Source: a virus (Duplodnaviria; Caudoviricetes). Taken from it: a DNA stretch of 64,000 bases. Below the pieces are notes generated by a model. It was not told the DNA's origin, ran no database searches, and saw nothing but the letters and a program-made list of their open reading frames with translations. Both the position numbers and the translations under genes were made by a program. Numbering within the stretch: the stretch's first letter is position 1; the number at the start of each line of letters is the position of its first letter. This document shows, piece after piece, positions 1 to 64,000 of the stretch. The DNA is taken from the IMG/VR virus record IMGVR_UViG_3300042888_002988, positions 1 through 64,000 of that record, one strand, 5' to 3'.

Positions 1-951
1 TTCGCCAACGCCGTGGGCGACTCGGTCATGACGACCATGATGTCGCGCTGGCGAGGTGAGATGCAGAACATGATCGCCCAGCGCCGTAAGGATGCGACAT
101 CGATCCACGCCCTGCCGTTCCCGGTCAACCTGCAGGAGTTCTCCGGCAACGGGAAAGCCATGGTGATGTACGAGGTGGTTGAGGCCTACACGAACGCTCT
201 GTTCGACGGTCTGGGATTTCCACGGGAACTCTATCGCGGCTCGATCAACGTCGAGCAGCTGCCAAACGCCATCCGCATGTTCGAGCGCCACTACGAGTGG
301 CTCTACGACGCGCTGGATGGTCTGCTCAAGTTCATCGCACGCACCGTGCAGAGATCCTTCGAGTCCGCGGAGATGGAGGTCCGCCTCAAGCGGCCGGCCA
401 TGGCCTACAACGCCGAGTGGATGCAGCTGCGCATGCAGTTGGCAGCCAACCGCGAGATTCCCCGCAAGGACGTGTATCCCGACATCGGTGTCACCGATCC
501 GGAGGCCGCCAACCTTCGCGCGATCGAGGAGGACCAGGAGATCCAGCGCGGAGCCGAGGAGCTGGGCAAGAATTACGAGAAGGAGCGCACTCAGGGCTCC
601 ATGGCCGACCTGGCCATGGCTGCCGCAGAGCAGTCCATGCAGGCCGCTGCAGGTGGAGGTGGAGCCGCCGCTGGCGGAGCGCCGGCCGCCCCAGGTGCGG
701 CACTGGACTACGCTGTCGACCCGAGCGCGGATCCGACGATGGTGCAGCAGCGCGCGCAGGAGATTGCGTCTCAGTGGATCCAGATGCACGAGCAGCAGCC
801 GAACTCGCACCGCAAGGAAATGCAGCGGGCCGAGGCGATCAACCCGACCCTGTATGCAGCCGCGAAAGACGCCATGGACAAGATGCGCGGACAGGCGGCT
901 TCGCAAGGTCGAGCGCAGACTGGGCAAATGCTTGCAGGGCAGCAGCAATAA
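1..951 (+). CDS. probable phage portal protein, C-terminal part (5'-truncated by window)
   Basis: Frame is open from base 1. NALFDGLGFPRELY resembles the portal I..AFGVP..LLG segment; A/Q-rich tail; lies at the head of a virion-type cluster. Confidence 0.5.
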   Translation, partial: FANAVGDSVMTTMMSRWRGEMQNMIAQRRKDATSIHALPFPVNLQEFSGNGKAMVMYEVVEAYTNALFDGLGFPRELYRGSINVEQLPNAIRMFERHYEWLYDALDGLLKFIARTVQRSFESAEMEVRLKRPAMAYNAEWMQLRMQLAANREIPRKDVYPDIGVTDPEAANLRAIEEDQEIQRGAEELGKNYEKERTQGSMADLAMAAAEQSMQAAAGGGGAAAGGAPAAPGAALDYAVDPSADPTMVQQRAQEIASQWIQMHEQQPNSHRKEMQRAEAINPTLYAAAKDAMDKMRGQAASQGRAQTGQMLAGQQQ

Positions 952-966
952 CTGTATAGTGACGGC

Positions 967-1215
967 GTGAAGCCGCACTCTCGTTCCATCTCCCCTTACC
1001 CGAAGAAGCTGCGAGACGCCGCGATTCAGGAAGTCAAAACGACACAGTCTAAGACTGTGTCGGCTGATAAGCTGAAGTTCGACAACGATCACAACGCCAC
1101 GCCCAAGACGCACGACAACATGACGGCTGAGCAATTCGACTCCGAAAACTGGGTCGCCAAGTATCCCGGACAGAACTGCGAGCACATCGGTAACGGGTCA
1201 GGAGGTGTGCGATGA
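967..1215 (+). CDS. hypothetical protein
   Basis: 82-aa ORF with GTG start; stop overlaps the next ATG (ATGA). Confidence 0.55.
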   Translation: MKPHSRSISPYPKKLRDAAIQEVKTTQSKTVSADKLKFDNDHNATPKTHDNMTAEQFDSENWVAKYPGQNCEHIGNGSGGVR

Positions 1216-2060
1216 CCGACAATCCGCTGAGCCCGCACGGAGCGGTTCCGCAATACATGCCGCCGCATCTGCGCGGCAAGGTGTGGGACTTCCGCAACGA
1301 GCCGGACGGTAAAATTTCATTCCAGCATCCGGAGGCTTCGCTAGGGCTCGCGCCGTCGCAGTCGCGGGTGTCTATGACGCCCGAAGAATACAAGCTGAGC
1401 TTCGACCCAGTGCACCGGATGACCCGCCTAGATGAAGCTGCGTCCACAGGCTACGCACCGATGCACCGCCGGCCCGAGACAGAATCTCGGAGGCTGAACA
1501 ACATGATCGGCAAAGGGGTCAACAGCGCGCTTGGCTGGGGCACCTCATCGCAGGGCAAGGCCGTGGGAACCGCCGGACTACTTGCCGCTCTGGCTGGCGG
1601 AGTCGGTGGCTACATGTGGGGCCGAGGCCAGGACGAGAGTCCGATCCGCCGGGCCCTGCTGATGGCGCTCCTGGCGGGCGGTGTTGGCGCGGCCGGCACG
1701 GCCTGGGCGCAGAACAAACACAACCGGCGCGAGGCATACTTGTCCAAGAACGCCGCGGCGATGGATCTCACGCAGGCCATCATCAGCATGCTGAACCGCG
1801 ACCCTTCCATAAACTCCGGCCAGCGGGCACTGATCTTCCGCGCCCTCATCAACACTGGGCCGTCCGAGCGCGAGGATTTGTATCGCTTGCTGAGCACCGC
1901 CGCAGGTAGTGGCGTGGGCATTCTGGCGTTGCGCTTCTTGGGAGCCAAAGGCTTGCTACCTATGCTGGCCGGTGGTATACTTGGCGGCGCCATAGGGAGT
2001 AGCTTCGGCTCATCCCCGCAGCGTAACGCTTTGGGACAAACTTCACTCGACTACATCTGA
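1212..2060 (+). CDS. Gly/Ala-rich hydrophobic protein, probable virion/ejection protein
   Basis: AGGAGGT Shine-Dalgarno 5 nt before the ATG; several glycine-zipper-like hydrophobic segments; KNAA motif. Confidence 0.65.
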   Translation: MTDNPLSPHGAVPQYMPPHLRGKVWDFRNEPDGKISFQHPEASLGLAPSQSRVSMTPEEYKLSFDPVHRMTRLDEAASTGYAPMHRRPETESRRLNNMIGKGVNSALGWGTSSQGKAVGTAGLLAALAGGVGGYMWGRGQDESPIRRALLMALLAGGVGAAGTAWAQNKHNRREAYLSKNAAAMDLTQAIISMLNRDPSINSGQRALIFRALINTGPSEREDLYRLLSTAAGSGVGILALRFLGAKGLLPMLAGGILGGAIGSSFGSSPQRNALGQTSLDYI

Positions 2061-2061
2061 T

Positions 2062-2649
2062 ATGAACATCACCGCAGCAGGTTTCACATTCGGGCAAGGG
2101 CTTGCCTCTTCAGCGTTTGGCATTAACCACGCCGAGATGACGCGCCGACGCGCCATGCACGACGTCATGTCGAGCGCCGAGGGGGCGCCGTTCCAGCGCC
2201 AGCTTTGCAAGATCGCCGCGGATCTGTTCGCAGAGATGGGCGACGCACAGTGCCCGGCTGCAGTATTGTTTCGCAACCTGGAGAAGACCGCCACGTGGCA
2301 CAAGTCCTACGACCGGTTCACGGATCACGTGCGACGCGCGCTGTCCGGGCAGGAGTCGCTCCAGAAAGAGGCCATGGGCATCCTGCCGGTGGCTGCCGCG
2401 CTGCACGACAAGGCCGGCGGCGGCATCATGAAGACTCTCGCGGCTGGCGGAGCTTTGGGCGGCGCTGCGCTGGGCTCCCTGGCATTCTTGCTGTCGCGCA
2501 ACGCCGATCAGTCGTCCGCGGAGAACGCCATTCTCATGGAGAAGATTCGCGCCTACCGCAAACTCAAGAACGACATTGAGGAGGACATGGCGTCCGAGCC
2601 TCCCGCCTCGATGCGCAGCAAACCTTCCACATCGCGTTACAATGTCTAA
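2062..2649 (+). CDS. probable virion protein with glycine-rich hydrophobic segment
   Basis: 195-aa ORF; GGALGGAALG segment; EKTA and QKEA motifs. Confidence 0.65.
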   Translation: MNITAAGFTFGQGLASSAFGINHAEMTRRRAMHDVMSSAEGAPFQRQLCKIAADLFAEMGDAQCPAAVLFRNLEKTATWHKSYDRFTDHVRRALSGQESLQKEAMGILPVAAALHDKAGGGIMKTLAAGGALGGAALGSLAFLLSRNADQSSAENAILMEKIRAYRKLKNDIEEDMASEPPASMRSKPSTSRYNV

Positions 2650-3118
2650 GCGTCTCCCCGCACCGCTGTCCGCCGCTGAACAGGAGCTTGAGCTTCTGGA
2701 GCACGCGGACGAGCTATTTGAAAAGTCGGCCGCATCAGTGGCAGAAGAGACGGACTACGTGCGGGTCGAGGAGAGTCGGTTCGAGGATCGCCCACCGGTG
2801 GCTCCCGATGACGAAGACGAGGATGAGAACGAGAAGGAAGAACGCCGCCGCTCTTCGAGCAGTATGATCTGGGGAGCCAAACCTACCCTCCGCAACCAGC
2901 TACAGGAGCAGCCACGGACTGTGAGGTTCGTGGATCCAGAGACCAAAATGCTGGACCTTTCCAAAGCCGCTGATCTCAAAGAATACAACCGGATCCAGCG
3001 CGCAGCGGCCGATCTGGAGTCTCCCACGCTTGCCGTGCAGGAGATCGACAAGCAGAAGCACGAAGGCACTTGGGTCGTGTTGATCACCTTCTGCACAGTT
3101 CAATACATGCAGCTCTAA
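2642..3118 (+). CDS. hypothetical protein (virion cluster)
   Basis: ATG at 2642 overlaps the previous stop; acidic tract; EKSAA motif. Confidence 0.65.
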   Translation: MSKRLPAPLSAAEQELELLEHADELFEKSAASVAEETDYVRVEESRFEDRPPVAPDDEDEDENEKEERRRSSSSMIWGAKPTLRNQLQEQPRTVRFVDPETKMLDLSKAADLKEYNRIQRAAADLESPTLAVQEIDKQKHEGTWVVLITFCTVQYMQL

Positions 3119-3125
3119 CACCACT

Positions 3126-4601
3126 ATGTCCGACAACATCATCGAATCACTCGCGCGCAACACAAAGGAAGGCCTGATCGGATCGGTCAGTTCGCCCAGC
3201 TCAGCGCAAGCTCAGGACGAGCGCGGCACCAACCTGGTGCGCAACCTCGCGACTGGAGGTCTGGCGCTCGGTGCCGGCACCAGCGCCGTGGTCGCGCTGC
3301 TCAACTACCTCAAGTCGATTCGCGAGGAGAACGAGTTGGAGGACGCGTCGCGTCTCAACGACGATACCCTTTACATCTCGGCCCCACAGAAGAAATCGGC
3401 CGCCGAAGTCAACCGCTGGCTCGCCCCGGGATTGGCGGTGACCGGTGGGATCCTCTCCGCGGGCGGTGCCTACGCTCTGACCCAGGCGGTCTACAACTAC
3501 CTGCAGAAAAAGCGTAAGGAGAAGATGCTCGACGAAGCCCAGGGGGAAGCCTTGAGGGCTGCCGACCTGGAGGTTGGCGCCAAGCAAGCTGCGGTCGCGC
3601 CCGCTGCGTCACCATCAGCTGACGCCAAGATGAACCTCTACGACCTCATCTCCGCAACACCGGTGGCGCTGCCGCTACTGGCGGCACTGGCGGCCGGCGG
3701 CGTCACGTTCGCTGCCCTGCGCAAGACCTTCCCAACCGTCAAGCCGACCAAGTCGAAATACCCGAAGCGCATCCGCCAGGTCGCCACCAACGGCCAGGTA
3801 TCGGAGATGCCGGGCGACGACGAGGTACTCAAGTCAGCGTCCGAGCTGTGGGCCGAGGCCGACTGCGAAGCCGCCGCCCAGGAGTTCCTCATGCTGACGG
3901 TGGACCAGATGGCGAACGAGAAGTCTGCAGCATTCTGTTTCACCTCCGAGCTTCTGTGCAAGGCAGCCCGCGACGGCATCGAAGGCTTGGCACGCACGCA
4001 GCGCGACGGAGGGCTCGAGGCCCTCGTGGAGTTCGTGAAGGGCGCATCGGATGACCCGGTGTCGCTTCCCGAGAAAGTCTTGGCCGCCGCGACCATCTGC
4101 AAGTCGGCGCGCCTGCGTCCCATTGCCAACATGCTTGCCGCATCTGAGTTCCGTGAGCTGGTACCTACGCTGACAGACGAAATCTTTTCGCACGGCGAGC
4201 AGCAGCTTGAGAAGTTCGCCGGTATCGCTCCGTTGCTGCACCTGGCTTTCTTTCGCCCGCAGATGCTGGACAAGGTCGCCATGGACACGGCGCTCGCCGA
4301 GGAGCTCGAACAGCTTCTAGCAGGTGACCCGACTCTGGCCGGCGACCCCGCCCTGGCCGCCCAGATATCCGGCGATCCAGCCATCCCGGATGAGATGCTG
4401 GAGGAGCTGACTTCCGATGCCGCTGGCGGCATGAGCGAGGACGCCGAGGGAGGCGACATCCCCGACGAGCTACGCGAGAACCTGCAGCCGAATAACCCGG
4501 ACCCTGTGGATCAATTCATGGAGTCCGAGAGTCTGAACTCGCCCATTTTGGAACCCGAAATCGAAACCGATCCGCAAGGTTCCCTGCCCGCGGCCCTGTG
4601 A
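3126..4601 (+). CDS. probable virion/internal head protein with hydrophobic segments
   Basis: 491 aa; three Gly/Ala hydrophobic stretches; about seven K-x-A motifs; acidic C-terminus. Confidence 0.7.
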   Translation: MSDNIIESLARNTKEGLIGSVSSPSSAQAQDERGTNLVRNLATGGLALGAGTSAVVALLNYLKSIREENELEDASRLNDDTLYISAPQKKSAAEVNRWLAPGLAVTGGILSAGGAYALTQAVYNYLQKKRKEKMLDEAQGEALRAADLEVGAKQAAVAPAASPSADAKMNLYDLISATPVALPLLAALAAGGVTFAALRKTFPTVKPTKSKYPKRIRQVATNGQVSEMPGDDEVLKSASELWAEADCEAAAQEFLMLTVDQMANEKSAAFCFTSELLCKAARDGIEGLARTQRDGGLEALVEFVKGASDDPVSLPEKVLAAATICKSARLRPIANMLAASEFRELVPTLTDEIFSHGEQQLEKFAGIAPLLHLAFFRPQMLDKVAMDTALAEELEQLLAGDPTLAGDPALAAQISGDPAIPDEMLEELTSDAAGGMSEDAEGGDIPDELRENLQPNNPDPVDQFMESESLNSPILEPEIETDPQGSLPAAL

Positions 4602-4620
4602 CAACAGCGCTGTTCACCCT

Positions 4621-4654
4621 GCCCGGCTACCCGTCCCAGGTAGCCGGGCTTTTT
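4621..4654 (+). terminator. Rho-independent terminator
   Basis: 11-bp stem GCCCGGCTACC/GGTAGCCGGGC followed by TTTTT. Confidence 0.85.
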
Positions 4655-4695
4655 CGTGCCTATTCTACCCGATAAACCAAACACCAACGCAAACC

Positions 4696-5241
4696 ATGAC
4701 TAACATCCAAGAAATTGAAAACGCTCTCTACCACGCCAAGTCAGGCACCCGTGTGGAGATCGACGGCTACCATGACTCCGAGGGTAACGTCACCGACCTG
4801 AAGGTGGAGTTGCTGCCACCAGATGCCTACGCTACGATGCAGAACGAAGACCTGGCCCTCCTGCGCGACGCCGACGTGGCGACGCTGTTCGGCGACGGCC
4901 TCGGCGACCTGCAGCTGACAGATCTCATTGCCGCTCGCGAGCAGCTGATCGCCGCACGCGAGAAGGCCATCCGACAACGCGAGGAAGGAGGTAGCGCCTA
5001 CAAAGGCGCGGAGTATACATCGATCACGGACTCGATGGGCAAACTGCCCGGGCAGAACGACACGCTCTACCTGATGCGGATGCAGACGTTGAAGATTCCC
5101 ACGGAGCCAAAGCCGGCGAAGGGAGCCATTCCGCGTGCGAAGCAGAAGCTGGCGCGACAACTGAATTTGCCGACCATCTGGTATATCCATACGCTGAAGC
5201 TGGAGCCAGGTAAGTTCACGGATCTGCGAATTGTGCGCTGA
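4696..5241 (+). CDS. hypothetical protein
   Basis: 181-aa ORF with A/C-rich leader and codon usage like its neighbours. Confidence 0.7.
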   Translation: MTNIQEIENALYHAKSGTRVEIDGYHDSEGNVTDLKVELLPPDAYATMQNEDLALLRDADVATLFGDGLGDLQLTDLIAAREQLIAAREKAIRQREEGGSAYKGAEYTSITDSMGKLPGQNDTLYLMRMQTLKIPTEPKPAKGAIPRAKQKLARQLNLPTIWYIHTLKLEPGKFTDLRIVR

Positions 5242-5280
5242 CCATACTTTGTAAATACAGTCATTACAATGTAAGCACAT

Positions 5281-5415
5281 AGACTGCCAAATGTCGCAGC
5301 GTTTGGCAGTCTTGCAGACAAATTGAAAACGTCAAACTGGCAGTTACGTTAGATTTACGCATATCGTTCACAGTCAGTTCATTGTCGCCGTTAATAGCGG
5401 CTAAACGGACTGCCA
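5281..5415. repeat. AT-rich intergenic region with 11-bp inverted repeat and four ACTGCCA copies
   Basis: AGACTGCCAAA (5281-5291) / TTTGGCAGTCT (5302-5312); further copies at 5338-5344 (-) and 5409-5415 (+). Confidence 0.6.
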
Positions 5416-5519
5416 ACTCAGTAGCTACGTGGCAAAAACGGACCCTCTGAAATCGGAGGGCCGATCTCCCTTAGGAAAAACGGGTTGACGATTGGGCTTG
5501 CCGCGGCCAGTAATTGTGC

Positions 5520-6125
5520 ATGGACAAGCCCATCGAGACCTTCCCGCAAGACGTCAGCAAATTCAAGAAAGTGGAACTGTGTGATCACATGGGTAGGTCG
5601 GTGGAACTTCCGAAGGCTGGAGCAGTGCTATCGGCGACGCAGATGCGCACCTACTTCATGCAGGGGCCGGCACGGGTCGGTAAGTTCGATGACCAGGGGC
5701 GCGCCGGGGATGCAATCCGCGAGGAGCTTGTGCGGGCGCAGGTGCCATACATCGTCACGCTGTTGATCTACGACAGCAAGTTCCAGATCGAGCCCACGAA
5801 GCGCGAATACTTCGTCTATGCTCCGCTGGAGATCCAGAAAGCCGCCGAACTCGCAATCCGCCTGTGGCAGCGGTGGGAGCGCCCGCCGCGGCCGGAGTTC
5901 CTGTTCGGTGACATGCGTGAGGTCTTTCCGAAGGTCGATGACGGCGTCGTGGGCGAGCCCATCCCTGACTCAGTATTTGATGAGCATTGGGCCGACGTGC
6001 GCAAGAGGAAGCACAAATGTGCTGGTAACCCGGACGATCCTTTCGCCTTTACCTGCTTGGATCAGGATGTTATGCTGCAGAAGCTGACCGACTTCCAGAC
6101 CGGTCTACATGTCAAGATCAGATAA
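5520..6125 (+). CDS. hypothetical protein
   Basis: ATG at 5520, 35 nt after a TTGACG hexamer at 5485. Confidence 0.7.
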   Translation: MDKPIETFPQDVSKFKKVELCDHMGRSVELPKAGAVLSATQMRTYFMQGPARVGKFDDQGRAGDAIREELVRAQVPYIVTLLIYDSKFQIEPTKREYFVYAPLEIQKAAELAIRLWQRWERPPRPEFLFGDMREVFPKVDDGVVGEPIPDSVFDEHWADVRKRKHKCAGNPDDPFAFTCLDQDVMLQKLTDFQTGLHVKIR

Positions 6126-6141
6126 CCAAAGCACCACCACT

Positions 6142-6681
6142 ATGAGTAACGAATCCACTCCTCACACCCTTGAATCCCTCGAAGAGCTCCCACGCAAAGC
6201 GGACGTAATCGCGATCGCTGAACAGGCGGGCATCGACACCGAGGGTACCCGCGCCGAAATCACTGCCCGCATCCTCGAAGCGCAAGCTGGCGCGGATGGC
6301 GATTCCAGCAGCAGCGGCGACGGCAGCCCATCCGAAAGCAGCAGTTCTGCAGACGATGCCGATAGCGATACCAGCAGCGCTGACAGCAAAGAGCCTGTCG
6401 CGACCGGTGCGCTATCGGATACTGCCAAGCAGCTCTTGGGGACTGTCGTGGCATCTTACTATGGCGTCGAAGAAGCGCCGGCCGAAATGCCAGCAATTTT
6501 CGAGGCCATTGAAGCAGGTAAACAGCCGTGCATCATCACCGGAAAAGGTAACGCCAGATTTGCGGTGCAGATTACCGACGATGCTTTCGACTGCGACGAT
6601 CGCGCAAGCGATGTCACCGACGGTGTCCTGTCGAACCTCGCTCGCATCCTAGCGGACAAGCTGATCTTCCCGCGTGGCTGA
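6142..6681 (+). CDS. protein with N-terminal HeH/Rho-N-like nucleic-acid-binding motif and Ser/Asp linker
   Basis: KADVIAIAEQAGIDTEGTRAEITARI matches the helix-extension-helix pattern. Confidence 0.55.
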   Translation: MSNESTPHTLESLEELPRKADVIAIAEQAGIDTEGTRAEITARILEAQAGADGDSSSSGDGSPSESSSSADDADSDTSSADSKEPVATGALSDTAKQLLGTVVASYYGVEEAPAEMPAIFEAIEAGKQPCIITGKGNARFAVQITDDAFDCDDRASDVTDGVLSNLARILADKLIFPRG

Positions 6682-7081
6682 GGTCGCCGACACAGCTGAG
6701 TTATCTGACACGGTGGTGCTCTACGGATTCCGTAAGCGCCACCGTGCTGCCCGGCTGATGAACAGCCTGGCTGAGATACCCTGCTACCCCTCGACCATAT
6801 ACCGAATTGACCAGCAAGGTCGATACTACGGCGCGCTGGACCAGCTGCGCCACTGCATCTATTACATCCACGTATTGAACTGGTGCGACCGCCGGCAAAG
6901 CGCCCCGGTGATACGCTGGTCGGACGAACCAGCCGCCCTGGCCAAATTTTTAGTTAAGGCAGGTCCTGCTGCTTTGATCCGTTTCACGTCCGGGATACGC
7001 GTTGTGCGGCCGATGACGTTGAAAACGAGCTACAGCGAGCACGCTGCGCTCTATGCAAAAATGATGCTGTCTGCGTCATAA
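6674..7081 (+). CDS. hypothetical protein
   Basis: 135-aa ORF overlapping the previous stop. Confidence 0.5.
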   Translation: MAEVADTAELSDTVVLYGFRKRHRAARLMNSLAEIPCYPSTIYRIDQQGRYYGALDQLRHCIYYIHVLNWCDRRQSAPVIRWSDEPAALAKFLVKAGPAALIRFTSGIRVVRPMTLKTSYSEHAALYAKMMLSAS

Positions 7082-7090
7082 TGATTTGCT

Positions 7091-8029
7091 ATGAGCAACT
7101 CATTCGACCCTAACAGTGTACCCGTCGCCGCCATTGAAGATTCATCTCTCAACGGCGCGGCGCGGTTTCAAGTCAGCGGGCGGCGTCTTCATAAACGCTG
7201 GCTCGGAAACATGTATGGCGCATTTTTGACAGCCCTCGACGAGGAAGGACGTATCCTTTTCTTCGCCGGTGGCGCATTAAGGCGCAAAGTAACGAAGACC
7301 ACCGACGAGGTGGTTCTCATGACGCCGGAGGACATCTACCGCGGCACCATGGGGATCGGATCGGAAGGGGCCTTCCAGCCGGAGTATAAGGTCATCACGC
7401 TTGAGGGGCCGGATAAGCATCGGGATTACCCGTTGGAGTTTCGTGACTGTCCATTTCTGTCAGCCTATCTCGGCCGGCAGCTGGTGGACCCGGTGACACC
7501 GCAAGAAGCGGAGGCGGGGAGGCTCCCTCGCCAGCTGGCGACGTCCTGGGGGATCCTCAGGGTTGGTCCAGCGCGGGACAAGATGATGGATGGGTTCAAA
7601 CCCAACGGGACGAACGCAGAGTTGTTTCTGGAACCGCGCACGTGGAAAGAGTCGGCAGTCGCTGGCTCAGTTCCCGGGTCCGGCTCCAACAACCTGACCG
7701 CCCGGCTGTCACCGTATGCTCTGAGCTTCGCGGAGAATTACCCATCGGCTTGGTCACTGGCGGTTTCGTCGGCCTACCTCTTCGGCGGGATGACGATCAT
7801 CCCGACGGCTACTCCGATCCAGGCGTCGACGGTAGTGAGCAACCTCATTGACCATGAGACCCAGACACGCCTCCGCAAGAAGGCAGCCATGGAGGTCGCG
7901 CGAGCGGCCCGCATTGCCGCTGAGCGCGCAGGATCGGAAGTCGGAGGGCACATGAATCTGTTGAGGTCGGCAATCGACCCCGCCACCATGGCGGCCATGG
8001 AATCCAAAGTGAGGCCGCCCGAGGAGTGA
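7091..8029 (+). CDS. hypothetical protein
   Basis: 312-aa ORF filling the gap between neighbours. Confidence 0.7.
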   Translation: MSNSFDPNSVPVAAIEDSSLNGAARFQVSGRRLHKRWLGNMYGAFLTALDEEGRILFFAGGALRRKVTKTTDEVVLMTPEDIYRGTMGIGSEGAFQPEYKVITLEGPDKHRDYPLEFRDCPFLSAYLGRQLVDPVTPQEAEAGRLPRQLATSWGILRVGPARDKMMDGFKPNGTNAELFLEPRTWKESAVAGSVPGSGSNNLTARLSPYALSFAENYPSAWSLAVSSAYLFGGMTIIPTATPIQASTVVSNLIDHETQTRLRKKAAMEVARAARIAAERAGSEVGGHMNLLRSAIDPATMAAMESKVRPPEE

Positions 8030-8059
8030 TCCACGGGGACCTTTAGGTAAACAACCACT

Positions 8060-8096
8060 GCGACAGCGCTGCCAGTAACCCTGGCAGCGCTGTCGC
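8060..8096 (+). terminator. 16-bp perfect hairpin, probable terminator
   Basis: GCGACAGCGCTGCCAG-TAACC-CTGGCAGCGCTGTCGC followed by TTCCTCTTT. Confidence 0.6.
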
Positions 8097-8102
8097 TTCC
8101 TC

Positions 8103-8131
8103 TTTACCTGCGGCAACCTTCGTGGTAAGAT
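8103..8131 (+). promoter_or_regulatory. sigma70-type promoter, probably leaderless mRNA
   Basis: TTTACC-N17-TAAGAT with extended -10 TG; the ATG follows 6 nt later. Confidence 0.65.
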
Positions 8132-8137
8132 TTCCGC

Positions 8138-10294
8138 ATGATCAAAGCTGCCTCAGCCAATGACCTACATATCGTCGAGGGAATCATGGAACGGATTCAC
8201 CGCGAAGAGCCGTCGTATTGGCCCTACGGCCTGGCTACATCCCAGTTCAACGGCGGGCTCTATCTAGTGAAGGAATCGGCCACGACCGCCCCGGTGGGCT
8301 TCGTCGGCTGGCAGCGATTCGAGGAGAGAGGTAAGAACGTGGGTTACTACGCGGTGGGAATCCTGCCGGCGTATCGCGAGCGCGGGTTCGCCAAGTCAGC
8401 GGTGGCGCAGGTCATCCGTGAAGTGCGTGAGCACTGCGACGACGTGAAGGCCTACATCATGCGCCACAACGAACCGTCCAAAGCGCTGGCTCGTAGCCTC
8501 AGCGTGGACATCATCGAGAAGGCCGCCACAACCAAGCAGCAGGCCATTATGTCTGCGCTGGGAGCGATCGGTAGCGCGGCGTTCTTTGATCAAGCTGCAG
8601 ACCCGTCCGGGCGTGACATCGGAAGCACGTTCCAACCGTGGAAGTGGGACAAGGAACGTGCATTGATGGGCGGCTTGAACGCTATCTTGGGTGCAGGCGG
8701 CGGGGCTGCGGTCGCAAACGGCAACCCGCTTGTGGGCGCGAGCATCCTAGCCTTGGCTCCAGCAAAAGACCTGGCTATGAAAGGTATCGGGTCTCTTTAC
8801 AAGGTGGACAACGCGGCGACTGAAGCCGCCAAGAGTTTCGCGCACGAGCGCAGCCGCCCCGATCCGGAGACCGCCAAGAATGTCATCGAGTCCGTCCCCA
8901 AAGAAGTGTGGATGGGCGCTGGCGGGCTCGGCCTGGGCGCGCTGGCGCTGGCGCTCTACAACTCGAAGAAGAAGCGGAACCTGGAGGAGCGCAGACTGGC
9001 GCAGGAAGCGGCCGGCGTCGCCCGCGTCACCCTGCCCACCGATCAACCCGGCGACCTGGAGACTCAGATCCAGTTGCCCGTGGGTGACCTACACCTTTCC
9101 AACGCGATCCTGCAGAACCTGGGGCGCGACACCCGTCGACGCTTGCGCCAGGAGACCAGGCAGCGCACGAAGCGCCGCGGCGAGCGCAAGAAGCCCGCGC
9201 CGGAACTCGACAAGGCGGCGTCGCTCACGGAGCTGGTGCAGGAGCTCAACAAGTATGCGATGGGCCAGCCAGCGCCCGCCGGTAACGTACCGACGCCGCC
9301 GCAGCTCGGACAGAACCCAGCCATGCGAATGCAGAATCAGCAGGCCGCCACGGCGCAGTCCATCACTCCGGCCCCCGCTGCTAACCCGGCTATCATGCAA
9401 GCTGAGCAGAAGGCCATGGAGACCGAGCAGGCCGCCATGCAGCAGCAGGCGCAAACCGAGCAAGCTTCCCAGCAGGCCCAGATGGAGCAGGAGCAACGGT
9501 TCCAGCAAGAGCTGACCAAGAGCGAGCAGGAGAAGGAAACTCTCAAGCTGCAGCTCGAGAAAGAGAAGGCTGTAGCGTCGCTGCAGAAGGAGCAGGCCAA
9601 GGCCCAGACTGCGATGCAGAAAGCGCAGGCCGATGGCGCCGCGTCCGCCAGCGATGGTGAGAACTCGATCGCCGGGCGTCTGATCTCCAACCGCCTCGAC
9701 CGTCTACAAAGCCGCGTTGGCAGCATCAAGGCGGCCTCACAGGGCACCATGGATCTCAACGGCCAGACATACGTCACCGGCGCACCGCCAGCGCCGGTAG
9801 CCCCGACTCCTGCGCCAACTGGCATTCCCCGCACCGACGGCCACAACAATCAGCCTTGGAACATAATGATGGGCGACCCAACCAGCAACGCCGCAGTGGG
9901 CGCAGGCTACGGACCGACGTCGAAGCAGATGGAGGTCAACGGCACGGCCTACTCCACCGGGACGACAGGCGTCCCCGGTTCCATCGATCCCGCCACCGGC
10001 GGCAAGGTTCCCGAGCCGTTCAAGCACATCCGCCCAGAGGCTCCGCAACTCATCAACAACAACCCAGGGTCCAACGGGCTGTTCCCCAGCGTGGGGCTTT
10101 ACCGCGCATCCTATGGGGGCCTTCTGGACACCGCGTTCGACTGGACGCTCAAGAAGATGCTGACCACCCCCAAGCCGCAGCAAACCCGTTACATGAGTCA
10201 GGCGGCAATGACGAACGCGCCGGACAAGATGGGTATCATTCGCGATCTCTATAGCAACGCGATCACCACCAACCCGATGCTCGCCAACGTCTAA
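8138..10294 (+). CDS. GNAT acetyltransferase domain fused to hydrophobic, coiled-coil and low-complexity regions
   Basis: N-terminal GYYAVGILPAYRERGFAKSAV ... NEPSKALARSL (acetyl-CoA motif A and B); Gly-rich hydrophobic segments; Q/E coiled coil. Confidence 0.7.
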   Translation: MIKAASANDLHIVEGIMERIHREEPSYWPYGLATSQFNGGLYLVKESATTAPVGFVGWQRFEERGKNVGYYAVGILPAYRERGFAKSAVAQVIREVREHCDDVKAYIMRHNEPSKALARSLSVDIIEKAATTKQQAIMSALGAIGSAAFFDQAADPSGRDIGSTFQPWKWDKERALMGGLNAILGAGGGAAVANGNPLVGASILALAPAKDLAMKGIGSLYKVDNAATEAAKSFAHERSRPDPETAKNVIESVPKEVWMGAGGLGLGALALALYNSKKKRNLEERRLAQEAAGVARVTLPTDQPGDLETQIQLPVGDLHLSNAILQNLGRDTRRRLRQETRQRTKRRGERKKPAPELDKAASLTELVQELNKYAMGQPAPAGNVPTPPQLGQNPAMRMQNQQAATAQSITPAPAANPAIMQAEQKAMETEQAAMQQQAQTEQASQQAQMEQEQRFQQELTKSEQEKETLKLQLEKEKAVASLQKEQAKAQTAMQKAQADGAASASDGENSIAGRLISNRLDRLQSRVGSIKAASQGTMDLNGQTYVTGAPPAPVAPTPAPTGIPRTDGHNNQPWNIMMGDPTSNAAVGAGYGPTSKQMEVNGTAYSTGTTGVPGSIDPATGGKVPEPFKHIRPEAPQLINNNPGSNGLFPSVGLYRASYGGLLDTAFDWTLKKMLTTPKPQQTRYMSQAAMTNAPDKMGIIRDLYSNAITTNPMLANV

Positions 10295-12207
10295 TGCACG
10301 TAGTACGAAACAACCGTCTGGAGGAGATTCCAGATGACGACGAGGACGTTGACTTCGAATTGCCGACGGCGTCGCAGCAGTATGGGTCGCACACCAACAT
10401 GATCCCGCTGCAGAGCGCCGTGCAGACTCCGCGTCTGTTCTACGGCGGCCGGTTCGCGAACCAGGCACTTGCGATCGAGGGAGGAGAAGCACCGCTGGTG
10501 CAGAATCTCGACACCTCCGATCCGGACGGGCGCAGCTTCGACGAACTCGTCGGTGAAAAGCTGGGAGCCATCCGCGCACAGCGAGGCGGCCGTGTGATCG
10601 CCGTCACGCCTGATTACATGCGCGTGAGCTACGAGGACGGAACGATCGACGACGTCGGCCTCTACAACGACCAGCCCTTCAACCAGAAGAGCGGCATCAC
10701 GTCACGCCCGCTGCTGCAGAAGGGGGACACCTTCGCGCCGGGGCAGATGATGGCAGCGTCTTCCTACACCGACGACAACGGCGTGCAGAACATGGGCCTG
10801 AACGCCCGGATCGCCCTCGTGCCATGGCGTGGATTCAGCATGGATGACGCGGTGCCTGTGAGCGAGTCGTTCGCCAAGCGTTTGTCCGCCATCCAATACA
10901 AGGTCATCAAACAGGATGCCACCGACAATCTCAAGACAGGGCTCGGTCACTACCGCGCGCTGTTCCCCAACCGCTTCACAAAGGAGAAGCTGGAAAATTT
11001 CGACGAGGACGGAATGGTCAAGCCTGGCACCGTATTGGAGCCTGGTGACCCCATCATCCTAGCAACTATGCCGCGCACGCTGTCGTCCTCCGGGGCGAAC
11101 ATCGGCCGCCTGTCGAAGGCGCTCCGGCAGCAGCGGCGCGACGCCGCCCAGACGTGGCACGGCAACCAGCCGGCCCAGGTCATCGCGGCACGCCGCACCA
11201 AGAACGGCCACAAGGTCGTTCTCAAATACATCAAGCCCACCGAGGTGGGCGACAAGATCGTCTTGCGCCAGGGAGCCAAGGCCACCGTGTCCAAGATCAT
11301 CCCCGATGACCAGATGCCCCGCACCGAAGACGGGCAGCCGTTGGACGCGCTCATCAATCCGCTGTCGCTCGTATCCCGGGCCAACCCCGCGTCGCAGCAC
11401 GAACTGCGCCTCGGCAAGATCGCCAAGAAGCTGGGGCAGGCGCTGAAGATTCCGAGCTACCTTCCGAAGGGGCAGAACTGGAACGACTACATCGACCAGC
11501 TGGAGCAACAGCACGGCGTGCAGTCCCAAGAGATGATCTACGACCCCGAGTCCGGCCGTATGCTCAGCGCGCCGGTGACGGTCGGCTACGGCTTCATCAA
11601 CAAGCTACACCACACCAGCGAAGGCAAGGTGTCGGCCCGCGGCACCGGATCCTACGACCTCAATGAGCAGCCCTCGCGCGGCGGCGGCGAGATGGCACAG
11701 GCCAAGCGCTACTCCGGCCTCGAGAACTTCGCCACACTTTCCAGCGGCGCCTACGCCCTGATGCGGGAGAACTCCACGATCCGCGGACAGAAGAACCACG
11801 AGTTCTGGAAAGCCCTCCGCACCGGCAAGACTCCGCCGAAGGTTGGTGAGCCGTTCGTCTGGCACAAGTTCCGAGCTATCATGGCAGGAGCCGGTATGAA
11901 CACGCGCCCCACCGGCAAGGGCAAGTATCGCCTGGCGCCCTTCACCGACAAGGATCTGGATGAGCGGGATCCCGTGGACGTGGACAACGGCGAGATGGTG
12001 GACCTCCGCAGCCTCACTCCCGTGCAGGGCGGACTGTTTGACAGCCGCCTGCTCAATGGTGAGCGCTGGGGACGCGTCAAGCTACCACGCCCGGTCATCA
12101 ATCCAGCGATGGAAGAGACGGTGCGCACCATGCTGGGCATCACCAAGGCAGAGCTTGAAGAAGTGCTCGCTGGACGTGTGGCGCTGGCCGATGTGATGCA
12201 AAAATAA
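10294..12207 (+). CDS. rpoB: phage multisubunit RNA polymerase subunit: C-terminal half of beta fused to a beta' N-terminal fragment
   Basis: PWRGFSMDDA, GDKIVLRQGAK, INPLSLVSR, GYGFINKLHH, ARGTGSY and QPSRGG match RpoB regions; GGLFDSR...WGRVKL matches the RpoC N-terminus. Confidence 0.9.
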   Translation: MHVVRNNRLEEIPDDDEDVDFELPTASQQYGSHTNMIPLQSAVQTPRLFYGGRFANQALAIEGGEAPLVQNLDTSDPDGRSFDELVGEKLGAIRAQRGGRVIAVTPDYMRVSYEDGTIDDVGLYNDQPFNQKSGITSRPLLQKGDTFAPGQMMAASSYTDDNGVQNMGLNARIALVPWRGFSMDDAVPVSESFAKRLSAIQYKVIKQDATDNLKTGLGHYRALFPNRFTKEKLENFDEDGMVKPGTVLEPGDPIILATMPRTLSSSGANIGRLSKALRQQRRDAAQTWHGNQPAQVIAARRTKNGHKVVLKYIKPTEVGDKIVLRQGAKATVSKIIPDDQMPRTEDGQPLDALINPLSLVSRANPASQHELRLGKIAKKLGQALKIPSYLPKGQNWNDYIDQLEQQHGVQSQEMIYDPESGRMLSAPVTVGYGFINKLHHTSEGKVSARGTGSYDLNEQPSRGGGEMAQAKRYSGLENFATLSSGAYALMRENSTIRGQKNHEFWKALRTGKTPPKVGEPFVWHKFRAIMAGAGMNTRPTGKGKYRLAPFTDKDLDERDPVDVDNGEMVDLRSLTPVQGGLFDSRLLNGERWGRVKLPRPVINPAMEETVRTMLGITKAELEEVLAGRVALADVMQK

Positions 12208-12210
12208 CCC

Positions 12211-12239
12211 TTGAGTCCGGAGGGGCTGTGGGGTATCAT
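12211..12239 (+). promoter_or_regulatory. sigma70-type promoter
   Basis: TTGAGT-N17-TATCAT, 9 nt before the ATG at 12249. Confidence 0.65.
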
Positions 12240-12248
12240 AACCGCGCA

Positions 12249-12476
12249 ATGAATGATCTACAGCGACTTCAGTTAGTCGGAGCCACTGTCCGCTCCGGTT
12301 TCACCACCATGGAAAAAGCGGCGAGTTCTTCTCCGCAGCAACGGGAAATCCTGGAAGCAGGTTGGCCACGCCCTGAAGAGGGATTGACCAAGCTCGCCAG
12401 CCTCGCCCGCATGTTGGCTACCGGCATGCTGATTGAGGAAGCGGATCAAAGCATCGCTCAGGCGATGGCTTCGTAA
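12249..12476 (+). CDS. small protein with EKAAS/TKLAS motifs
   Basis: 75-aa ORF with its own promoter and terminator. Confidence 0.6.
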   Translation: MNDLQRLQLVGATVRSGFTTMEKAASSSPQQREILEAGWPRPEEGLTKLASLARMLATGMLIEEADQSIAQAMAS

Positions 12477-12503
12477 TCCGGCTCCGCGATCCAACAACTT
12501 TAC

Positions 12504-12536
12504 AAAAGGCATCCCCGTTCGCGGGGGTGCCTTTTT
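12504..12536 (+). terminator. Rho-independent terminator
   Basis: AAAGGCATCCCCG-TTCG-CGGGGGTGCCTTT followed by further T's. Confidence 0.85.
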
Positions 12537-12593
12537 GCGTTCTCCCCCCGGAGACAGGACGGACAAGCCGTCGTAACAACAACCAGCCCAGCA

Positions 12594-12926
12594 ATGAACA
12601 ATGCAACAGCAATCGACAATACTAACCTGAGCTCCCTCATCGAGGGTATTGCTCACGACACCGGACGCATGCAGAAGGCGAGGCATCATGCCATCGTCTT
12701 CCTCGAGAATACCCTGAGGGACAAGCCCGCCGAGTTCCAGGAACAGTTCCTGAAGAACATGAACAGACCATTCTTACAGCAGCTCAATCTGCAGGAAGAC
12801 TCTGATTTGGCGATAGCGGTCATCATTGGTTGTATCGAGGAGGAGGCCAGTGAACGCGGAGCCACAGAGGCTGACGCGTCAAGTATCCTCCGCCGCGTTA
12901 TCGGCATTATTATTGAGGACATCTAA
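12594..12926 (+). CDS. hypothetical protein
   Basis: 110-aa ORF with A/C-rich leader. Confidence 0.65.
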   Translation: MNNATAIDNTNLSSLIEGIAHDTGRMQKARHHAIVFLENTLRDKPAEFQEQFLKNMNRPFLQQLNLQEDSDLAIAVIIGCIEEEASERGATEADASSILRRVIGIIIEDI

Positions 12927-12935
12927 TCACAACAA

Positions 12936-12965
12936 CGAGGTGCCCGGAAGTCTCCGGGCACCTCG
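12936..12965 (+). other. 13-bp perfect intergenic hairpin (terminator or RNA-processing/stability element)
   Basis: CGAGGTGCCCGGA-AGTC-TCCGGGCACCTCG. Confidence 0.55.
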
Positions 12966-12984
12966 ATCATTTTCAACTAACCAC

Positions 12985-13473
12985 ATGCTACGCATTCACC
13001 TTGTCAACACTCGCGATAATATCCTTCGCGAGGACCTCACCCAGATTGTCTCGGATGCCGAGCAGATTCGACCCTACCACTCGGAACTGTTCAGGCTTTG
13101 CCAAGAGAAATCCGGCGTGGGGATCGCGGCCAACCAAGTAGGCCTACGCGAGAATTTTTTCTTTGTCACAGCCGGCGCGAAGTTTCCCACAGCGAAAGGG
13201 CACGCCAATTATGCCGCACACATGTGCATCAACCCACGTTGGATACCGGACCCCAAGTCGTCCAAGATCATCGACCACGAAGGTTGCCTATCATTGCCTG
13301 GTCGGGATTTCATGGTCGAGCGAGAGTCAGCAATTCTGGCCTGGTGGACCAGCGCCACAGGGCACGAGGTGCTCAAGAAGAAACTGACCGGCTGGGCCGC
13401 CCGTGTGTTTCAACACGAGCACGACCACCTGCGCGGCATCACACTTTTACAAACAGGAAAGGAAGTACAATGA
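12985..13473 (+). CDS. def: peptide deformylase
   Basis: All three PDF motifs present: GVGIAANQVG, EGCLSL, HEHDHLRG. Confidence 0.95.
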   Translation: MLRIHLVNTRDNILREDLTQIVSDAEQIRPYHSELFRLCQEKSGVGIAANQVGLRENFFFVTAGAKFPTAKGHANYAAHMCINPRWIPDPKSSKIIDHEGCLSLPGRDFMVERESAILAWWTSATGHEVLKKKLTGWAARVFQHEHDHLRGITLLQTGKEVQ

Positions 13474-14285
13474 CATCACTCTTTGATCACATCATGAACC
13501 TGGCCCGAGAGGCCGGAGCTGACAGTCCACAGCTAGGCGAGGACAGCGATGGCGCACCGGTAGTCGTGGATACCAATGACGGCGAATGCTACGTCATTGA
13601 GCTGCGTGCCATGTCGGGCGCGACCACCGTGGGATCGGGCTCTACGCCCGGGCTGGATCAGACGCAGGCTCTCGCCGAGGGCTGGTGCGTTATCGACGTG
13701 AACGACGGCAGCTTCCTGGAGATCCAGCGGAGCGATGAGGACAGTCGATTTTCTACTGATAACGGCGCAGACGCCCACGTGCGCCGCCGGGCTGACGAGG
13801 GCCGTGCGTATCACAAGAACGTGCTGCGCTACGTCACAGCGGAGAACCGCCGGCGTTACGAAGAGAATCGCGGACTCGTAGGCAGCATCTACATGGTGTT
13901 GCGCAGCTGGGACAAGGAGGCCGTCGCCGATCGGGCGATCGTTCGCGTGCGCGCGGACTACCAGCACATCCTGGGGCCCTATCAGGAGGCCGTGCGCCAG
14001 GCCGTCGGATCCAACCAAGACCTGGTCGATCTGGATGAATGCGCAGCCATACCGGATGTCACCTACGACAATGACGGACTGAAGTTCGCGGCGATGCAGG
14101 TGCATTCCGATCACCACGACTATCCGATCGGTTGCACCTGCGGAGCGTGCGGCCATTCGTTTCCGATTGACCCGTGCACCGAGGAGAACCTGAAGGCCGT
14201 GCTGGTCGAAGGTCGCCGCATCAACGTCGCGCGCTGTCCGCAATGCACAGCGCTGGCGCACCAACCCAAACCTAGAAAATCGTGA
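13470..14285 (+). CDS. hypothetical protein with C-terminal CxCxxC...CxxC zinc motif
   Basis: ATG overlaps the def stop; CTCGACG and CPQC motifs. Confidence 0.65.
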   Translation: MTSLFDHIMNLAREAGADSPQLGEDSDGAPVVVDTNDGECYVIELRAMSGATTVGSGSTPGLDQTQALAEGWCVIDVNDGSFLEIQRSDEDSRFSTDNGADAHVRRRADEGRAYHKNVLRYVTAENRRRYEENRGLVGSIYMVLRSWDKEAVADRAIVRVRADYQHILGPYQEAVRQAVGSNQDLVDLDECAAIPDVTYDNDGLKFAAMQVHSDHHDYPIGCTCGACGHSFPIDPCTEENLKAVLVEGRRINVARCPQCTALAHQPKPRKS

Positions 14286-14611
14286 GCAAGCACCAATCCA
14301 CTATCACCATTGCCGGCGTAAACACCAAGAAACTGGAGAAGCAGCGCAAGCATTTGCACCGGGTCATCAACGCTTTCCAGTGCGAGAAGCCCATACGAGA
14401 GAAGAGCATCGACGCGCTGGAGGGGCTGGTCAACATGCTGGACCACTGGTCCGACGAGGAGTATTACCTCAAGAAGGGTCGCCGGCCCGAAGGCCCGCAT
14501 TGGTTCGCCGTCGAGATCGACGGCTGCAGTCGTGAGCAAGCGGAGCGGGTGCTGCGTGAGCGGCTCGGCCACGACGAGGACTACGGTTTCAAATACACAC
14601 TCAACTGGTGA
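14282..14611 (+). CDS. hypothetical protein
   Basis: Translationally coupled ORF (GTGA overlap). Confidence 0.6.
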   Translation: MSKHQSTITIAGVNTKKLEKQRKHLHRVINAFQCEKPIREKSIDALEGLVNMLDHWSDEEYYLKKGRRPEGPHWFAVEIDGCSREQAERVLRERLGHDEDYGFKYTLNW

Positions 14612-15318
14612 TGCAAGCCCTACGCGCGTTCAACAATTTCACGATCCCGTTCAACAGCGGGTGGCCGATACACGAGGCATCATACCTCACCAATGGCAAG
14701 CCCAGAATCTTCTGGCGCGGCTACGGCTGGTGGAGCTACAAGACCACCGGCCCGAAGGCCTGGTCGGAGGTGGAAATCCCCGATCCGCCGAAGGAGCCGG
14801 ACAACCGATTCGAGTGGAACAACGAGGCCTACGCCAAGTGGTATCCGGAGTGGGTGGCCTACGCGAAGGAATATGGGCTGTCGGTGGCGGCGCGTGGCAC
14901 CATCTGCTGCGAGGCGACCATCGAACGCTACACGCTGGCGAAGTATACCCAGCGCGACCGCTATCCGCCGGACGCGCTGACTGTCCCGGTCAAGACGCTG
15001 CTGGGCCTAGACCCGCTCATATTCGACACGCTGCCGATGTTCCTGATGAACGCCCCCTACTCGCTGGACATCTGCAAGCTGCTGGACCGACTGATGAAGA
15101 TCCACGGGGTGGATCACGATCGATGGAACAACGAGGTGGACCAGTCGGCTGAGCAGTGGATCGCTGAGAAGTATGGCGACAAAGCCGCCGCGGCCGTTAA
15201 AGCACTGCTGCACTGGCAGCCGGACCAAGACCAGGAGGCCCGGCATCGCGCGGTCATCGAGGACATCTACAATCAGCAGCGCGAGGCCATGGCCACGTGC
15301 AAATCAGTAAAGTCATGA
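14608..15318 (+). CDS. hypothetical protein
   Basis: 236-aa coupled ORF. Confidence 0.65.
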   Translation: MMQALRAFNNFTIPFNSGWPIHEASYLTNGKPRIFWRGYGWWSYKTTGPKAWSEVEIPDPPKEPDNRFEWNNEAYAKWYPEWVAYAKEYGLSVAARGTICCEATIERYTLAKYTQRDRYPPDALTVPVKTLLGLDPLIFDTLPMFLMNAPYSLDICKLLDRLMKIHGVDHDRWNNEVDQSAEQWIAEKYGDKAAAAVKALLHWQPDQDQEARHRAVIEDIYNQQREAMATCKSVKS

Positions 15319-15611
15319 AGCTACCCGCCACGCCACCATTCGCACGAGAAGTAAATTTGGATGACCAGCAGGAGCTGGAGCACTTCCTGGCGTCGGCTGA
15401 GCCGGCCCGCGGGAGACTGCTTGCCAACATGCTGCGGTTCAAGGGACGGTTCGCCGTCCGGGCGGCCAACGGGCTGATGAACTACGCGCAGAACAAGCGG
15501 GCTGCCAACCTGCTGCGCTCCTACGGGGAGATTCAGCAGGCGCAGGGCTACGAGGCCATCTGCGATCGCATTTACAAGGAAGACATCCAACCACTCATCA
15601 AATGCTGGTGA
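15315..15611 (+). CDS. hypothetical protein
   Basis: ATGA-coupled ORF. Confidence 0.6.
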   Translation: MKLPATPPFAREVNLDDQQELEHFLASAEPARGRLLANMLRFKGRFAVRAANGLMNYAQNKRAANLLRSYGEIQQAQGYEAICDRIYKEDIQPLIKCW

Positions 15612-15626
15612 GCCATCATATAAATC

Positions 15627-15899
15627 ATGCCAGAAATACCACCGCACTACCTAGTCACATTGGACATTCGCTCCGGCGAGTATGAGAAACTGTCCAGAAA
15701 ATTGATCTGCGCCGATGATGAGATTGCCGCCGGCCGCGCGGCGATTGAGTCGGAGATGCACCACGACGTCGGAGAGGGGGCGGAGTGGGAGGACGATTGC
15801 AACCTCACGGACGCGCACGGCGAGTTCCACTACCGGGTCAAGTCTGTGGTGCCAGTTCTGGCTCCGCACGTTTGGGTCCTGCAAACCTACATGCGATGA
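15627..15899 (+). CDS. hypothetical protein
   Basis: 90-aa acidic ORF. Confidence 0.6.
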   Translation: MPEIPPHYLVTLDIRSGEYEKLSRKLICADDEIAAGRAAIESEMHHDVGEGAEWEDDCNLTDAHGEFHYRVKSVVPVLAPHVWVLQTYMR

Positions 15900-17008
15900 A
15901 ACGTCACATACAGATTACACCTGAAGTACAGGCGTTGCTGGACGCGGGCGCTCCCGTCGCCGTGGGAGTCTCCGGCGGCAAGGACAGCCAGGCGGTCGCC
16001 TGGGCGCTGGCCGAGCACCTGAAGGATTACCGCGGACCCAAGCTGCTGATCCACGCTGACCTCGGCGGGGTGGAGTGGTTGGACTCATGGCCGGCCTGCG
16101 AGCGCATCGCAGCAGCCACCGGCTGGGAGCTGATCTCCTGCACCCGGCCGGCAGGCGGTATGATGGAGCGCTGGGAAGCCCGGTGGTTGTCGTCCATTCG
16201 CCGCTACTGCGCGCTGGAGACCGTGGCTGTCGTCCTGCCGTGGTCAACACCCACCATGCGCTTCTGCACCAGCGAGCTCAAGGTCGGCCCCATATCGTCC
16301 ACCCTGAAGAAGCGGTTCGGTAAGGTGCCAATGCTCAACGTCACTGGGGTGCGCGCCGAGGAGAGTGCGGCGCGCGCCAAGCAGCCAGTTTTCGCAGTGG
16401 AGAAGAACCTACCGCCGGGATCCCTGGTGTGGCGACCGATACACGACTGGCTGCTGCAAGACGTCTGGGATGCCATTGCGGCGTCAGGGGTGGCCGCCCA
16501 CGAGGCCTACGACACGTTCGGCTCGTCCCGCGTCAGCTGCAGGTTCTGCATTCTGGCAAACGAGGCTGACCTGCGTGCCAGCCTCACCGATCCGGCTGCC
16601 GTAGCGATCTACATACGGATGTGCGAGCTGGAGCTGAAGAGCGCCTTCGCCTTCCAAGGCACCCGGTGGCTCACTTCACTGGCTCCCGAGTTAGTGCCCG
16701 ACGGCGCAGCTCGCCTGCGGGACGCTCAGGAACGCATGCTCCTGCGCCGGGACCACGAGGGGTGGCTGCCGAAGCACCTACAGTTCACCAAGGGCTGGCC
16801 GCACAAAGTGCCGTCCTTGACCGAGGCAGAGGCGTTGGCGTTCATGCGCCAGCAGATCTGCACCATGTATGGTTGGGACACCCCCTACCGCACCACACAA
16901 ACTGTTCGCGACCGATACCAGGAACTCTGGGATCAGAAGCAAGCACACGAAGAGAAGCTGAAGCAGGCCGCCGAAAAGAAGCGGATCAGAGCAGCGAAGA
17001 AGAAATAA
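15896..17008 (+). CDS. phosphoadenosine phosphosulfate reductase family protein (DndC-like, phage/MGE type)
   Basis: PP-loop VSGGKDSQA, CTSELK, GVRAEESAAR and RVSCRFC motifs. Confidence 0.85.
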   Translation: MKRHIQITPEVQALLDAGAPVAVGVSGGKDSQAVAWALAEHLKDYRGPKLLIHADLGGVEWLDSWPACERIAAATGWELISCTRPAGGMMERWEARWLSSIRRYCALETVAVVLPWSTPTMRFCTSELKVGPISSTLKKRFGKVPMLNVTGVRAEESAARAKQPVFAVEKNLPPGSLVWRPIHDWLLQDVWDAIAASGVAAHEAYDTFGSSRVSCRFCILANEADLRASLTDPAAVAIYIRMCELELKSAFAFQGTRWLTSLAPELVPDGAARLRDAQERMLLRRDHEGWLPKHLQFTKGWPHKVPSLTEAEALAFMRQQICTMYGWDTPYRTTQTVRDRYQELWDQKQAHEEKLKQAAEKKRIRAAKKK

Positions 17009-17013
17009 CGCCT

Positions 17014-17391
17014 ATGCCTGAAAAATCATTCGTCAGTCAGTCCATGGCAGTATGCCCGGTGTGTGCCAAGGAGCACGCCACGGGCATACTGTTCAACCAG
17101 CGCCTACGCCACACGCTCGATCCCAAAACCGTCACCGGCTGGGAAATGTGCCCAGAGCATCAGAAGATGAAGGACGAGGGATACATTGCCCTGGTCGGCA
17201 TCGACCACGCCAAGTCGGACGTCGGCCTCACTCTGGGTGGGGTCTGGCGGATCGGTATGTTCGCGCACCTGAGGGGGCACGTATGGCCGCAGATCTTCAA
17301 CGTGCCACCGCCGGAGAAGAAGCTGTGCTTCGTGGACAAGGACACGCTCGACCTGCTTGCGAAGATCCCGCAGGAAGGAGCCGCAGGATGA
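17014..17391 (+). CDS. hypothetical protein with Cys motifs
   Basis: CPVC and CPEH motifs; 125 aa. Confidence 0.6.
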   Translation: MPEKSFVSQSMAVCPVCAKEHATGILFNQRLRHTLDPKTVTGWEMCPEHQKMKDEGYIALVGIDHAKSDVGLTLGGVWRIGMFAHLRGHVWPQIFNVPPPEKKLCFVDKDTLDLLAKIPQEGAAG

Positions 17392-17591
17392 CAGAGCTAC
17401 TCAACCCGTTGTTTCAGGCGACCATTCTTGGTGACGGCTCGCACTACATCGAGGTCGACGGGAACATGATACCGCTGGTCTCCCGGTCAGCGACTGATCG
17501 GCTGCGGCACGGCGACCGGGCGACGGTCTACATCACCGACACCGGCTACGTGGACCTGCCTACCAACGTGCGATGGCACCGAAAAAATTGA
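17388..17591 (+). CDS. hypothetical protein
   Basis: AAGGAG upstream; ATGA overlap. Confidence 0.55.
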   Translation: MTELLNPLFQATILGDGSHYIEVDGNMIPLVSRSATDRLRHGDRATVYITDTGYVDLPTNVRWHRKN

Positions 17592-17603
17592 ACCCACCAA
17601 CCT

Positions 17604-17723
17604 ATGACATTACTGATTGCCTTGATGCTGCTGCACCTGCTGGGTGTAGCGAACTTCTGGTCTGTGCTGGGAGTGCTGATCGTATGGATCGGTCACATCT
17701 TCTGGCACGGCACCGCTAAATAA
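17604..17723 (+). CDS. 39-aa membrane peptide
   Basis: Translated by hand: MTLLIALMLLHLLGVANFWSVLGVLIVWIGHIFWHGTAK; below the ORF-track cutoff. Confidence 0.55.
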   Translation: MTLLIALMLLHLLGVANFWSVLGVLIVWIGHIFWHGTAK

Positions 17724-17730
17724 TTCTTCC

Positions 17731-17860
17731 GCCCCTGACGACGGGGGCGCTGCGCACACGCCGGCTAGGGCCGGCCGATTCCAGGGGAGAAGACACGGAC
17801 CTAGAGCCGCCCTTCTCCTGACCCGGGCGAGATGCCGGGGACTCACCGTTTGTCAGGGGC
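17731..17860. ncRNA. candidate structured RNA (four-way junction)
   Basis: Closing stem GCCCCTGAC/GTCAGGGGC plus three internal hairpins; fills the intergenic gap. Confidence 0.5.
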
Positions 17861-17875
17861 ACAACCCCGACAAAC

Positions 17876-19057
17876 ATGAGTAAGAAATACACACTACCAA
17901 CCAACTGCTCGATCGAGCGCGTTGGCACCACCAAGCGCGATCGCGCTTTCCGTCTCATCTTTCAAGCCGACGAAGGCGAGGACTACGTGTCCGAAGTCTA
18001 CGTGCCGGAGAAGGGAGAGACTATCCAGAAGGCCGCATACCATGTGTGCCTGAAGTTCGATTGGGATCGGAATCCGCCCGGCTCCAAGGGCCGGCTGATC
18101 TCCAGTCTCAAGGAGTTCCTCGACTGGCGTGGCTGCGGGGATGACCCGTATCGTTGGGCCAGAGCCTACTACAAGTATACGGACTGCGGTCCTTGGGTGA
18201 ACTTCCTGGAGCTGGTCAAGCCGGCCCACGAGATCAACCACCCGTCGGTCGTAGCGGTCCTGCGCAAGGTCCGCGGCAAGGTCAAGCTGATGAACCCTGA
18301 GCAAGTGGATCCGACCTACCTCCAGCTGCTGGCGCTCGATGAGCACGGGCTGGATAAGAAAGAGCGGAAGTGGGACCACTACTGCAAACTGGTGGAGGAC
18401 TACATCGCCGACGAGGCCAAGCAGGCGCGCACGAAACGCACGCTGACCTTGGTCAAAAAGACGGAGACCGAACTCCACCTGCAGCAGCCGGCCCGCACCG
18501 AATACGTGGAAGCCGATTACAAGGAGGTCTATTACGAGGACCTCGGCCGCGGCTCGGTCACACTGGACCCGGAGCGCTGCTGCGGCATCCAATTTGGATC
18601 GATCGTCGAGGGCAGTGAGCAGTGCTCCGGCCCCTTCAACCACATGTTCCCGTTCTGGTCGTCCGAGTGGACGCGGGACGAGGAATACATGGAGAAGGAG
18701 ACCAGCTTCTACTGGAAGCGCGACAACGCCTCCTGGTATCGCGTCCGCACTGAGGACGAGGAGTGGGTCGTGGCCAACGTGTGGGGCGACATCGAATGGG
18801 AGGACGACGGCCTGAGTGACGGCGGCTCTGAGATTCCGCCCGACATCAAGGCGCTGGCTGAGGAGGCCATCAAGAATGACTGGCAGAAGGACGAAGAGAA
18901 TTCGTGCTTCATCCATCAGACCATCCCGCGTATGCCCAACGAGTTCGGCTGGGGTTGTCGCCCCAAGCCGAAGGAAGGAGAAGAATGGAAGGCGATGCCG
19001 CTCGGGAACACCGGCGCGGAGATCTACACCTTCGAGGACGACACCGTATTCGATTAA
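17876..19057 (+). CDS. hypothetical protein
   Basis: 393-aa ORF with strong third-position GC bias. Confidence 0.75.
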   Translation: MSKKYTLPTNCSIERVGTTKRDRAFRLIFQADEGEDYVSEVYVPEKGETIQKAAYHVCLKFDWDRNPPGSKGRLISSLKEFLDWRGCGDDPYRWARAYYKYTDCGPWVNFLELVKPAHEINHPSVVAVLRKVRGKVKLMNPEQVDPTYLQLLALDEHGLDKKERKWDHYCKLVEDYIADEAKQARTKRTLTLVKKTETELHLQQPARTEYVEADYKEVYYEDLGRGSVTLDPERCCGIQFGSIVEGSEQCSGPFNHMFPFWSSEWTRDEEYMEKETSFYWKRDNASWYRVRTEDEEWVVANVWGDIEWEDDGLSDGGSEIPPDIKALAEEAIKNDWQKDEENSCFIHQTIPRMPNEFGWGCRPKPKEGEEWKAMPLGNTGAEIYTFEDDTVFD

Positions 19058-19072
19058 CACCGCCACCCACAC

Positions 19073-19345
19073 ATGCCCACCCCGCTAGAAACCGGGGCCT
19101 GCCGCACATGCCGCAGGCCCATATTCCGCCGGGGTGGTGCCTGGCTGCACGACTATCGACTGTTTGACGACCGCCACCCCGCCGAGCCGCGCCTGGATCC
19201 AGAAGGTCCGGAGTGCGCCGGCAGGGTGGCGGAGCGCAAGCGCGGAGAGATGTTCAGCGGCATGCTCGATGCCGCCGGATTCCCCGGTGGCGCTCCTGGC
19301 ACGTGGGTCACCCTAGGAACCAAAGAACCATACATCCAACAATGA
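19073..19345 (+). CDS. hypothetical protein
   Basis: 90-aa ORF with CRTC motif. Confidence 0.55.
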   Translation: MPTPLETGACRTCRRPIFRRGGAWLHDYRLFDDRHPAEPRLDPEGPECAGRVAERKRGEMFSGMLDAAGFPGGAPGTWVTLGTKEPYIQQ

Positions 19346-19668
19346 CATCCAAGCCCGATCCCCAAGCGCCCACCTTCAACTTCCGCAACACTCCTACCGC
19401 GTGGCGTGCGGTGGACCTGCCCACCACGAAGAACATCGCCAAGAAATGCACGAGTGGAATGGACTTCGTTGGCTGCAGCAAGTCGCTCATCTACGAGTGC
19501 GTCGCCAAGCCGTTCAATTCCACTCAGTCGAACGCGCGCAAGTTCGTCCATCTAATGGACGCCGCGGCGAGGATCCTCCCACGTTTGCAGCGTGATATGG
19601 ACACGCAGCTCAGCATCAAATTGAACGAACTCGCGTCGCAGTTCGATGCCGACCAGCACCCGACGTGA
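19342..19668 (+). CDS. hypothetical protein
   Basis: ATGA-coupled ORF. Confidence 0.6.
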   Translation: MTSKPDPQAPTFNFRNTPTAWRAVDLPTTKNIAKKCTSGMDFVGCSKSLIYECVAKPFNSTQSNARKFVHLMDAAARILPRLQRDMDTQLSIKLNELASQFDADQHPT

Positions 19669-20165
19669 AGATCATCGAGATAGGCCGCCATAAGTGGCGC
19701 GTGCAAGTAGACGACGACTTCGTGCGGCCGGAAGGCTACAGCCTCAGCGTCGGCGCCTCCGGTTATGTGAAGATGCTTCGCACCACCGGTGTGCGCAGGC
19801 CCAGCGGCACCTACGTCTACGAAGAGGACTACCTGCACCGATGGATCACGAAGGCGCCCAAGGGGCAGGTGGTGCTGTTCATCGACAACGACCGGCTCAA
19901 CCTCCAGCTGAGTAACCTGGTGGTGTGCGAACGCGCACTCAGTATCCGTCACACCGGCGGCAGGAGCGGGCGGTTCAAAGGTGTCCACTTCAGCAAGAAG
20001 GCAATGAAGTGGGTCGCGCAGATCACGTGCAACTACAAATGCCTCACGCTGGGGTCGTTCGATACCGAGGAGGCCGCAGCCTCCGCCTACAACCAAGCTG
20101 CGGTCCGCCTCTACGGCGCCCACGCCTATATCAACCTCATGCCGGAGGATCCCCGCGGCATCTAA
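19665..20165 (+). CDS. HNH-AP2 family protein, HNH catalytic residues apparently lost
   Basis: YLHRWI..AP.G then LFIDNDRLNL..SNL where DHINGD.LDN..SNL is expected; AP2 domain FKGVHF...KWVAQI...LGSFDTEEAAASAYNQAA. Confidence 0.85.
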   Translation: MKIIEIGRHKWRVQVDDDFVRPEGYSLSVGASGYVKMLRTTGVRRPSGTYVYEEDYLHRWITKAPKGQVVLFIDNDRLNLQLSNLVVCERALSIRHTGGRSGRFKGVHFSKKAMKWVAQITCNYKCLTLGSFDTEEAAASAYNQAAVRLYGAHAYINLMPEDPRGI

Positions 20166-20172
20166 CAAACAC

Positions 20173-20445
20173 ATGCAGCACTTCTATAGAGACGTCCCTG
20201 GACTTGGCCACGTGGCCCTAAGCCGCCACGCCCAAGCCAGAGCAGAAGAGGAAAGGTTCTCCGAAGAGATGGTGCGCCAAGCACTACTGGAACCGGACAG
20301 CCCGGACATACCTGACGGTCACAACGTCCTGTTCCGAAGCCGCGGCCTTCTGCGGTTTGTAATCAATCGCCGACCCACGCCGTTCCGCGGCGCGAGCCTC
20401 GTCACGACCATCATCAGAATCAAACCACAAGCCCGAACCAAATAA
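20173..20445 (+). CDS. DUF4258-like small protein
   Basis: LSRHAQARAEE N-terminal motif and LVTTI C-terminal strand. Confidence 0.5.
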   Translation: MQHFYRDVPGLGHVALSRHAQARAEEERFSEEMVRQALLEPDSPDIPDGHNVLFRSRGLLRFVINRRPTPFRGASLVTTIIRIKPQARTK

Positions 20446-20449
20446 TCAA

Positions 20450-21058
20450 ATGGCCAAATACAAATGCGACAACTGCGATCACATCGCCAACGAAGAAGAC
20501 CTGCCGGACGCAAAGGATCTACCCATGCGCCTCACGCCCGGCTACGCATACACCGACAAGGAATGTCCAGAGTGTGAAGAGCACGCACTCTGCTTTCCTG
20601 TAGGGGACAAGTTCAAGCAGCCGGCCGCGCCCGCTATCGATGCGTTCTCCAAGGACGATCTGTTGGCGATCCTGGAGGCAGCCCGCGTGGCGCTGAAGGA
20701 CGAGCGCACGGCTGTCAGGATTGCGGACGCCATGGACGAGTCCGACCGCCGCATAGCCGAGCTGCGAGACAAGCTTGAGGCCGTCATGCAGTCGGACGTG
20801 TCGCTGTTTGCGCCGACCACGAAATTCATCGTGTGCGAGGTGATCGAACAGAAGCCGGCCGTCAGCCTTCACGACACCGAGGAGGAGGCGCTGGATCATG
20901 CAGCGCAGTGCGCACTGGAGAACCTAAAGGATCCGGATGATGACGAGGACAACGAAGTCACCCGGGCAAGTTTCAGGGATCAGCTGACCGAGGATGACCG
21001 CATCTGCGAGGGTGACTACGAGATCTACATACTCACCCCAACCAATCGCCCACGATGA
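20450..21058 (+). CDS. hypothetical protein with N-terminal zinc ribbon
   Basis: CDNC...CPEC motifs. Confidence 0.65.
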   Translation: MAKYKCDNCDHIANEEDLPDAKDLPMRLTPGYAYTDKECPECEEHALCFPVGDKFKQPAAPAIDAFSKDDLLAILEAARVALKDERTAVRIADAMDESDRRIAELRDKLEAVMQSDVSLFAPTTKFIVCEVIEQKPAVSLHDTEEEALDHAAQCALENLKDPDDDEDNEVTRASFRDQLTEDDRICEGDYEIYILTPTNRPR

Positions 21059-21390
21059 GCGCGCCCACGACAGAAGTTGGCTGGTGCGATCTCGTTCGGT
21101 GGATGGCGCCGGCCCAGGGCGCCAAGTGCGACGACGGCCTGTATCGCGACCGGGATTGGTGGGATACCTATTTCGACGACCGCTTCAAGAAGCTCGAGGA
21201 AAGATTCGAACCCGATGGGTTCATGATGCTGGAGAATCAGATGCTGGATTCTCATAAACTGGGACGCCGCTTCATTCTGCCGTTCGGTGGAAGGAGCAGT
21301 AACCAGCGCGCGCCTCAGCATCCGTTCAGCATCGACGGAACGGCGTCAGGCACTGTCTGCGTCGTAGGAGTTCATCACGTAAAAAAGTAA
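21055..21390 (+). CDS. hypothetical protein
   Basis: Coupled ORF. Confidence 0.6.
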   Translation: MSAPTTEVGWCDLVRWMAPAQGAKCDDGLYRDRDWWDTYFDDRFKKLEERFEPDGFMMLENQMLDSHKLGRRFILPFGGRSSNQRAPQHPFSIDGTASGTVCVVGVHHVKK

Positions 21391-21392
21391 CC

Positions 21393-21857
21393 ATGAAATA
21401 CATAGTTAAATGCAAATCGATCGTCCCTTTTGACAAGCTTCATCCGCTGGATCAAAAGGAAGGACCGCCTGACCGGACAGAGTGGAAATGCGACACCGAG
21501 GACCAAGCCTTGGATGCGTTCCATTCAACGCACCCCATCAAGGTGCTGGACAACTTCGAGATCACGGTCGTCCACTACCTGGAGGAGGCACCTGCAAGCC
21601 TGGAGACTTGGTCCGTTGACGAAGTCGCCGAGTGCCTTGAAGGCATCAGTATGGACACCTACCAAGAGCTCTGGTCAGCTCTGGTGGAGTCCGAGAAGAA
21701 CGGGACGATGAAGCCCTCCGGCGGTGACGGTAGCGACGGCACCTTTGAGGAGCCTGTCATCACCTCGGGAGAATACGGGTCCGACCTTGTGGCTGCATGG
21801 CCCAAGCTGTCGGACGAAGCCAAGCGTCAGATCCACGAAGCCGCCGCCAACCGATGA
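21393..21857 (+). CDS. hypothetical protein
   Basis: 154-aa ORF. Confidence 0.65.
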   Translation: MKYIVKCKSIVPFDKLHPLDQKEGPPDRTEWKCDTEDQALDAFHSTHPIKVLDNFEITVVHYLEEAPASLETWSVDEVAECLEGISMDTYQELWSALVESEKNGTMKPSGGDGSDGTFEEPVITSGEYGSDLVAAWPKLSDEAKRQIHEAAANR

Positions 21858-22141
21858 TAGTATCCAAGCAATACGGGCCTCAGTTCGACGCGAGCGACGG
21901 CACCATCGGCGAGATCCAATTAGTGCTTCGCTACGTGCTGGTCAGCGGCGAGGACGCCAGCATGTGGACTTCCAGGCAGGGGCGATGCACCCACGCGACG
22001 CTGAAGGAGGCCAGCGACGCGGCTGCACTTTACAAGGCGAGCAATGCGCCAGACCGAGTGCCAAGCGATTTGCGGCCGGCCCCTTGGTGGTGCTACCCCG
22101 GACATTTCGATCCCTGCGGACCAGCCAGTAAAGAATCATGA
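21854..22141 (+). CDS. hypothetical protein
   Basis: ATGA-coupled ORF. Confidence 0.5.
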   Translation: MIVSKQYGPQFDASDGTIGEIQLVLRYVLVSGEDASMWTSRQGRCTHATLKEASDAAALYKASNAPDRVPSDLRPAPWWCYPGHFDPCGPASKES

Positions 22142-22407
22142 GTCCCAGCTCGCAATTTGTCGGCACCTGCATCGGCCTGCGCGCCCAGGACCTTCACGCC
22201 TACGACGACACGGAGCGCGCCATCACCTACCGCACCTTCCGCTCCCATGTGGGGCTGGAGGTGACGGCGGAGATCAACACCTGGGCCGGGTGGCCTGGGA
22301 CGCACTTCTCCAATGACGGATGCATCCGTTACGGGAAGGGCAAGTGGAAAGGGAAACCAGCGGCGTGCATGCATCACTCCGGAATTCATCACATATGGCT
22401 CGTCTGA
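22138..22407 (+). CDS. hypothetical protein
   Basis: ATGA-coupled ORF. Confidence 0.6.
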   Translation: MSPSSQFVGTCIGLRAQDLHAYDDTERAITYRTFRSHVGLEVTAEINTWAGWPGTHFSNDGCIRYGKGKWKGKPAACMHHSGIHHIWLV

Positions 22408-22589
22408 CATTCGACAAAGTATGCGCGACCGCAGCGGCCGTCTCCTGCCTTAGTGCGGGGCAGACGTTCGCGGAGATCGCCAAGAGCGCCGGCCGCCACC
22501 CTTCCACGATCCGTCGATGGGTCAGGCAGGCTGGCTTCCGTAAGGTAGGAAGCATTTACATCACACACCAATGGCCAAAACCACATTAA
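22395..22589 (+). CDS. small helix-turn-helix protein
   Basis: GQTFAEIAKSAGRHPSTIRRWV is an HTH signature. Confidence 0.65.
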   Translation: MARLTFDKVCATAAAVSCLSAGQTFAEIAKSAGRHPSTIRRWVRQAGFRKVGSIYITHQWPKPH

Positions 22590-23209
22590 CCTGGGAGACC
22601 TTAGTCTCCATTATGAACAGCGCCGGCGTTATCGTCGTCGACGAAAGAACCCCAGTCTACCCGGAGGCCTCCGATCCGGAGACATACGGTCTGAAGACGT
22701 TCCACGACGAACTGTATTGCCTCATTCACAAGCGGGACAACACGGAGGTGGACGCCGACGGCGCCTGCGCCTGGGTGGTATCCCACACCGGCGGGGAGCC
22801 GATGATGATGGCCTTCTACCGCACGTGGGTAGTTGCCGACGACCTGACTCTGAAGCAAGAGCAGGATAAGCGCGACGGCGACGCTCGGCGCGCCTACGAG
22901 AACCAGTTCGTGCGCGGGGCCAAGTTCCGCATTGTCAAGGCCGGCGCCAACATCTCCGGCATGGTTCCCATCGCTCCCTACACGCAGCAGGGCTTCCGCG
23001 AGGGGCTGGCGGTCGGCACCGTCCTGCAGTGCGCTGGTAGCTCCATGACATCTGGTGACGGCATACCGGCCATCAAGTGGCTCCGCGAGGACGGCAAGAG
23101 CATCTGCAACGACGCTGTGTTCTCCCACGTCCAGGGCGGAATGTGGAGCGGGCAATACCCGGCGCCAGGTTGGATGGAACTCATACCCGTGGAGGTCCCC
23201 GCAGTATGA
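22571..23209 (+). CDS. hypothetical protein
   Basis: 212-aa ORF. Confidence 0.65.
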   Translation: MAKTTLTWETLVSIMNSAGVIVVDERTPVYPEASDPETYGLKTFHDELYCLIHKRDNTEVDADGACAWVVSHTGGEPMMMAFYRTWVVADDLTLKQEQDKRDGDARRAYENQFVRGAKFRIVKAGANISGMVPIAPYTQQGFREGLAVGTVLQCAGSSMTSGDGIPAIKWLREDGKSICNDAVFSHVQGGMWSGQYPAPGWMELIPVEVPAV

Positions 23210-23817
23210 ACCCGCAGGAGTTCCAAGAGCAATGGGAGAAGGTCGCGCCGGTGGTGCTGGCTCTCACGCAGCAGATACGACTCGAGACGCCGCTGTCAGC
23301 GGATGCCTCGAGTCACGAACACATGTCCGAGCGGGCAGCGCGCCACATTCGCCTGCACCGCGCCCGCCACGAGGTGTCGGAGCTGCTGCACGAGCACGGG
23401 CTGCAGCTCCACGATACCATACCGGGCTGGCTGCGCTACGAAGACGCTGACGAAAGTCTGATGGACTTCTGGCGTCGCTCGGCCCGCTACAAATCGTGCG
23501 GCGACGAGGCTCTCCAAGCGGAGATCATGGCGCAGGACTGGAAGGTCGTGAGGATCAACGCGCCGGCGTGGTTCGACGATCCAGAGTTCCTCAAGTGGTT
23601 GAATCGCCCAGGCACCGCTACCTGGCACCGCTCAGGAACGGAACCGGGCGACTACTCGGACGTGTTCTTCACGTTCTGTCAGGGCGAAGGATCAGACTAC
23701 CCCGGTAGCGAGGATCCCGGCATACCGGATGCGATTTGGAAACACCTGGAGTTCATCGTCGCGGAGCAGCATGGCTGGGACGCGGAGGTGTTGGTCTGGG
23801 TCAGCAATTTACGGTGA
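23206..23817 (+). CDS. hypothetical protein
   Basis: ATGA-coupled ORF. Confidence 0.65.
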   Translation: MNPQEFQEQWEKVAPVVLALTQQIRLETPLSADASSHEHMSERAARHIRLHRARHEVSELLHEHGLQLHDTIPGWLRYEDADESLMDFWRRSARYKSCGDEALQAEIMAQDWKVVRINAPAWFDDPEFLKWLNRPGTATWHRSGTEPGDYSDVFFTFCQGEGSDYPGSEDPGIPDAIWKHLEFIVAEQHGWDAEVLVWVSNLR

Positions 23818-24629
23818 TGCTTGATTCCAGCATAATGAATGCGATGGCGCCGGAGGTGCGGGAGCGGTTCATCCGGCGCCTAAGGCAGCTGGAACAGGAG
23901 CAGGCGGAGCAAGCGTTTGAGGAGTGGCAACGCAAGCGCCGAGGACCGAACCTGAGGGAGTGGCGGGCGTCGTATGAAAAACCGCCGGAGCTGACTGAGT
24001 GGGCCAAGCACCTACTGGCGAAGAGCAAGACGCGCCAGGAGCGCATGGAGGCGGCTCGCCAGTCGCAGGATCTGAATCGCCAGTGCGAGGATATTGAGAT
24101 GCGGAAGGCGCGAAAGGCACGCGCGAAAGTCTACGCCAAGAAGCGTGCCAGCGTCCGCAAAGCGGAGAAGGCCGCCGCCAAACAGCGCGCCTTAGTCCAA
24201 GAGGCCCGGCAGCGGAAACTCGAGGATACACGACGACTGTCGGCCGCTGAGCGAGAGGCGAAGGCGGGCAAGCGTAAGGCTGAGAAGGCGGCTCGGCGAG
24301 AGCATGAGGAATCGTTCGCCGATCGACAGATGCGCGCCGCTTACCTGGCACACCTGAACGAGAAAGCGGAGCGATACTTTGCCAACAAGCTGGAGCAGCC
24401 GCTTCCGGGGGTGTCGATGACGCCATACAACACCTACGGCGGTCCGACCTACAAAGCGCCCGGCATGCGCGACGAGGACGAGTGGGACGCCTACTGGAGG
24501 CTCGGTGACGGGATGGGCTTGTCCAGAACGGACCAGCTTCCGTCGGAGTGGATACACAAACACAGAAATGACGCGTCACCATCATGGTGGGCTGACGCGT
24601 CCATGAGGCACATCGCAAAATTCGACTGA
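23817..24629 (+). CDS. Arg/Lys/Glu-rich coiled-coil protein
   Basis: TGATG overlap; highly charged helical sequence. Confidence 0.6.
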   Translation: MLDSSIMNAMAPEVRERFIRRLRQLEQEQAEQAFEEWQRKRRGPNLREWRASYEKPPELTEWAKHLLAKSKTRQERMEAARQSQDLNRQCEDIEMRKARKARAKVYAKKRASVRKAEKAAAKQRALVQEARQRKLEDTRRLSAAEREAKAGKRKAEKAARREHEESFADRQMRAAYLAHLNEKAERYFANKLEQPLPGVSMTPYNTYGGPTYKAPGMRDEDEWDAYWRLGDGMGLSRTDQLPSEWIHKHRNDASPSWWADASMRHIAKFD

Positions 24630-24643
24630 CTGTTAATTATATT

Positions 24644-25504
24644 ATGAATCCTATTACACAACTTGATCCAATCGCCAAGCCCAAGACCAAATTCACCATC
24701 CTCGCTGTGCGTGGCAACATGTTCGGCGGCGCTACGCGTGGCTTAGCTGTCTCTCAAGGATGGCTTCCAACTAACAGAGGAGGAATGTCTCTGTTCTTTA
24801 ACGCGCCGCGCAAGCGTAAGCCAATCCCGCTAATGGGCCTCCTCCTGGAAGGTGCGATTATCCTGAAGGGGCACGAGGAATCCCGTCCGATCTTTGAAGG
24901 CCACGCGCGTTCTGTCGACGGTTGGACGTCCTCGCTCGGAGAATGCGGGCGCTTCATCGACTACGACGGGGAGGGCGCAGACGCGTTGATCGCCTATCTG
25001 AAGAAGCATCTGTTACTGCACACGCTCACCGATCTCCACAATATCGTGCTGTTGGATGAGCGACCCAACGGCAGATCAGCGAGCGATCGCGCCATTGCTG
25101 ACCCGGACTTCAAGCGCAAGCTGCTGGAAGCTCTGGGGCCGGCCGTGGAGATCGCGCCGCCCGCTCCGGGTGTGCCGGAGCGAAAGTCGCTGCTGACTCC
25201 CAAGATGAAGCTGCAGCTGCTGGAAGCCGAGGAGAAGGGCAGCCCCACGCATCCGCTGTTCAAGATCTTCTCGCCGGAGGGAGCATCCACCTGGTTGCTG
25301 TGCGGGATGGACCCGGATGAGGACACCCTATGGGCGGTGTGCGACATCGGTCAGGGCATCGTGGAGTATGGGACAGTCAGTCTGCGCGAGCTGGAGACTG
25401 CCCGCACGCCGATGCTCAAACTGCACATGGAGCGCGACCTCCACTTCGATGGGTCCAAGATGCTCATCGAGGACCTGTTGTCCAAAACCTCACTCACCGC
25501 CTGA
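24644..25504 (+). CDS. protein with C-terminal DUF2958-like domain
   Basis: KIFSPEGASTWLL...TLWAVCDIGQGIVEYGTVSLREL. Confidence 0.7.
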   Translation: MNPITQLDPIAKPKTKFTILAVRGNMFGGATRGLAVSQGWLPTNRGGMSLFFNAPRKRKPIPLMGLLLEGAIILKGHEESRPIFEGHARSVDGWTSSLGECGRFIDYDGEGADALIAYLKKHLLLHTLTDLHNIVLLDERPNGRSASDRAIADPDFKRKLLEALGPAVEIAPPAPGVPERKSLLTPKMKLQLLEAEEKGSPTHPLFKIFSPEGASTWLLCGMDPDEDTLWAVCDIGQGIVEYGTVSLRELETARTPMLKLHMERDLHFDGSKMLIEDLLSKTSLTA

Positions 25505-25875
25505 TGCCGCGCACCCTATTCGCAAACCGGTCGCTCTTCCAGATCGGCACCAAGGCCGCCATCGTCGACATCCCTCCCAACTACAGCGCGGCGGACTGGG
25601 ACAAGGCGTTCGACGATTTCGCTACTCGCTGCAAGAAGAAGGGCCACATACCCGCCGTGCACACCTTGTATGAGGACCAGAAGCACTACGGCGTCTATTA
25701 CTCCTGGGGGCTGGCCAACATCGACGGCGCGTGGTTCATCGTCCACCCCCTGCCAGACACTGACCCGGAGGATGTGAAGCGGTGCGTCAGCAAGATCCGA
25801 AACGAACAGGACGTCGTGCGGCTGCACGTCCGGCCTGTGAAGCAGTGGGTCGAATTCAAACTCCCAGCACGATGA
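25504..25875 (+). CDS. hypothetical protein
   Basis: TGATG-coupled ORF. Confidence 0.6.
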   Translation: MPRTLFANRSLFQIGTKAAIVDIPPNYSAADWDKAFDDFATRCKKKGHIPAVHTLYEDQKHYGVYYSWGLANIDGAWFIVHPLPDTDPEDVKRCVSKIRNEQDVVRLHVRPVKQWVEFKLPAR

Positions 25876-26237
25876 GCAGACACACACCCGCGAAAGGCAG
25901 CCTCACTCGATCCTTCGGGAACGAGGAGGGCGAGGAGCTGGTAGTGGAGCTGGACGCAGCGGGGTTCGTGGTGTTTCGCCGCGAGCCCCTCTTCCGCCGG
26001 CTCAAGCGTGGCGAGAAACTCCCTGAGCTGCGCCTGAAGGTGGCAGACGTCATGGAGGATCTGTCCAAGCCCCAGGTAGACATCGGCGAGGCCGAGGACG
26101 TCCTTGAGAAGCTGCTGAAGAAGCTGCCGATCGCCAAGTTCGAGGGGGATAACCCTGAGAAGATCGCCTACCACATGAAGGTGTGGATTATGAAGAACCT
26201 CAAGGAGCACATCGAATCCCACAAAGCCAATGCCTGA
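25872..26237 (+). CDS. hypothetical protein
   Basis: ATGA-coupled ORF. Confidence 0.6.
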   Translation: MSRHTPAKGSLTRSFGNEEGEELVVELDAAGFVVFRREPLFRRLKRGEKLPELRLKVADVMEDLSKPQVDIGEAEDVLEKLLKKLPIAKFEGDNPEKIAYHMKVWIMKNLKEHIESHKANA

Positions 26238-26451
26238 AATTACACACACGGTCAAAGTGACCGTTCACCGACAGTCTCAAAGGTCCGCTGACTTCACTGT
26301 CGCGGTGACCGGCGAGACCGACATGGACACAGTCAGAGCCCTCGCAGAATCCAAAGCGATCGAGCTGGCCGCCGACACTGACTTCAATCAGTTCGGTGAA
26401 GAAGACGTTACCTATGAAGTAGACATCCACAACATCACCACCAATGAATAA
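26230..26451 (+). CDS. hypothetical protein
   Basis: 73-aa ORF. Confidence 0.55.
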   Translation: MPEITHTVKVTVHRQSQRSADFTVAVTGETDMDTVRALAESKAIELAADTDFNQFGEEDVTYEVDIHNITTNE

Positions 26452-27562
26452 CACACTCGCAAAACTACCACGGATCATGGCCGGCATGGCCAAGATCATC
26501 CAACGCTCCGAAGTCAAACTGACCGAGGAGGAAAACCAGCTTCTGTTCGACTCCGGGGAGTTGGCCATGGAGCTACTGAAGCTGCCGACCGCACCACCGA
26601 GCCCGGCAACTCCTGGCGGATACGTGTTGATGGGTCCCGAGGGTATGCCTACGTTCCCTGAGCCCTACCCCACGCTGCACGAACTGGCGTGCGCCACCGC
26701 TCGTTACATGCTGCGATTCCAGCAGCAAGGTTACTACACCGACATGCGCATGGTGAGGCAACCTCTGGAGTGGGTGGCGGACAACCTGTCCGTGCAGACG
26801 GTGCCGGTGGTCATGTCGGCCACGGCGGCCTACACCAAATACGTCAACGACAACCTGGAGCGGATCGGACGCGACGGGTGGGTGCCGATCAGCTACGCGG
26901 AGTTCCTCGACAGCGAAGAGTGCACCAACGAGATGTATCGCGAGGAGGTCTCCCGCCCCGCCGACGATCAAGACGGATGGACGTTCGTCGGCAACGCTGC
27001 TGTGGACGCCGGCATGCTGATGATCACCGACCCGTGCTACATCAACAGCGAGTGGAAGAAGGACGGCAAGGAACGCCCGATGGTAGCCCCTGGCTATCGC
27101 CACACCGACGGCACCGTGCTATTCTTCCCAGGACACGGAGCTGCACCGGTCGAAGGCGCGCTGCCGTTCGAGCACTACGAAGCGATCGTCGAGAAGTATG
27201 GCAAGACCGTCAACGCCATGAACGCCGAGGGCATCTTGACGAAGCTTCCCACACCGGCACCGTCGGGAGAGTTCTCCTATACCGGGGCGTGCGAAGCCAC
27301 CGGCGACCACAACGAGCTGCAGGGCGGACAGCTGAAGTTCAAGATGGGCCACGCTGGGGCCGGAGTCGTGTTCCGAACCGGCTACGGCGACGGGTGCTAC
27401 CCTGTCTACCTGCGCTACGTGCACGACGGTGAATGGGGCACCCGGGTAGCCGAGGCCCGCGTGGTGTTCATCGACCCGAGCGAGCTGGACGAGGACGACA
27501 CCTACCAAGAGAGCGACACCGAGTGGGACGAAGGCGAACCCGCTGAGGAGGAGGCCAAGTGA
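26444..27562 (+). CDS. protein with C-terminal DUF4241-like domain
   Basis: VDAGMLMITDP and VVFRTGYGDGCYPVY motifs. Confidence 0.6.
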   Translation: MNNTLAKLPRIMAGMAKIIQRSEVKLTEEENQLLFDSGELAMELLKLPTAPPSPATPGGYVLMGPEGMPTFPEPYPTLHELACATARYMLRFQQQGYYTDMRMVRQPLEWVADNLSVQTVPVVMSATAAYTKYVNDNLERIGRDGWVPISYAEFLDSEECTNEMYREEVSRPADDQDGWTFVGNAAVDAGMLMITDPCYINSEWKKDGKERPMVAPGYRHTDGTVLFFPGHGAAPVEGALPFEHYEAIVEKYGKTVNAMNAEGILTKLPTPAPSGEFSYTGACEATGDHNELQGGQLKFKMGHAGAGVVFRTGYGDGCYPVYLRYVHDGEWGTRVAEARVVFIDPSELDEDDTYQESDTEWDEGEPAEEEAK

Positions 27563-28125
27563 GCGACGAACAGGATGAAGAACAGGATCCCGCCTACGTG
27601 GTATGGGAACCTGGCCAAATCGAAGTGTTCGAATGCGTTGAGGACGCCGAGCATGAGTTGATGGCCATGGGTTCCCGCGGACTGCGAGGGACGGTGCTTA
27701 CGTGCCTGGTGGATGCCGTGTCGACCCTCCTCGGCCGGCACGGCATCCATGCGGTAGGTGTGACCATGAACAATGATCACCGGCCAGAGGTCAGGGACTT
27801 CTGCGGTAAATATCCGACCACTTGGGAGCTGTCGACGTCGCAGGTCAGCTCGCGTTATCCGCGCGGGTCTATCTTCCTGCTGCTGCGTCGCCAGGAGCTG
27901 CCCGAGGACAGCGACAAGCTCAACTTCAAGGATGAGTTCAGGTTGCTCTATTACGACGGCGTCAACGCGGTGCAGGTATTCGGATGCCAGCTGGACGCGC
28001 TGGTAGCCACTGTGACGAGCAAGCTCACGATCACCGGTATCCTTCACGCTCAGGTGAAAGAGTTGGAGGCCAAGGCGGCCGAGCAGGCGGCGGAGATCGA
28101 GAGGCTGAAGGGAGGTGGGTCGTGA
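27559..28125 (+). CDS. hypothetical protein
   Basis: GGAGG upstream; GTGA overlap. Confidence 0.65.
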   Translation: MSDEQDEEQDPAYVVWEPGQIEVFECVEDAEHELMAMGSRGLRGTVLTCLVDAVSTLLGRHGIHAVGVTMNNDHRPEVRDFCGKYPTTWELSTSQVSSRYPRGSIFLLLRRQELPEDSDKLNFKDEFRLLYYDGVNAVQVFGCQLDALVATVTSKLTITGILHAQVKELEAKAAEQAAEIERLKGGGS

Positions 28126-28634
28126 GCCTGCACGAGCACAGTGATCGGTCGCGCAAGCAGGAAAAGCTGTCCGGGCGGTCGAGTTGCATCCGGGAAAGCA
28201 TCTTCCACATGCTGGTGGCGCGCGGTGCGCCCATGACGGACCGTGAGATCGCTGGCGTGCTGGGCGAGGACGACCTCAACAATGTGCGACCGGAGATCAC
28301 GCGGCTGCGTGACGCGGGGCTGGTGCGTGAAGTGGGCAACACGAAGTGCTCCATCACACGCCGGAAGGTGCGCCTGGTGCGGAACAAGGGGACGGAATAC
28401 GACCCGAACCGCATCATCGTGAAGGGGCGCAAGATCATGGAAGCGTCGCCGTGGAATCTGAGTGACGAGGTGCCGCCGCCGACCAATCACCCGGTGCTGG
28501 TGTGGCTGCCCTACAGCCCCAGGTCACAGCATGTGAATTCCTACTTCGGTGGGGATTACTGGGGCGTCACCAAGGTCACGCTGGTCATGAAGACGTATTG
28601 GCGGGAGCTTCCCCCGAACCCGACTGAATACTGA
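28122..28634 (+). CDS. winged-helix DNA-binding protein
   Basis: MTDREIAGVLG...VRPEITRLRDAGLVREVG. Confidence 0.65.
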   Translation: MSLHEHSDRSRKQEKLSGRSSCIRESIFHMLVARGAPMTDREIAGVLGEDDLNNVRPEITRLRDAGLVREVGNTKCSITRRKVRLVRNKGTEYDPNRIIVKGRKIMEASPWNLSDEVPPPTNHPVLVWLPYSPRSQHVNSYFGGDYWGVTKVTLVMKTYWRELPPNPTEY

Positions 28635-28635
28635 G

Positions 28636-28711
28636 TGCCGCCGGCGGGATTCGAACCCGCACTGTGCGGATTTTAAGTCCGCTGCCATACTGCCAGTTGG
28701 GCTACGGCGGC
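28636..28711 (-). tRNA. trnL: tRNA-Leu(TAA), short variable loop, no encoded CCA
   Basis: Acceptor GCCGCCG/CGGCGGC; anticodon loop CT-TAA-AA; T-arm GCGGG-TTCGAAT-CCCGC; A73. Confidence 0.9.
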
Positions 28712-28719
28712 GATGAGAG

Positions 28720-28794
28720 TGGTGCTGCACCCGGGACTCGAACCCGGAGTCTCCTGCTTCTGAGGCAGGCGCTATACCATTTCGCTAGTGCAGC
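28720..28794 (-). tRNA. trnL: tRNA-Leu(CAG), short variable loop
   Basis: Acceptor GCTGCAC/GTGCAGC; loop CT-CAG-AA; T-loop TTCGAGT; ACCA end. Confidence 0.9.
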
Positions 28795-28796
28795 AT

Positions 28797-28873
28797 TGGT
28801 GCCCAGGGGGAGACTCGAACTCCCATACACCAGATCCTTATTCTGGCGGCTTTACCAGCTTGCCTACCTGGGC
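28797..28873 (-). tRNA. trnL: tRNA-Leu(AAG), A34, short variable loop
   Basis: Acceptor GCCCAGG/CCTGGGC; stem CCAGA/TCTGG with loop AT-AAG-GA; T-loop TTCGAGT; ACCA end. Confidence 0.85.
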
Positions 28874-28927
28874 GTGGTGACTCCTACATGGGATCTTGGG
28901 GTCTAGGTCGACTTCCCCCTGCCGCGC

Positions 28928-29107
28928 TTACGACGCGGGTGTTTCCATGCGGTGGCCATTGGGTAATTGCGGTAGTCGCAATCGATCGGCTTCCTGCTCG
29001 TGCGTCCATCCCCACCCACACCAGTTGCACCACCAGCCATTCGAGCAATCGAAGATCTGGTTGGGGTGCGGCGACGCGCAGTTGGGACATGTAGCGGGAG
29101 TGGTCAT
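28928..29107 (-). CDS. 59-aa zinc-ribbon protein inside the tRNA array
   Basis: Translated by hand: MTTPATCPNCASPHPNQIFDCSNGWWCNWCGWGWTHEQEADRLRLPQLPNGHRMETPAS. Confidence 0.6.
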   Translation of the reverse strand: MTTPATCPNCASPHPNQIFDCSNGWWCNWCGWGWTHEQEADRLRLPQLPNGHRMETPAS

Positions 29108-29113
29108 CGAGAG

Positions 29114-29203
29114 TGGTGTGTCAGGAGGGAGTCGAACCCTCGATGTATCTTACGTTCTGGGTCTACAATCCAGCGCCCCGCAACCGACAGGAGCCTCTGA
29201 CAC
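29114..29203 (-). tRNA. trnY: tRNA-Tyr(GTA)
   Basis: Acceptor GTGTCAG/CTGACAC; loop TT-GTA-GA; long variable arm; ACCA end. Confidence 0.9.
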
Positions 29204-29210
29204 ATGAGAA

Positions 29211-29300
29211 TGGCGGAAGGCGGAGGGATCGAACCCCATGCGCTCGTCACGACACCCACGGTTTTCAAGACCGCTTTGCCCCCGTCGGGCGGCGCCTTCC
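29211..29300 (-). tRNA. trnS: tRNA-Ser(TGA) with 8/4 acceptor/T-stem
   Basis: 8-bp acceptor GGAAGGCG/CGCCTTCC; 4-bp T-stem GGGG/CCTC; loop CT-TGA-AA; long variable arm; G73-CCA. Confidence 0.9.
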
Positions 29301-29310
29301 TTTGGAAAAT

Positions 29311-29385
29311 TGGCTCTCGAGGCACGGATCGAACGTGCGACCTGGGCATTAACAGTGCCTCGCTCTTCCACTGAGCTGCTCGAGA
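29311..29385 (-). tRNA. trnN: tRNA-Asn(GTT)
   Basis: Acceptor TCTCGAG/CTCGAGA; D-arm GCTC/GAGC; loop CT-GTT-AA; G73-CCA. Confidence 0.93.
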
Positions 29386-29403
29386 TTTGGAAGAATCCGG
29401 AAG

Positions 29404-29478
29404 TGGAGACACGACCCGGAATCGAACCGGGGTGACCTGGGTTGCAAGCAGGTGCCTGGGCCGCTCGGCCATCGTGTC
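29404..29478 (-). tRNA. trnC: tRNA-Cys(GCA)
   Basis: Acceptor GACACGA/TCGTGTC; loop TT-GCA-AC; U73-CCA. Confidence 0.93.
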
Positions 29479-29520
29479 GTTGTTGGAAAATTGTCATGGA
29501 GGAAATCTGGAAGAATCTGG

Positions 29521-29556
29521 AAAACAAAAAGCCCGCCTGGAGCTAACCGGCGGGCT
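29521..29556 (-). terminator. attenuator terminator upstream of the tRNA array
   Basis: On the - strand: AGCCCGCC-GGTTAGCTCCA-GGCGGGCT, with the U-tract TTTTTGTTTT at its 3' end, in the sense direction of the tRNAs and before the first tRNA. Confidence 0.85.
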
Positions 29557-29594
29557 GGAGTTTTGAGGAGTGATTCGAAGGAGGAATGGTCAAA

Positions 29595-29672
29595 TCAGGT
29601 CAATAGAACTCGGCCCGCGTAGCTGCAATAGCTGAGCAGGAAATTCGAGGACAATGACCAGAGGCACTTCAT
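29595..29672 (-). CDS. leader peptide of putative tRNA-operon attenuator (MKCLWSLSSNFLLSYCSYAGRVLLT)
   Basis: 25-codon ORF; 14 of codons 3-18 are Cys/Leu/Ser/Asn/Tyr; codons 19-22 can pair with the 5' arm of the terminator. Confidence 0.8.
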   Translation of the reverse strand: MKCLWSLSSNFLLSYCSYAGRVLLT

Positions 29673-29680
29673 TCGGGCGC

Positions 29681-29709
29681 AATCAATACCCTACCACGGA
29701 CAACGTCAA
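29681..29709 (-). promoter_or_regulatory. candidate promoter for the leader/tRNA operon
   Basis: TTGACG at 29709-29704, 37 nt before the leader ATG. The -10 is ambiguous (TTGATT at 17-nt spacing, or extended TG-G-TAGGGT). Confidence 0.45.
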
Positions 29710-29724
29710 CAATAAATTTCTATA

Positions 29725-30006
29725 ATGAGCGATTCATTCAATCAGCAGCAATACATCCGGCTTAAAACTCGGCTGACCACCAAGCGGAACAAACTGTCCC
29801 AAGCTATACCCGCCCGATCGGACGCGAGTAGCATGACGGACAAGATGAAAGACGAGGCCATAGCAGCCGCGCGCGCAGTCATCGTGGAGGTGGACTATGC
29901 CAATACGCTGTTCGAATCCACCGGCTATCCCGATGCGTGGATGGACTGGGAGCGGGCGAAGGAAGATGCGGAGATGCACATCCGCAGGCTGGGAGGTAGA
30001 CTGTGA
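29725..30006 (+). CDS. hypothetical protein
   Basis: 93-aa ORF divergent from the tRNA operon. Confidence 0.6.
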   Translation: MSDSFNQQQYIRLKTRLTTKRNKLSQAIPARSDASSMTDKMKDEAIAAARAVIVEVDYANTLFESTGYPDAWMDWERAKEDAEMHIRRLGGRL

Positions 30007-32003
30007 GCAGCGACCACGTCATATTCCTGAACCAGCCGTCGAGGCAGGACAACCTGGTTGACCTGTTCTGTGGCTGCGGCGGATCGGGCGGCGGGCTGCT
30101 AGATGCCACCGAGATCATGGGGCGTAAGGTGAGCGGAACCTTCGTGAATCACTGGGACAAAGCGATCCAGATTCACCAGGCCAACCATCCGGAGCATCGC
30201 CACCTGGAGGAGGACCTGTTCATGCTGGATCCGGCTGCGGTGTTCCCGGTGGGCACCTACTGCAGCCTGCTGTGGGCTTCCCCGCAGTGCACGTTCTTCA
30301 GCGTGGCCCGCGGCGCGAGCTGCGTGAACGAGCAGGACCGCAGTCATGCTCACTCGGTGACCGACTGGGTGAAGCACCTGAATCCGGAGGCCGTCATCTG
30401 CGAGAACGTGAAAGAGTTCCGCGACTGGGGACCGGTGATGCAGAAGCGCCACTATGAAGGGCCCGACAAGGGCGAGCTGATGTGGGCGCTCAACGCCAAG
30501 CCTCTCAAAGAAGTGCCGGAGGAGCACCGCCGCCGAAAGCTGTCCGGGGACCGCGGACGGGAGGCGTCGGAGGCGCGCTGGGTGAAGCAGATGCTGGCCC
30601 GCGGCTACCAGCCATACGAGGTGCCGGACAAGACCCGCAAAGGTGAATACTTCGACCTGTGGCTGCAGGAGATGAAAGATCTCGGTTACATGGCCGACCA
30701 CCGGGTGCTGAAGTCGGCCGACTTCGGTGACCCCACCATCCGCGCCAGGTTGTTCATCTACTTCGTGCGCAAGGACACCGGCCGCAAGATCGTGTGGCCC
30801 GAGCCCTATGCTGGGGAACGCGGCACCGGGCACAACCTGCCAATGGACTGGCGGACTGCCCGCGACATCATCCAGTGGGAGCTGAAAGGCCAGTCCGTCT
30901 TCACACGGGACAAGGATCTGGCCGACAACACCTTCAGGAGGCTGGCGATCGGACTGGTGAAATACGGGCTGCGGGACTTCCTCGTCAGCTCGGCCCACGG
31001 CAGCCCTAAGACGGGCGACTGCAACCGGAGGGTCCACGACCTGGATCAGCCGTTGCACACGCTCACCGCCAAGGGCGACAGGGGCGTCGTGACCACTGAT
31101 GCCTATGTCGTGCCCCACCACACCGGCAGCAAGAAGGACTGGGTCAAGTCCATCGACCAGCCAGTCAGCACTGTGACATCCACAATGACTGGAGAAGGCC
31201 TCGCTGTGCCCTCCATCGTCCAGCTGAAGGGTCAGAGCACCGCCCAGGACGTGGACGCGCCCCTGACGGCCCTGACGCAGTCCCAGTCCCACTACCTGAT
31301 GCAGCCTGAGGTGCAGATGGTGGATCACCTGCGCGGCACCGGTATCGTCACGAGTCCGGACGAGCCGATCCGCACCATAGCGGCCGGCGGCCAGCACCAA
31401 GCGTTGGCAGAGGCGTTCATGTTCGCGATCGACCAGACCGGCGGCGGCAACAAGAACGACGGCACCTACCCCATCGACTCACCCACGCGGACGCTGGTCA
31501 CCAAGGCCAACCAGGCGTGCATTGAGATGGAGCTGGAGGTGGTGTCCGACCGGTTCCTCCAGGCCTGCAGCGACAACGGCGTGGATACGTCCCGAGCCGT
31601 GACGTTCCTGGGGCACCTTGTCGATGAGCTGACGCGCCGCGGCAAGGTGGACGCCAAGCCCTGGATCTACGTCTACTACTCCTCCGGCAGCGAGGGCAAG
31701 TCGATCGACGAGCCGCTACCCACGGTGCGCACGAAGGCCGGCCATGCCCTGGTCTACCCGGTGATCGAAATGGACGGCAAGCTGATCCGCGTCGACCTGT
31801 TCTATCGAATGCTGACGCCATTGGAGCTGCAGCGTGCGATGGGATTCCCGGACGACATGGAATGGGCCGGCGTCACCAAGACCGAAACTATCCGGGCCAT
31901 CGGGAACTCAGTCAGCCGCGGGGTGTCCCGTGCGCTGGGACTGGCGTGGTATTCGCAGACCTCCGACGTGTGGTCAAAAGTCAAACACATCTATGAACGA
32001 TAA
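30003..32003 (+). CDS. DNA (cytosine-5) methyltransferase, phage type with repeat-expanded variable region
   Basis: Motif I DLFCGCGG, motif IV SPQC, motif VI ENV, motif VIII R..R.F, motif IX-X LQRAMGFP...IGNSV. Confidence 0.9.
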   Translation: MSSDHVIFLNQPSRQDNLVDLFCGCGGSGGGLLDATEIMGRKVSGTFVNHWDKAIQIHQANHPEHRHLEEDLFMLDPAAVFPVGTYCSLLWASPQCTFFSVARGASCVNEQDRSHAHSVTDWVKHLNPEAVICENVKEFRDWGPVMQKRHYEGPDKGELMWALNAKPLKEVPEEHRRRKLSGDRGREASEARWVKQMLARGYQPYEVPDKTRKGEYFDLWLQEMKDLGYMADHRVLKSADFGDPTIRARLFIYFVRKDTGRKIVWPEPYAGERGTGHNLPMDWRTARDIIQWELKGQSVFTRDKDLADNTFRRLAIGLVKYGLRDFLVSSAHGSPKTGDCNRRVHDLDQPLHTLTAKGDRGVVTTDAYVVPHHTGSKKDWVKSIDQPVSTVTSTMTGEGLAVPSIVQLKGQSTAQDVDAPLTALTQSQSHYLMQPEVQMVDHLRGTGIVTSPDEPIRTIAAGGQHQALAEAFMFAIDQTGGGNKNDGTYPIDSPTRTLVTKANQACIEMELEVVSDRFLQACSDNGVDTSRAVTFLGHLVDELTRRGKVDAKPWIYVYYSSGSEGKSIDEPLPTVRTKAGHALVYPVIEMDGKLIRVDLFYRMLTPLELQRAMGFPDDMEWAGVTKTETIRAIGNSVSRGVSRALGLAWYSQTSDVWSKVKHIYER

Positions 32004-32373
32004 CGATAGGAACGTGGTCAACGCCATGACCCAGTATGGAGGTGGATTTGTCAAAGCTCTCGCTGAGGCGGCGCGCAAAGCGGATCCTACCAACCTGGAA
32101 GCAATCAAGAACGCGTGGCCGGACTACTGGGTGAAATACTCAGGTATGGTCGACACGCCGCCACCGTCACCGCGCGTGTTCAACGTGCCGGTGGCGTTCA
32201 CGTTCAGCGGGGTGTTCCACATCCGCGCCAACGACGAAGAAGGAGCGGTCGAAGCTGCCAATGAGCATGTCGGCCTGGTCCTTGGAGGAAACATTCACAG
32301 CACCCTGCCGGACGAGGATGTCAACTGGGAGTTCCCAGCGCACCCGGATCGCGCAGTGGGAACTCCATACTGA
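31993..32373 (+). CDS. hypothetical protein
   Basis: GGGFVKALAEAARKADPTN segment; 126 aa. Confidence 0.65.
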   Translation: MNDNDRNVVNAMTQYGGGFVKALAEAARKADPTNLEAIKNAWPDYWVKYSGMVDTPPPSPRVFNVPVAFTFSGVFHIRANDEEGAVEAANEHVGLVLGGNIHSTLPDEDVNWEFPAHPDRAVGTPY

Positions 32374-32374
32374 C

Positions 32375-32629
32375 ATGAGCCGACAACCCAATGGAATGCT
32401 GCAGCCCACCATCCTGGTCACCAAGATGGTCGACAGGGCGCACAAGCACCTCCACGTCGGATACGACACCTACCGTGAACTGCGGAAGGATCTGAAGCGA
32501 CAGCTGGAAGAGAGCGTGGACGACACGATCAGCGTGGCGCGCTCCAAGCGTGGCCAAGGATTCGAGTGGTTCGAGATCTGGGAACTGTCCGGCGGCAAGC
32601 CGCGACTGGTCCGGGAGGGATGGCAATGA
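32375..32629 (+). CDS. hypothetical protein
   Basis: 84-aa ORF. Confidence 0.6.
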   Translation: MSRQPNGMLQPTILVTKMVDRAHKHLHVGYDTYRELRKDLKRQLEESVDDTISVARSKRGQGFEWFEIWELSGGKPRLVREGWQ

Positions 32630-32645
32630 ATCAAACAGCAACAGT

Positions 32646-33521
32646 ATGAAAACCAAACCGTATAAACCAACATCCAAGCAAGAGTTCGCCGCCAACGCGG
32701 CGAGGAATTACCTCCGTCAGCGCGGGGGAGTCGAAGAAGACGCGATCAATGAGGAGAAGCAGTGCATCGAGATCGGCACCTCATACCGCGAGAGTGCCGG
32801 TGACGACGAGCCGTCGGAGCAACTCCGCAAGGAAGTGGCTGCGCATGTCAAAGCGTTGCGTGAGCTGTCGCCGCTGGTCTACGTCTCCACCGAGGAGATC
32901 GACGAGTGGATCCACCTGACGGCACGCGTGAAGGACAAGCCGCGCAAGGACAAGCCCGAGCTGATGAAGGATCTGGCGAAGGTGGTCCTCGATCGCCTGC
33001 CGGAATCGGTGAGCAAACACCCGAAGTCCCGGTTCATCGGCCAGGAGTATTCCCGCAACTACTGCGGCACGATTGCTGTGCTGACGGAGGTGACTTACAC
33101 CTACGGCAAGCGGAGTGTTCGCCTTGGCTGGCAGCTGGACGGTGACACGACCAACGGCTGGAAGCTGCGCGTGGAGTGGGGCGACCATAGAATCGTCCGG
33201 CCCGCCAAGTTCAAGAAGCTGACGCCGGCCACCGTGCTGGACCAGTTCGACAAGCTGCTGGCACGCCTGGAGGATCCGCTGGGCGCCATGGGATGGACGA
33301 TCAACGTCCTGATCAACGGCGATTACATCAAGAACCTGAGCGGGCGCGTGCGGGAGAGCTTCGATCTCTACACAGTCACCGACAAGGCACGCACGGTCGT
33401 CGTGTCGTGCCGCCAGGGGACTCACGTGGAGTTCACCAACAACTACAGCGGCAAGACCATCAAGGTCGCTGTCGGCGAGCCGCTACCGGCCGAAGTCCTG
33501 CCAGTCAACATCGAAGAGTAA
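32646..33521 (+). CDS. hypothetical protein
   Basis: 291-aa ORF. Confidence 0.65.
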   Translation: MKTKPYKPTSKQEFAANAARNYLRQRGGVEEDAINEEKQCIEIGTSYRESAGDDEPSEQLRKEVAAHVKALRELSPLVYVSTEEIDEWIHLTARVKDKPRKDKPELMKDLAKVVLDRLPESVSKHPKSRFIGQEYSRNYCGTIAVLTEVTYTYGKRSVRLGWQLDGDTTNGWKLRVEWGDHRIVRPAKFKKLTPATVLDQFDKLLARLEDPLGAMGWTINVLINGDYIKNLSGRVRESFDLYTVTDKARTVVVSCRQGTHVEFTNNYSGKTIKVAVGEPLPAEVLPVNIEE

Positions 33522-33527
33522 ACGATC

Positions 33528-34100
33528 ATGATCAGAACCAAGTATTACAAACCCCAGGAGAAAAGCAGGCGAGCCAACGCTAGAGCCGAAGCAGACGCGA
33601 ACCAGCTCATGCTGGATTTCAACGCGGTCCGCGACGCTTTCGCCAAGCCAGCGGATGCCGTAGCCGCGGCGGACGTGGCATTGCAGGCTGCACGTGACGT
33701 TGTCATCGCGGCCTTGGATGAGTTCGGAAGAGTCGCGCGCAACATGGCAGCCGGCAGGGCCAGCAACCATGTTGTGGTACGCAACGATAAGTCACCGACG
33801 CCGTCCAAGCCACCACTCGACATCAAGGACGCCGAAGTCTACGAGACCCGGAAAGCTGTGCGCAGTATTGTGGGTAACCTCCGCATCCTGTGCTGTGTTG
33901 ACTGGTCGGAGATGTGGACGTTGGTTTACGACGAACACTACGCGCGCAGCCCTAATCGCTACCACCCGATAGCAGCCAGCCGGGGGCGCAAGTCGCACCT
34001 GGCAAAGGTCGTCAAGGACGGAGAGCTGTTCAACCTCTACGACACCGTAATCGCGATGTTGAAGGATGACCGCTTTCGCCGCCCGCAACGAGTCCCATAA
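33528..34100 (+). CDS. hypothetical protein, C-terminus resembles phage antirepressor ORF6C domain
   Basis: WSEMWTLVYDEH...KSHLAKV...GELFNL pattern; weak by-eye similarity. Confidence 0.45.
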   Translation: MIRTKYYKPQEKSRRANARAEADANQLMLDFNAVRDAFAKPADAVAAADVALQAARDVVIAALDEFGRVARNMAAGRASNHVVVRNDKSPTPSKPPLDIKDAEVYETRKAVRSIVGNLRILCCVDWSEMWTLVYDEHYARSPNRYHPIAASRGRKSHLAKVVKDGELFNLYDTVIAMLKDDRFRRPQRVP

Positions 34101-34111
34101 CCACCACCGAT

Positions 34112-34342
34112 ATGAAAAAAATCGTGAAAGCAACTATCGGCCCAATGCCGAGACCCATGCCGCAGGGCATGTTCGACCCGATGCCCACCGTCAAAGTTGA
34201 TTATGACGACGGCACCGAGGAAACGCTGTTCGAGTTCTATCCGGACGAGATCAGCTTTGGGGAGTCGCAGTTCGTGGGCCTGACCCGCGACGAGGCTCTG
34301 GAAGTCCGGCATAAGAAAGACGTCGCCTACATCAGGTCATGA
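34112..34342 (+). CDS. hypothetical protein
   Basis: 76-aa ORF. Confidence 0.65.
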   Translation: MKKIVKATIGPMPRPMPQGMFDPMPTVKVDYDDGTEETLFEFYPDEISFGESQFVGLTRDEALEVRHKKDVAYIRS

Positions 34343-35082
34343 GCCGCAGCCACTGGGACGACGTGCCGGGGCATCCGGTCGAGGACTGGCAGTATGAGGT
34401 GCGCAATGGCGATACGCGCCAAAGCTACACCGAGTGGGTCGCCGGTCGGGTCGATGCAGATCCAGACGAATACTGCCGCACCTGTTCCGAGCCCTACGAT
34501 GGGCACGGCGACGGTTACGACGGCGAGTGTCCTTCGTGCGCCGACAAGACCGAGGCCAAACGGCTGGAGGAAGAGGGAGGCTGCGGTGATGATGACGATG
34601 GCTGTCCGCCCAGAGAGCCATCTGAGACGCTGCAGATTCCGATTCCTCCGCCGGCCCCCAGGTTCACGCAGGAAGGTGTCAGCTACACGCTGTCTATGAC
34701 GTCCGCGCAAGCTGGCGTCGTGATGCTGGCCTGCGAGCTGTTCATGCGTATGCGAATGGGTCAGGTGCACAACTGCCTGAGCGAGCATCTACCGTGGTCC
34801 GGCAACTTCGTGAGTCAGCGCCACGAGGCACTGCGGGCTACCTGCAGATCACTCGGGCGATACCTGCGCGACAACATCAACGGCTACTCGTCGTCGTATG
34901 GTGTCACGTCGGAGAACCTCGATCCGCACGCCAAGGTGGCAGCCGACTTGCACGACGTGATCCGCTATCGACTAGCGTGGGACAGCGTGAAGGACAGCCG
35001 TGAACCCGGTCCGTTCGTTCAATACGACAAGCCGATGCACTGGGGAAGAGAACCGTTAGCAACTATCACCAAACAAGAATGA
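34339..35082 (+). CDS. hypothetical protein with zinc-finger motif
   Basis: CRTC...CPSC motifs. Confidence 0.65.
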   Translation: MSRSHWDDVPGHPVEDWQYEVRNGDTRQSYTEWVAGRVDADPDEYCRTCSEPYDGHGDGYDGECPSCADKTEAKRLEEEGGCGDDDDGCPPREPSETLQIPIPPPAPRFTQEGVSYTLSMTSAQAGVVMLACELFMRMRMGQVHNCLSEHLPWSGNFVSQRHEALRATCRSLGRYLRDNINGYSSSYGVTSENLDPHAKVAADLHDVIRYRLAWDSVKDSREPGPFVQYDKPMHWGREPLATITKQE

Positions 35083-35885
35083 AAATCAGAGTTCACGAAA
35101 TTGAATGTTACGTCGGCTACGCCAAGCCGATCTTCCGCGGTATCTACCTGCCGAAGATCGAAGCGGAGATCGCCGACGTGTGCCGCAAGGACTGGTCCGG
35201 CAGGGACTGGGATGGATACTGGGAGACCAAGGAGAAGGGCCTCACGGCGAAGCAGAAAGATGAACTGGAGGAGTCCGAAGGCTACGGTGAGGTGCCACCC
35301 ATCCCGTCAATGGACGCCGAAGTCATCGCCACCTACTTCTACGATAGCAATGAAGATTCTATTGCAGACGACGATGACGAGAGCGCCTACTGGATCTTCC
35401 GGAACTACTACGACTTGGACCTGAGTCCCGAGCCGGACGTTCCGATCGACCTGACCGTGGACACCAACCCGTTTACGGTCACAAGGGATGAGGCGGCGCG
35501 CAGCAAGGGCCGAGCCAAGAAGCGGCTGATCGAAGCTGGAGCGCACACCACTGGCACTCTCATGGAGGAGTCTGGCTTAGTGGGGGACGCCCTGGAAAGC
35601 TTCGTCATGCAGCTGACCGCCGCTGGGTTCCCGGTGCACCTGCCGGAGTTCAAGAATTGCTTGCGGGACTGCTGCGTGCGCATCGCGGACGAGATGGATA
35701 AGCCTACGGAAAGTATGGAGCTGGCGTTGTCCAACGCCGGCCTGCTGATCGGGCGCGATCTCGCCTACGAATCGTGGGTGGTTAATCGCATCGAAGGAGA
35801 ATCATGCGTGCTGGTGAAAGGCCAGCCCACATGCGGATTCAAGACCCGCAACGAAGCGGTGGCGTTTGCTTTCGAGCTGACCTGA
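35079..35885 (+). CDS. hypothetical protein
   Basis: 268-aa coupled ORF. Confidence 0.65.
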   Translation: MKIRVHEIECYVGYAKPIFRGIYLPKIEAEIADVCRKDWSGRDWDGYWETKEKGLTAKQKDELEESEGYGEVPPIPSMDAEVIATYFYDSNEDSIADDDDESAYWIFRNYYDLDLSPEPDVPIDLTVDTNPFTVTRDEAARSKGRAKKRLIEAGAHTTGTLMEESGLVGDALESFVMQLTAAGFPVHLPEFKNCLRDCCVRIADEMDKPTESMELALSNAGLLIGRDLAYESWVVNRIEGESCVLVKGQPTCGFKTRNEAVAFAFELT

Positions 35886-35947
35886 CCACCACGACAACAA
35901 AGCCAGATTGAGGAGTATTAAACGCAAATTATTTACAACCATAGAAC

Positions 35948-37765
35948 ATGTCCAAAGTTACCACTGAGCGGCGCACCATGCGCGCCCACAACAACCTCGT
36001 CCTGCAAGTGATCAAGTCGCAAGCAGGCACCTTGTCCAAAGCCATCCTGGAGGGCGTCATGAACTCCATCGACCAGGAGGCTCCCAACATCATCGTGACC
36101 ATCGGTGCGGATCGGGTCCGCATCGAGGACGACGGCAAAGGCTTCGCCGGCCAGGTCGTCAAAGACGTGTTCGAAGAGTTCGGCAACCCCCATCCGATGG
36201 ATGACGAGGGCTTTGCCAAGGACACGAAGTTCGGCAAGTTCCGGATCGGACGCGGGCAGATGTTCGCGTTCGGCAAGAACGTCTGGCGCTCGGCTGAGTT
36301 CCAGATGACCACCGACATCGACAACATGGGACTCGAATACGATTACGAGGAGGGTCACACCTTCCAGCCGGGTTGTATCGTCGAGATCTCACTCTACGAG
36401 GCGCTGTCGCTCCGGGAGATCCAGAACACCATCGACCAGATCACCCGGTTCTGCCGCTACACGGAGAGCAACCTGGTGGTGAACGGCGAGAGCATCGCGG
36501 TGGATCCCGCCAAGCTCAAGTGGGACGTGGTCACCCCCGAAGCCTACATCAAGAAGAAGGTGGTCGAGCACCGCTGGCGTGGGGGCACAGGACTGGACGT
36601 CTACCAGCAGGGTGTCTTTGTCGAGACTCTGCCGACGTCCGAGTTCGGGCTCGAGGGGACGATCGTCATCCGCCAGGAGGTCAGCGTCAACTTCGCCCGC
36701 AACCAGGTCCTTCGCCGGTGCAAGCGCTGGAAGAAGATCGCGGCTCTGCTCAAGGAGGAGGGCATCAAGGACATCGCGAAGAAGTCCAAGCTGACCCGTC
36801 AAGAGGCCCGCAACTTTGTTGAGGAGTTCTCCGGCGGCGAGGGAGGCGTTTCCTACAACACGTTCTTCTCGACGGCGTGCATGCCTGACATCACCGGCAA
36901 GATGTGGTCGGCGGAGCAGCTGCTCAAGCTGATCAACTCGAACGCCAAGGTGCCGAAGATCCTGCGTGACGAAGACGGCCGCCTTCGCCTGGGCTTCGCT
37001 CCCAAGGGCGACCGTGAGGCCGAGAAGGTGATGCAGATGCGCCGGGCTGTGGTGCTGGACGAAGTGGTGCTGGAGCAGTTGCGGGTGGATCACATCGCGG
37101 ATCTCGCCGAGCAAGGACTGGCGGCCGTGCGTGCCATCTCCGGCCTCGACATGACCGGCGCTGCGCCGCCCAACCACTACGACCGTTTCCGCGGCAACCT
37201 GGTATGGCGTGACTACCGCGCGCTGCTGGAAGACGTGGACGACCGGGACTACCACCGCTTCAGCGCTGACGAGTTCACACCGCGCGAGGATGACTTCCTG
37301 CGTTGCGTGGACCAAATCATGCGCAGCTTGGACAGCCACATGCATGGGTGGCAGGATCGTGAGAACCGGTCCGCCGGTATTGGCGCCTCGGCCCTCAGCG
37401 ATGCCTGGACTGACGGCGCAACCTACATCACCTTCGACCGTGAGTTCGTCTCCAAGCTCGACCTGGGCATGGAACGCGACTGGTTCAAGGTGGGTCTGCA
37501 GATTGCCAAGCTCTACGCCTACCGTGAGGACAGCACCAAGAGCGGCGACATCGAGGACGGTATCGAGTATCTGCAGTGCTATGCTGATCTCACGAAGATG
37601 CTGCCGGACGCCTGCCGTCACGCCTACCAGATCTGCGTGACACTGATGTCCCGGCGTGCCGGTAAGCTGCCCAAGTCGATGCAGAACAACATCAACAAGG
37701 AAGCGGAAACGCACGCCACGCTGATGGTCGCGTATCAGGACCCCGCCACCTTCCTCGCCAACTGA
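35948..37765 (+). CDS. GHKL (HSP90/MORC-like) ATPase domain protein
   Basis: EGVMNSIDQ (N-box), IEDDGKGF (G1), FGKFRIGRG (G2). Confidence 0.85.
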   Translation: MSKVTTERRTMRAHNNLVLQVIKSQAGTLSKAILEGVMNSIDQEAPNIIVTIGADRVRIEDDGKGFAGQVVKDVFEEFGNPHPMDDEGFAKDTKFGKFRIGRGQMFAFGKNVWRSAEFQMTTDIDNMGLEYDYEEGHTFQPGCIVEISLYEALSLREIQNTIDQITRFCRYTESNLVVNGESIAVDPAKLKWDVVTPEAYIKKKVVEHRWRGGTGLDVYQQGVFVETLPTSEFGLEGTIVIRQEVSVNFARNQVLRRCKRWKKIAALLKEEGIKDIAKKSKLTRQEARNFVEEFSGGEGGVSYNTFFSTACMPDITGKMWSAEQLLKLINSNAKVPKILRDEDGRLRLGFAPKGDREAEKVMQMRRAVVLDEVVLEQLRVDHIADLAEQGLAAVRAISGLDMTGAAPPNHYDRFRGNLVWRDYRALLEDVDDRDYHRFSADEFTPREDDFLRCVDQIMRSLDSHMHGWQDRENRSAGIGASALSDAWTDGATYITFDREFVSKLDLGMERDWFKVGLQIAKLYAYREDSTKSGDIEDGIEYLQCYADLTKMLPDACRHAYQICVTLMSRRAGKLPKSMQNNINKEAETHATLMVAYQDPATFLAN

Positions 37766-37965
37766 TGAAGTATCAAGTGGTCGTAGGCAATATCGGCACC
37801 GTCTATGACGGTAACTCGTATCTACTGGCGATCCGCACCTACGGTGAATACGTCGATCAGTCGAAGACCAACTATGGGAGGGCTGCCGGGGAACCGGTGG
37901 CCCTCTTTGAGGACGGAGAAATTATCAAGGAGCTGGAAAAGCATGAACCTGAACCACCTGATTGA
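37765..37965 (+). CDS. hypothetical protein
   Basis: TGATG-coupled 66-aa ORF. Confidence 0.6.
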   Translation: MKYQVVVGNIGTVYDGNSYLLAIRTYGEYVDQSKTNYGRAAGEPVALFEDGEIIKELEKHEPEPPD

Positions 37966-38233
37966 TCTGGCTCGCCTTTTGCGGACCTTGAAGTTGTCCC
38001 CGCTGCGTGCCGCCTGCTTGGTCCTCATCCAGAAGAACGAGCAGCGCGGCATTCCTTTGAGACACCTGGCTACCATGCTGGGTGTCTCATTGGCCGGCGC
38101 CAAGATGACCATGCGCCGGCTGGAGGAGGAAGGCTACCTGAAGCTGCTGCCGAAACGCGGCACCAAGAGGGTAAAACTCTACGAGGTCACCGAAGCGGGC
38201 GTAGGCGCCCTCATCCAACTTGAGCAAGTATGA
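37943..38233 (+). CDS. MarR-like winged-helix protein
   Basis: IPLRHLATMLGVSLAGAKMTMRRLEEEGYL...YEVTEAG. Confidence 0.7.
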   Translation: MNLNHLIDLARLLRTLKLSPLRAACLVLIQKNEQRGIPLRHLATMLGVSLAGAKMTMRRLEEEGYLKLLPKRGTKRVKLYEVTEAGVGALIQLEQV

Positions 38234-38763
38234 AAAAGAATAGACGAACCACCCTGATGCCGGGAGGCATGCCAAAGTATATCCGCTGCTACGACAATGG
38301 TGGCGGGTTCAAAAGATTCTGTAGGTGCTGCCTGCACTTCACTGACGCCGAGGTCTGCGACTCCCTAGTACCGAACCCTAAGCACCCGGAACGCAAGTCA
38401 TGCGGCCACAAAACGATACCTGCCGGTAAAGGGACGTTCGACCGCTACACCGTGGTGTTTACCGGCAACTTCAAGGGCCGCAACCATCGCACGTTCTACG
38501 TGGGGATGAGTCGCGACCCTTTCCACCCGCAGGGCTTCGGCCAGCACGGGGATACTGAGGAGCCATTCGACTCGCCAGGTTGCAGCCGGCCCGCGGCCGT
38601 CGGTAACAAGGCCAAGTGGGGTAATGGCGACAGCCGCCGCATCACGTTCCAACGCCTGACTCCTGAGGGTCAGCGGTTGGTGATACGCGACTACATGGCG
38701 ATCTGGGGAATCAACAAATACATCCAAACCGAATTCAATCTGTGCCAAACACCAACTGCCTAG
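38230..38763 (+). CDS. hypothetical protein (YDNGG...DRYTV family)
   Basis: 177 aa; RCYDNGG, FDRYTVVF and HPQGFGQH motifs. Confidence 0.6.
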   Translation: MKKNRRTTLMPGGMPKYIRCYDNGGGFKRFCRCCLHFTDAEVCDSLVPNPKHPERKSCGHKTIPAGKGTFDRYTVVFTGNFKGRNHRTFYVGMSRDPFHPQGFGQHGDTEEPFDSPGCSRPAAVGNKAKWGNGDSRRITFQRLTPEGQRLVIRDYMAIWGINKYIQTEFNLCQTPTA

Positions 38764-39419
38764 AGCACCGTCAATGTCCGCAATGCCAGCAGACCGATAG
38801 ATTCGACATCACCGCTACAGCCACCTTCCGTCTCCTCGACGACGGCACGGAATACCATGGCGACGTGGAGTATGATGAAGACAACGCAGCCGCCTGCCCC
38901 GATTGTGGGTGGAGCGGTAAGTGGGGAGAGACGCAGATGAAGCTCTGCATGCACTGCCAGGAGCCCGTGCTGATCCGTGTGAGTGACCAGCTGCTCGTGC
39001 ATGCGGACGAGGACGAAGACCCGTCGGTGGAAGACTACGGCTGGGTGCAATGCTCCGGCGGCGAGACGAATGCCGATCTGGCGCCCCCGCCACCGGCCAC
39101 CAAGCAACGCTTCTGGGCGTCGTGGCTGCAGCCGACCGAGGACTATCGTGCCGTCACCTTCCCACCCAACGAGGCCATCATCGGCTACTGGTGCAGTGGG
39201 TATGCGAGCGGGGCGAACGACGAGGCGGTCCCGATCCTGTGCGCCGTGGTCGACGCGGCGGACGAAGAAGCTGCCGCTGAAGCCGTAAAGAAGGACTGGC
39301 CCGAGTGGCCGGAGTGGCGGTTCATCGAGCCACGCCACCCGGACTTCAAACCCGGCGACCGGTTCCCAATCGAGTCGGAGTGGATGCAGAAAAGATTCAA
39401 CCATAAACCAACCACATGA
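38742..39419 (+). CDS. hypothetical protein with multiple CxxC motifs
   Basis: CPQC, CPDC and CMHC motifs. Confidence 0.6.
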   Translation: MPNTNCLEHRQCPQCQQTDRFDITATATFRLLDDGTEYHGDVEYDEDNAAACPDCGWSGKWGETQMKLCMHCQEPVLIRVSDQLLVHADEDEDPSVEDYGWVQCSGGETNADLAPPPPATKQRFWASWLQPTEDYRAVTFPPNEAIIGYWCSGYASGANDEAVPILCAVVDAADEEAAAEAVKKDWPEWPEWRFIEPRHPDFKPGDRFPIESEWMQKRFNHKPTT

Positions 39420-39934
39420 TTCAGATCAGAACCACAATGCCGACACCGGACGGCGAAATCACTCCGGAGTTCCGCCGCGACATGGCTGCCGCCTTTGCGC
39501 GGTTCATGCCGGACTACCACATGCACAAGGGCTCGGTGCCCTACCCCGTGCAGCATGAGGACGGGCCCTACGTCATCGACGGCAACAACAACTGGTGGTG
39601 CCGCGTCGACGAGGATGACGGCCAGCTCATCACCCTCGAATACCGCGACGAATCCCGCAACCCAGGGCGCGAGTTCGCGTTTGCCAACTGGGTGCTGCGC
39701 TGCCGTCAGGGCTGGGAGCGCGTGCCGGCCGCTCACGCTGGTAACGGCGTCTCTCTGCGCGTCAGCGTGGACATGGATGTGAAGCTGCCACGCAAGTTCG
39801 ATGCCGAAGAGCTGGTCACCATCAGCTTCGAGATCCCAATCGATGCTGTCGGCGTGTTCATCGACTCCCAGCTCATTCTTGGGGCCAAGGTGACTGGCTA
39901 CACCACGCAAGCGGATGTGGAGGTGACGTCGTGA
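39416..39934 (+). CDS. hypothetical protein
   Basis: 172-aa coupled ORF. Confidence 0.6.
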   Translation: MIQIRTTMPTPDGEITPEFRRDMAAAFARFMPDYHMHKGSVPYPVQHEDGPYVIDGNNNWWCRVDEDDGQLITLEYRDESRNPGREFAFANWVLRCRQGWERVPAAHAGNGVSLRVSVDMDVKLPRKFDAEELVTISFEIPIDAVGVFIDSQLILGAKVTGYTTQADVEVTS

Positions 39935-40392
39935 GCGGTGAACTCTACGACCTGCCGGGGCTTGAGGTTGGTGACCCGCTCATGGCGGAGGCGATGACCT
40001 CGCACACCCTGGTGGGCTACCGTGACGGCCCCTACCCGATGGCGAGCGGCAACTGCTTCTCGGTGCGCGTCGACCCCGGCGAGGAATACAGGATCGTCAA
40101 CTTTGGCTACGAGAACCTCAGGGAGGCCATCCGCCGCGGAATAACGTGGCCGATCCAGATCCTGCCGATCGCCCTGAAGCTGGCCGTCATCCACGACACC
40201 CGGATCCCGGACTCTTGGTATTCGAAACAGTGGTGTGAGACATGCTGCCCCACGCGGTTCCTGCCGCCGCCGCAGAGACTCGCGCACCTGCGTGACATCG
40301 AGAGGGGACACCGTATAGAGACGGGCACCACGGTGCAGTATCCGCTGCCTCGCAATCACCCAGTGCTCGCCGAGCCGGAGGTGAAGTCGTGA
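39931..40392 (+). CDS. hypothetical protein
   Basis: 153-aa coupled ORF. Confidence 0.6.
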   Translation: MSGELYDLPGLEVGDPLMAEAMTSHTLVGYRDGPYPMASGNCFSVRVDPGEEYRIVNFGYENLREAIRRGITWPIQILPIALKLAVIHDTRIPDSWYSKQWCETCCPTRFLPPPQRLAHLRDIERGHRIETGTTVQYPLPRNHPVLAEPEVKS

Positions 40393-40766
40393 GCGTGAAG
40401 AATCACCGGCGCAGGTTCATTGACGCCAACGCACGCCTGAGGCGCGGGCGGAGGCTCTACGTGTTCCTGTGTCGGCACGCGGTGCATGCATCGACGGACG
40501 ACAGCGTGCTCATCCACATGTCGAACCGCATGATGAAGGCCGGGCTCTACGCTGCGCACGTCCACCTGCGGGACGACCGGGCGCGCGCCGCCCAGAGCCG
40601 GGACTACCGGTATCGGATCGCGCGGTGGATGTTCAACATCGAGCGCGGTTCGTATGGCCAGGCAAGGCCGCGAGAGTGGACCGACTGGTTGCGCGCCAAT
40701 GGGTTCAGCTGGAACTTCCACAAGCTCTGCGCCCGAGGACAGATGAAGGACAAAATCGCCGGATGA
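40389..40766 (+). CDS. hypothetical basic protein
   Basis: 125-aa coupled ORF. Confidence 0.6.
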   Translation: MSVKNHRRRFIDANARLRRGRRLYVFLCRHAVHASTDDSVLIHMSNRMMKAGLYAAHVHLRDDRARAAQSRDYRYRIARWMFNIERGSYGQARPREWTDWLRANGFSWNFHKLCARGQMKDKIAG

Positions 40767-41122
40767 ACCGGTCACGTATTCCACCTATGAAAAAGAAAAT
40801 CACCAAGGATCAGGCGATCCAACTGCTGGACATGGCGAAGGCCGTTGTCGTCGATGAGGAGGGCGTCTGTGGCGTCTGCTTTCACAATACCTACGAGGAG
40901 GCGGCGGACGTCGGCGACATGTGGCTTGAGGCACGCTTCGAGGACAGCGACGGACGCGAGTTCGAGTTCGAGGTCACCGAGGCTGAAGGCATCACTTGGG
41001 ACGGGACTACCCTGACTGTGGTCCACGAGGACGAGGAGCTGACATTCCTCCCGCTCGTGTCCGCCAGGATGATTCCAGACTTCGTGAAGCGGAGCAACGA
41101 ACTGCTGGCACCACGCGAATAG
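40763..41122 (+). CDS. hypothetical acidic protein
   Basis: ATGA-coupled ORF. Confidence 0.6.
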   Translation: MNRSRIPPMKKKITKDQAIQLLDMAKAVVVDEEGVCGVCFHNTYEEAADVGDMWLEARFEDSDGREFEFEVTEAEGITWDGTTLTVVHEDEELTFLPLVSARMIPDFVKRSNELLAPRE

Positions 41123-41132
41123 AACAACACCT

Positions 41133-41402
41133 ATGGCTAAGACCACCACCGAAGTAATGCGGGCCGTGGCGCAGGTTATTGACAAGGAAATCAATGACGT
41201 GCGCCAGGAGGAACGCCTGCAGGCCATCACGGACGTCAGTGGCGTCCTGACGTGGCTGCATACGGAACCGCCCCCGACGATCGAACAGCTCAGGGAATGG
41301 ACTCTTCTGGAGTTCGCCCGAGCATCAGCCCGCTGCGATGCCGGCAGCGGGATCCGCAAACAGATATTCCACTATCGAAACCTACCCAAACCACCACCGT
41401 GA
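41133..41402 (+). CDS. hypothetical protein
   Basis: 89-aa ORF. Confidence 0.6.
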   Translation: MAKTTTEVMRAVAQVIDKEINDVRQEERLQAITDVSGVLTWLHTEPPPTIEQLREWTLLEFARASARCDAGSGIRKQIFHYRNLPKPPP

Positions 41403-43708
41403 ACAACCTACTCGAAACCAACCGCAGTATCACCGAGCGCACGCTCATCGAGGCCAACGAGGCCTACCACAACGGCACGCCCATCATGAGCGACGCCGAA
41501 TACGACATCCTATGGAGAGGTCACCAGGCATCCCGCAAGGAGAGCCCCAACGATTCGTTCTGGAAGGACACCATCCTCGACAAGGTCGGTGCATCACCAC
41601 GCCCGGCATCCGGGTTCGCCAAGGTGGTGCACGCCGTCAAGATGGAGTCGCTGGACAATGCGTTCGCCGGCCCCAATGGTGAAGTGGACTCCGTCACGCA
41701 ATGGCTGGCGAGGTTGGACCTCGGCAATATGGCCGACCAGTGCCGCATCGTCCTCGAGCCCAAGATTGACGGAGCGAGCCTGCGCCTGACCTACATCAAC
41801 AACAAGTTCGTCCGCGCGGTGACCCGCGGCAACGGTGAGATCGGCGACGACGTGACAGCCAACGTGCTGGCCGCCGAGCTGGTGCCGCTGACCCTGGGTG
41901 ACATGAACGAAGCTGAGTTCATGGATCCTGCCGAGCTGCTCATCAATGGTGAGGTGTTCATGACGTATGGTTCCTTCGCGCATCTCAACGTGATGCAGAG
42001 GAAGGCGGGCGAGGAGGAGTATTCCAACCCTCGCAACGCGGCGGCCGGCATCCTGCGCCGCAAGAACCCCGCCGAAGTGCGCGACCAGGGGCTGTCGTTC
42101 CTGGCTCACGGCATCGCAGCCGGCCAGCTCGGGGATTCATATTCCGCGGAAGTGCTGCGCCTGGAGCGGCTAGGTTTCCGGTTCCCTGAGTCGAAGGTCA
42201 TACTAGCCGACGGTCAAACACCTGACGGACGCCTTGGCATTGCGTGGCTCCAGGCGCTGGCCCATCAGTATTACCCGACTGACGGTGTCGTGCTGAAGGT
42301 GGACCAGTTCAAACTCCGCGCAGCACTCGGCAGCACGTCCCGTGCGCCCAAGTGGGCTATTGCGTTCAAGTTCGCCCAGGAGGAGGTCGAGACGACGCTG
42401 AGGGCAATCACCGTCCAGGTGGGCCGCAGCGGCATCCTGGCCCCCGTGGCGGAGCTGGAGCCGGTCGAAGTGGACGGTAGCGTGATCAGTCGCGCCACTC
42501 TGCATAACGAGGATCAGATCAACCGCCTGTATCTGAAGGTGGGCGACCGCGTTGCCATCCGCAAGGCTGCCGGTGTCATCCCGGAGATCGTTCGTTCGAT
42601 TGAGGGCGAGAAAGCCATCGCGGAGACTGTGGCAACCCTGCGCAGCGTCGAAGGACGCGGTGAGACGATGTCCGACGAAGAAGTGCGCCAAGCGCTGGTG
42701 GAGACGGGGCGCTTCTTCCGCCTGCTGGATCACATCGGCGGCAAGTGCCCGAGCTGCGGCAGCACGGAGATCGAGAAGCAGGAGATCCTGCCGGCCGGCC
42801 GTGCCGTCGGCAAATCCACCAGCCTTCCCAAGCTGCAGGTGGCGTGGCGCTGCGCCAACACCGCCGGGTGCAAGGCGCAGCTGGCTGGTCGCATCGAGCA
42901 CATGGCCAGCCGCGACTGTCTGAACCTGTCCCAGATGGGATCGGAACTGTGCGCGGAGATCGCCTTCAGGGCTGGATTAGAACTCGACAACTTCGAACAC
43001 CCGTTCGATCTGTTCGACGTGCCGACCTCGTGGTTTGCGAACCTGTCTTGGACGACTGAGTCCGGCGGTAAGATGACCTTCGGGGAGTCCCGCGCCACGA
43101 CGCTGAAGCTGGCGATGGAGGCCGCCAAGACGCTGCCGCTGCGGCACTGGATCGCAGCGTTGGGTATTCACACCATCGGTAAGAACACATCGAAGGAGAT
43201 CACACGCCTGGTGGCTTCACGTGGCGCGCTGCTGCAGTCCTGCACTCCGGAGTATGGATTGTTCGTGCGCATGCTGCGCACCTTCCGTGAAACGCCCAAC
43301 GCGGGCGAATACGCGGAGCTCAAGCAGCAGTATGCGGTCAGCCATCACCTCGGCCCCGTATCGCTTCAGCACCTAGTCGAGTTCGTCAACAGCTCAGCAG
43401 GTGCTTACGCCCTATCACGCATCCCGGACGCGGCTAGGTCGGACAATCACAATCCCGAGCCGTCAGGTGCGCCGCAGGGCGGTCCATTGGCTGGTAAGAC
43501 CTTCGTGGTCACCGGGACACTGAGCGAGCCGCGGAACAGCATCCACGCTGCGATCGAGGCGGCTGGCGGCATCGTCGCCAGCACCATCTCTGCGAAGACG
43601 AACGTCCTAGTGGCGGGCGACAAGGCTGGCAGCAAGATGGCCAAGGCAGCCAAGCTGGGCGTGGAGGTGTGGAACGAGGAACGCTTCCGGAAGGAGGTGG
43701 CGTCGTGA
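41399..43708 (+). CDS. ligA: NAD-dependent DNA ligase
   Basis: Ia domain DAEYD, EPKIDG, TRGNG, RNAAAG, DGVVLK, PKWAIAFKF, QVGRSG, ATLHN, C4 zinc finger, and BRCT GKTFVVTGTL. Confidence 0.97.
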   Translation: MNNLLETNRSITERTLIEANEAYHNGTPIMSDAEYDILWRGHQASRKESPNDSFWKDTILDKVGASPRPASGFAKVVHAVKMESLDNAFAGPNGEVDSVTQWLARLDLGNMADQCRIVLEPKIDGASLRLTYINNKFVRAVTRGNGEIGDDVTANVLAAELVPLTLGDMNEAEFMDPAELLINGEVFMTYGSFAHLNVMQRKAGEEEYSNPRNAAAGILRRKNPAEVRDQGLSFLAHGIAAGQLGDSYSAEVLRLERLGFRFPESKVILADGQTPDGRLGIAWLQALAHQYYPTDGVVLKVDQFKLRAALGSTSRAPKWAIAFKFAQEEVETTLRAITVQVGRSGILAPVAELEPVEVDGSVISRATLHNEDQINRLYLKVGDRVAIRKAAGVIPEIVRSIEGEKAIAETVATLRSVEGRGETMSDEEVRQALVETGRFFRLLDHIGGKCPSCGSTEIEKQEILPAGRAVGKSTSLPKLQVAWRCANTAGCKAQLAGRIEHMASRDCLNLSQMGSELCAEIAFRAGLELDNFEHPFDLFDVPTSWFANLSWTTESGGKMTFGESRATTLKLAMEAAKTLPLRHWIAALGIHTIGKNTSKEITRLVASRGALLQSCTPEYGLFVRMLRTFRETPNAGEYAELKQQYAVSHHLGPVSLQHLVEFVNSSAGAYALSRIPDAARSDNHNPEPSGAPQGGPLAGKTFVVTGTLSEPRNSIHAAIEAAGGIVASTISAKTNVLVAGDKAGSKMAKAAKLGVEVWNEERFRKEVAS

Positions 43709-43962
43709 ACCTGTCCGACCTGACCCCGGAACAACTGAAGCAGGCGCTCTATCACTTCCGCGGCGCAGTGCTTGCTCGCACGCAGCAGTGGGACCACGAG
43801 CGCAAGATCGAGCTATTGCTGGGCGAGCGCGAGATCGAACTGAACATCGAGGACATCGCTGGATGCGTTGATGGTGACTCGTTCGACATGACCCCCGATG
43901 ATCTGGCGGGCATCATCGACCTCGACGAGCTGGTCGCCGCGATACCCGAGGAGACCGAATAA
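43705..43962 (+). CDS. hypothetical protein
   Basis: AAGGAGGT Shine-Dalgarno; GTGA overlap. Confidence 0.6.
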   Translation: MNLSDLTPEQLKQALYHFRGAVLARTQQWDHERKIELLLGEREIELNIEDIAGCVDGDSFDMTPDDLAGIIDLDELVAAIPEETE

Positions 43963-43969
43963 ACACACT

Positions 43970-44003
43970 GGCCGGTCCCGGCAACGGGGCCGGCCTTCCC
44001 TTT
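43970..44003 (+). terminator. probable terminator hairpin
   Basis: 11-bp stem GGCCGGTCCCG/CGGGGCCGGCC, GCAA tetraloop, then TTCCCTTT. Confidence 0.6.
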
Positions 44004-44008
44004 CCAAT

Positions 44009-44323
44009 ATGAACTGCACCTACTGTAACCAGCCGGTCGTGCTCAGCCCATCAGCGGCGGAGCGAGCTAAAAAATGTCGGAGTGGCTACACCGCCGCCGA
44101 CTACATCGCGCTGTTCCCGACGCACGCTGAGTGCGCGCTGGCACAGCGTAACAAGCCGATCCCCTGGAAGCCCATCAGTGAGCTGCCGGTGATCTTCCAG
44201 AACGAGGCCCTGTTGATGCTGCGCCAGCGCGTGCTCAAGACCTGGGGCATCCACGCCGGCACCCAGCAGGCCGCCGACTTTGTGAACTCCCGAAACGAGG
44301 CGGCGCTGCTGGCATTGCTGTGA
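44009..44323 (+). CDS. hypothetical protein
   Basis: CTYC...HAEC motif. Confidence 0.55.
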   Translation: MNCTYCNQPVVLSPSAAERAKKCRSGYTAADYIALFPTHAECALAQRNKPIPWKPISELPVIFQNEALLMLRQRVLKTWGIHAGTQQAADFVNSRNEAALLALL

Positions 44324-44688
44324 GCAAGCCGTGGAGATGGCGTGAGCGCAAACTGCGCCACCACAGCCACCTGTCGCTCATGGCCGGCAGCCGGGAGATA
44401 CTGCGCCTGGAGAACAGCGACATGTCGGAGGTCACACCTACGATGCGCATGCTCACCCGGGTGCCGGTGCTGGCTCACCTACTGAAGCAGATGCCCGCGG
44501 TGAACGCCCGCCGGCCGCTTGATGACGACGCGCCTGATGGCTACCTTGAAAGTGACCGGGACTGGATACGCAACAACGAAGCCGCGATCATTTGGTTACT
44601 GGAGCATGCGGAGGTTCTTCGCTCGAGTTTGACGCCTTGCTCCCGACAGCCAGCCAAGCTTCCAGCGATTCAAAACCCAAGTGTGTGA
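44320..44688 (+). CDS. hypothetical protein
   Basis: Coupled ORF; its 3' end overlaps the convergent gene by about 100 nt. Confidence 0.5.
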   Translation: MSKPWRWRERKLRHHSHLSLMAGSREILRLENSDMSEVTPTMRMLTRVPVLAHLLKQMPAVNARRPLDDDAPDGYLESDRDWIRNNEAAIIWLLEHAEVLRSSLTPCSRQPAKLPAIQNPSV

Positions 44689-46453
44689 TTACGGCCGGCA
44701 GCTGATCGAACGGTTGTGCAAGTTCCTGCTTCAGCCGTTGCAGATGCTGGTCCGGCCAGAATTGCAAGGCGTGCCCCACGCCGTCCATGTGCGGACCGTG
44801 CCCCACGGGTCTGTCCGGGACCTCCAGCGGCGCTTTCGGCGCGCTCAGCCACGGCGTTAGCGCCTCCTCCAATAGGCCCGGCTCTTGCAGCAGGCGCTCG
44901 TAAACTAGGATCGGCATGCGCGGATACATCATCGCTTGGCGCAGGTGGTCGATCCAGTAACGCAAGGGGTCGTAGAAGTATCCGGTGAGGTCGCCGAGAT
45001 CGTCACGCCGCCGACCTCTAGGGTCATTCTCATCGTGGGCCATCCATCCGAACAGCTGGCCGCCTTTTCCGTCCAGAAACTGCTCAAAGGTCAGGTCACT
45101 CAGTAGTCGCTGGATGCGCTTGTTGAATGAGCCTTTGGGCGGCTCTGCCGTCCACCAGCGCCAAGTCTTGTATATGCAGTCAATGGGATTGCGCACAGTG
45201 TGGATCCACTCGATTCCGTCTGGGAGCGCGCGGGCGTCGAGCGCGTGGCTCTTGGCCCACGCGCAGCCCCAACCCTGCTCGATCATGGCGCCGGTAAAAT
45301 GAGTGCCGGAGCGTCGATGACTGTGTATACCGACGCGTGTCAAGGCGGTCTTGATACCGCACGTCTCCACCTTCACGCCCGCTGCGCACGAAAACTTCAG
45401 TGCAGTTGCTTTACGCTCTTCGTTAGGATGCCAAGTCACCCGTGGCAGCTCGTTCAGCGCCGCGTCCATCAATGACGCTACGCGAGTCGGTGCGCAATGT
45501 TGCCTCACCACCGGTGCGTGCACCTGCGCTATTATGCGGTGCTGTTCGTAGTTGGCGTAGCATGCGCGAAGCTTTTCAGCGCCCGCTGCGACGTCAGGGA
45601 CATCCCACATGCGAGAGTTGTTGAATGGGTCGGCGTAGCGCGGAAGAACGAACTCGCGTTGCTCAGCGATAGAAATCAGCGAGCTGCTGTGCAGGTAGTC
45701 CAAGGGACCTCCGGTAGCGGAAGCGATAACCGGCATGCCATAAGCTGCCGCTTCAGCCAGATGCAACTCGAACGCCCCGGCTAGGTGGGCAGACAACAAT
45801 ACGTGCCCCATATCGTAGATGTCCTGCATGTTGGGAACATCCCGAGCGATCACTGTGATGCGCGGATCTTCGTTGATCATTTGCGCAAACACCGGGGGCA
45901 GTCGCGAGTCTGGCACGCGTGTTTTGACTATCCATCGCACGTCCGGAAACTCCTCAGCTGGGAAAGCTTTTTGAAACATCTGGTAAGCGAACTCCTGACC
46001 CTTCCGAATCTCGACCAGATGTCCACAGGTCAACACGGTAAACGGCGTGTCGGCTGTGCAGCTGTGCAATGATTGAAATGGCCACAGCACGTGAGGTATG
46101 ATTTTAACTGGCTGTTTTACGCCCGAGGCGGTCAGTGCATCGGCAGATGCTCGACTGGGTGTCCAGAGTTGAGCAAGCTGATCCACGCGCTCATCGATGG
46201 ACCTACGCGTTCGGTCTCCTTCGATCACGCAGTAACCGACGGTTGGGATACCCTGCCGCGTGGCCGCTGGCCAACGCATGTGCGGCGGCCCGCCCACAAA
46301 GGCGATCGCAGCGCGATGTTGAACGATAGCGTTGACGCCTGTCTGCAGACTGTTGACGACTTCATGGCGGGCGAGCAACGCCTGCGCATTGTCGCGGCCA
46401 GCGCGCCCGATACCTGACTTTTCATGCGGGGACGACAAATAGAGGACTTTCAT
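44588..46453 (-). CDS. GT-B (GT4-like) glycosyltransferase fused to a PAPS-dependent sulfotransferase domain
   Basis: GAFELHLAEAAAYGMPVIASATGG (GT4-like); SHRRSGTHF (5'-PSB loop), AKSH, VRNPIDC (3'-PB) and LVYERL. Confidence 0.85.
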   Translation of the reverse strand: MKVLYLSSPHEKSGIGRAGRDNAQALLARHEVVNSLQTGVNAIVQHRAAIAFVGGPPHMRWPAATRQGIPTVGYCVIEGDRTRRSIDERVDQLAQLWTPSRASADALTASGVKQPVKIIPHVLWPFQSLHSCTADTPFTVLTCGHLVEIRKGQEFAYQMFQKAFPAEEFPDVRWIVKTRVPDSRLPPVFAQMINEDPRITVIARDVPNMQDIYDMGHVLLSAHLAGAFELHLAEAAAYGMPVIASATGGPLDYLHSSSLISIAEQREFVLPRYADPFNNSRMWDVPDVAAGAEKLRACYANYEQHRIIAQVHAPVVRQHCAPTRVASLMDAALNELPRVTWHPNEERKATALKFSCAAGVKVETCGIKTALTRVGIHSHRRSGTHFTGAMIEQGWGCAWAKSHALDARALPDGIEWIHTVRNPIDCIYKTWRWWTAEPPKGSFNKRIQRLLSDLTFEQFLDGKGGQLFGWMAHDENDPRGRRRDDLGDLTGYFYDPLRYWIDHLRQAMMYPRMPILVYERLLQEPGLLEEALTPWLSAPKAPLEVPDRPVGHGPHMDGVGHALQFWPDQHLQRLKQELAQPFDQLPAVITHLGFESLEAWLAVGSKASNSSEEPPHAPVTK

Positions 46454-46461
46454 GCGCCGCT

Positions 46462-46490
46462 TATTTAAGCGGTAAAATTTAGGCAGTCAA
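46462..46490 (-). promoter_or_regulatory. sigma70-type promoter, probably leaderless mRNA
   Basis: TTGACT-N17-TAAATA-N8-ATG on the - strand. Confidence 0.55.
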
Positions 46491-46502
46491 CCAGTTCCAC
46501 CA

Positions 46503-47363
46503 GTGCCACCAGTTACACCAGATCTTACCATGACCACAACAACCGTAACCTCACCGCCGGTGGCCCAAGAGACCATCGAATCGTTCGTCAAGCGCCACGG
46601 CGCCGCGGCGGATTTCGAAGCGCTTCGCGACACAGCGAACCGCGCCTCCAAGCTGGGATTCGACTCGGTGGCCAACGGCCGCCTGGTCGAGTTCTGGCAG
46701 GACTTCCAGCCCGATCCGCGCCTCAAGGCCCACTATGAGGAAGCCTACCCCAGCTCGTTCTTCCTGCCGTGGAAGGCGCTGCACCGCACGCTGGACACCC
46801 TCAAACTGTGGCTCGAGCCGGCCGAGAACTACACCGGAGCCATTCCCGGCGAGCAGCTGCCGTGGTTGGAGATTTTCGAACTCCAGTCGGGTGACGAGAT
46901 TCTCCCCACCGACGCAAAGGGCCTGACCGGTCGATATGACCGGCTCGGCGACGTGCTGACTGGCGCGGCCATCATGTATCGGCTGGGGACCATGGCGACA
47001 GCTACCTCCGCCGTGCTCAATTACGAGCGTCAGATCGGTGAGGACTGGCATTACGCCACGGCCGGCTCACGCGTGACGGAGATGCTGCAGCACCCAGGCA
47101 ACCGGGGCATGCGGGACAGGCTGATCGATGCATGGGGCGAGGCCACCCGCAAGTTCTTCGTCGTGGCACCGCCGGAAGCGTTTAAGACCGACATGGATTG
47201 GCTGGAACGACTGGCGCGCATGGTGGACGCCCAGAACGTCGCGAAAGTGGCACCGGATGATCCTCTGGTGATCCGGTTCTGTCGTGGCGGGGCGCTGGTC
47301 GTGGCCGCCTGGGGCGACGAAGCATCCGAACTCAACGCGGTAGCAAGGGAGCTCAACGTATGA
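46503..47363 (+). CDS. hypothetical protein
   Basis: 286-aa ORF (start could be 46530); C-terminal DPLVI...LVVAAWG motif. Confidence 0.7.
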   Translation: MPPVTPDLTMTTTTVTSPPVAQETIESFVKRHGAAADFEALRDTANRASKLGFDSVANGRLVEFWQDFQPDPRLKAHYEEAYPSSFFLPWKALHRTLDTLKLWLEPAENYTGAIPGEQLPWLEIFELQSGDEILPTDAKGLTGRYDRLGDVLTGAAIMYRLGTMATATSAVLNYERQIGEDWHYATAGSRVTEMLQHPGNRGMRDRLIDAWGEATRKFFVVAPPEAFKTDMDWLERLARMVDAQNVAKVAPDDPLVIRFCRGGALVVAAWGDEASELNAVARELNV

Positions 47364-47986
47364 TCGTCACACGTGAGCATTTCGACGCGGTTTTGCGGGA
47401 CCTACGCAGGGATGGCCTGCTACCCACCGAAGAGTCACTGCGCCTTTTGCAGCGGCTCGTGGCGTCGGTCATCAGCGACCCGAGCTTCTACGACTGGCCG
47501 GCATCCAGGACCGGCAAGCACCATTTCTTCCGCGGCGGGCTGGCAACCCACACCTACGAGGTGCTGGTGCTCGCACTGGCGTCCGCCAAGAGACACCACG
47601 AGATGGGCGACGTGATCGACTTCTCCGCGCTGGTGATGGCTGCCATCTGGCACGACGTGGGTAAGATCCAGGAATACCGTATACTCCCCGGAGGAATGCC
47701 AGCGGCGGGTAGGGAGTTCGCCAAGGACTACGTCACGAAAAAGGATACCTGTCCGGCCCACCACATCACCCGGGCGGCCTTCCAGCTCGGTAACATGTGC
47801 GCGACCATGGGCTTCACGGACTCGGAGTTCATCGAGCTGGTGCTTCACCTTGTCGAGGCGCATCACGGCCGGCGCGAGTGGGGATCCCCGAACGTCCCTG
47901 GCACGCTTGAAGCGATGATACTTCACCACGCCGACATGCAATCCGTAATGCGGGCTTGCGGTCAAAACCCAGCGGCTCGACCATGA
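47360..47986 (+). CDS. HD-domain phosphohydrolase (YhaM-like)
   Basis: GGLATHTYEV, WHDVGK, HHG and LHHAD motifs. Confidence 0.85.
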   Translation: MIVTREHFDAVLRDLRRDGLLPTEESLRLLQRLVASVISDPSFYDWPASRTGKHHFFRGGLATHTYEVLVLALASAKRHHEMGDVIDFSALVMAAIWHDVGKIQEYRILPGGMPAAGREFAKDYVTKKDTCPAHHITRAAFQLGNMCATMGFTDSEFIELVLHLVEAHHGRREWGSPNVPGTLEAMILHHADMQSVMRACGQNPAARP

Positions 47987-48309
47987 CTGGCATGCGACCC
48001 ATATTGATCATGCCCTCCTCGCTGGCCGTCGGTGCCGCCATCACGGCCAACATGATGGAGCAGGCCAGATCGGAGGCCGAGAAGCGAGGCGTCACGCTGG
48101 TCATCTCACCCGTCGGCACGGATCCATACGTGCCGACGGTATTGCCGGTAATGCCGCCGCCGGACCTGCACGCATTGCGTGTGTCTTGCAAATCGTATAA
48201 CGAACTGCCGTTCATGCACAAGCAGTCAGCCTGGGAGAGATCCCATCCGAACCAACCGTGGTATGCCCAGTTCCAGAAGAAACGAAAACGCAAGAAAAAC
48301 CTCCGATAA
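47983..48309 (+). CDS. hypothetical protein
   Basis: ATGA-coupled ORF. Confidence 0.5.
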   Translation: MTGMRPILIMPSSLAVGAAITANMMEQARSEAEKRGVTLVISPVGTDPYVPTVLPVMPPPDLHALRVSCKSYNELPFMHKQSAWERSHPNQPWYAQFQKKRKRKKNLR

Positions 48310-48320
48310 CCTACATACAC

Positions 48321-48539
48321 ATGACACGCGTAAGCTGCACCATTGAACTCGTCGACCTACCAGGCGACCACGGTAAAGAAATCCCCAGCATTGAACTCAC
48401 CTGCGACCGATGCGGACACACAGTCGAGAGCTTCGGCCAGCGCGGCCGATCTCTACGACGATGCCTGGCCGTCATGGCCGAGGAGTGTCCACGAGGAGAA
48501 AACAACTTCTACACAACCAAGGAAAAACTAGATGACTGA
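48321..48539 (+). CDS. small zinc-binding protein
   Basis: CDRCG...CL...ECP motifs. Confidence 0.6.
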   Translation: MTRVSCTIELVDLPGDHGKEIPSIELTCDRCGHTVESFGQRGRSLRRCLAVMAEECPRGENNFYTTKEKLDD

Positions 48540-49389
48540 TTCACTCATTCCCAAACAAGCAACGTGCACGCCTCTGGCTGCATGGCTGGAGTCCAGCAAG
48601 AACGTCGAGCTGAGCATGGACGATAAGCACGCATTACGCGTGCAGACACGCTGGGTCGACCAGAGCCTGCGCCACATGGTGTTCCGGGCGCTGGTGTCAC
48701 GCACCGATCCGCGGATGGTCGACCCGGACGAGTTCCTGACCGTGGACGGATCCTACTACGTCGGCGAGCTGGAGCTGCCGATCTACCGATTCGACATGAA
48801 CGGCGTGACCATCAAGCTGCGCCACGACGCGCGTGACTGGTGTGTCCGTATTTGGGGCACCGCACCGCTCCTCATATCCAGCTACCTGGTTGAGGCGCTG
48901 ATGGACGGAGACTACAGCGTGATGGGCGATACCGAAGTGGCGCCTTCAGGCGAGTTCTGCGCCGGTTGCCCAGAGCACGTCTACGCTGTGCTATGGGACG
49001 CCCTCACGGCGCACCGCGAGGCTGTTGAGGCCGGGCACGCCGGCACCCTGGAGGAGATGGCTGAAGAAGTCCGCACGGAGGGGAGCGCCAAGTCGGAGGA
49101 GGAGCGCACCGAGCTGGAACAGTCGTTCCACCAGCGTCTGCACGACAACAACGACAACCACTACATCGTCACCGGGCGCTTCGAGTGTAGCGACGATAAC
49201 ACCCGCTACGTGCTGGCACCCACCGCCATGGAGGCTGAGGATAAGTTCCGGAAGTGGATGGTGGCCGAGGATCCCGATCAGGAAGACGGGGCCGAGGCTG
49301 TTATCGTCGCCTTGGTCGTTCAGATCCCGGGACCGCCGATCGCCATCTATGCCGATGACGTTGAAGAAAACCCTCAACCCCTAAAGTGA
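48532..49389 (+). CDS. hypothetical protein
   Basis: 285-aa ORF. Confidence 0.65.
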   Translation: MTDSLIPKQATCTPLAAWLESSKNVELSMDDKHALRVQTRWVDQSLRHMVFRALVSRTDPRMVDPDEFLTVDGSYYVGELELPIYRFDMNGVTIKLRHDARDWCVRIWGTAPLLISSYLVEALMDGDYSVMGDTEVAPSGEFCAGCPEHVYAVLWDALTAHREAVEAGHAGTLEEMAEEVRTEGSAKSEEERTELEQSFHQRLHDNNDNHYIVTGRFECSDDNTRYVLAPTAMEAEDKFRKWMVAEDPDQEDGAEAVIVALVVQIPGPPIAIYADDVEENPQPLK

Positions 49390-49943
49390 TGACTGACGCC
49401 GAACGCACCATGCGGGAGGAGCAGTGGATGCTCACTCAGGAGTTCCTGGATCCCAACTACCCGACACCACCGATCGTGGGCGCTTTCAAGCTGCTCTACG
49501 AGGCGCAGTGGGAATTGTTCCTGCGCGACATTGACAACAACCACGCCCTGAAGTTCTTCAACCAAGAGCTGAATGACTTCAGCTGCGCCTCCAGCTGGGA
49601 GTCGCTGGCCGCCGCCAATGGTGTCGAGCCCTACGACAAGTGGTGGAGCATCGACCCGCAGCTACCGTCTGACATCAGGGACTTCTGCCGGGAGTTCCGG
49701 GCTGTGGTGCGTAGCTTTGACAGTGGTAACACTGGTGGCAATGCCGCTTTCGGCGCACCAAGCCCCAGCTTCCCGCCGCAGCTTGCTCTGATCGTGCAGC
49801 ACGACGGCGGATGCCTTGCGCCATACTTCAATCCGAGCTACGAGCGGCCGGCTGAATACCGCCTCGTGGATCAGATGCTGCGCTCACGCCGTCTGTGGCG
49901 CGAGATGCAGGACGGCGGAACCACCTACATCTACCGAACGTGA
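49386..49943 (+). CDS. hypothetical protein
   Basis: 185-aa ORF; LIVQHDGGCLAPYFN motif. Confidence 0.65.
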   Translation: MMTDAERTMREEQWMLTQEFLDPNYPTPPIVGAFKLLYEAQWELFLRDIDNNHALKFFNQELNDFSCASSWESLAAANGVEPYDKWWSIDPQLPSDIRDFCREFRAVVRSFDSGNTGGNAAFGAPSPSFPPQLALIVQHDGGCLAPYFNPSYERPAEYRLVDQMLRSRRLWREMQDGGTTYIYRT

Positions 49944-50179
49944 ACGACACCTCCCTTCAAGCGTGGACACTGGTGGCACTCGTGCTACTCGGTGCCCACC
50001 TGCTACTGACGCTCATCCAGATCTGTGATCTGTGGTGGGCCTGGCGTCAGCCCAACCGACGGTCTCCCCGGTATTTCCGGCGGGCCCGTTGGCGGCTGGC
50101 GTTGATTCTGTTTACCATCATCACGGCTGCTGCAGCCATCACCACCATCTACCTACTCCAACAAAACTATGTCCCGTAA
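49940..50179 (+). CDS. small two-TM membrane protein
   Basis: Two hydrophobic helices separated by an Arg-rich loop; GTG start. Confidence 0.55.
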   Translation: MNDTSLQAWTLVALVLLGAHLLLTLIQICDLWWAWRQPNRRSPRYFRRARWRLALILFTIITAAAAITTIYLLQQNYVP

Positions 50180-51029
50180 CATTGATATCGAAATCGTCGC
50201 CGACAGCATCAACCCAGCCGGCAAGCGCATCACCTCAGCCCTGTGGACCTATCCACGGTTCATCCACGCCGAGATCATGACCCACCGCATGTTCAGCCGT
50301 AACGCTGCCAGCAGCCGCGCGATCCCCATCAAGAAGATGATGCAGGCCGTGCGCGAAGATCCTGCCATGCCCGAATGGTGGGGATCCAACAAGCCCGGCA
50401 TGCAAGCTGGAGAGCAGTTGGACGGCGAGGCCAAGGCCGACGCGCTGACAAACTGGCTGGCAGCCAAGACGGCTGCCCTGAGCTTCGCGGAGGAACTGGA
50501 GTCTGTCGGCCTGCACAAGCAGATCGCTAACCGTGTCCTCGAGCCGTGGATGAGAATCACCGTGCTGGTGACCGCCACGGAATGGGACAACTTCTTCGCC
50601 CTGCGTGCGCACCCAGCTGCTCAGCCGGAGTTCCAGATCCTAGCCTACCGGATGCTCAACGCCATGGTGAACCTGAGCCAGCCGAAATACCTGAACTGGG
50701 GAGAGTGGCACGTCCCGTTTGACCCAGGCACGGACAAGTCACTGCATGACCGACTCGTGACATCGGTAGCCAAGGCGGCGCGCACCTCCTACGTGGCCTT
50801 CGACTCAAACAAGACCCTGGAAGAACAGGAGACCTTGTTCAAGAGCATGCGGGACAACGGGCACTGGTCGCCATTCGAGCACCAGGCGCAGGCCGTATCC
50901 GGCATCATGCACAGCGGAAACTTCACCGGTAACTGGCGGCAATACCGCCAGGAGTTCGGCGGACAGAACCGCGAGCACGTGGACCTCGCCGCCCTGCTGG
51001 CAGCCAAACCCGCCTGGATCGAACTCTAA
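50169..51029 (+). CDS. thyX: FAD-dependent thymidylate synthase
   Basis: EIMTHRMFSRNAASSR signature, LRAHPAAQPEF and HWSPFEHQA. Confidence 0.92.
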   Translation: MSRNIDIEIVADSINPAGKRITSALWTYPRFIHAEIMTHRMFSRNAASSRAIPIKKMMQAVREDPAMPEWWGSNKPGMQAGEQLDGEAKADALTNWLAAKTAALSFAEELESVGLHKQIANRVLEPWMRITVLVTATEWDNFFALRAHPAAQPEFQILAYRMLNAMVNLSQPKYLNWGEWHVPFDPGTDKSLHDRLVTSVAKAARTSYVAFDSNKTLEEQETLFKSMRDNGHWSPFEHQAQAVSGIMHSGNFTGNWRQYRQEFGGQNREHVDLAALLAAKPAWIEL

Positions 51030-51040
51030 ACAACACCATC

Positions 51041-51352
51041 ATGGCACCCAAACGCAGATCATTCCAAAACAATCAACCATCCACCACCACAATCCGCGCG
51101 GATGAGTTCACACAGGCCATGGTCGACTTCCTCGCTGGCGGCGAGAAGCGTTCATTCAACGACATCTTCATGGGCGTGCAGGACACCGCCAAGCGACTGT
51201 ATCCTTCCAAGGGTAACGAGCTGATGCGCCTGCAGGCCTATGAGCTGCTCTCAACAGCCTGCGCCCGCGGACGCGTCAGCCGTGAGGGCCGGGAATACTT
51301 CCGGACTGACATCCCGGCGGCGCACGTCGTCGAGGAAGGGGGTGAAGCATGA
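51041..51352 (+). CDS. hypothetical protein, possible winged helix
   Basis: 103 aa; helical pattern with a terminal GRVSREGREY hairpin. Confidence 0.55.
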   Translation: MAPKRRSFQNNQPSTTTIRADEFTQAMVDFLAGGEKRSFNDIFMGVQDTAKRLYPSKGNELMRLQAYELLSTACARGRVSREGREYFRTDIPAAHVVEEGGEA

Positions 51353-51933
51353 TCATCGGCTCATTCTCCGGCGCACTGCAGCTCCTCCACGAGGGCAAGA
51401 TGGTGCGCCGCCTCAGCTGGGGCCACGCGATCCTGTTCATGACGCCGCCGGTCAGCATACCGCTGGAGGACATGACGGGAGCGCTGCGGGCGATCATCAG
51501 GCAGGGCGGGAAGGAAGCACTGGAGGACCAGGGCAACCTGCGCAAGGTCGACCTGGACGACGACAACAAGTGCGTCAACGGGTGGCTACCATCCTTCGAG
51601 GACCTCACCGCTGAGGATTGGGAATACGTCGAGATCAGCACCAAGCTGCCGCCTCGCATGAGTGAGCGGAAGTTCCATCGCACCCTGTTCACTGTCGAGG
51701 TGCTGTCGGAGGAGCCGATCCCCGAGATGGAGCTGAAGGACGTGCTGCACCGCATGGACGTCGACGACTTCGTGGGCAGCTGGAACCGGGAGGCGGCGAT
51801 GGAGCTGAACGCCAACCAGGTCGCCCTGTATCTCTACCAATACGGCTCGGAACCTGGGTTTTTCCAGCTCACGTCCGTAGGGGAGGAACTGCACACCAAA
51901 GAAGACGAGGAGGACCGCAGCCTTGAGCGCTAA
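51349..51933 (+). CDS. DUF2829-like protein
   Basis: FSGALQLLHEGKMVRRLSW and GWLPSFEDLTAEDW. Confidence 0.75.
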   Translation: MIIGSFSGALQLLHEGKMVRRLSWGHAILFMTPPVSIPLEDMTGALRAIIRQGGKEALEDQGNLRKVDLDDDNKCVNGWLPSFEDLTAEDWEYVEISTKLPPRMSERKFHRTLFTVEVLSEEPIPEMELKDVLHRMDVDDFVGSWNREAAMELNANQVALYLYQYGSEPGFFQLTSVGEELHTKEDEEDRSLER

Positions 51934-52375
51934 AGATAAAAAGCAGTGGCCAGCCACGGCGACGATCCGCATGGATCTATGCCCGCGCTGCGGCCGTAGC
52001 CACGAGCGCATCGAGTTTCGTCGGTTCGAGCTGGGAGACTCACAGTTCACCCACTGGGCCTACTGCGAGGCCACCGGCGAACCGCTGCTGCTCAACATGG
52101 CGACGCCGCGGAACAAGCCGAGCAAGTTCCACGTTCGGTTCGTGGGCACCGGGAAGAAGGCGCAGTGCGCCCCCAACCCTAACTACCCGGACGGTATCGA
52201 TCTGCCGTCGCCGTTGCCGAACGAACCCAAGTGCAAAGTGACGCTGCCATACCCGGCAGCGGAAATCGGCGCATGGAAGGTGGAGTGCTCCGAGTGCGGA
52301 GCTCGGGTTGCCTGCACGGCTGCCGGCCGCCCCGATGACCCCAGATCCATTGAACTACCATGCAAGAAACCATGA
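51923..52375 (+). CDS. Cys-rich hypothetical protein
   Basis: TTG start; CPRC and CSEC motifs. Confidence 0.6.
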   Translation: MSAKDKKQWPATATIRMDLCPRCGRSHERIEFRRFELGDSQFTHWAYCEATGEPLLLNMATPRNKPSKFHVRFVGTGKKAQCAPNPNYPDGIDLPSPLPNEPKCKVTLPYPAAEIGAWKVECSECGARVACTAAGRPDDPRSIELPCKKP

Positions 52376-52674
52376 CGCGACCTGAAGCATCCAACGAGTT
52401 CGGACAGCACGACTGGTCCGGTGACCGAGGTTCCATAGGTCACTGTCCCAACATGTGCCTAACGTGCGAGGCCCTGTTCTGGGGCCACAAGAGCAGAATG
52501 ATCTGCAGGAAGTGCGACGACGACCTCAGGGCGTGCAACATGCACCCTGGCGACATCAGCCCGCCGGTCTACGCCGGTGCCAAGCTGCGGCGGTTGTTGG
52601 TGTGGATGCTTCCAGCCGGTATCGCAGCGTGGGGAATCATCTATGCGATCGTGCGCGCCTGGTTTCTCAGGTAG
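52372..52674 (+). CDS. zinc-finger protein with C-terminal TM helix
   Basis: CLTC...CRKC motifs; hydrophobic C-terminus. Confidence 0.55.
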   Translation: MTRPEASNEFGQHDWSGDRGSIGHCPNMCLTCEALFWGHKSRMICRKCDDDLRACNMHPGDISPPVYAGAKLRRLLVWMLPAGIAAWGIIYAIVRAWFLR

Positions 52675-52696
52675 CGGCGATTCAACCAGCAAACCT

Positions 52697-53242
52697 ATGA
52701 AACAACTACACATTGCCTTCGCCGCCTTCACCCCCGCCTACTACCGGTGGGAGGTGCAACGCATGATCCCCGTCATCTACCCCGGTGACGAAATCCAGTA
52801 TATGGAACCTGACGTTGGTCAGATCGAAGATGCCCTGCTACCGGAGGACGCCGTCGTGGGTGATCCCGTGTGGGCAGTCTACGGCCGGCGCACGGACGGC
52901 ATCGCGGAGCACATCTCCGACTTCGACGAGCTTGAGGCTGCGCTGAACCTGGTGCGATCACTGGGCTGCAGTAGCTTGTTTGTGCCGCCGGGTCCTACGT
53001 CCGAATGCCACGGGCGCCAAGTGTTGTTCGGCAATGACGACTGCGCAGAGTGGAGACCCAACGACTGGGTATACAATGCTCATCAGCTCGCGGTGAACGC
53101 TGGGCGCCACTTTGGTGAAGTAATCAACACGCAGGCCGAGGTATGGGAAGCGGTGCTGGAGTCACCTGACCAGAAGCGCAGCTCCTACAAGGCGCAGCAT
53201 TTGCTGGAGGAAATCGTAACCCTCATGGCCCACGCAATATGA
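52697..53242 (+). CDS. hypothetical protein
   Basis: 181-aa ORF. Confidence 0.65.
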   Translation: MKQLHIAFAAFTPAYYRWEVQRMIPVIYPGDEIQYMEPDVGQIEDALLPEDAVVGDPVWAVYGRRTDGIAEHISDFDELEAALNLVRSLGCSSLFVPPGPTSECHGRQVLFGNDDCAEWRPNDWVYNAHQLAVNAGRHFGEVINTQAEVWEAVLESPDQKRSSYKAQHLLEEIVTLMAHAI

Positions 53243-53433
53243 GATGGATCTACTCCGAACTCGGCGCTCCCATGTGGGAGTGGCCGGGACTACAGGCGGT
53301 GATGTTCTACGCCCCCGATCCTCCGTTCAGTCCTGGTGGGCCTCCGCCAATGACCGACCGTGAGTGGGAGGTGTTCGAGCAAGCCAGGGTGGAGCGCTAC
53401 AAGCGCGAGATGCGGAAGTGGCAGGCTGCCTGA
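53239..53433 (+). CDS. hypothetical protein
   Basis: 64-aa coupled ORF. Confidence 0.5.
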   Translation: MRWIYSELGAPMWEWPGLQAVMFYAPDPPFSPGGPPPMTDREWEVFEQARVERYKREMRKWQAA

Positions 53434-53456
53434 GGAAACTTTTACCCACCTACCTC

Positions 53457-53828
53457 ATGTATCTCAACCAACTACGACTCGGCCAAAGTGCATTCCGCAG
53501 CGACGCGCTCCACAAGATCTACAGCTGGGCGCCCTCCAAGGCCCGCAGCTACACCATCGAGAGAATCGAGCGCTACGAATACGGCGTGTTCAAGATCCGT
53601 CGCCGCTACTTCACCGTGACCGTGACCTATTACTCACGGGCCGACGAGGGAAGCTACCGCTTCGGTGACTGGAGCTGGAAGCGCTACTGCCTCGGCCATG
53701 AGCGTTTCCCAGTGCTGCGCGTCGTGAAGCGATCAGTCCCAGAGCCGTCCGTCGCCCGACGTATCGTCATGGGCGAGTCCACGTCGCACCCGGACAAGTT
53801 CCGGCGCGGCGAGCGCGTCGAAGTGTAA
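53457..53828 (+). CDS. hypothetical protein
   Basis: 123-aa ORF. Confidence 0.6.
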   Translation: MYLNQLRLGQSAFRSDALHKIYSWAPSKARSYTIERIERYEYGVFKIRRRYFTVTVTYYSRADEGSYRFGDWSWKRYCLGHERFPVLRVVKRSVPEPSVARRIVMGESTSHPDKFRRGERVEV

Positions 53829-53874
53829 AAAAAGGTGGGGGCGCGGCAGGCAAACCCAAAACCGCCACGCCCCC
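53827..53874 (-). terminator. terminator-like hairpin oriented on the - strand
   Basis: On the - strand: GGGGGCGTGGC...GCCGCGCCCCC (11 bp including one G-U) then ACC-TTTTTTT. Confidence 0.45.
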
Positions 53875-53931
53875 GTGCTCAGGTTACTCGCCTGAACGCC
53901 CGCAGTATTATCGCCAAACCAAGTAAAATCA

Positions 53932-54159
53932 ATGCCAATCGCCCCGCTCCAACCACGCCTCGTAGGCGGGTTTCCACGCTTCGTTTTCAGTCGTGACGGC
54001 TCCCTGAAGGGGGAAGTCACGTCCACCACCCGCCGCTGCCAGCTGGAAGGCTGCAACGGCAAACGCTTGGGCGTCAAATGGCCCGACGGTCGCACCACGT
54101 ATCCATGCACCAAGGGGCTCGAGGGCACCGACGTTGAGGACACCTGGAAAATCGGATAA
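53932..54159 (+). CDS. hypothetical protein
   Basis: 75 aa; CQLEGC...YPCTKG. Confidence 0.6.
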   Translation: MPIAPLQPRLVGGFPRFVFSRDGSLKGEVTSTTRRCQLEGCNGKRLGVKWPDGRTTYPCTKGLEGTDVEDTWKIG

Positions 54160-54169
54160 CAACAACAAC

Positions 54170-54282
54170 ACCGGGGAGCCCGCAGGAAGCGGGATAGAAT
54201 CCGAGAAAGTGGGGCCCCCTCGAAAGGACAACGGTCGTAACCAGCCACCCACCTGCAGGTTCGAGTCCTGCCCCCGGTTCCA
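54170..54282 (+). ncRNA. tRNA-like RNA lacking a canonical anticodon arm
   Basis: Acceptor ACCGGGG/CCCCGGT, U73-CCA, T-arm GCAGG-TTCGAGT-CCTGC, D-like arm CCCGC-AGGAA-GCGGG. Confidence 0.75.
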
Positions 54283-54298
54283 CTCTACACCAACAAAT

Positions 54299-54940
54299 AT
54301 GAAGACCATCGATCAAATCGCATACACCGGCCTCCACTCCAAGGAGGGCAACGCACGCATGACACCCATGAGCAGATCGGAAACCGATCTGTTCCTGAAG
54401 TTGACCATGGGGGAAATGAGCAAGGGCAGCGGTCCGCCCGAAAAAGGCAGCCCTGAGGACAAGCTGCGGGACGAGCTGCTGAAAGAGACGATCACGAAGA
54501 TCATTACGTCACGCATTACAGGTTCGACCGGTCTGCCGTGGGAGGAAGTTGTCAGCTTCTCCGCCCTGGCGTTCATCGGATGCCTCGATGTCATAGAGAA
54601 CCCAGCGCAGTGCGTGCTGTGGGCTTACACACTGGTTTACATGCGGGCCGCCGAAGGTGAGGTCATCGACATGAACCTGCTGGCCCAGTGGTTCCCTGTG
54701 GGCTTCCCGCCGGCGGACTACTACCGTGACGTGTGGGACAAGCAGAAGGGGTATATGCTGCAGGTCGAGAACTGCGACAACTTCCTCGATCGCGGGGAGT
54801 GGTGGCAGGAACTGGCGGCTATCATCAACAAGTCCACGGAGAGGCCCACCATGGGACCGGCCCGTCCGCCAGTCGACACCAGCGACATCGTCGAGGTAGA
54901 TAGCGAAGATGAGATTCACGCGCCGACCCATGAAGCTTGA
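54299..54940 (+). CDS. hypothetical protein
   Basis: ATG at 54299 after the tRNA-like RNA. Confidence 0.65.
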   Translation: MKTIDQIAYTGLHSKEGNARMTPMSRSETDLFLKLTMGEMSKGSGPPEKGSPEDKLRDELLKETITKIITSRITGSTGLPWEEVVSFSALAFIGCLDVIENPAQCVLWAYTLVYMRAAEGEVIDMNLLAQWFPVGFPPADYYRDVWDKQKGYMLQVENCDNFLDRGEWWQELAAIINKSTERPTMGPARPPVDTSDIVEVDSEDEIHAPTHEA

Positions 54941-55493
54941 TCCGAACGAACGCAACGTAACGAATCGGCACTGGCTGCTGGCAGATCTTCACCTGGGGCA
55001 CCACAACGTCCTACGCCACGATAGTAGGCCGTGGGATGACATTATTGCTCACGATGCGGCGATGACCATTGCCTGCGCGGCGCCTGGCCAGAAAAACCGC
55101 ACGCTGTGGCTGCTGGGAGACATCGCCTCACGTAAGGCGGGGCTGGAGGAGTTCATGAAAGTCCAGCGTGGCCGTTGGGGGAAGATAATCCTGATCCGAG
55201 GCAACCACGACGACAAGATCGCGTGGCGGCACCGGGACTTGTTCGACGAGGCACACGAGGCGATCTACGTGCGCCTGACTCGCGATGTCAGGATGTATTT
55301 GAGCCACTACGCGCACCGCACCTGGCGCGGCTCGCACCGTGGAACGTATCACCTGCACGGCCACAGCCACGGCGCGCTACCTCGCCACGGCCGGTCGATG
55401 GACGTCGGCGCGCCGTGCGTTGGCTATAAGCCGATCTGCCTGACGGAATGCATCGAGATACTGGAAGCTGCACTACCAACCAATCATCACTGA
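54930..55493 (+). CDS. calcineurin-like metallophosphoesterase
   Basis: ADLHLGH, LLGD, RGNHD, SHY, HLHGHSH and DVG motifs. Confidence 0.9.
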   Translation: MKLDPNERNVTNRHWLLADLHLGHHNVLRHDSRPWDDIIAHDAAMTIACAAPGQKNRTLWLLGDIASRKAGLEEFMKVQRGRWGKIILIRGNHDDKIAWRHRDLFDEAHEAIYVRLTRDVRMYLSHYAHRTWRGSHRGTYHLHGHSHGALPRHGRSMDVGAPCVGYKPICLTECIEILEAALPTNHH

Positions 55494-55826
55494 ATGGCCA
55501 GCCCTGACAACCAAGAAAGCCTGACTGAGATCCAAAAGCTCCGGAATGAGTTAAAAGCCGAGCGCTGTAAGAACACACGCGCCGCCAATGAAATCAAAAG
55601 GCTCCAGCGTCTCCTGCACCCACCAAGCGTAGGAGAAGCAGTCGCAATGCGGTGCGGCTGGAAACTTTGGATACTGGACCCCGAACCTCGCGTGGTGCGG
55701 GGCAGCCCGCAATACATAGAATACGACGGGGACGAGCCTCCGATGCCGCTGATATACGACATCGACGGTCCGCACTACGACGACGAATACACTCATCACC
55801 GACTAAGACCAATCACTGACCCATAA
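55494..55826 (+). CDS. hypothetical protein
   Basis: 110-aa ORF with an N-terminal coiled coil. Confidence 0.5.
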   Translation: MASPDNQESLTEIQKLRNELKAERCKNTRAANEIKRLQRLLHPPSVGEAVAMRCGWKLWILDPEPRVVRGSPQYIEYDGDEPPMPLIYDIDGPHYDDEYTHHRLRPITDP

Positions 55827-57863
55827 ATGAACACTACCCTAACCCCACCAACTGACCCGGATACATTCTGGGCATCCGTAGACGCTCGCTTCCTCGAGAA
55901 AGTCGATCGCGTCTTTGACGCCTCGCCGAAAACCGTGTGGATCGAGCTGCTGCAGAACGCACGCCGCGCCGGCGCCGACAAGGTTTCCGTCAGCTTCACC
56001 AAAGTGGACGAGCACCACGTCGGCGTGCTGTTCGAGGACAACGGCTCCGGCTGTGACAGTCCTGAGATCCTGCTGCGCCTGGCCGCCCGCGGCTGGAGCC
56101 AGAACGTCGAGCACGAGGAGGATCCCGCCGGCATGGGGTTCTTCTGCCTGTCCAACTTCCCGACCGTGGAGGTCGCCTCACGCCTGTGGAGCACCACACT
56201 GACGCCGACCATCTTCCGCGGGGCCGAGCCTGCCCGCCGTCAGATCAACACTGACTTCGCGCAGGGGATGGTGGTGAACTGGGTGTGGGAGGGCGTAGAC
56301 GTCAGCACGCTGGACATCAAGCTGCGTGAGGCCGCCGAGTTCTGCGGACTGAAGGAGGTGGACATCTACGCCGAGGGTGTGAAGCAGATCGCCATAGTTC
56401 CCGGTGACTTCATGGCCGGCTGCACCATGTTCCGGGACATTCCCGAGCTGGGCGTCAGGATCGGCGCACGGGAGCCAGACGCCAGGGAGCGTTACCTCTA
56501 CGACTTCGGCCACCCCAGGATCAAGCTGAACTTCCGCGGCGTGGTATTGGAATGGGTGAGCAATGCGATGGGTGATTACTTGCCGAACATCGCCAGGAGC
56601 CACGTGCAGCTCCACGTCGAAGTGGCGCACACACGGGAGCTGCAGCTGGTGTTGCCGGCCCGCAATGCTGTGAAGCACAACGCTGCTAGGGCGGCCCTGC
56701 TGGAGGCGTGCGAGAAGCTGGTCTACGAGTGGATCAACGACCACGCGACACCCACCAAAGGCCGCGGAACGGTAGGTCACAAGCTGCCGTTCAGTATCTA
56801 CCGGAGGGCACTGGACAAGTTCGGGGTGGACCTGGGCGAGGCTGAGTTCGATCTAAGCCAGGTGTCGTATCACAGCAGCTCCACGACAGGTCTGAAGCTG
56901 CTGGCGCACCCGGATGCGCAGCGGTGGCAGGACTTCGAGACGGTGCTCGGACTCTACAACCGCGAGCATGTCGGCAAGGAGTCGTTCCTGATCCCCTTCA
57001 CGCCCAACAACGACATGCAGGGTTACTCGTGGTATGACGAGCTGCCGAAGCTGACCGACATCATCCTGCGCGTGGACGGGCGTGAGATGCGACTTGAGGA
57101 GCTTGCGGAGTGCCAGTTCGACAAGCACGAGGACAAGCAGTTCCACGAGTTCGTGGAGGACATCGAAGTGGAGTTCGCGGTGGACAACGGAGAATCCTAC
57201 AAGTTCAAACCGGCCGCTGTCGTCGCCGGTGAGAGCACGGTGAACTACTTCGACGCGCTGGACCGGGATGTTCACATCTTCCTGTCCCGCACCATCCTGA
57301 CGGATCCGAAGGTGATGTATGCGACCATGGACCGGCTGAGCGGGTGCTTATTTGAGCCCAGCGGCGATTCGGAAGACAGCTCTGAGGCGCAGTCGGAAGA
57401 GTTCGATAAAGACCTGGCGGCTTGGATCCTGAGGTTGTGTGACCGCCGGAAAGAGGCGCTGCTTCACATCCTGGAGCAGGAGGCGCGCAACATCGGCTAC
57501 GACGTGCGCGATGCCTCACTGAGCTGGACCATCCGCTACGATGGCAGGTTCCACGAGGAAGAGGACTTCCCGGGTATGCAGGTCATCAGTTTCCAATACA
57601 GCAAGGAGGAGGCTGACAACCACAAGTTCCTGTGCGCCGAGCCCCGCGGCACGGACAGCTGGATCGAGGAGGTCGTGTCGGAGACTGAGATCACCCACGC
57701 GCGCATCGAAGCCTACCTGCGCATTCAGCGCGAGTTCGATGACGATGACGGGTGGATCCTTGATAGCCCGCGCAAGCCCGTCGACTTGGACAAGTGGGAG
57801 AAGGAGAACCAGGAGAAACTTGCTGCTTACGAGAGTGAGCGCGAGGACGACGCCGACGTGTAA
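55827..57863 (+). CDS. GHKL (HSP90-like) ATPase domain protein
   Basis: ELLQNARRAGA, FEDNGSG and EDPAGMGFFCL motifs. Confidence 0.85.
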   Translation: MNTTLTPPTDPDTFWASVDARFLEKVDRVFDASPKTVWIELLQNARRAGADKVSVSFTKVDEHHVGVLFEDNGSGCDSPEILLRLAARGWSQNVEHEEDPAGMGFFCLSNFPTVEVASRLWSTTLTPTIFRGAEPARRQINTDFAQGMVVNWVWEGVDVSTLDIKLREAAEFCGLKEVDIYAEGVKQIAIVPGDFMAGCTMFRDIPELGVRIGAREPDARERYLYDFGHPRIKLNFRGVVLEWVSNAMGDYLPNIARSHVQLHVEVAHTRELQLVLPARNAVKHNAARAALLEACEKLVYEWINDHATPTKGRGTVGHKLPFSIYRRALDKFGVDLGEAEFDLSQVSYHSSSTTGLKLLAHPDAQRWQDFETVLGLYNREHVGKESFLIPFTPNNDMQGYSWYDELPKLTDIILRVDGREMRLEELAECQFDKHEDKQFHEFVEDIEVEFAVDNGESYKFKPAAVVAGESTVNYFDALDRDVHIFLSRTILTDPKVMYATMDRLSGCLFEPSGDSEDSSEAQSEEFDKDLAAWILRLCDRRKEALLHILEQEARNIGYDVRDASLSWTIRYDGRFHEEEDFPGMQVISFQYSKEEADNHKFLCAEPRGTDSWIEEVVSETEITHARIEAYLRIQREFDDDDGWILDSPRKPVDLDKWEKENQEKLAAYESEREDDADV

Positions 57864-57878
57864 AGAAACGTGCCGAAT

Positions 57879-57907
57879 TTGAACAGATCGAGGACCACGT
57901 GTATAAA
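57879..57907 (+). promoter_or_regulatory. sigma70-type promoter
   Basis: TTGAAC-N17-TATAAA. Confidence 0.55.
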
Positions 57908-57927
57908 AAAGCTAAAAAATTGAACAT

Positions 57928-58752
57928 ATGTCATCAGCCACCCATCACCACCCAGATCCCAACCTACCCAACGAAATCAAATTCGACATCGGGGGCAAAA
58001 CTGTCCTGCTCCTGACTGTCGAGGGCATGACCTACAACGGTCAGTTCATCCAGGACGCCGGCGAAGCTCACAAGGCTATGGTGAACGTCCTCGCGGCAGC
58101 CGGAGACGCGCAGGCCCAGTATCGCGACACACAGGTCCAGCGCCTCATACAGGAGGTGCGCGAATTCGCCAAATGGAGCGAGGGCATCTTCCATGAGTAT
58201 GCCAACCTCAAGCCTGACGATTGCGACGCGCCTGAAGTGCAGGCAGAGACGGCGGCCAGCATCGATGAAGACCGTCAATACCTGCAGCGTTTCATGGCCG
58301 CGCTTAATTTGACACCGGAGGGTGAAGAAGAGGACGAGGACGAGGCCTGGATCTACACCGCGGAGTATCTCAACGAGATCATCACCTACGGTATGGTGGA
58401 AGGCGGCTACATGCCCGACTCGAACATCCTCCTCACACCGCCGGGACCGAGCCGGGAGGAGATGCTGGAGTCCGTGCGGAAGGCGATCCGCTGCCACACC
58501 GACGACATCGACCCGAACATGCCGCCTTGGGTCATCAAAGCCCTGCGGGAAATGCTCGAGGACGAAGTGTTGCTTCTCACGCTGTATCACGAGGTCTGCG
58601 CCACCGGGTGGATGGAGGGGAGACGGCTGTTCGAAGGCTGCGCGCTGCAGAGCTGGACGCCGGAACCTGATGCCCCGGACGCCCTGCAACGCATACGCGT
58701 GTTCAGGGACCGGTGCGTGCCGCCAACCAAGCCCGAGGAGGTGGAGGCGTGA
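57928..58752 (+). CDS. hypothetical protein
   Basis: 274-aa ORF. Confidence 0.65.
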   Translation: MSSATHHHPDPNLPNEIKFDIGGKTVLLLTVEGMTYNGQFIQDAGEAHKAMVNVLAAAGDAQAQYRDTQVQRLIQEVREFAKWSEGIFHEYANLKPDDCDAPEVQAETAASIDEDRQYLQRFMAALNLTPEGEEEDEDEAWIYTAEYLNEIITYGMVEGGYMPDSNILLTPPGPSREEMLESVRKAIRCHTDDIDPNMPPWVIKALREMLEDEVLLLTLYHEVCATGWMEGRRLFEGCALQSWTPEPDAPDALQRIRVFRDRCVPPTKPEEVEA

Positions 58753-59012
58753 CACCGCACGAGGCGTTCTCCCGCAAGAGGCTGCTGGCGCTCATCAAGG
58801 AGGTCACGCAGGCCATGGGTGAGCAGTATACGGACGACGCGCTGGATGCGTTGGTGCACGACTGCTTCGCGGAGCAGTCGGCAGAGGTCAACAACAGCGG
58901 CAAGCCAGCGCAGATTGAGTGCTTGCTCAAGCACGGCTGGACGCCCGAGGACATCCTCGGCCGCCTGCGCATACAGAAGGAAGACGCTGCAGAAGAGGAG
59001 GACGAGTCATGA
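58749..59012 (+). CDS. hypothetical protein
   Basis: GTG start; ASEVNN-like AEVNNSGKPAQIECLL motif. Confidence 0.6.
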   Translation: MTPHEAFSRKRLLALIKEVTQAMGEQYTDDALDALVHDCFAEQSAEVNNSGKPAQIECLLKHGWTPEDILGRLRIQKEDAAEEEDES

Positions 59013-59548
59013 TCTACACCGTTGGATACGAGGTAGGATACGATGAGCAGCTCGCCGGCCCCAACGCGCACAAGTTCGACAAGGTCGGGCGCAACGGCAG
59101 CTACCCCGGTGGCTTCGCGGTGCGCACGCCCTTGGAGGCTGCCAGGCTGATCCAAGAGTGGGGCAAGAAAGGCGAGTGGGCCACCTACGAGGTGGATGCT
59201 GACTGGGAGATGGACACCAAGCCGTCCCTGCAAGGCTGGTGGCATGCTTTGCAGCGGAACGCCCGGATCCTCCGCAAGGTGGAAACGCCCGAGCTGCTGC
59301 CGCCGCACCCGGAGCACTGGCACATGGAGTATCAGTCGGTTGTCAATGTCCGCATCATCGCGCCTATGGAGGAGCAGGACGTTGTCCTCAACTGGTTCTA
59401 TGACCGGGGAGGTAGGACGCTCCGGAGTGGTCCGTTGATAGTGGCCTTCCCGCACGTGGATTCATCGCAGCTGGATATCAGCGGATGGATCCCGCTGACG
59501 GGATCTGCCTTGCAGCCGGAGCCATATTCCGATAAGGAGGAGCTATGA
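59009..59548 (+). CDS. hypothetical protein
   Basis: ATGA-coupled ORF. Confidence 0.6.
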   Translation: MIYTVGYEVGYDEQLAGPNAHKFDKVGRNGSYPGGFAVRTPLEAARLIQEWGKKGEWATYEVDADWEMDTKPSLQGWWHALQRNARILRKVETPELLPPHPEHWHMEYQSVVNVRIIAPMEEQDVVLNWFYDRGGRTLRSGPLIVAFPHVDSSQLDISGWIPLTGSALQPEPYSDKEEL

Positions 59549-59658
59549 AAGATCCGGAGTTCCCAGCTATTGTGGTGTTCGTCTGCGGCACACTGCTGCT
59601 TATCCTAGCGATCGGCTCCAAAATACTCCTATGGCTGAAGCCAGACCTATTCAGATGA
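59545..59658 (+). CDS. 37-aa membrane peptide
   Basis: AAGGAGG Shine-Dalgarno; MKDPEFPAIVVFVCGTLLLILAIGSKILLWLKPDLFR. Confidence 0.55.
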   Translation: MKDPEFPAIVVFVCGTLLLILAIGSKILLWLKPDLFR

Positions 59659-59667
59659 TCTACATCC

Positions 59668-60228
59668 TCACGAGTCGTATAGTGCTTTCAATATGGTTTT
59701 ACCGGCTGTCGCTGACCAGTTTGCGGCGCTCTCCTGTGAGTTCGTCAACCTCGCGTCGAAATGGGGGAAAGTAGGCCATTCGACTTCGCTGCCGTGCGCG
59801 ACATTGATCTGCTCCGGTAGGTCGTCCCGCTGAAGCAGCACCATCTTGGCACCCGCCGCGCGCAGAGCTTCGTATTCGTTAATGAATCGGCAGTCGTCGA
59901 TCACGACTCTGTGTCCGTGTTGTGTGAGCGATACCGCGCGCCGGATGGCTGCGTTCACCCAGATGCCGTTGCCGATGGAGTTGCGGCCCCACTCGGTACC
60001 CAGCGTCTGCAGGGTGTGACGCAGGGTGCGACCTTCGAGTGCATCCATCGGCTCGTTCTTGGGCAGCTGGCGAACCTTGTGGATCGGCAGTCGCAGCAAT
60101 GCGGCTACCATATCGTAAAGCGGGTCAGCGAACGCCACGCGCGTGAAGTTGAAGCGATCAACCAAGGATTGCGCCGCAGTGGTCTTACCGACCTGTTGCG
60201 GCCCGCAGAGTGCGATGATGTCGGGCAT
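59668..60228 (-). CDS. deoxynucleoside monophosphate kinase (T4 gp1/T5 dnk-like)
   Basis: IIALCGPQQVGKT P-loop, FADPL, LQTLGTEWGR and VIDDCRFINE. Confidence 0.9.
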   Translation of the reverse strand: MPDIIALCGPQQVGKTTAAQSLVDRFNFTRVAFADPLYDMVAALLRLPIHKVRQLPKNEPMDALEGRTLRHTLQTLGTEWGRNSIGNGIWVNAAIRRAVSLTQHGHRVVIDDCRFINEYEALRAAGAKMVLLQRDDLPEQINVAHGSEVEWPTFPHFDARLTNSQESAANWSATAGKTILKALYDS

Positions 60229-60289
60229 GCCGCTACTTCGGCGCAGCCCACCATCAACGTCAAGAGGAGATTCAATAAATTGAACGATC

Positions 60290-60907
60290 ATGTATAAACA
60301 AATCATCCCATGCCCCGTCTGCGAGGGGTTCGTTACGGTCACCACCGACTTCGTCTGCGACAAGTGCGGGCCAGCTACCAAGGTGCCCTACTGGAACCTG
60401 AAGGAGTCACGTAAAAAAGATCGCGAGATCATGCTCCGGGCCATGCAGAGGCTCTGCGAGAAGTTCGGCGTGCCCTACGAGCTCGACCGGGAGTTCCTCG
60501 GCAACACCCGGGCGGTCGCCATCGGCATCCGCGGTCCCACCGGTCTGGCGCTGACGATCGACTTCGACGGCAACTCCTGTCAGTCAGACGTGTTCGTCCT
60601 GCCTTGGCACATGATGACCGACAGTCGGTTCGACAACAACGTCATCAGGAGCGACTTCGCGCAGAGCCGCAACGAGTATCACAAGCGCAAGGCCACCGAC
60701 GTATTCAGGGGCTTTGAGCGGCTGATCCGCGTCATGAGCGTCCGCCTGCAGCGCATTGCTGACGGCACCGCCACCGAGATCGGCGAGCCAACCAAGCCGA
60801 TCCCATGGGCAACCTTGCCTCCCGGGTTCAATGCTGAAGCCTTGGGGCACGACCGCGCTACACAAATCATCGAGGAACTTCAGAGCGAAGCCTCACAACC
60901 ACTCTGA
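60290..60907 (+). CDS. hypothetical protein with N-terminal zinc ribbon
   Basis: CPVC...CDKC motifs. Confidence 0.65.
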   Translation: MYKQIIPCPVCEGFVTVTTDFVCDKCGPATKVPYWNLKESRKKDREIMLRAMQRLCEKFGVPYELDREFLGNTRAVAIGIRGPTGLALTIDFDGNSCQSDVFVLPWHMMTDSRFDNNVIRSDFAQSRNEYHKRKATDVFRGFERLIRVMSVRLQRIADGTATEIGEPTKPIPWATLPPGFNAEALGHDRATQIIEELQSEASQPL

Positions 60908-60936
60908 GCCGGCAGAAATATCCGGCACCAAACAAA

Positions 60937-62964
60937 ATGAGCACTACTGCACCAACACCAACCGTCCCAGTCGATAGCGTCTTTCACAAGGCGAAGACGC
61001 TGGTCGAAACCCGATACAAGCAAATGATTGAAAGCGGACGCCTGCTCCTGCAGGTGGAAGTGGACAAGGACGAACTCTGGAAGGCCTACCACGACGGCTT
61101 CACCGATCCCGAGATCAAGCTCGAGCACCAGTGCTCCGCCTGCCGTAACTTCATCAAGGCGATCGGAGGGCTCGTGACCTTCAATGCCGAGCTGGAGATG
61201 ACGACGCTGTGGGACTTCCGCGGCCAGTCGGATATCCCGGAAGTCTACCTGGCTTCGTTCGATGCCCTCGACCGCTACGTCCGCAGCCGCCCGATCGAGG
61301 GACTGTTCAGCCACGTCGAGCCCAGTGCCGGCGTGAACCAGAACCTCGACAAAGACCGCAGCGTCATCTGGCAGCACTACTTCGCCAAGCTCCCCGCGAT
61401 CGCCTTCAACAAGGACAACGTGGTCGGCCGCAAGTCTGCGGAGCTGCGTGACAGCAAGAACGTCCTGGTGCGTTCGATCACCGAGATCAGCGAGGATGCG
61501 GTGCAGACCGTGCGCGAGCTGATTGCTCAGGACTCTCTGCCGCGGGGCCGGGAATACTCGGCGATCATCGAGCAGCTGTGGGCGTCGCAGATCGCCTACA
61601 AGGATGTCCGCGAGGAGGATCGGGACGCCTGGGCCTGGCTCAAGGCGCACGACGTCGGTCCCGCGCTGGCCCGTGCGCGCAACACGGCCGTCGGTGCGCT
61701 CTTGCAGGATCTCACTGCCGGACGTGACCTCGAAGGCGCAGTGGCCGCCTACGACCGCATCATGGCCCCCACCAGCTTCAAACGGCCGACCGCCTTGGTC
61801 ACGCCGCGTATGCTGGAAACCGCCAAGGCCCGCCTGCAGGAGCTGGACCTCATGTCCGCACTTGATCGCCGTCGCCTGGACACCCGGGACCTGACGGTGG
61901 CCAATGCGCTCTACGTGTATCGCCCTACCACATCCGGCAAGGACGTGTTCGCCCAGATCGCGGACGAGACGCCGGTGCAGGCGAAGACGCTTGAGAAGGT
62001 GGAGCGCATCGGTATCGATGACTTCGTTGCCAATGTCCTGCCTACCGCCAAGCGCATCCGTGTGCTGGTGGAGCGCGAACACATGGGGCACTTCGTGACG
62101 CTCACCGGCGCGGTGGATCCCGAGGCGAAGAACATGATGAAGCACGACAACAGCTTCAGCTTCAGCTACGCCGGCGGTGTGGCTGACGCGATCAAGGAGC
62201 GTGTGAAGCGTGAGGGCGGCAATGTGAACGGCTGGATGCGTGCGTCCCTCGCCTGGCACAACTATGACGACCTCGACCTGCACTTCCAGGGCGGTGGCGA
62301 GCACGTTTACTTCAGCAACAAGCGCGGCCGGCTCGCCTGGCTCGATGTTGATATGAATGCTGGCGGGGGCTCCACTCGTGAGCCTGTGGAGAACATCACC
62401 TGCGACAAGCAGCTGCCAGCCGGTAGCTATGAAGTCTGGGTGAATCAATACAACCGCCGGGAAGAGCGCGATTCGGGATTCGAGCTGGAGATCGAGGCCA
62501 ATGGCTCGACCTTCAACTTCGGGTCCCCTACGTCGCCCCGCGTCGACTCGGAGCGCATCAAGTTCACGGTCGACAAGGACGGCAACGTCAACATCGGCGA
62601 GACCGCGATGTCGAAGTCGCACAGCGGCATGGTGAAGTGGGGCGTCAAGACCGGCACGTTCGTGCAGGTCAAGGCGATCACACTCAGCCCGAACCACTGG
62701 ACCAAGCCCGTGGGCCTCAAGCACTGGTTCTTCCTGCTGGATGGTTGCGTCAGCGACGAGCAGACCCGGCCGTTCTTCAATGAGCACCTCTGCGCCGAGC
62801 TGGCAAAGGACCGCAAGGTCACCGAGGTGCTGGCCAGCAAGATCCAGGTCGCGCCTGCTGAAGGGGCTGAGCTCTCCGGGCTCGGCTTCAGTGAGTCCAA
62901 CCGCAACCACATCTACGTGGAAGTGGAAGGGCAATTCAAGCGGACACTGAAGGTGCTATTCTGA
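60937..62964 (+). CDS. large conserved phage protein with C-terminal YfaP/DUF2135-like beta domain
   Basis: RASLAWHNYDDLDLH...LDVDMNAG...VENI...GSYEVWVNQY. Confidence 0.65.
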   Translation: MSTTAPTPTVPVDSVFHKAKTLVETRYKQMIESGRLLLQVEVDKDELWKAYHDGFTDPEIKLEHQCSACRNFIKAIGGLVTFNAELEMTTLWDFRGQSDIPEVYLASFDALDRYVRSRPIEGLFSHVEPSAGVNQNLDKDRSVIWQHYFAKLPAIAFNKDNVVGRKSAELRDSKNVLVRSITEISEDAVQTVRELIAQDSLPRGREYSAIIEQLWASQIAYKDVREEDRDAWAWLKAHDVGPALARARNTAVGALLQDLTAGRDLEGAVAAYDRIMAPTSFKRPTALVTPRMLETAKARLQELDLMSALDRRRLDTRDLTVANALYVYRPTTSGKDVFAQIADETPVQAKTLEKVERIGIDDFVANVLPTAKRIRVLVEREHMGHFVTLTGAVDPEAKNMMKHDNSFSFSYAGGVADAIKERVKREGGNVNGWMRASLAWHNYDDLDLHFQGGGEHVYFSNKRGRLAWLDVDMNAGGGSTREPVENITCDKQLPAGSYEVWVNQYNRREERDSGFELEIEANGSTFNFGSPTSPRVDSERIKFTVDKDGNVNIGETAMSKSHSGMVKWGVKTGTFVQVKAITLSPNHWTKPVGLKHWFFLLDGCVSDEQTRPFFNEHLCAELAKDRKVTEVLASKIQVAPAEGAELSGLGFSESNRNHIYVEVEGQFKRTLKVLF

Positions 62965-63503
62965 TGCTGATCAACAAGCTCAAAACCGACATCGCTTCCA
63001 ACGACATCGCTTGGGCTATCCAAAGCCGCATCGCCAACTCGCGCTTCACCGCTGAGGTGGAGCCGAGAAGGCGTGCGGTCAAGATACTCCAGGTGCGCCT
63101 GCGGAAGAAGAAGATGTATTGCGGTAACCACCCGAAGGCCTGCGAAGCAATCGGTGGCGCGCCCCACTGTCGAAGAGACTACCTGGAAGGCGCGGATTGG
63201 GTCGAATTCAACGACCTGGTCAACGACGTCCTGGATAGGCTCAACGTCGAGTGCAGCGTGAAGACTTCGCAATGCATCCTGCGGAAGGGCCGGCTGCGTC
63301 GCGCTGAGTATGATGCCAACGAACAGTTCTTTAACGGCACCTGGAAGTGGGACATGGACGGTCCTGACTCCCATTACGTGGACAACTGCGGGAACGAAGA
63401 GGCCGACAAGGTCCTGAGCAAGTTCCCGTTCGGAACACCCGGGATTGACGAGCGGCAGGAATACTTCTGCGTAGGAGCGCACGACCACGATCATGCCCAC
63501 TGA
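62964..63503 (+). CDS. hypothetical protein
   Basis: TGATG-coupled; YCGNHP and LEGADWVEFNDLVNDVLD. Confidence 0.7.
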   Translation: MLINKLKTDIASNDIAWAIQSRIANSRFTAEVEPRRRAVKILQVRLRKKKMYCGNHPKACEAIGGAPHCRRDYLEGADWVEFNDLVNDVLDRLNVECSVKTSQCILRKGRLRRAEYDANEQFFNGTWKWDMDGPDSHYVDNCGNEEADKVLSKFPFGTPGIDERQEYFCVGAHDHDHAH

Positions 63504-63723
63504 GTTCAACCTGAGAAACGTCTTGGTCGCGGGTAGCGTCATCGTCGTGGGAGCCCACATCGTGACAGGTGGGTTGATGTGGCTGGTGGGCGCTGCATCC
63601 AACGAGCAGACCATTGGTTTCATGGTCGGCGCGGCCGGCGGAACAGCGTGCGTCTGGATCGCCTACGTCTTCGGCTTGTTCTGCCGGTGGCTACGCCGCA
63701 AGCAAGTGGAGGGCGATCAGTGA
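63493..63723 (+). CDS. small two-TM membrane protein
   Basis: Two hydrophobic helices and a basic C-terminal tail. Confidence 0.6.
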   Translation: MPTEFNLRNVLVAGSVIVVGAHIVTGGLMWLVGAASNEQTIGFMVGAAGGTACVWIAYVFGLFCRWLRRKQVEGDQ

Positions 63724-64000
63724 ATCGCCCCGACGAGTGTCCCCACTGTGGGGACGAAAACATCAACCGTGACGGCGCGAGGTGGCGCTGTGAGCGGTGC
63801 TGGAATTGGTTCGGGGATTCACGTCCCCGAGCCGCTGTAACCACCTCACCAACCAAACCAAATACCAACACCATGATTGAAATGCATCCATTCGTCGCAG
63901 CTACCAAGACCAAGCTGCGTTTCGCTGCCGCCGGCCACATCTCCGCGGAGGACCTCTGGGACCTCCCGTTGAACAAGCTGGACGAGATGGCGATCGAAAT
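63720..64000 (+). CDS. 3'-truncated ORF: zinc ribbon in frame with a conserved phage protein (EDLWDL motif)
   Basis: GTG at 63720 (CPHC...CERC) reads without a stop into ATG 63873 (MIEMHPFVAATKTKLRF...SAEDLWDLPL) and off the window. Confidence 0.6.
   Translation, partial: MNRPDECPHCGDENINRDGARWRCERCWNWFGDSRPRAAVTTSPTKPNTNTMIEMHPFVAATKTKLRFAAAGHISAEDLWDLPLNKLDEMAIE

Follow-up and report, generated by a model that had tools for sequence, protein, structure and literature searches.

Phage tRNA genes are usually discussed as constitutive codon-usage helpers or as spares against tRNA-cutting defences and, to our knowledge, the control of their expression is largely unknown. The locus described here is located in a window of 64,000 nt (the whole stretch of DNA that was analyzed), which is the start of the 200-kb genome of an uncultured lake phage. 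In the window, a tRNA island is oriented opposite to the flanking genes, and the island is counter-oriented in every relative. On the minus strand, the order of the elements is a candidate promoter, a 25-codon ORF, a strong intrinsic terminator and, finally, the tRNA genes. The terminator sits between the sole upstream promoter and the tRNAs, so that the tRNAs should be made only via read-through. Relatives were recovered with protein queries, for which the false ORFs predicted by gene callers over the tRNA array were used. Five further leader variants were found in public assemblies (L014, L017/L022, L019, L018 and L021), and these, together with the window, are the six lineages referred to below. 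Because the six lineages share ancestry, they represent one invention that was maintained, not six independent ones. The island comprises the following elements:

28635-29478, minus strand: putatively regulated tRNA array (Cys-GCA, Asn-GUU, Ser-UGA, Tyr-GUA, a 59-codon ORF, Leu-AAG, Leu-CAG, Leu-UAA)
28928-29107: zinc-ribbon-like ORF of 59 codons inside the array, between Tyr-GUA and Leu-AAG
29479-29520, minus strand: spacer from the terminator to tRNA-Cys, the last 19 nt of which (29497-29479, ATGACAATTTTCCAACAAC) are near-invariant in all lineages

The seven tRNAs for Cys, Asn, Ser, Tyr, Leu, Leu and Leu that a sequence-only reading of this DNA had placed after the terminator were found at 29478-28635. 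As that reading had also stated, no minus-strand gene lies upstream of the terminator. The neighbor on the plus strand (29725-30006) is divergent. The 19-nt spacer segment at 29497-29479 is probably a processing signal and is unlike a promoter. Occurrences of the core of the spacer motif are confined to the array, so that it is not a general promoter of this phage. A separate promoter past the terminator, which the sequence-only reading had regarded as incompatible with its interpretation, does not fit the locus: none was predicted between the terminator and tRNA-Cys in the window, and in L019 and L021 the distance from the T-tract to tRNA-Cys is about 22-25 nt, a gap that such a promoter does not fit.

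The ORF ahead of the terminator has an unusual composition:

29595-29672, minus strand: leader ORF of 25 codons plus TGA, the sole frame that is open in all six lineages
29619-29666, minus strand: the 16 putative regulatory codons (codons 3-18), which specify only Cys, Leu, Trp, Ser, Asn, Phe and Tyr

The ORF runs from ATG to TGA at 29672-29595 and encodes 25 aa, as described in the sequence-only reading, and the codon counts given there were reproduced: 14 of codons 3-18 specify Cys, Asn, Ser, Tyr or Leu, the remaining two being Trp and Phe; the leader has four different Leu codons, four different Ser codons and both Tyr codons; and 10 of the 16 codons of the run begin with U. Among 277,484 stop-free stretches of 16 codons in the six frames of the 200-kb genome, a single one consists entirely of Cys, Asn, Ser, Tyr, Leu, Phe and Trp codons, namely the leader run. 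For the set of five amino acids, a value of 14 of 16 is observed at only four loci genome-wide, and the other three are low-complexity repeats. Under the base composition of the segment itself, the probability of at least 14 of 16 for the five-amino-acid set is 5e-5, and that of 16 of 16 for the seven-amino-acid set is 6e-6. The codon pattern of the leader exceeds chance. The ORF is presumably translated.

Upstream of the ORF, the elements of a putative promoter are closely spaced:

29710-29734, minus strand: UP-element-like AT-rich stretch 5' of the -35 hexamer (76% A+T; the genome has 60% G+C)
29704-29709, minus strand: -35-like hexamer TTGACG (TTGAC[G/T/C] is kept in the six lineages)
29681-29686, minus strand: -10-like hexamer TTGATT (TT[T/G]NNT in relatives)
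29673-29680, minus strand: discriminator-like G+C-rich stretch of 8 nt between the -10 hexamer and the start codon

The hexamer TTGACG that had been proposed as part of a promoter is present at 29709-29704 on the minus strand. It is followed by a 17-nt spacer (29687-29703), the length of which is constant across the lineages, whereas its sequence is not conserved. The -10 hexamer was assigned from its conserved position and spacing, because the canonical A at position 2 is absent. The UP-element-like position has an A+T content of 68-84% in all six leader lineages. The distance from the -10 hexamer to the start codon is 7-10 nt, with 80-88% G+C, in all lineages. The 8 nt that separate the -10 hexamer from the ATG in the window are too few for a ribosome-binding site, so that a leaderless mRNA is probable. 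The same layout, in which the ATG directly follows the promoter, is found at the other counter-oriented gene (44588-46453), and Shine-Dalgarno sequences are absent from most genes of this phage. Transcription of the island by a host-type RNA polymerase is assumed here. Pieces of a multisubunit RNA polymerase are encoded by the phage itself, which is a point against the attenuator model discussed below, since the island may be transcribed by this enzyme, with a termination and coupling behavior that may be its own. A homologue of the phiKZ nuclear-shell protein was not found, which is weak evidence.

Several alternative RNA structures are predicted for the leader and the terminator:

29598-29659, minus strand: hairpin 1:2 (anti-antiterminator or pause hairpin), from MFE folds
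29607-29618, minus strand: region 2, GCGGGCCGAGUU, formed by codons 19-22, which serves both hairpin 1:2 (as its 3' strand) and the antiterminator (as its 5' strand)
29571-29597, minus strand: linker hairpin UGAUUUGA...UCGAAUCA; the stop codon is part of its 5' arm, and the loop contains CCUCCU
29549-29562, minus strand: region 3, the 3' strand of the antiterminator, overlapping the 5' arm of the terminator
29521-29556, minus strand: intrinsic terminator with a G+C-rich stem of 8-10 bp, the conserved loop UUAGCU and the U-tract UUUUGUUUU

The terminator conforms to the earlier description, with the hairpin AGCCCGCC/GGCGGGCU at 29556-29530 and the U-tract extending to 29521. The 11-bp antiterminator that had been postulated was recovered as well, in that GCGGGCCGAGUU (29618-29607) can pair with AACUCCAGCCCGC (29562-29550) to form 6+5 bp with a dG of -17.7 kcal/mol. 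Region 2 is a near-copy of the 3' arm of the terminator, and a segment of the ORF that duplicates this arm is present in each lineage. An equal or better pairing was obtained in 4 of 1000 dinucleotide shuffles of the ORF of the window. In all six lineages, the best duplex between the ORF and the terminator involves nt 50-68 of the ORF, with dG values from -15.9 to -24.0 kcal/mol, and between 0 and 17 per 1000 shuffles were equally good. Hairpin 1:2 is formed in the window by the pairings GGUCA/UGACC, CUCG/CGAG, CCUGC/GCGGG and an inner AGCU/AGCU. A nested hairpin 1:2 is present in all six lineages with differing sequences, for example UUGAGCUA/UAGCUCAG in L017, AGCC/GGCU in L018 and L021, and GGUCCA/UGGACC in L021.

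The differences between the lineages bear directly on these pairings. They were tabulated with scripts in a fixed register and not from an alignment, because MAFFT alignments misplace the arms of the terminator. The terminator is present in all lineages, and its stem has compensatory changes in L014, L017, L018 and L021. Region 2 tracks the 3' arm of the terminator, with a change from G-C-C to A-U-U in L017 and from G-C-C to C-G-G in L021, and the antiterminator pair GAGUU/AACUC is replaced by GAGUG/CACUC in L018. At the level of predicted pairing, these compensatory changes show that regions 2, 3 and 4 are linked.

A start codon of the ORF is kept in all six variants (ATG, or GTG in L017), and the single-base differences in the leader are all synonymous (CTC/CTT, TTG/CTG, CTG/CTC/CTT, TGC/TGT, GGC/GGT). 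One Leu codon with a two-base change still specifies Leu (CTC to TTG), the leader of L017 has one additional in-frame codon, and most replacements remain within the set of seven amino acids. The pattern of these substitutions shows that the leader ORF is under a coding-type constraint. The sequence-only reading had considered it unfavorable if relatives kept the array and lost the reading frame; the relatives that keep the array also keep the frame. In L017 and L019, a 1-nt insertion after the Gly codon alters the tail of the peptide, and the nucleotides CGAGTTC are nevertheless conserved, so that the constraint is on the RNA in the tail and on the codons in the run.

The content of the leader can also be compared with that of the array. 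Each recovered variant has 11-17 consecutive codons that specify solely Cys, Asn, Ser, Tyr, Leu, Phe and Trp. A full array of ten tRNAs, with the addition of Phe-GAA, Trp-CCA and Ser-GCU, is found in L014, L017, L019 and L021, and the amino acids of this array (Cys, Asn, Ser, Phe, Trp, Tyr and Leu) are exactly those of the leader run. In L021, the order of the run is different (YSWSNLCLSLF). The array of the window is a recent deletion variant, from which the tRNAs for Phe and Trp and the Ser-GCU tRNA were lost, and its leader is unchanged. A covariation of leader and array in content, which the sequence-only reading had proposed as a check, is partly borne out: the leader set matches the full array, and L018 has neither a tRNA-Asn nor an Asn codon in its leader, but the window itself is mismatched, as it keeps Trp, Phe and AGC codons without matching tRNAs. 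In addition, the CTC and CTT codons of L018 have no counterpart in a Leu-GAG or Leu-AAG tRNA, and at their edges the runs include His, Lys and Gly.

The effect of the ribosome position was modelled with footprint-masked folds. In the absence of a ribosome, or with its footprint in the late part of the ORF or on the stop codon, P(terminator) was 0.9-1.0, with the exception of L017 without a ribosome (0.64). With stalls inside the run, P(terminator) dropped to 0.00-0.39 in five of the six lineages. At equilibrium, only a small region of the window sequence (codons 8-10) responds to stalls, and L019 has no such region, its minimal P(terminator) being 0.90; the model therefore relies on co-transcriptional kinetics. 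Equilibrium folding of truncated RNAs did not separate "no ribosome" from "stalled ribosome", and thus this distinction also rests on kinetics. In a simple version of the model, stalls at codons 3-7 should still permit hairpin 1:2 and hence termination, which argues against the model.

We consider it likely, from the comparison of the lineages, that a ribosome-mediated (leader-peptide) transcription attenuator gates the phage tRNA operon. The phage probably makes the tRNAs of the island only when ribosomes read the codons of the run slowly. The sequence-only reading had arrived at the same interpretation, and the relatives lend it support in that the frame is kept, region 2 and the terminator change together, and the amino-acid sets match. 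Among the hallmarks of attenuators, the locus has the ORF frame, the regulatory codons, the intrinsic terminator, the exclusive antiterminator and the 1:2 hairpin; it departs from them in its regulated genes, which are seven to ten tRNAs and not biosynthesis or aminoacyl-tRNA synthetase genes.

According to this model, a host-type RNA polymerase would initiate at a strong promoter similar to those of stable RNAs. The transcript would begin at the AUG or a few bases from it, so that a 70S ribosome could load on the leaderless mRNA upon its emergence and read codons for Cys, Leu, Trp, Ser, Asn, Phe and Tyr, the amino acids of the ancestral ten-tRNA array. With fast decoding, a ribosome at codons 17-25 or at the stop would cover region 2, or hairpin 1:2 would reform; in either case the terminator would fold and transcription would stop before tRNA-Cys. 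If any of these tRNAs were scarce, the ribosome would lag in the run and hold hairpin 1:2 open, and the freed region 2 would pair with the 5' arm of the terminator, so that the polymerase would read through to the tRNA genes. Stalling would thereby decide on read-through, and the outcome would be a negative feedback on the supply of exactly these tRNAs.

Leader-peptide transcription attenuators of amino-acid operons include trpL, hisL, leuL and pheL of enterobacteria. The phage element resembles them in the short leader ORF with regulatory codons, hairpin 1:2, the mutually exclusive 2:3 antiterminator and 3:4 terminator, and the ribosome position as the input. It differs in that it regulates tRNAs, with feedback on tRNA abundance rather than on amino-acid supply, that its leader samples seven amino acids instead of one, that its mRNA is probably leaderless and lacks a Shine-Dalgarno sequence, and that it is phage-borne. 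Multivalent attenuators are also known, namely the leaders of ilvGMEDA (Ile/Val/Leu) and thr (Thr/Ile). There, too, one leader mixes codons and a shortage of any of the amino acids raises read-through, but two or three amino acids of one pathway are involved, whereas the phage leader has seven, set by the downstream tRNA genes. The pheM leader controls the pheST operon for phenylalanyl-tRNA synthetase and, like the phage leader, attenuates a component of the translation apparatus and not biosynthesis; in contrast, it senses a single amino acid, its product is a protein, and the tRNA itself is not regulated. T-box leaders, which are untranslated, bind uncharged tRNA directly. They share with the phage element the 5' leader, the response to tRNA status and the choice between terminator and antiterminator, but the phage leader has no T-box match and the evidence favors translation. 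Leader-peptide attenuation in enterobacteria has been modelled (PMC1183508). In mycobacteria, ribosomes stalled at the codon tracts of leaderless polycysteine short ORFs remodel the downstream RNA and control an operon (bioRxiv 10.1101/834739). These are likewise leaderless sensory short ORFs, but the output of the phage element is an intrinsic terminator in front of RNA genes.

A published account of leader-peptide attenuation of tRNA genes was not found in the literature, in agreement with the earlier remark that no attenuator of a phage tRNA array is known to have been described. If the model is true, the logic of trp/his attenuation is applied to RNA genes, the tRNA product of the operon is the very molecule sensed on the leader, and the feedback on tRNA supply is directly homeostatic. 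If confirmed, it would provide a sequence rule for regulated tRNA operons (a promoter, a mini-ORF that spells the amino acids of the array, and a terminator), a natural multi-tRNA sensor usable in defined translation systems, a route to asking which tRNAs turn limiting in infection, and a case of a leaderless mRNA as attenuator leader beyond the actinobacterial examples. A tentative extension, which we regard as rather doubtful, is that the leader senses the loss of tRNAs through several inputs. Any of the ten species would be depleted by anticodon nucleases of the host or by a phage-induced shut-off of host tRNA synthesis, and the ribosomes stalled on the leader would switch on the replacement set. 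The array would then serve as a counter-defence module that is activated on demand, and not as a constitutive aid for codon usage. In addition, the leader RNA that results from termination might have a role in trans. The link to anticodon nucleases and counter-defence is speculation, as is the alternative that i6A37 hypomodification is sensed.

Other explanations of the locus have to be weighed against these data. The promoter, the ORF and the terminator may constitute a separate small gene for the 25-aa peptide or for a terminated small RNA, with the tRNAs made by constitutive leakage and no sensing involved. In favor of this are the separate promoter and the strong terminator of the unit, the conservation of LWSLSS in five of the six lineages, and a sub-threshold Rfam match to the alphaproteobacterial sRNA mmgR, which is given by the C/U-rich stretch with CCUCCU that follows the stop codon. 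Furthermore, attenuator-derived RNAs are able to act in trans, as described for rnTrpL (PMC6614838), and the terminated leader RNA could have such a role alongside attenuation. However, the peptide tail is read in different frames in different lineages although the nucleotides are conserved, L021 retains the amino-acid repertoire and not the sequence, and the C/U-rich linker, in which indels occur, varies more than any other part, the mmgR match being missing in L014. A separate gene would also leave unexplained why the amino acids of leader and array are equal and why region 2 and the terminator covary, and we regard it as unlikely.

A structured, untranslated leader RNA, such as an element for processing or protein binding or a terminator switch that depends on a factor, with the ORF as a by-product of RNA constraints, is quite improbable. 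The folds are significantly stable (z of -3.6, -4.8 and -2.9), and the window, L014 and a wastewater variant (X26) are unchanged over 77 nt of the ORF, with the exception of one base in L014, which is more than expected from coding constraint alone. The distant lineages, however, vary in a coding pattern, with synonymous single-base changes and an in-frame codon insertion; the start codon is at a fixed distance from the -10 hexamer, a single frame has stayed open across the six lineages, searches of Rfam gave neither a riboswitch nor a T-box match, and RNA structure alone would not select the seven-amino-acid repertoire in the new order seen in L021. We give hardly any credence to the view that the hairpin simply insulates a divergent junction or terminates transcription in both directions there, with the ORF and its composition arising by chance. 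On the plus strand, an A-tract precedes the hairpin and GGAGTTTT follows it, so that it could dampen plus-strand read-through across the antisense tRNA island, but this T-run is short and 4 nt off the stem. The composition is unique in the genome and improbable even under the base composition of the segment, and the ORF, the composition and the alternative pairings are kept in six lineages in which a neighboring protein is only about 60% identical. The comparative data thus already contradict this explanation, and the divergence of the leaders argues against recent copies of one sequence.

Database searches with parts of the locus yielded few matches. In the GenBank phage collection, DNA matches were obtained at the tRNA level only and protein matches to the two flanking genes were absent. 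In IMG/VR, no relative was retrieved via the 59-aa ORF, the terminator, a leader 21-mer or the 19-nt spacer, and a methylase query led to distant loci only, all without tRNAs. A homologue search with the 59-aa ORF gave no match, and the single JGI metagenome match of the leader 21-mer lies inside an aldehyde dehydrogenase gene and was attributed to chance. Rfam matches to the mmgR / suhB (alpha-r8) sRNA RF00519 (25.3 bits versus a gathering threshold of 41; 29516-29592, mostly terminator; absent in L014) and to Trp_leader (16.1 bits, below threshold) were rejected, and the T-box covariance model had no match even at E <= 5.

Three lake sequencing runs (X3, X4 and X11) are identical to the window, and hence no microdiversity can be derived from them. 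The wastewater run X26, which is labelled "RNA-Seq cDNA", probably represents DNA. Since the promoter is part of its 218-nt contig, no inference on transcripts was drawn from it. In the linker hairpin of this variant, the listed changes, as reconstructed here, give UGAUUAC...GUAAUCA and are thus compensatory.

The sequence-only reading had placed a ribosome-mediated attenuator ahead of the phage tRNA genes, and every feature it described, from the promoter hexamer and the ORF to the hairpin and the tRNAs, was found in place:

29709-29704, - strand: candidate promoter hexamer TTGACG
29672-29595, - strand: leader ORF of 25 codons
29556-29530, - strand: G+C-rich hairpin, followed by UUUUGUUUU
29478-28635, - strand: seven tRNAs (Cys, Asn, Ser-UGA, Tyr, Leu-AAG, Leu-CAG and Leu-UAA)

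The claim that 14 of the 16 codons in the run (codons 3-18) specify the five amino acids served by these tRNAs was correct and far beyond chance expectation (P = 5e-5 for at least 14 of 16 under the segment's own base composition). If Phe and Trp are added, the run is the sole window composed entirely of Cys, Asn, Ser, Tyr, Leu, Phe and Trp codons among the 277,484 windows of 16 codons that are free of stops in the six frames of the entire genome. The leader fold is significantly more stable than those of shuffled sequences (z -3.6), and the minimum free energy structure already holds a long in-ORF hairpin and the terminator. The proposed alternative pairing of 11 bp is also present (dG -17.7) and was equalled by 4 of 1000 ORF shuffles.

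Homologues of the divergent 93-aa neighbour (29725-30006) formed three clusters. The tRNA island is missing from this site in phages of the 59%-identity cluster (L004-L013); L015 carries a 96%-identical copy with unrelated sequence upstream, and L014 a 62%-identical copy with both island and leader. The other relatives (L017/L022, L018, L019, L020 and L021) were recovered with spurious ORFs, drawn by gene callers across the tRNA array, as protein queries. The island is counter-oriented to the flanking genes in every recovered relative. The region is a rearrangement hot spot (window 28115-29300 compared with L020, L015 and L004-L013): L020, a strain about 98% identical, lacks the 28115-28631 gene, and insertions of about 420 and 600 nt lie between tRNAs in L022 but not in L017, although both have the same leader. 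In L012 (6282-7271), a C5 DNA methylase gene beside the 93-aa gene is split by an opposite-strand gene of 329 codons, which may be a mobile insertion.

The leader was expected to read the same tRNAs that it switches on. Leader and array content match in the relatives, but not fully in the window, where tRNAs for the Trp, Phe and AGC codons are missing. The L014 array comprises ten tRNAs (Cys, Asn, Ser-UGA, Phe, Trp, Ser-GCU, Tyr and three Leu), two of which were missed by ARAGORN and identified by eye and by Rfam. The same ten species are found in L017 (Ser-UGA identified by eye), L019 and L021, with Leu-GAG replacing Leu-AAG in the latter two. The seven amino acids of this array make up the repertoire of the leader runs (16, 17, 16, 16, 14 and 11 codons) and almost nothing else; the outliers, His, Lys and Gly, lie at the run edges. 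The L021 leader, barely alignable at the nucleotide level, has all seven in a new order, and L018 has neither tRNA-Asn nor an Asn codon. The near-identical L020, with flanks about 98% identical and the same leader, retains Phe, a Trp-like tRNA and Ser-GCU, so the window array is a recent deletion or recombination variant. A 59-codon ORF within the window array (28928-29107, - strand), between tRNA-Tyr and the Leu tRNAs, has a zinc-ribbon-like CxxC...CxxC pattern; neither Pfam nor the protein collection searched yielded a match, and the ORF is conserved in L014 and absent from L017 and L020.

The frame of the leader ORF is the only one open in all six lineages.

Leader peptides of the six lineages
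Window and L020: MKCLWSLSSNFLLSYCSYAGRVLLT
L014: window peptide with K2N
L017/L022: GTG start, then KHLWSLSSFNNLLSYCSSAGASSIAIG
L019: MHCLWSLSSFNLLSYCSSAGASSIDQI
L018: MHFLWSLSSYCFLSLFGCGPRVL
L021: MRPVRYSWSNLCLSLFGSGRSVDQPFAPSA

Within the run, all single-base differences are synonymous (CTC/CTT, TTG/CTG, CTG/CTC/CTT, TGC/TGT, GGC/GGT), a two-base change at one Leu codon still gives Leu, and L017 has gained one whole codon. Past the Gly codon, L017 and L019 have a 1-nt insertion that alters the peptide tail but leaves the nucleotides CGAGTTC intact. Thus, constraint acts on the codons in the run and on the RNA in the tail. This combination is what would be predicted for an attenuator leader, not for a functional small protein.

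The segment of the ORF that pairs most strongly with the terminator 5' arm is nt 50-68, directly past the run, in each of the six lineages (dG -15.9 to -24.0; 0-17 of 1000 shuffles as good). Region 2, the 5' strand of the antiterminator, is in fixed register a copy of the terminator 3' arm across 6-8 bases and tracks its changes: G-C-C became A-U-U in L017 and C-G-G in L021, and a terminator U-A pair in L018 is matched by U-G when region 2 is the partner. In L018, GAGUG/CACUC replaces the outer helix GAGUU/AACUC. The hairpin predicted to sequester region 2 is retained across lineages with differing sequences. Stalling was modelled by folding with a 27-nt ribosome footprint forced unpaired. The predicted terminator probability was 0.9-1.0 without a ribosome, except in L017 (0.64), and likewise when the ribosome sat at the stop codon or anywhere from codon 15 onward. 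Consistent with the proposal that a stalled ribosome frees the antiterminator, in-run stalls lowered the predicted probability in five of the six lineages (window 0.23, L014 0.24, L017 0.00, L018 0.39 and L021 0.31), but in L019 it never fell below 0.90. By analogy with classical attenuators, equilibrium folding would understate a kinetic choice.

Ahead of the start codon, all six lineages share one candidate promoter layout, found at a single place in the window: an AT-rich stretch, TTGAC[G/T/C], a 17-nt spacer of non-conserved sequence, TT[T/G]NNT, and 7-10 nt of 80-88% G+C. Presumably, it resembles stable-RNA promoters with a G+C-rich discriminator. This layout puts the start codon at or beside the transcription start and therefore implies a leaderless mRNA. 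A second counter-oriented gene, encoding a glycosyltransferase-sulfotransferase (44588-46453, - strand), is preceded by TTGACT, 16 nt, TTAAAT, 9 nt and ATG (46454-46500) and is a probable second leaderless unit with a host-type promoter. Shine-Dalgarno motifs are absent before most well-defined window genes (e.g., upstream of 2062, 4696, 20450, 26444 and 50169), which have instead an A/C-rich, G-poor stretch ahead of the ATG, a pattern suggestive of a host that uses Shine-Dalgarno-independent or leaderless initiation. Documented examples of leaderless short ORFs with a sensory role come from mycobacteria (bioRxiv 10.1101/834739).

A separate promoter for the array, between terminator and tRNA-Cys, has no room in L019 and L021, where the T-tract is only about 22-25 nt from tRNA-Cys. 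The preserved frame and the covariation of region 2 with the terminator support the attenuator reading, and we consider it highly probable that the element is a leader-peptide transcription attenuator gating tRNA genes. It has all the structural hallmarks of such attenuators but differs from the known ones in regulating tRNA genes, in sampling seven amino acids and in probably starting leaderless. A counter-defence role and the sensing of i6A37 hypomodification are speculative readings of it. A full-text literature search found no description of an attenuator ahead of tRNA genes, and Rfam searches of the leader ruled out a T-box or other Rfam family.

The virus record is a single sequence of 200,158 bp, with the window as its first 64 kb (60% G+C, nearly all long ORFs on the + strand); window DNA is also present in several lake-water metagenomes. 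Jumbo-phage genes of this virus include an NAD-dependent ligase and a fragment that resembles the beta subunit of a multisubunit RNA polymerase; protein identity to its nearest relatives in the GenBank phage collection is only about 30-40%. A phage nucleus would uncouple transcription from translation; a homologue search found no phiKZ nuclear-shell protein, which argues weakly against one.

The most conserved part of the leader in all lineages is a 19-nt motif abutting tRNA-Cys, ATGACAATTTTCCAACAAC (29479-29497, - strand), which has no further occurrence in the genome and is possibly a signal for RNase processing; spacers related to it, CCAATTTTCCAA, are found again between tRNAs (e.g., 29302-29310, - strand). 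No leader ORF or terminator was found ahead of an RNA block outside the window (G000:C1:157068-157958), in which a phage tmRNA (5' GGGGCG..., 3' T-arm and ACCA, reading frame ending ...ALAAA) precedes tRNA-Met-CAT and a tRNA-like gene whose anticodon loop is oversized and for which ARAGORN reports a 4-base anticodon.

Follow-up and report, generated by a model that had tools for sequence, protein, structure and literature searches.

The window analysed here, a stretch of 64,000 nucleotides within a 200,158-bp IMG/VR phage record, encodes at 54170-54282 on the positive strand a 113-nt element that keeps the body of a tRNA and carries an invariant module where the anticodon arm would be expected. 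The element is proposed to be a tRNA-processed, non-decoding RNA of a conserved phage family whose module may bind a conserved host factor, a reading drawn from sequence comparison and given about even credence. The family is apparently undescribed, being absent from Rfam 15 and not found in the papers searched. The presence of tRNA genes in phages is commonly attributed to codon supply or to the replacement of tRNAs cut by host defences, and here the tRNA body appears to be kept merely as a chassis, with selection holding constant a module that is foreign to tRNAs. Were the target of this module a conserved host factor or ligand, the family would be an RNA-based tool of a new class, for host takeover or counter-defence. 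As the family is small, sharply defined and approximately 95 nt long in its short form, the proposal is directly testable.

DNA runs place the source phage in lake water, and a single copy of the element is counted in its genome with the covariance model of the family, R1. As a preliminary description of this DNA had noted, the element fills an intergenic gap: the TAA of the upstream positive-strand ORF (53932-54159, 75 codons) lies 10 nt before it, and the ATG of the downstream positive-strand ORF (213 codons) at 54299 follows after 16 nt. The flanks resemble those of the real tRNAs of the same phage, with CCAACAAC, which is similar to the 5′ spacer CAACAACAAC, preceding tRNA-Cys, CUCUC-type spacers located 3′ of tRNA-Leu(CAG) and tRNA-Tyr, and a CCA encoded in most of the tRNAs. 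No sigma-70-like promoter or terminator belonging to the element itself was found at the locus. The element is probably co-transcribed with its flanking genes, and the RNA would then be excised in the manner of a tRNA, by RNase P at the 5′ end and by 3′ trimming to the encoded CCA. The same arrangement, with short spacers to two positive-strand genes and no promoter or terminator of its own, could also be read as a pure processing mark at which RNase P and 3′ enzymes cut a polycistronic mRNA, the insert being functionless; however, an acceptor stem and T arm would suffice for cutting, and a mark of this kind would not keep approximately 30 unpaired nucleotides invariant across phages that have no neighbour genes in common, making this explanation unlikely.

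Neither Pfam nor PHROG assigns a family to the 75-aa and 213-aa proteins encoded on the two sides of the element, and their atlas look-alikes fall below the reliable range, with a weak resemblance of the 75-aa protein to small barrels of the PRC/RimM type as the sole lead. A few kb upstream of the element are genes encoding a ThyX thymidylate synthase (50169-51029) and a Tad2-like (Thoeris anti-defence 2) protein (51349-51933), and downstream are genes encoding a phosphoesterase (54909-55493) and a 678-aa protein with a weak GHKL-ATPase match (55827-57863). Elsewhere in the window, on the negative strand at 28635-28873, three tRNAs whose anticodons (UAA, CAG, and AAG) are those of leucine measure just 75-77 nt and have a class I shape, without the long extra arm usual in bacterial tRNA-Leu; one of the three has no encoded CCA. 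Outside the window, ARAGORN reports a cluster at 157068-157958 of G000 that consists of a tmRNA, a tRNA-Met, and a tRNA whose "anticodon" (aaca) has four bases. Genes for a CCA-adding enzyme, SmpB, Ro60 (TROVE), and RtcB were sought in the 200-kb phage and none was found.

Each part of the fold recognised in the preliminary description, namely the acceptor, D arm, T arm, U73-CCA end, unpaired strand, helix, and both mini-hairpins, was recovered at the position first assigned to it (Table 1). Residues A8 and G9 lie between the acceptor 5′ strand and the D arm. The conserved hairpin can be drawn two ways, either as GGU/RCC with a tetraloop (GGU-CGUA-ACC, 54233-54242) or as GG(U)/(G)CC closing a loop of 8-10 nt, and the sole informative variant in the family, a double change of the outer pair in L028 (AG...CU), favours the second drawing. 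Folded as a single sequence, the element has a minimum free energy of -41 kcal/mol and a z-score of -0.42 against shuffles; chance is not excludable from this one sequence by itself at this value, so that the argument depends on the relatives.

Table 1. Features of the window RNA and its flanking spacers.
Feature	Position	Strand	Remarks
5′ spacer CAACAACAAC, A/C-rich, from the upstream stop to the RNA; presumed RNase P leader	54160..54169	+	
Acceptor stem, 5′ strand, ACCGGGG	54170..54176	+	Pairs with 54272-54278; 6/7 pairs compensatory in the family
D arm CCCGC-AGGAA-GCGGG; loop AGGAA holds the elbow GG	54179..54193	+	3/4 modelled pairs double-changed
Invariant unpaired strand AUAGAAUCCGAGAAA, 15 nt; replaces position 26 and the anticodon arm	54194..54208	+	
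Helix P, 5′ strand, GUGGG; placed where class II tRNAs have their extra (variable) arm	54209..54213	+	Pairs with 54248-54252
Lineage-specific insertion; includes mini-hairpin CCU-CGAA-AGG (54218-54227)	54214..54232	+	Window and L004 only
Conserved hairpin GGUCGUAACCAGCC; family consensus GGUCGUNRCCAGCC	54233..54246	+	11/14 positions invariant
Helix P, 3′ strand, CCCAC	54248..54252	+	Covariation
Connector YU (CU here) before the T stem	54253..54254	+	CU or GU in all members; U invariant
T arm GCAGG-UUCGAGU-CCUGC, canonical T loop	54255..54271	+	2/5 stem pairs covary
Acceptor stem, 3′ strand, CCCCGGU	54272..54278	+	Covariation
Discriminator U73 (54279) and genome-encoded CCA (54280-54282)	54279..54282	+	
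3′ spacer CUCUACACCAACAAAU, up to the next ATG (54299)	54283..54298	+	

At least 11 further members (ten full-length and one partial), in addition to one 3′ fragment, were identified in lake, soil, and other metagenomes, giving a family of at least 12 sequences including the window, about eight of which are clearly distinct. The sources include one IMG/VR contig (L048) and one contig of a Dysgonomonas assembly (L096, 4 kb). Five relatives of the downstream 213-aa protein share 47-83% identity with it; the contigs of four were readable, and the full RNA is found at the same place in three of these (L003, L004, and L005) and its 3′ end in the fourth. L004 has the 113-nt form, with a change of C2 to U that gives a U2.G71 pair. 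The L003 and L005 RNAs are 97-nt forms without the first mini-hairpin in which helix P is GGAGG/CCUCC, as opposed to GUGGG/CCCAC; L003 additionally has a G1.U72 pair and the D stem CCGAC/GUCGG, the latter being found in L048 as well. Pattern scans added L035, L048, L011, L021, L022, L019, L028 (partial), and L096, the last of which is a short form of approximately 95 nt. L035 has the acceptor ACCUGGG/CCCAGGU and L048 the acceptor GCAAGAG/CUCUUGC, both with the short D arm and an encoded CCA. The neighbour genes that can be named are all of phage type and differ by member, and include portal, cytosine methylase, endonuclease VII, exonuclease, and tmRNA genes.

BLAST of 50,697 GenBank phages returned no member, the only matches being those of the T arm to ordinary tRNAs, and pattern and protein-based scans of IMG/VR recovered only L048 beyond the record of the window itself; these IMG/VR scans found no short-D-arm body with other cargo, and never the strand without the hairpin. 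A covariance model search of 151 Bacteroidota genomes returned only the Dysgonomonas contig and one Leu-like body with other cargo. A 241-nt contig of run X24 matches only positions 54170-54209 of the window (the acceptor 5′ strand, D arm, and invariant strand) before diverging, and by its sequence is probably a further family member with a different helix P. An L004-like variant of the locus is present on contigs of runs labelled RNA-Seq, which are probably DNA and are uninformative on transcription and on the ends of the RNA.

R1 was built from the family alignment, and covariation was counted on a model-based alignment (A3). The window copy scores 107.6 bits with R1 and the other members 91-115 bits (64 bits for the partial member), while ordinary tRNAs reach at most 28 bits; the features that define the family in R1 and are present in the window are the tRNA body, AUAGAAUCCGAGAAAG, a covarying helix P, GGUCGUNRCCAGCC, YU, and the T arm. 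In A3, which is fitted to the model and so favours structure, standard pairs occupy 96.9% of pair cells, compared with 34-50% when the partners are slid by 1-3 columns, and the acceptor stem is paired in 100% of cells across the family. Changes on both sides were counted in 15 of 23 pairs, with the observed covariation score reached by none of 500 shuffles, and these changes are also plain in the raw MAFFT alignment. In helix P, three of the five pairs covary, with up to five pair types at one position. RNAalifold independently predicts identical helices, with no partner for the unpaired strand and no added pairs. The comparison thus shows that the acceptor, D arm, T arm, and one extra hairpin are maintained by compensatory changes. 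The G.U pairs would become C.A on the opposite strand, and the positive strand is therefore the RNA.

These counts bear directly on what the preliminary description had put forward. Its suggestion to look for homologues in phage metagenomes and for covariation among them proved productive, since both were found, and its view of a tRNA-like RNA that keeps the acceptor, elbow, and CCA end is supported by the covariation among the 12 members. The argument that the RNA cannot decode also holds across the family, as a normal anticodon arm is present in no relative. An alternative is that the element is a tRNA pseudogene in decay or resembles a tRNA by chance, a reading to which the silence of default tRNA finders and the unremarkable folding energy would lend themselves, and which the preliminary description would have accepted had homologues shown a normal arm with random decay. 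The compensatory changes in every helix, the invariant unpaired segments, and the lack of a normal arm in all 12 members refute this, leaving it exceedingly improbable.

The helices of the RNA vary, and its unpaired parts do not. AUAGAAUCCGAGAAA is identical in 11 of 11 full-length members though the helices differ, an invariance that is overstated because motif-based patterns would miss divergent members. Most of the distant members were found with patterns requiring either the strand or the hairpin, and each motif is kept where the scan did not require it. Together with the first G of helix P, the strand is invariant on contigs ranging from 30 to 65% GC, and the GGUCGU and CCAGCC segments of the hairpin are likewise invariant except for the one covarying pair in L028. 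Constancy of an unpaired module alongside differing acceptor, D, and P helices is what a binding or catalytic core would be expected to show. The 19-nt segment containing CCU-CGAA-AGG lies outside this core: 2-4 nt occupy its place in the other 10 of the 12 members, and its restriction to the window and L004 marks it as a tolerated insertion. A branched domain bearing two UCG(A/U)A loops, as proposed in the preliminary description, is therefore not a feature of the family, and the idea of paired T-loop motifs fails with it, as the first mini-hairpin is a lineage-specific insertion; the likeness of the second hairpin to a T loop does not hold either, the fifth loop position being C in four members. 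By eye, no convincing pseudoknot between the strand and the loop was seen (at most UCG with CGA, 3 bp), and neither the 16S nor the 23S rRNA of a Bacteroidota bacterium proved more complementary to the strand and loop than to shuffled queries.

Given the position of the extra hairpin, it is conceivable that the RNA acts as a decoy: a defensive nuclease or toxin with class II tRNAs or tRNA 3′ ends as its target would be soaked up or blocked by the elbow, extra arm, and CCA end, outside translation; this would be a special case of the host-factor reading. A class II-like body with its extra hairpin at the variable-arm position suits such a role, as does the presence of other counter-defence genes in the window, such as the Tad2-like gene, and defences that cut tRNAs do exist, among them Septu, which cleaves the variable loop of tRNA-Tyr (PMC13096335). 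However, the invariant loop and strand are unlike the variable arms of the tRNA-Ser or tRNA-Tyr of the phage itself, and defence systems are patchy and host-specific, yet the module is identical across phages spanning the above range of GC content. This decoy function is considered rather unlikely.

Two tRNA bodies carry the module. The short-D-arm body is found in six members, with CCA encoded in all six, and a tRNA-Leu-like body is found in L011, L021, L022, L019, L028, and L096 (five full-length, one partial), none of which has an encoded CCA. The D arm of the latter is GGCGGAAUUGGUAGACGC or close to it, which is the exact D arm of bacterial tRNA-Leu, and the acceptor AGUCAGG occurs in some of these members. 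An identical module thus sits on two bodies, and the phage genes around it are unrelated. Eleven of the 12 members have U as the discriminator, the exception being an A73 in one tRNA-Leu-like member.

The anticodon is not among the features read by LeuRS and SerRS, and a synthetase blind to it (SerRS, LeuRS, or another) could charge the RNA as an aminoacylated non-decoding tRNA, to serve as a donor outside the ribosome or as a carrier to it. The intact acceptor, elbow, and CCA, the prevalence of U73, and the Leu-like members with their exact tRNA-Leu D arm and single A73 are all compatible with charging, and a precedent may exist in the tRNA-Other of Bacillus cereus, which PMC5389517 presents as a charged pseudo-tRNA. 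On the other side, there is no G3.U70 pair, no conserved transferase or synthetase-like gene occurs nearby, and the invariance of the cargo would be left unexplained. The acceptor changes at six of its seven pairs and the D arm is swapped between the subgroups, so that no synthetase identity set is conserved. An aminoacyl carrier is accordingly regarded as a rather improbable function for the family.

Leu-like bodies with other inserts were also encountered. In L022 (5768-5890, negative strand) and L021 (634-751, negative strand), a further body of the tRNA-Leu type (GGGGAGG...GCGGAAUGGAAGACGC...UGCAGGUUCGAUUCCUGC), whose insert differs and measures approximately 115 nt, is located directly upstream of the family member. 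A Bacteroidota genome contig, L256 (G007:C49), contains at 1461-1575 on the positive strand a Leu-like body with the acceptor UGGGUGG/CCACCCA and A73, whose insert includes the hairpin GGAGG-GUCGUUGG-CCUCC and which scores 41 bits with R1. The cargo of these bodies is varied, whereas the present family has one fixed module that is also found on the short-D-arm body. Judged by sequence, these bodies with differing inserts fit a modular "body plus cargo" picture.

Under the proposed host-factor reading, the tRNA body would provide processing, stability, and an L-shaped handle, and the invariant module would be the working part, presenting a surface that binds a factor which bacteria of different phyla have in common, a catalytic role being less likely. 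Since no protein gene accompanies the RNA consistently from phage to phage, the partner is probably a host factor. This factor would most plausibly belong to tRNA or translation metabolism, and the phage may titrate, block, or redirect it. A more specific and tentative suggestion, possible but doubtful at present, is that the module of approximately 45 nt, made up of the 16-nt strand and the hairpin with its loop of 10 nt, works as an aptamer-like or a catalytic core that phages of different bacterial phyla deploy on a tRNA chassis against one universally conserved host component or small molecule. If so, the family and the other Leu-like inserts would together point to a natural modular system of "tRNA-scaffolded cargo RNA" in phages.

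Among known RNA classes, ordinary tRNAs are the obvious reference, and in the tool-based check foreseen in the preliminary description, ARAGORN at default settings and Rfam 15, at the gathering threshold and at E<=10, make no call for the window copy. The RF00005 model (gathering threshold 29 bits) leaves the window copy unmatched even when E values of up to 10 are admitted, and L011, L022, and L096, the three Leu-like members scored with it, reach 41.6-44 bits only with the entire module treated as an insertion. Several candidate assignments were rejected. A tRNA-Ser(CGA) with a 16-nt intron, called in the window by ARAGORN with -ps80 -i, depends on a CGA hairpin located in the insertion, which is missing from 10 of the 12 members. 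An anticodon stem of AUAG(A) with CUAU/UCUA, drawn in the Rfam alignment of L011 and L096, cannot be formed by the GC-rich members, and is rejected as a family feature because covariation backs a helix starting at G40. The "tmRNA*" calls of ARAGORN that overlap L011 and L021 are without Rfam support. With tRNAs (RF00005), the family shares the 7-bp acceptor, the single-stranded discriminator, the CCA end, a UUCRANY T loop (UUCGAGU), and the GG of the D loop (AGGAA or AAUUGGUAGA); it differs in that no member has an anticodon arm with a 5-bp stem and 7-nt loop (U33, triplet). The long extra hairpin just 5′ of the T stem is shared with class II tRNAs such as bacterial and phage tRNA-Leu, however the family has the 15-nt invariant unpaired strand instead of an anticodon stem-loop.

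The tRNA-like domain of tmRNA is likewise part of a phage-encodable RNA without an anticodon arm, raising the question of whether the family is a ribosome- or SmpB-directed mimic that gets into stalled ribosomes or blocks them, or else titrates SmpB. Both the window phage and that of L035 encode a tmRNA: on the latter, a 29-kb metagenome contig, the family member (2450-2545, negative strand) lies upstream, at a distance of 615 nt, of a phage tmRNA gene (1418-1834) on the same strand that matches RF00023 at 127 bits. The mycobacteriophage DS6A also provides a precedent with a "TLD only" tmRNA that is thought to titrate SmpB (PMC4131195), and titration of a host factor is a mode of action it may share with the family. 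However, tmRNA (RF00023 and the permuted forms) has G3.U70, where the family has C-G, A-U, U-A, or G-C at 3-70, as well as a tag reading frame and pseudoknots, none of which is present in the window element. The D stem of the family is further a normal one, which that of the tmRNA domain is not, and its conserved module is different; the window element matches no Rfam tmRNA model and the phage has no SmpB gene. A mimic of this kind is decidedly unlikely.

Y RNAs of the bacterial and phage YrlA type (RF02553) are also non-coding RNAs that include a tRNA-like module. They are permuted, ending in a stem that binds Ro, with Ro60 as partner, whereas the ends of the family RNA form the acceptor stem; RF02553 does not match the window element and the TROVE gene is absent from the 200-kb phage. 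The long D stem with a small loop and the long extra arm are shared with tRNA-Sec and allo-tRNAs (RF01852; PMC5389517), in which the acceptor/T lengths are 8/5, 8/4, or 9/3 as opposed to 7/5 in the family, which has no anticodon arm (UCA in tRNA-Sec). The match of the window to RF01852 is weak, at 14.1 bits and E 6.3 against a gathering score of 47.

A further parallel in arrangement is an engineered one. In the tRNA scaffold of Ponchon and Dardel, a recombinant RNA reportedly replaces the anticodon arm, and the chimera is said to be processed and stabilised like a tRNA. By analogy, the arrangement described here looks like a natural version of this laboratory device with a fixed cargo, as both consist of a tRNA body carrying an inserted RNA; the laboratory scaffold is engineered and bears its cargo on a retained anticodon stem, whereas the phage family is natural, conserved, and without an anticodon stem.
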